Shown in pieces: positions 1-64,000 of a stretch of DNA of 64,000 bases; position 1 is the first letter of the stretch; each line of letters opens with the position of its first letter. Source of the stretch: Amoebidium appalachense (Eukaryota > Protista > Ichthyosporea). A program made the position numbers and the translations under genes. The notes below the pieces were generated by a model that did no database searches, was not told the origin of the DNA, and was given only the letters and a program-made list of their open reading frames with translations. The stretch covers positions 3,997,572 to 4,061,571 of the forward strand of contig CAVNZM010000008.1 of NCBI GenBank assembly GCA_963693365.1, given 5' to 3'.

Positions 1-270
1 GTGGGGGGGGAGGGGGAAAGGGGTGGGTTTTGTGTGTGGGGGTACGGTGGGAGGGGTTGGGGGAGGGGGGAAGGGAGGGGGAGGGGGTGCGGGTGTGAAG
101 GCGGAAGAGGAGGGGGTTGGGTGGTAGAAAAGAGAGAGAAAAGGGAGATAGAGGTCGGTGTGCGTGCATGCTTATGTGTGTGTGTATGTGTGTTCATTGG
201 CAGTGTGGGGGGGGAAGGGGGGGGGGGGGAGGGGGGAGGGGGGGAGGGGGGGAGGGAAGGAGGTGTGTAT

Positions 271-311
<41 letters not shown>

Positions 312-612
312 GGGGGGAAAGTGGGGGGGGGGGGGGGGATGGGGAAAGGGGTGGGGTTTGTGTGGGGGGGTACGGTGGGAGGGGTTGGGGGAGGGGGGAG
401 GGGAGGGAGAGGGGGAGCGGGTGTGAAGGCGGAGGGGGGGGGGGGGAGAGGGGGGTTGGGTGGTAGAAAAGAGAGAGAAAAGGGAGATAGAGGTCGGTGT
501 GTGTGCATGCTTATGTGTGTGTGTATGTGTGTTCATTGGCAATGTTGCATATTACACCTACGGTTATGCGTATTCATTGGCAATGTTGCATATTACACCT
601 ACGGTTATGCGT
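1..612. repeat. Intronic local duplications: ~200-bp unit (approx 1-203 and 341-541) plus a 41-bp tandem duplication (532-612)
   Basis: The block gtggtagaaaagagagagaaaagggagatagaggtcggtgtg...gttcattggca occurs at 121 and 460. ttcattggcaatgttgcatattacacctacggttatgcgta occurs twice back to back. Confidence 0.85.
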
Positions 613-826
613 ATCCTTGCGTGTCCTGTGTCTTGCACCGTGTTTCTAATCGTGCAGTTATGCTTCGTTCCCAGTCTGCCTTCTAACCCCCCCCCCCCCC
701 CCCCCCCTTTATCCCCTTCCCCCTTCCCCCTCGTTTCCACACTCTCCCTTCCTCCCCCACCCCCTCCGCCCTCCCCCATCTCTTCGCCCCAAACACTTTC
801 TGTTTTTCCTGCACACACACACACAG

Positions 827-2803
<1,977 letters not shown>

Positions 2804-3525
2804 TAGTATATCCCGGCTGTGAAAATGTGAAAATTGGATATCTACACAGTATTAGAGGCGATAAGGACTGATCGATGGCTAATGAGCTATCATTTGGCGG
2901 TTGAAATTTGGATATTTCTCCTGTTCGAAGCCAGTAAGCTATAAAAATAGTTGCACAGCTCTTTAATAACGAATTGAAGTTGAAGAAATGTGGATTTGAC
3001 GGTATGGGTGATTGAATTTGGCAATATTCTATTTAGGTAGTCTTGATAACAAAAAAGTTACCCGAGAGTGTGACTTGGGGTAGATTGAAAGTTGAAAAAT
3101 GGGTGGGGTTTGGCCTCACGCGCGTGAAAGTAGTGAATTGTTGTAATTGAACTGTTGAGTGAATTCGGACGTAATGTAATGTTGATGATCTCTTATTCGA
3201 TTGCCGTCCGTTGAATTGAGCAAGCGGTTTGCAAGTCGCGCTAATAGTAGACTGGTGAATTTTGTTTATACACTTAGTCGTTCATGTACATGTGCGAATG
3301 ACTATAGGGCTTATGTTGGGGGGATGTAGATCAGGCGGTGGTCCTGCGTAGGCATAGAGAGTATGCAAATGTTATGCATGGAAATAAAGTATGACGTATA
3401 AATCTGGAAGCTGGGAAACTCTTTGAATGCAAGTTTCATTTCCCCGTGTAAGCCTGAAACTGGCACATCAAGGGATAACATGCCGAAGGAAGCCCAAAAA
3501 CGTGTGCAAGCATTCGGATGGCGGC

Positions 3526-3567
<42 letters not shown>

Positions 3568-4090
3568 TGTGTGTGTGTACGCGTGCGTGAATGCGCATAT
3601 TCATGTGCATGTGTGTGTTAGTGGTGGCGTGTGTGCGGGAACGCGCACGCGCACACGTGTGTGCATCATGTGTGTGTGAGTGCATGTAGTGTGTGTGTGT
3701 GTGTGTGTGTGCGTGTGCGTGCGCGCATGTAGTGTGTGGGTCTGTGTGAGTGTGTGTCTGTGTTTTTGGATCTCAAGGGGAGGGAGGTGGGCAACATTTA
3801 AAATGGGCATGGCAAGCACCACCGTCAGACCGTGCACACAAAGAGTCCAAGCCTTCACGTTTAGAGGGACACTTGTGGGTTAGCCATGCATGACAATGCC
3901 ATGCATCATCTGACTTCATCTCAGTATCAAAAATCTACCATTCTATTTACAGACACCAACGCCGGGTATGTATACGTATATACAGCAGCGGCTCTCATTT
4001 AAGTACTACATCCATACGTATAAGACCCCAGGCCGTGGGGAAAGCCACTTTAATCCGATGCAAAGGGGAAAAAAAGGAGGAGACAAGTTA

Positions 4091-4122
<32 letters not shown>

Positions 4123-4466
4123 CCTCCCCCCCCCCCCCCCCCCCCCCTCCCCCCGCCCCTTCCCTCCCGGCCCTCCCTCTTTTCCTTCCCTAAACTAACA
4201 CAGAAGAAGTAAGCAAACCAAACTTTCAATTATAAAAGTCATAATCAAAAGGATTGCGAAAATAGAAAGATAAACAAGCAACCAAAAAAAACAAACACAC
4301 CAAACCCAACCAGAACCCCCAAAAAAAAGAAAGAAAAGAAGAACAAAAGGGAACCGAAAGCCCAAACTGATCAATATACGATCACAGCCCGTCCACACAA
4401 AAAAACAAAAACAAAAACAAAAACAAAAACAAAAACAAACAAACAAACAAAAAACATTACACCTCA

Positions 4467-4969
4467 CTAAATGACCTTTGCGTTTGCATACTCCTTACCC
4501 TCCTGATGCAAAAAGTACACCAAATCCATGACCACCGACTCGCACCCCAACCCCGTCAGAATCCCACTGGCCTGTCCACGGTGGTGCGTTTGGTGGTTGA
4601 AAAAATGTGCCAGGGTGGGTTCGAGATCTTGCTCCATGGTGAGATTGGGGTCTTCGCCAATGGTGGTGTAGCGAAAACGGCCCGAGAGGATCTCGGGCGT
4701 GAGGCTTTCGGTGAAGGAGATAATGCGATTGTCCATGTCTTGGCGTGCGGCCCAGAGTTCCTGTGATGTTTAAAAGTGCAAGGAAAAAAAAAAAAAAAAA
4801 AGAAAAGCAAGAAAGAGAGGGGGGGGGGGGGGGGAGAGAGAGAGAGAGAGAGAGAGGGAAGGAGGGGGGAGGGAGGGAGAGAGGGCGGGAGGGAGGGAAG
4901 GAAGGAGGTGGAGAGAGAGAGAGAGAAGAGAAGAGAAGGAAAGAGAAGAGGGGGGAGAGGGAGAGAGAG

Positions 4970-5042
<73 letters not shown>

Positions 5043-5614
5043 AGGGAGAGGGTGAGGGTGAGGGTGAGGGAGAGAGAGAAGAGAAAGACACATGAGGGAA
5101 GGAGGGAAAGACGGAGGGAGGGAGGGAGGGAGGGAAAGAGGAAGGGAGGGAGTTGGATGGACAGCGGAGAGAAAAGGGTGTGAAGCATAGGGGGGGGGGG
5201 AGGGGAGGGGGGAAAGGGGGGAGAGAGGGAAAGGGGGAGAGTGAGACGGCAGTTAGAACAGTGAACTAACACTTATGCTGGAAAAAGAAGGGAAATCGAC
5301 AGTTTACACTGAACCACGGAAAAGGAAAGACCAGTTTACACTGAACCACGGAAAAGGAAAGACCAGAAGGTTGCGAACACAGTGGGGATGGATACACGGG
5401 AGCCAAAATTCCTGAACATCTGCACTATTCCTGGTGTACGCAACTCCACGTAAGTGAAGGCGTTCCTTTGTAAACGATGAGAAAACCTCAATGACTTTTA
5501 GAGAGAAGAGGCAAAGAGGCAGTCCAAAAAAGAGATGGAACAGGGCTGGGAGGAAGGGGCTAGTGAGACGGGAGGAAGGGTGTGAAGATGGGAAGGATGG
5601 AGGGATGGGGGGGG

Positions 5615-5651
<37 letters not shown>

Positions 5652-6125
5652 GGAGGAGGAGGGGGGGGAGGGGGAGGGGGGGGGGTGGGGGGAGGGGGGG
5701 AGGGAAGGCGGGTGGAGGAAGGAATCTCAAGCACAAAGGCTCTGATTGCCAGATTGTGAGAAACGGTATGGAGGAAGTTGGTGGGAAATGGCAGGAAAAA
5801 AATAGACATCCGAGGACAACCTGAGCCGATTCTAGACGTAAAGGGAGAGTATCCGGGGGCACAGATGGGAGAGAGAAATGCAAACTAACAGTCTAAGGAA
5901 TAGAGAAACCGATTAAAGAAACGAGGCAAATTCATAGAGGAAGATGTGCGGATAACAATGAAAAAGGAGACGGGGGGATGCGTTGCAGGCAAAAAGACAC
6001 GGGGTAGTGGAAAGTGAAACGGCGCCGAGCAAAGGTAGGCAGGTTACCCACAACTTGAATCTCCGTAAGTGCCTGCGCATGTACTTGTGTGCACAGGTGA
6101 AGTCGCTTATGGGTATAAGTCTTCT

Positions 6126-6162
<37 letters not shown>

Positions 6163-6546
6163 ACCCCCACACACACAAAAAAAAAAGATGGTCCATAACC
6201 AGTAGTTCCTACAACATGTGCATGTCAAAACGCATTGCTACAACATGTGCATGTGCAAAACGCATTGCTACCAACAGAGGCCGTGCAAAGATAACCTTAC
6301 CTCGAACGTCTCATGTGGAACCTCATCCAAAGCCTTTGGTGCATCACACAACTTTCCCTGCGAAAAACGATGCAACCACAGCCGATCGGCCACCAGAATG
6401 TGTGCAAGGGTGCGGTGCAGAGAGCCGAAGAAGACACCTCTGTCTTCGTTGTATTGTGTTGGAGAAAGTTTATTGGCAGCATTGTATAGGCACGTGTTGG
6501 CCCATGCGTTGTAGCGGGCGAACATTTGGTAGTGGCGGACACTCAT
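4467..6546 (-). CDS. DinB/YfiT-superfamily metal-binding protein (Bacillus-type damage-inducible DinB fold, not DNA polymerase IV), ~179 aa, exons 6546-6301 and 4760-4467
   Basis: Translation MSVRHYQMFARYNAWAN...DRGVFFGSLHRTLAHILVADRLWLHRF...|ELWAARQDMDNRII...LAHFFNHQTHHRGQ...MDLVYF carries the His triad of the family. Phase-0 GTAAGG..CAG intron; Kozak-like GCCGCCATCATG start. Confidence 0.92.
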
Positions 6547-7919
6547 GATGGCGGCAGATGTGTGTAATAAGTTAAGAAGAGTTAATAAAAAAAGAAGACT
6601 CTCAGGCTTCTATTATAGTTTATGCAAAAAAGAAAAAGCGTAAAAATTGGTTGGTGGGCCCGCTGCGTGAAAGAGAAAAGGAAAACTGAAGCGCCGTCGT
6701 AGCGCTGGCGCCGGGGGTTGTGGGGTTTTGGCTGCGCTACCCGTTTTACCTTGTAATCGTATTGTCAGAATTCGCCTGTTTTCTTGACAATCGTCGTGTA
6801 ATTTTTTTTTTTTGCTTGGTCCAGTGGATATGAAGGCAACGTGCAGCCACAGGCTACATGACCACCAAAATAACCGACTTCGAAAGAGCCACAGCGTTGA
6901 AATAAAAAATAAAACAACATGTGACCAAAGGACACCAGCGGGCAAAGGTACAAGTGCACGTGTTATGCGTGAAACTAGTTTGCTCCAACTAGTCATATGC
7001 AGCGATGATGACAGGCCACACTCCGCAAGAAGACATCATTACTGCTGCCCCCCAACAGCCCCCCCTCAAAACCTACCGGGGCACAGCAAGCAAGTCAGCC
7101 CTTTAAAGAGCAATGCAGACCAAATCCGAGCGAGAAAACAATCCCCGCGGGCCCGTCCCCTAGAAAACCCGCAGAAGCTGTCTCTAACTCTTTGATAAGG
7201 TGGCCTAGTTGTGGCAGGACACACAGGAAAACACAACTACAGAATGCATGCAAGCGAACCCAGTCATTGCCATACTGCTGAAGGCTGAAAACACGGCAGC
7301 CACAAGGAAAGCTCCTCGACGACCCAGTAGCTACCCTTCCACTCACGCAGCGCAGAAGCAGTTGAAGAAGTTGCAGCAGCCCACCGCCAGTAGCTCGCGT
7401 AGAAGCGTAGATAGCGTGTAGAAGTCACCGTAAGTTGCAGTGGGCCACCAGATGTCGAAGAAACCACTCCTCAAGCAAGAAAAATCCGCGGAAGGAAGAT
7501 GTCCCCATACTCTCACAGCATTAGGAATAGACAAGGCCGCATTACACACACACAGTGTCACGTTCCCCTGAGTGGGACCCCTTCCCACCACCAAAAGAAA
7601 AAACGAAAGCCTTTATATACCTGCCATGGTGAAGAATCGGGAAAAAAAGTTGACGTGACAGCTAAGACATCGAAGTAAAATTGAAGTCCCGTGTAAATTA
7701 GCTACTTATATTCATCCTTCCTCTCGTAAACCTACCACTCTTACTGATTTTGCCATTCTAACCCCTTCTTGTGATATTGCTTGGAAATGTTTATTTTGGC
7801 GGCCGTTGTCATCTTTGTTTCCATAAATGTTTTTGCCACTTTTGTGCAGAACCCTTTTCTCTGTAAACATTTAGATAGGTGTATTCATTTATCTCAGATT
7901 ATTCCGTTCAACTCGGAAG

Positions 7920-8057
7920 TTTTTTTTCTTTTGACTGGATTTATTCGACGGAAAGATATGCAAGTATGCACGGCATACTGAGAAGACAATAAAAAAACTT
8001 CACGAGTTATCCAGTAACAAGTGCATACTGAGATACCTGAACACTGTGTGAAAATCA
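7920..8057 (-). repeat. Native 3' end of the LINE (left arm of a ~140-bp inverted repeat)
   Basis: Reverse complement of 10498-10638 apart from a few substitutions and small indels. Confidence 0.93.
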
Positions 8058-10497
8058 CTTAAATACTCAATGTGACGACCAACAGAATTCAACAAAAAGC
8101 TAAAGTGGTCACATTGCCAGCCAGTGTAGCAGACACCCGTAGGGAAAGAGGTAAAACGCGACATAAAAATTCACACCTATCAACATGCTTGCGATTAAAA
8201 GGTTCAGCACAAAAGTTGCACCAGCGGCGATGAAAACAAAAATTACAACGCCACTGCACAACTTCCCAGGCAATATCAACATCAGAGCACCATCATACAG
8301 ACGTATCTACTAGCCTAAGGGTGGTATCCATACATACAGCAGGAGAAATATATCCTGCCAAAGCTCCCAAAAAGCGATAATGATCAGTACGGTGTTGCCT
8401 AAGGAACATAACACATGCCGACCGAGTTTTACCTTTGATTTCTCTATCAGAACGAGAAAGAAATGCAAAGAAACTTATACTGCGTATGGTAATAACGCGA
8501 AAAGGCAGAAAAAGCAGGAAGAGAAAAGAAAGAGGGAGTGAGATAGCGAGAGGAAGAATCAGGTTGAAAGAGGGTAGGCTGAGGACATTCAGAAGTAGCG
8601 TAACGGTTGGTGAACCGGGGGGGAAGAGGATGGAGGGAGCGGGGGGAAAGAAAGCTAGTAAAGAGGGTGACCATCAGGTATCCTAACTAAATGAAAACAA
8701 AAACGAAGAGACAATTCCTCCATACGCCAAACAGCAGACGACTCAATCCAAACATACTGATTAAGGGAGGCACAAACCGAGTACGAAACAAAGTGCGCAG
8801 CGCAGTACCCTGAAAATTGTCGAACTCTTTCAGCGCCACGGCCGCCTCGCGAGGTGGGGCGCAGGCCAATAGCGGAAGTCCATACTATTCGAAAGTCGGC
8901 CGTAAAAAAGTTTTATAGTAGAGAAGAAGGTTCGCAGGATGGATCACAGACTCCCGTTGAAACATATTTGACACGATGTGAAGCTTACCCTTCGCACGAG
9001 CGATCCGTGCCGTGAGGAGCTTGCGGAAATCAATACCCCGTGCAGTAAAAGGAATACCCAAATAGTCATAGGTGCTCCGAACAGGAATAGGAAGACCGGC
9101 CAATCGAAAGGAAGCGTTTTTCGAAAAAGTAGCACACTTTGCGATTCCGACTGTCATGAGATTCTCGGTGCACCATTGATCTTCCTGACGAAGCATCTGG
9201 TGCATGACATCTTCGGTTAAGGAACAAAGAACAATATCGTCCGCAAAAAGGAGACCCGGTACACGGCGGGTATGCAGTTGGCCAAAGGGTTTGAGGGCGC
9301 AGGCTAAATCGTCAATGAAAACGTCAAACAACAACGGACTCAGGAGGGACCCCTGCAGAAGACCCCGAGAACGGGAAAAACCGGGTGTTAATGTTCCATT
9401 GACCGCCGCTCGTCCGCGAGAGTGGTATCGAACAGCGCTTGCAGAAGACGGCCAAAGGGGGCTGGTAAGCCCTGCATAGCCAGCTTATGCCATAACAAAC
9501 CAGTGGGTACGGTGTCGTAGGCGTTCTTAAGGTCGATGAAGACAACGTGTGGAAAGCCAGAAGTAATGGATTCATGGAGTAACAGGCTGTGAGTATAACA
9601 CGAATAGGCATGACGAAAGCCCCCTTGAAGGGAAGAAAGACGGAACATGGCGTTTAAAGAATCGTCGGTGTTAAACGCGGAAGCATGCAACCCTCGAAGA
9701 GCCGACGAAAAACGTTGGTAAGTGTGACGGGACGAATTAGTTGTTAATGACCCCCTGCGATACCTTCTTACGAACGGGCGTAACGATTGTGTCAAGCCAC
9801 GAATTTGGAATAAACCCGAGTTCGAAAAAAGCCGGAAAAAACTCACTAAGAAGGACAGCAAAAGGCGGGGGCGGGGGGGACAGCTCTGCACGATTACGGG
9901 GCGGAAGCACGGGAGAAAGAACCTTGAAAAGCACGGGAGGAAGAGCATCCGGCCCGCACGCTTTGCGGGGGTTTAACACCCGTATAGCACCAAAAACAGC
10001 CGAAGAGTTGAAATAACTGTCAAAGGTGCCCGGGAACGATCGGTCCGGCTCCCAACTCGGCGGCTGGGAGAGGCTAGCGGGCGGTGATGGAACCGTGGAC
10101 ACGTTAGGAAGCGAAAATAGGGAAGCATAATAGTCATTGACGGATTCAGCGACGGAGATGGAAGGAGACGCGGCATAGACTTGCACGGAAGGCCCTAACC
10201 GACCGGCGGATTTCCAGACCGATAATGCTTCCTGTAGAGGCAACAACTGTCATAAGGACTGCAAAACGTGAGACTGTCTCAGCCGAACGGAAGGGCACTC
10301 AACCGTGCCCACCACCTGCTCGCCAAGGGCAAATAGAAACTCAACAAACTCATTATAACAAACCTCCAAAATAGCCGGGTTCCGCTGCGCGCGGGCGTCG
10401 CGCACTGCGGCAAGAAAGAAGCCATGAACCGACTCATACTCCTTGACGGCGAGTAACTGGTTTAACTTGTGCTTGAAACCGCGAGATAAGAGGCGGC
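8000..10497 (-). pseudogene. Disrupted LINE ORF2 (reverse transcriptase plus C-terminal Cys motif); no endonuclease domain visible in the retained part
   Basis: The RT is split over ORFs 10250-10534, 9737-10246, 9388-9948, 8885-9334 and 8687-8869, with frameshifts (near 9737, 9660, 9400) and an in-frame stop at 8885. Confidence 0.9.
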
Positions 10498-10712
10498 TGA
10501 TTTTCACACAGTGTTCAGGTATCTCATTATGCACGTGTTACAACTGGATAACTCGTGAAGTTTTTATTGTCTTCTCAGTATGCCGTGCATACTTGTATAT
10601 CTTTCCGTCGAATAAATCCAGTCAAAAGAAAAAAAAAAGTTTTTATTGTCTTCTCAGTATGCCGTGCATACTTGCATATCTTACCGTCGAATAAATCCAG
10701 TCAAAAGAAAAA
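10498..10712 (+). repeat. Inverted 141-bp copy (10498-10638) plus tandem 74-bp copy (10639-10712) of the LINE 3' end, each ending in an A-rich tail
   Basis: gtttttattgtcttctcagtatgccgtgcatacttg..gtcgaataaatccagtcaaaagaaaaa occurs twice in tandem. It contains the hairpin AGTATGC-cgt-GCATACT and AATAAA. Confidence 0.93.
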
Positions 10713-11192
10713 TTTTGCAAATCGTAATGGCGGGATTCGTCTCATTTACGACCCGTATAGACCCCCGATATTTTTAATGTTACAACTTTTTTGAAAAATA
10801 TTATACTACCTTAGCAATTACACACCCGATAGACAAAACAGGGCTTCGTATTCCCCTCTGGAGTGCCAAAAATAACCAACCACCTGACCACTTTTACCTG
10901 GGAAAGCACCCGTTTTTGTATGGAAACACACCAAAAACACTATTGTAGCCTATTTCACTGCTGCGAAAAACCAATACAGCACCTCGCAGCGCTACTCGTA
11001 TTGACCTCCTGGGCTTAATCATAAATATGACGATATTGAGTACGGTAATCATGGTGTTTCTAGATGGCCGTGGTCGTAATTCAACCCCTGGCTGGCGCCC
11101 AGCCTTGGCAAACTCCCGAGGTTTGGCCACAAAAATGACCCAATCATAAACATGAGAAAATAAAGATTAACCAAGTTTAGCTAAAGTGTGGT

Positions 11193-11230
11193 TTTTGGCG
11201 CGAAAATCCCAAATCATCCTGTGACGTCAC
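11193..11230 (+). promoter_or_regulatory. RAD50 upstream region: near-palindromic E2F site TTTTGGCGCGAAAA (11193-11206) and CRE/ATF palindrome GTGACGTCAC (11221-11230)
   Basis: Exact matches to well-known consensus motifs, 14 bp apart and ~370 bp upstream of the ATG. Function is inferred. Confidence 0.6.
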
Positions 11231-11579
11231 CGCAAAGATGCTGACTGTACGTACGTGCCAGGCGTGCAGTGTGCTCTGTTGAGTCTAACAAACCCCACCG
11301 ATTCCAAGTTTACGACCTGATGGTGAAGGAGGGTTATATGCTTACCGGTTTACTCACTTTATAATCTAGCTTGCAAACAGTTATATCTAGTGGGTTTCTC
11401 TATTTTCTTTCTTTCTTTCTTTTTTTTTTTCTTTTCTTTTTTTGTTGCAAAGGCCCACGCAGCAGTAGTTTTCACGCTGGCCCTCCCTCTCTTTGGCCTC
11501 TGAAGAAACACACACACACGTCGCCGCCGTCCACACTTGCACACGCACGCTTGTACAGCGTGTGCGTGTTGTTTCAGTC

Positions 11580-40441
<28,862 letters not shown>

Positions 40442-40844
40442 GGGAAGCAAGAGACCAACTACAAGTCTACGTACCCGCGCGTTATAATTAGCTTCTATAC
40501 ATGGGCCCTATATTGTCCTTTTGATTATTATGCTTCATGATGCTTCATATATCGGTAAACCCGACCGACCCCGATATTCATATCGTGTTTTGTGATTTTA
40601 CAAGGTTCAAATACTCGGATACTCAGTGTGAGTCACTCTGTCTTTGGTGCTCCGTTTCTATGAGAGTGGGTATAAATTCATGTTACAAAGAGTTGTGCTT
40701 TTTCTGAAGCACACAAAGCCGGTATTCATGGTAATTTATGCCAACAAAGATTCTTGGACAATAAAGGAACCAAGGGTAGTTGATGCACAAGTGTATGTTA
40801 TATGCGTGTGGCAGTGAATGGTACAATGCATGCACATGCATGTA

Positions 40845-40880
<36 letters not shown>

Positions 40881-41564
40881 CACACACACAAACACGGCAG
40901 ACCGCGGGACACACATGAAACCGCACACACATCATGACACATGGTGTGTGTTTATTGCAAACGTCTAGGCCTACGCCTCCGTAATTTAGTGGGTACCTGC
41001 CCACGAGAAAGGGGGCCGAATCCGGGCCTTTTCGCTATTTCAAACATGATGATTTTGTGTTGGATTTTCGCCAGATGGACATATCTAAAGCACATTTACA
41101 CGGTTCGTCTTTTGGGATGTCGATTGGGAGAGCTGCTTCTATTCTTACTGAAAATCCCGGCCCTCCATATGGGGGATGTCAGCCTAAAACTTCCTACAAC
41201 TCCCTTCAATTTACCTGTTGCTAAAAATCCCCCCCTCCCCCCCCCCCCCCCCCCCTCTCTTCCCCAACCTCCCCCCCCCACCTCCTCCCGTGCACCTCCC
41301 TCTAAGGTTCAAAGACCAAAAAAAAAAAAAAAGAGAGAGGTTCAAAAATCACCTTTATAACTTTGAAATAGGGTACGTCTGTGTTACTACTCAAGGCTTA
41401 TGCAGCAAGGCAAACTGTGTATATACTGCTTTACCGCGATTGGTGAATGTAATAAAACATCGTGGTGAATATCATGCGGTCTGAGGGCACATGTGTCCGG
41501 ATCGATATCCACGCCCGGTACGGCGATCCCCCCATCACTGTGTGGTAACCGTATGTGTGTGATG

Positions 41565-50469
<8,905 letters not shown>

Positions 50470-50479
50470 GTTTTTCAAT

Positions 50480-50958
50480 GTCTAGAGAACATCAACTACG
50501 AACAGAGTACAAAGACTTATCACAAAGACGTGCCTTTTGAAAAAAGAATGAATTCGTACACATCTAATAAGGTTCACGCGAGAGGATGATTGTTAAACTG
50601 AAAACTGATGTTTTTGGACACTGTGACAAGCACAGCTTCTTTTTGAAATAGAGCTCTGAGTCGTGACGGTCAAATCCGTTGGACCTGCGATGTTTGAAAA
50701 CTTGCGCCAGCTAGATTCGACAAATCAAAAGGCATCATTTAAATTTTAACTTCCGAAAGGCTTTCTTTATCTGGCTAACTTTTGTTGACGGCGATTGGGT
50801 AATATCAGGATGAAATTGAGTCGCGTTTGAGTTCAACAGAATTGTCTACCCCTCTCTCCTGCGCTGTGAGTTTATAGAACTTAGTGCCAATGTAACTTTT
50901 CAAAATATATCTTTGTTAATCTCTGCAACCTGTTTACAAACACTTAGACAACCCTTGA
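50480..50958. promoter_or_regulatory. Probable bidirectional promoter (Aurora / unknown gene) with CHR-like TTTGAA x3 (50536, 50642, 50693) and a Myb/MSA-like TCCAACGG on the minus strand (50676-50683)
   Basis: A short non-repetitive spacer between divergent ATGs. The motif matches are seen directly; function is inferred. Confidence 0.5.
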
Positions 50959-57226
<6,268 letters not shown>

Positions 57227-57999
57227 CCCGCGGTGAATATGGATGAATGAGAATTTCCGTTGTTTTTTTTTTGTTGTTTTGTTTGGTTTTTCTTTTTTGT
57301 TTCGATTTTTATTTTGGTTTGATGTTTTTCCACTTGGTGTACCACCGGGTCGTATGATATGGTCAACACGTTCTTAAGGTAATGTATATGCGCGCAGGAC
57401 AAATATCAACTCAGGTGATAATTAGGAGATGTTTGTTACCATTTGCTATTATTAAAGGTCGGACGCTGTTTTCGATGGGAAGGACAAAAAAGGGCATCGC
57501 CATATGTAGGCAATGAGGTGGTTGTGATAGTGGTCTGTGTTTAACTTAGCACATTCATGCATGAGGTGATGTCTGTTACCATTCAATATTAAGTTTCATT
57601 TATCGATATGCCATAGCAAGTTAATGATGAGATGATGTCTTTTACCCATCCAATGTAATGACAATCGGCATTTTGCGATATAGCGATGTCTAATAAAGGA
57701 GTTCACCACGTATATACGGAAAAGGCATCTGTTCCAAGGGATCAATGCACTTTATTGGCCGCTCTCGCCTGCCAATCGGAAACACATGTGCCCCTGATGT
57801 ATGCATGATATGTACATCATACTACAGATGAAATACACCCCTTGGTATGCTACCTAATTATACGGTATTAGAACCCCAATTAGGCTACAGACAATACATC
57901 CGAGTAAACGAGGGAGAGAAAAAAAAAGAAAAAAAGAAAAAGAAAAAGAGAGCAAAAACGAACTAATCAACCAGGTTGAGAGGGTGATATATGTGTGCG

Positions 58000-58360
58000 A
58001 CGTGGGTGCGCAGGTATTGGAAACAAAAGTTGGGCAGTGAGCTCAATAGTCACCCGTGGTAAGAAGGAAGTCGATGATGGTAAAGTTTTGTGCAGGGAGC
58101 AGGGTGACGGGAAGTGGATAGGTCACCGGGGTGAGGAGTGTGGAAGAAAAGGAGGCCAGGGTGGCTAATGGAATAAATGGAAACACAATACAACGGCCCA
58201 CACAGCTACGACACCAAGGATCACGGTGACCCACTAGGGCACCACCGTCTAGGAAACATCAAAACCCGATTGCCGCGCCATCGAAGCACCCATTGTGCTA
58301 GTAAACCACTAGGAAAGCCCACTATGCTACCGGCTAGTGACCGTTTCTCACGGCCCGTGG
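58000..58360 (-). mobile_element. Degenerate C-terminal remnant of a second, related LINE
   Basis: LAGSI...QWVLRWRGNRVLMFPRRWCP/(frameshift)/HRDPWCRSCVGRC...NFTIIDFLLT parallels LAGYI...EVVQWRCNFCFHRRWCNFCAEPFNRKHVDRC...FSFLLN in the element at 8.0-8.4 kb. Confidence 0.55.
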
Positions 58361-58562
58361 AGCAAACATATTGCACTAAGGGTTTGTGTATGCGGGTGCT
58401 TGCTTTATATGTGGTAGAGATGGGTGTTTTTGTGCTGTGAGTGTAAAAGCGGTCCATGCGTGTGTGGATGAGAGGCACACACAAGTTGTGTTATTGCATC
58501 GACGGGGCGCGTGTGCTGGTGGGGTGGTGGTGCCGGTTGTAAGAGAGAGAGGGGGGTTGGGC

Positions 58563-58597
<35 letters not shown>

Positions 58598-58852
58598 CAT
58601 GATACTTATCATATGTATTAGCATGTTGTACCATGCTAGTAGGTTTGCAGACGGAGTGGCGGCTGATCGAGGGTTCCAGAGTTTTTGATATGATTTCGAG
58701 ATATCGATCTTGCACATGAATTTACTCGATATCCCAGTGTGGTATCGATTGATTGAGCACTGGAGCTGAGTACTTGTGTGCAGTACTGTTTTCCGGAAAA
58801 GGGGGGGAGGGGGGGAGGGGGAGGTGGGGGGGCGGGGGTTGGGGGGGGGGGG

Positions 58853-58888
<36 letters not shown>

Positions 58889-58992
58889 GAGAGAGAGGGA
58901 GGAGGAGAGGAAGGGCCCACCACCACCACCATTCTCTCTCCCCCCCCCCCCCCTCCCCCCAACCACCACCACCACCACCACCACCATTCTCT

Positions 58993-59052
<60 letters not shown>

Positions 59053-59372
59053 AAAAAAAAGAAAAAGAAAAGAAAAGAAAAGAAAGAAAAAAAAGAAGAA
59101 GAAAAAAAAACCACAAAAAAAAAAAAAAAGAAAGAAGGAAGGAAGGAAGGAAAGAAATAAAAGAAGAAAACATGTTGCAACAACAACAACAAAAACGTGG
59201 GGCGCACGCACCACCGGCACCACAGTGTGACCTTTTTTCAATCACACATGTACAGGGGAACTATTCGCGCAACCGGCCAGAAATTGTACATAGTATTACA
59301 TGTCAGGAATTTTTCGCATCATCCGGCCCCGGATGATCCCTCCCCCCCCTCCCCCCCCCCCCCCCCCCCAAA

Positions 59373-59464
<92 letters not shown>

Positions 59465-60179
59465 CACACCACACCCCATCCTTGCCTCGCATGCCTTCTG
59501 GCCCAGCTTACCCAACAAAGGTTACCCCACATCATGTAAATACATTGGATCATCCTAGACTCGTCCCCCGACTGGCCTATCCCCTTCCTCCTTTTTTTTC
59601 GGTTTTATAAAGACTTTTTCATATGGTGTCTATATCCTCCTTGCTAGCTTACAACCTCTTCGTTAGTGCAAAATCCTACCCACAACAGAATTAATTCCAA
59701 TTCAATACTCCGGAACCCCTAGGAAAAGTAATGCAACCGGATATAACTGCGCCTACGCCTGGTATGTGAGTGTTGATACACAAGTAAAGTAACCCGTAGT
59801 GGGGGGGTTTGGCCATGAATGAATCAGATAACATGTGATGATACAATCAACATGCAATGCCAGTCTGGTCTGTCATATGGCGCCCACCAAGAAAACTTTA
59901 TACATGCATATGGTGGTGGTGTTTTGTTGATTATTAAAATTGGAGTGTAGTCCAATCAGTACATACCATTAATATGGTTTGTTGCTGACCGTGGGGAAAT
60001 GTTTTGGCCAAACAGCTGCCTGTTCACTGATCTCTACACTTGTCGACACAATTCGTAAAACAAAAAAACAAAGAAATAAACAATAAAAACAAAAAATAAA
60101 AATAAAAATAAAAAATACTGCGAAATAAATACAAAAAAATAAAAAAACGGGTCTGTCGTTGGAAATAAGAAGCTAGATG

Positions 60180-60217
<38 letters not shown>

Positions 60218-60879
60218 TTCCCCCTCCCCCCCAAAAAAACACACCGCCACCGGCCATCACCACCATCACCACAACTACCACCACCACTTCTCCTGAATTC
60301 CACCTCTTGTACCACACTCGAAGACAAACCCGTACATTTCATTTGCATACACCATCACAAACACACTGAGCATACACACATATGTACTGAGTCGCGAGGC
60401 ATGCCTTTGAGCTATGCAATGGCCCGTTGCACACCATGTCATGCAGAAACACGACTTTCTCTTGGCAAAGGAGCGGATTCGCGGGAAGAGGGTGGAAATC
60501 TTGGATGTGGGTTGGGGAGGGGAGAAAGGTGACGTACTTGCACACGCGCGTGCCCAGGGGGGTGAGGCGGAAGGCGGGGGGGGACATGGAGGAGGGGGGG
60601 GGGGGAGGGAGGGGGGGGGGGGGGGGGGGTTGGATGTCGAAATAGAGAAGCAGATCGACATCGAGAGAAAGAGAGTACGGTAGATAGAGATGTAGATCGA
60701 AAGAGTCAAGAGAGAAAAAGGTAGGGAAGTTGTGAGGGAGCAGGGAGGGTGGGAGGGAGGGAGGGAGGGAGGGGCGGGGGAAGGAAGGGGGGGGGGGAGG
60801 GGGGAGGGGGAGGGGGGGGGAGCTAGAGAGTGCGAGAGTATGAGAGAAAGCAAGAGAGAAAGCGAGGGGAGGACGGGGC

Positions 60880-61159
<280 letters not shown>

Positions 61160-61259
61160 AAATGGAATGAGAGTGAGAGAGAGAGAGACTGAGAAAGAGG
61201 CTGAGAGGGGGGGGGGGGGAGGGGGAGGGGGGGGGGGAAGAGGGAGGGAGGGAGGGAGG

Positions 61260-61295
<36 letters not shown>

Positions 61296-61316
61296 GAGGG
61301 AGGGAGGGAGGGAGAG

Positions 61317-61347
<31 letters not shown>

Positions 61348-62599
61348 CCGATAGAGAGAGAGAGAGAGAGAGAAACAGAGAGAAAGAGAGAGAGAGGGAG
61401 GGAGGGAGGGAGGGAGGGAGGGAGGGAGGGAGGGAGGGAGGGAGAGGGAGAGGGAGAGGGAGAGGGGAGAGAGAGGGGGAGGGGGGGAGGCGGGAGGGGG
61501 AGAGAGAGGGAGAGCGAGAGAGGGGGAGGGAGCGGGGGAGGGAGACCGGGAGAAAGGGAGCAGGGAGAGAGGGAGCAGGGAAAGAGGGAGTAGGGACTAG
61601 GGAGGGAGGGAGGGGGAGGGGACGGAGAGAGAGAGGGAGAGAGAGATCGTATGTGTCTGTGCACGCCAGTATTGTAAAAGAACAGCCAGAAACTGTAAGG
61701 CGGGAGCGGGGGGGGAGGGTTGGGGGAGAGGGGAGGAAAGAGGGGGGTGGGTGGGACGTTAAAGGCTCAAGTTTCTGTGCTCTTGGCTGTCAGCTATAAA
61801 TTTAAAATTTTTGAGTTCTGTGTAATGAGCAGAACGTTAACGGGCGTGCCTCCTTGCAAACAACCGGCCTTTTCAATGTTTACGGCGAGTCAGTTCAGTG
61901 TCTTGAGCACAACAAAGCAAAAACCGAGAACCGGGCGGTCCGGGTGGTGCAAGTAAATGGCCATCGCATCGCTCCGCCCTCCTCTACATCTAATAGAGTA
62001 TGATTTAGAGCCAATCCAAAGAGGTATTGGCATTGATCTTTGCCCGACATCTACAGCGGCAGCGGTTCAAGACATGGCACAAGTAAGGGAAGACCAATGC
62101 ACCCCTATCCGTGCAGGTCTATCCATCCATACAAAGGAGAGCACAGCAAGACAGCCCCTCGTGTGCATGTGTGGCTTACTACGTTTTCCAGCACGGCCAC
62201 ACACTAGACGACAGACTCGAGCGTGTACGGTGTGCTCCGGACAAAAATCATTGAAAAATGCTGCATGTAACCTTTAATAGATATTCTTATTTTCTCACAC
62301 TTGTATATTACAATTCTAACATTAACATCATGCCTGCGGCGGCTGGCGTTACTTTACCAGCTGCCCTGCATGCAGCTCCTCGCCGATCGGTCATGTGACT
62401 CATGCATCATGTATGTACACACACATGCACATGTTAGCAAAAAAAAAAGATAGGCAGCCTTAGTATCAGTAAGTTTACAGCATCCACAAATCACCTTTCC
62501 ATCCAACACAGCCCACTAGAGTAGTAGGCCTACTAGTACTGTACTTGGATGGTTGCGAACACTTGCATTCAAGTTGCGGGCGAGTCGGACGCGACATCG

Positions 62600-62891
62600 A
62601 CATCGGGCGAACTTCCCGCTTAAAAATCTCATAACCAATCAGATTCTTCCCTGTATTGCTCTTTATCGCCGTTTTGATCCCTCATCCTCTGACCGGCTTT
62701 CTGGCACCTTCCTTAGCCGTCATAAACCCCCCCAACCGCCTAATTTCAACGCAAAAGAAACATAAACCCCAATTGAAATTTGACAAAAAGGGTTTTTGCT
62801 TTCCCGCCAAGTGGCTCACCGTCTGCTCCAAACTGGAACGCCGCACAGCTATAAAAAGCCATCTGTTTGTTTTCAAATCCACGAACACGCC
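62600..62891 (+). promoter_or_regulatory. Promoter of the last gene: CCAAT (62635), E2F site TTTCCCGCC (62800-62808), TATA-like TATAAAA (62850), reverse CHR TTCAAA (62872-62877)
   Basis: Consensus matches clustered immediately upstream of CGCCATG at 62892. Confidence 0.55.
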
Positions 62892-64000
62892 ATGAGTTTA
62901 CTTGCGGCGAACTCGCCTGGTTGTGTGCGATGAGATGATGAGGGAAATGCCCTGTTGATGCAGCTGTGCCGCTAAACTCTGTGTGAAAACTTGGAAACTA
63001 TATCTCAGTTTACAGCGCAACATAGACGTGCATCATTTTCTTGCGAGTGGGCGCACATGCTGTTAGGATCTTTGAGATCTCAAAACCCGTAATAAGTGTT
63101 CGGATTGTCATATGTTTTTCGAGCAAAAAAGATGGAAGTTACACAGATTTTTTCTTTTGGCCACATCCCTGCCTTACCCGACCCACCTCTTGACTTCACT
63201 GACCCTGATGTAGTTGCATCCGTTGCCGCTGAGTGCATGACGTTCTACGGCTTAGAATCTATTCCACAGGAGAACGATTCCTGGTGGGCCAAAACCCATG
63301 TTAGCCTGTGTTCACGCCCCGCCTCGCCACATTCCACGGTTCCCGCTTTTGTTTCTAGTACACCAACGCATGAAGAAAAACACGCAAAACCAGCCGATAA
63401 AGAAAACGCGCAAGTGGGAACGCCAACATGGTCCGATCCGGCACTGCAGGAGGAGCCAACCGGCAATCCAGAAAATGAAAGTGAGATGAGCGATCAAGAG
63501 CTCTCAACGCCGCCAGCCCCCGTGTCCATCTACAACAATAGTAACAACGGAGCGTATGGGGATCTTGCGCGGGAAGCCCGCGAAAACATCAGACTCGAAT
63601 CACGAGAAAATGCCCATACGAGCAGTCAATCAGCCCCATTTTCACCCTTACTTTCAGGATCTCGCCTGAGTAGATCTAGACACACGACAATTCAGCAGAT
63701 GCATAGCCAGAACGACACCCCTGATAAGTTTTGGGACCGCGAGTTTGCTGCAGCTGTTGAACAGACGAGACGCCGCAACAGCTCTGGTCCAAGATCTTCC
63801 ACACGGGAGCTCCCCATCATCAGTTCCCGTCCAGCGGTAACACGCAGCAATTGCGATCAAACACAAACCAGCACTTGCCGATTAGAAGGCGGAAAACGCA
63901 GCAAGAGCTGGGCTCATATATCGCCCTACCAAAACTCCGCCTGCCGTCAGACACATGCACAAGACAACATCCGCGCGGAGTTTCCAACACACCCACCCGG
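62892..64000 (+). CDS. Hypothetical protein, 5' part (exon 62892-62919, then exon from 63214 open to the window end); not in the ORF track
   Basis: MSLLAANSP|VASVAAECMTFYGLESIPQENDSWWAK...PADKENAQVGTP...; about 260 codons without a stop. Phase-1 GT-AG intron with branch-like CACTGAC at 63197. Ser/Pro/Thr-rich with a KEN motif and several S/T-P sites. Confidence 0.72.

What the first reader, a model, noticed from the sequence alone, without database searches (positions are those of the whole stretch)
7920..10712. LINE insertion with a 3' end on both sides: inverted and tandem tail copies cap the truncated 5' end
Seen: a minus-strand LINE ORF2 reads into its natural 3' end (...HIEYLSDFHTVFRYLSMHLLLDNS*, UTR hairpin AGTATGC-cgt-GCATACT, AATAAA, A-tail at 7920). 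Its truncated 5' end at 10497 is fused directly to an inverted 141-bp copy of that same 3' end, which is followed by a further 74-bp tail copy. A-tails therefore point outward on both flanks, and I see no target-site duplication beyond possibly TTTT. In their coding part the arms differ by substitutions and an in-frame 3-nt indel (MHLLLDNS vs MHVLQLDNS). Established: L1 twin priming inverts internal 5' sequence but does not duplicate the 3' end. Inverted and partial-tandem 3' ends are a hallmark of Penelope-like elements, yet this RT has LINE-type motifs (KACGPD, DLKNAYD, QGSLLSPLLF, FADD). Inference: reverse transcription was primed independently on both ends of a break, with a template jump on the right (74 nt, then 141 nt), and the two cDNAs were joined head-to-head. 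This could be a family-wide symmetric integration mode or RT-mediated break repair.
Basis: partly seen in the sequence, partly recalled or inferred. Interest (0 to 1): 0.8.

Follow-up and report, generated by a model that had tools for sequence, protein, structure and literature searches.

The report
Two LINE copies fused head-to-head
A broken copy of a very common jumping gene is joined head-to-head to a short second copy, with tails pointing outward into two different repeats, likely because two separate insertions were fused when the DNA between them was lost, an arrangement already known for human L1.

Summary
The structure is real: a minus-strand LINE (7920-10497, cut just after its endonuclease domain) abuts an inverted 141-bp copy of its own 3' end (94% identical) and a further 74-bp tail. 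The element is an ordinary high-copy LINE whose relatives carry an AP endonuclease, not a Penelope. The flanks are not two halves of one target: the left tail interrupts a second LINE in mid-ORF, whose expected continuation is absent from the window, and the right tail sits in a different repeat. So DNA was lost or rearranged, and the predicted empty site is unlikely to exist. Nothing suggests a family-wide symmetric mode: other copies continue past 10497 without the arm, and 0 of 20 related loci carry an inverted 3' end. The tandem tail recurs at the same T-run at other loci, so it is a separate family habit. Best reading: sequential insertions fused by a deletion (about 0.58). Rival: two simultaneous insertions joined into a two-tailed bridge, as shown for L1 in tumours and cell culture (about 0.22). 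No read spanning the central junction was seen. The scan's unreviewed notes describe outward-pointing retroelement ends on other DNA.

The parts
7698..7919 (+). Left target: C-terminal coding fragment of a second, diverged LINE (LINE-B), cut in mid-ORF by the left tail
   Evidence: tblastn to P0001 residues 809-881; about 75% identical to 8173-8250 inverted; paralogs in 3 of 3 runs continue with a different sequence after 7908-7919
7920..7999 (-). 3' UTR (T7 run, 7-bp hairpin, AATAAA) and A8 tail of the long copy
   Evidence: sequence; tail ends joined to diverse flanks in runs X2, X14, X10
8000..10497 (-). 5'-truncated, frameshifted LINE ORF (linker, reverse transcriptase, C-terminal WR-C-C-H region); starts about 20 residues after the AP-endonuclease SDH motif of its closest relative
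   Evidence: Pfam RVT_1; P0001 58% identity from residue 103 on, SDH at residue 79
10498..10638 (+). Inverted 141-bp arm: last 20 codons, UTR and A10 tail of a second copy of the same family
   Evidence: 94.3% to 8057-7920
10639..10712 (+). Tandem 74-bp tail copy starting at G + T-run, A5 tail
   Evidence: 97% to 10560-10633; same type of junction at other loci (table 5c)
10713..11081 (.). Right target: a different, unclassified moderate-copy repeat, entered at a T-run
   Evidence: summed contig depth about 30-40 times the unique flank in X1 and X2; a paralog aligns from 10714 onward; no homology to the LINE 3' remainder

Best explanation
This is a head-to-head fusion of two copies of a high-copy LINE whose tails sit in two different repeats, likely made by two separate ordinary insertions followed by loss of the DNA between them. 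Shown: the three pieces, the absence of a target-site duplication, and the mismatch of the flanks. Inferred: one copy was written by target-primed reverse transcription into LINE-B at 7919, and another, on the other strand, into the repeat at 10713. A single deletion, made either during one of the insertions (retrotransposition-mediated deletion) or later between the inverted pair, then removed the rest of LINE-B, the head of the right-hand repeat and the 5' parts of both copies. The 74-bp tandem tail is inferred to be a separate, recurrent event. Either a new copy primed at the T-run in an existing copy's UTR and joined by homology, or the RT jumped template from that T-run to a new RNA 3' end.
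For: Left flank encodes P0001 residues 809-881 and stops at the tail. Its paralogs continue differently (loose ends at 7908 in 3, 10 and 3 contigs of X2, X14, X10; agreement 0.76-0.96). That continuation is absent from the 64-kb window at up to 3 mismatches. The right flank aligns to the expected LINE remainder worse than 298 of 300 shuffles (score 23.5, shuffle mean 34.9). The family is abundant and nests freely: tails are joined to 7125, 7625, 9269 and 11051 of the stretch in other contigs, and at least 74 (X2) and 58 (X14) contigs leave the tail into flanks that agree only 0.39-0.50. One deletion explains four missing pieces at once. Deletions at inverted Alu pairs are documented (PMC3215922, passages).
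Against: The pieces are about equally diverged (body 29 substitutions in about 1730 nt against X10 contig 15; arm 3 in 141; tail 1 in 74 against the left copy), which also fits one simultaneous event. The arm is fused with no spacer. No empty or intermediate allele was seen. The flank argument rests on 30-letter consensus ends and alignment limits, not on whole paralog sequences.
Confidence: 0.58

Rival explanations
1. Two insertions began at the same time at two different sites and their growing cDNAs were joined head-to-head, leaving a two-tailed bridge across a deletion, inversion or translocation.
For: Two outward tails, different flanks, no duplication, direct fusion, similar divergence of the pieces. 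This is the structure reported for L1 bridges flanked by two poly(A) tails (10.1101/2024.08.27.596794, passages) and reproduced with two reporters (PMC13526784 section 9 part 2).
Against: The end product cannot be told from sequential insertion plus deletion. Known cases come from cells with very high L1 activity. In a genome where the family nests constantly, sequential events have the higher prior (inference).
Confidence: 0.22
2. Reverse transcription was primed on both ends of one break at one site, with resection removing target DNA.
For: Two tails face outward. Two same-site double-RT insertions were seen in an L1 reporter assay (PMC13526784 section 9).
Against: Those cases had target-site duplications; here none exceeds 4 nt. 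The flanks belong to two different repeats, each interrupted, so a large loss is needed anyway.
Confidence: 0.08
3. The central junction is an assembly chimera between two loci joined through repeats.
For: No listed contig bridges 10497/10498; the arm-specific base at 10535 was not seen in X1 or X2, which match the unique flank exactly. A chimera would also explain unmatched flanks.
Against: There is no shared sequence at the junction for an assembler to slip on. In X14, depth 20.9 of 56.4 at 10535 lacks the common variant, so the arm's own base is probably present there. The window alleles of both outer flanks occur at single-locus depth in X2 (7916, 10792). The tool warns that a filter leaves records out.
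Confidence: 0.07
4. The family normally integrates symmetrically, capping its 5' end with an inverted 3' end like Penelope elements.
For: Superficial likeness to inverted pLTRs (PMC3846280, passages). Only 15 of 60 joints were displayed, so rare similar events are not excluded.
Against: X10 contig 15 covers 8769-10497 and then has 19 non-arm letters (reading of record coordinates inferred from 30-nt contig overlaps). Summed depth just inside the junction is about 80-280 times the unique flank, while contigs laid on the arm-diagnostic base sum to about 0.4-6 times. No displayed joint is a body-to-arm head-to-head fusion. 0 of 20 related loci with a C-terminus and flanks have an inverted 3' end (distant relatives, 22-39% identity). 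No TSD; no Rfam match.
Confidence: 0.03

Closest known systems
Human L1 bridges with two poly(A) tails (Zumalave et al., bioRxiv 10.1101/2024.08.27.596794, passages read; Mendez-Dorantes et al., PMC13526784, abstract, passages and section 9 part 2 read)
   Same: One retrotransposon body with outward-facing tails on both sides, an orientation switch inside, flanks from different places, no ordinary TSD.
   Different: Those are somatic or cell-culture events with matched reference alleles, often with reciprocal junctions. Here the locus is old (about 2% diverged, frameshifted), in a non-mammalian eukaryote, simultaneity is not shown, and a tandem tail is added.
Inverted Alu pairs and Alu-pair-exclusion deletions (PMC3215922, passages read)
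   Same: Head-to-head neighbours from separate insertions, deletions that remove part of one or both, and elements that supply target sites for further copies.
   Different: Alu is a non-coding SINE with TSDs; here the pieces are LINE fragments fused without spacer.
Penelope-like elements with inverted and partial-tandem pLTRs (PMC3846280, passages read)
   Same: Inverted plus tandem terminal copies around an RT.
   Different: RT is RVT_1/LINE-type with AP-endonuclease relatives, has a true poly(A) 3' end, no TSD around the unit, no Rfam ribozyme match, and the arrangement is not the family's normal form.
AP-endonuclease LINEs of fungi and protists (closest hits P0001 58%, P0002 40%, EukProt Amoebidium parasiticum protein P0010 35%; Atlas top cluster mostly Mucoromycota)
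   Same: AP endonuclease + RT + C-terminal WR..C..C..H region in one ORF, poly(A) tail, heavy 5' truncation.
   Different: Clade (RTE group, L1, other) not determined: no named reference RTs were available for a tree; PDB R2 and L1 score alike.

Membership tests
AP-endonuclease non-LTR retrotransposon (LINE) | Non-LTR type reverse transcriptase | tested here: met
   Pfam RVT_1 E=3e-12; closest relative hits R2 and L1 structures at E 4e-12 to 5e-9
AP-endonuclease non-LTR retrotransposon (LINE) | N-terminal AP endonuclease | tested here: inconclusive
   Missing from the window copy, which is cut after it. Present in relatives: GDxN in 29 and S/TDH in 30 of the 40 best hits including P0001; Pfam PF14529/PF03372 in 3 of 6 scanned. 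The family's own 5' part was not seen.
AP-endonuclease non-LTR retrotransposon (LINE) | Poly(A) 3' end at many unrelated sites, with depth falling towards the 5' end | tested here: met
   Diverse flanks at 7919-7923; summed depth falls about 30-100-fold from the 3' end to 10297-10453 in X1, X2, X14
AP-endonuclease non-LTR retrotransposon (LINE) | Target-site duplication at a clean insertion | tested here: not met
   None over 4 nt at this locus; other copies not testable with short contigs
Penelope-like element | PLE-type RT with GIY-YIG endonuclease or none | tested here: not met
   Relatives carry AP endonuclease domains; none of 101 hits lists a GIY-YIG domain
Penelope-like element | Inverted/tandem pLTRs as the normal form, unit bounded by TSD | tested here: not met
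   Other copies lack the arm at 10497; no TSD; no Rfam match in 6600-11500
Synchronous two-insertion bridge (L1-type) | Two outward tails with flanks from different sites | tested here: met
Synchronous two-insertion bridge (L1-type) | Both insertions absent in the ancestral allele; reciprocal junction or heteroduplication | not testable with these tools
   No genome held; no long reads; no empty allele displayed
DNA transposon with terminal inverted repeats | Arm is a TIR independent of the cargo, with TSD | tested here: not met
   The arm is the LINE's own last codons, UTR and tail; no TSD
Fixed-length SINE derived from the LINE 3' end | Many copies sharing the 5' end at 8057 | tested here: not met
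   No lasting depth step at 8057 in X2 or X14; apparent breaks there coincide with two private mismatches of the window at 8058-8059

The most novel reading that the evidence does not exclude
This LINE family often starts two insertions at once and joins the cDNAs head-to-head at variable points, so its genome holds many inherited two-tailed bridges that mark deletions and rearrangements, a germline counterpart of what is known from L1-active tumours; its RT also routinely re-primes in its own 3' UTR.
Probability: 0.06. Interest if true: 0.65.

Novelty: new member of a known kind. Interest (0 to 1): 0.22.

Why it matters
If it is two insertions plus a deletion, it is ordinary turnover in a transposon nest. 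If it is a simultaneous bridge, it would be an inherited, non-mammalian example of a rearrangement type that the papers I read describe from human tumours and cell lines; one locus cannot show that. The most testable side result is the recurrent tandem-tail junction at the UTR T-run, which could separate self-targeted priming from template jumping in an AP-endonuclease LINE.

Tried and rejected
No whole genome is held, so copies could not be counted in an assembly. A 29-nt UTR pattern found nothing in metagenome contigs. No RNA holder is on record among the listed runs; this says nothing on expression. Fixed 141-bp SINE: suggested by joints ending at 8057, rejected after one search showed that nearly all copies differ from the window at 8058-8059, which breaks alignments there. 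The one displayed opposite-strand joint (7861/8057, in 3 of 4 runs) has both ends at window-private differences and is uninformative. Microhomology at the central junction: the P0001 alignment runs about four residues into the arm but needs a gap and gains almost no score; not counted. Folding of the 3' end: z = -1.8 (left), -0.9 (arm), -0.5 (tail), no clear structure marking the 74- or 141-nt limits. Inverted repeats of 30 nt or more occurred in 3 of 80 related loci; by position none is an inverted 3' end. Clade placement: not possible without named references; the search returned one paper, seen as a listing only. Earlier scan notes: none for this genome or this sequence. Literature searches for germline two-tailed LINEs returned no such case beyond the tumour paper, but the library lacks most subscription journals and I read no supplements, so absence in print is not claimed.

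Full report
Observation. A minus-strand LINE runs from 10497 to an A8 tail at 7920. Directly after 10497 lies an inverted copy of its last 141 bases (94.3% identity, E=6e-57), then a 74-base tail copy ending at 10712. The ORF is broken by frameshifts and stops. No target-site duplication over 4 bases brackets the whole or the LINE alone.

What the element is. The RT matches Pfam RVT_1. A search of longer proteins gave 101 relatives, many annotated with AP-endonuclease domains and none listing GIY-YIG. The closest, P0001, is 58% identical over 589 columns; the window copy begins at its residue 103, about 20 residues after the endonuclease SDH motif. Of the 40 best hits 29 have GDxN and 30 S/TDH. 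Named context is thin: an Amoebidium protein at 35% and an Atlas cluster mostly from Mucoromycota. The clade was not determined. Contigs from four public runs show a very abundant family with depth falling from the 3' end towards the 5' end; depth here is a sum over contigs, not a copy number. At the tail, the four listed places in X2 hold 74 contigs and those in X14 58, leaving into flanks that agree only 0.39-0.50 (169 loose-end rows not shown). This is a normal, heavily 5'-truncating LINE.

The flanks do not belong together. The left flank 7698-7919 encodes the C-terminal region of a second LINE on the plus strand (P0001 residues 809-881) and stops at the tail about 40 codons early. Paralogs of it in all three runs match through the last bases before the tail and go on with a sequence that is not in the window. 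The right flank does not resemble a LINE 3' remainder at DNA level (below the shuffle mean) or protein level (scores 17-22 against 44 for the element's own end). It is a different repeat, with a paralog that aligns from 10714 onward in X1 and X2 (read from the distances to the aligned end).

Not a family-wide structure. In run X10 one contig covers 8769-10497, lacks several of the window's frameshifts, and carries 19 further letters that do not match the arm (I read the record coordinates as running along the record's own strand, from 30-base overlaps between neighbouring contigs). Summed depth at 10297-10453 is 3627, 14808 and 2834 in X1, X2, X14, against 47, 190 and 10 for unique flank contigs, whereas contigs laid on the arm-diagnostic base 10535 sum to 251, 70 and 56. 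Of 60 joints 15 were displayed, and 12 of 35 rows with inserted letters; none is a body-to-arm head-to-head fusion, but the undisplayed rows are unknown. Among 80 related loci from metagenomes, 20 had the ORF end with flanks and 0 of 20 had an inverted copy of the 3' region, while 9 had direct repeats involving it; these are distant relatives and include near-duplicates.

The tandem tail is a separate habit. displays seven tail-after-tail joints in X2 (two rows not shown). Four start at the UTR T-run (7994-7997), one at the only other T-run in the last 160 bases (8054, also in X14), one at 7957 and one at 8076. Four of seven within 5 bases has a chance of about 0.003 under uniform breakpoints (window chosen after seeing the data). 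One of the four may be this locus; the others differ in A- and T-run length. Consensus flanks right after tails are mostly T-rich on the sense strand (weak because agreement is low), as is the right flank here. A copy that primes at the T-run of an existing copy and joins by homology would give exactly this duplication; so would a template jump (known for R2; I saw only the reference title in PMC2881922). The data do not separate them.

Mechanism. The simplest history is two ordinary insertions on opposite strands into neighbouring repeats and one deletion, at the second insertion or later, that removed everything between 10497 and the arm (about 0.58). The left copy carries the 7-T UTR variant and the right copies the 5-T variant, which makes up 214 thousand of 568 thousand depth in X2, in line with different source copies. 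The main rival is a simultaneous pair of insertions whose cDNAs were joined (about 0.22); similar divergence of the pieces fits this as well, and the end products are the same. One-break priming (0.08), an assembly chimera (0.07) and a family-wide mode (0.03) remain minor. X14 differs from the window at five unique-flank positions yet probably has the arm's own base at 10535, so the structure may predate that split and no empty allele was displayed.

Comparison with what is known. L1 bridges flanked by two poly(A) tails, made by two concurrent insertions, are reported in tumours (10.1101/2024.08.27.596794, passages) and reproduced with reporters, including deletions and two same-site cases that kept target-site duplications (PMC13526784). 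Junctions between oppositely oriented L1 pieces are discussed in 10.1101/2024.12.14.628481 (passages). Deletions at inverted Alu pairs are described in PMC3215922 (passages). Penelope elements show inverted and tandem ends with TSDs and a GIY-YIG endonuclease (PMC3846280, passages); this locus looks like them in outline but fails those tests. Supplements were not read.

Verdict. A real but most likely one-off rearrangement in a nest of transposons, of a kind already described. Interest 0.22; a long-read census of the family is what could raise it.

Noticed in passing
window 6268-6609 (-): DinB-family open reading frame (Pfam PF05163, E=3e-12) in this eukaryotic window, divergent from RAD50; a family common in bacteria (recalled), so possibly a transferred gene.
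   Followed up: no
window 11582 onward (+): Start of a RAD50/SMC-type ATPase gene (AAA_23 E=2e-8; RAD50 name recalled from the N-terminal motif), apparently interrupted by an intron right after the Walker A motif.
   Followed up: no
window about 7000-7690: A very high-copy unclassified repeat with a boundary near 7690; tails of the LINE are joined to it at 7125 and 7625 in other contigs. No clear terminal repeats.
   Followed up: partly
window 10713-11081: Moderate-copy unclassified repeat; LINE tails are joined to paralogs of it at other positions (10831, 11051).
   Followed up: partly
window 7865-7978: In run X10 another, more diverged contig joins a LINE-B-like sequence ending at 7906 to an inverted tail, perhaps a second insertion at a similar position in a LINE-B paralog.
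   Followed up: no
window 26058-26652: Short exact local duplications (83 nt and 65 nt at 100% identity).
   Followed up: no
L004, L010, L014, L016, L019, L030 downstream of the ORF: Related LINEs in metagenome contigs carry tandem repeats of 50-200 nt in their 3' regions.
   Followed up: no
L071:764-2218: A 39-bp terminal-inverted-repeat insertion interrupts a related RT gene, probably a DNA transposon.
   Followed up: no
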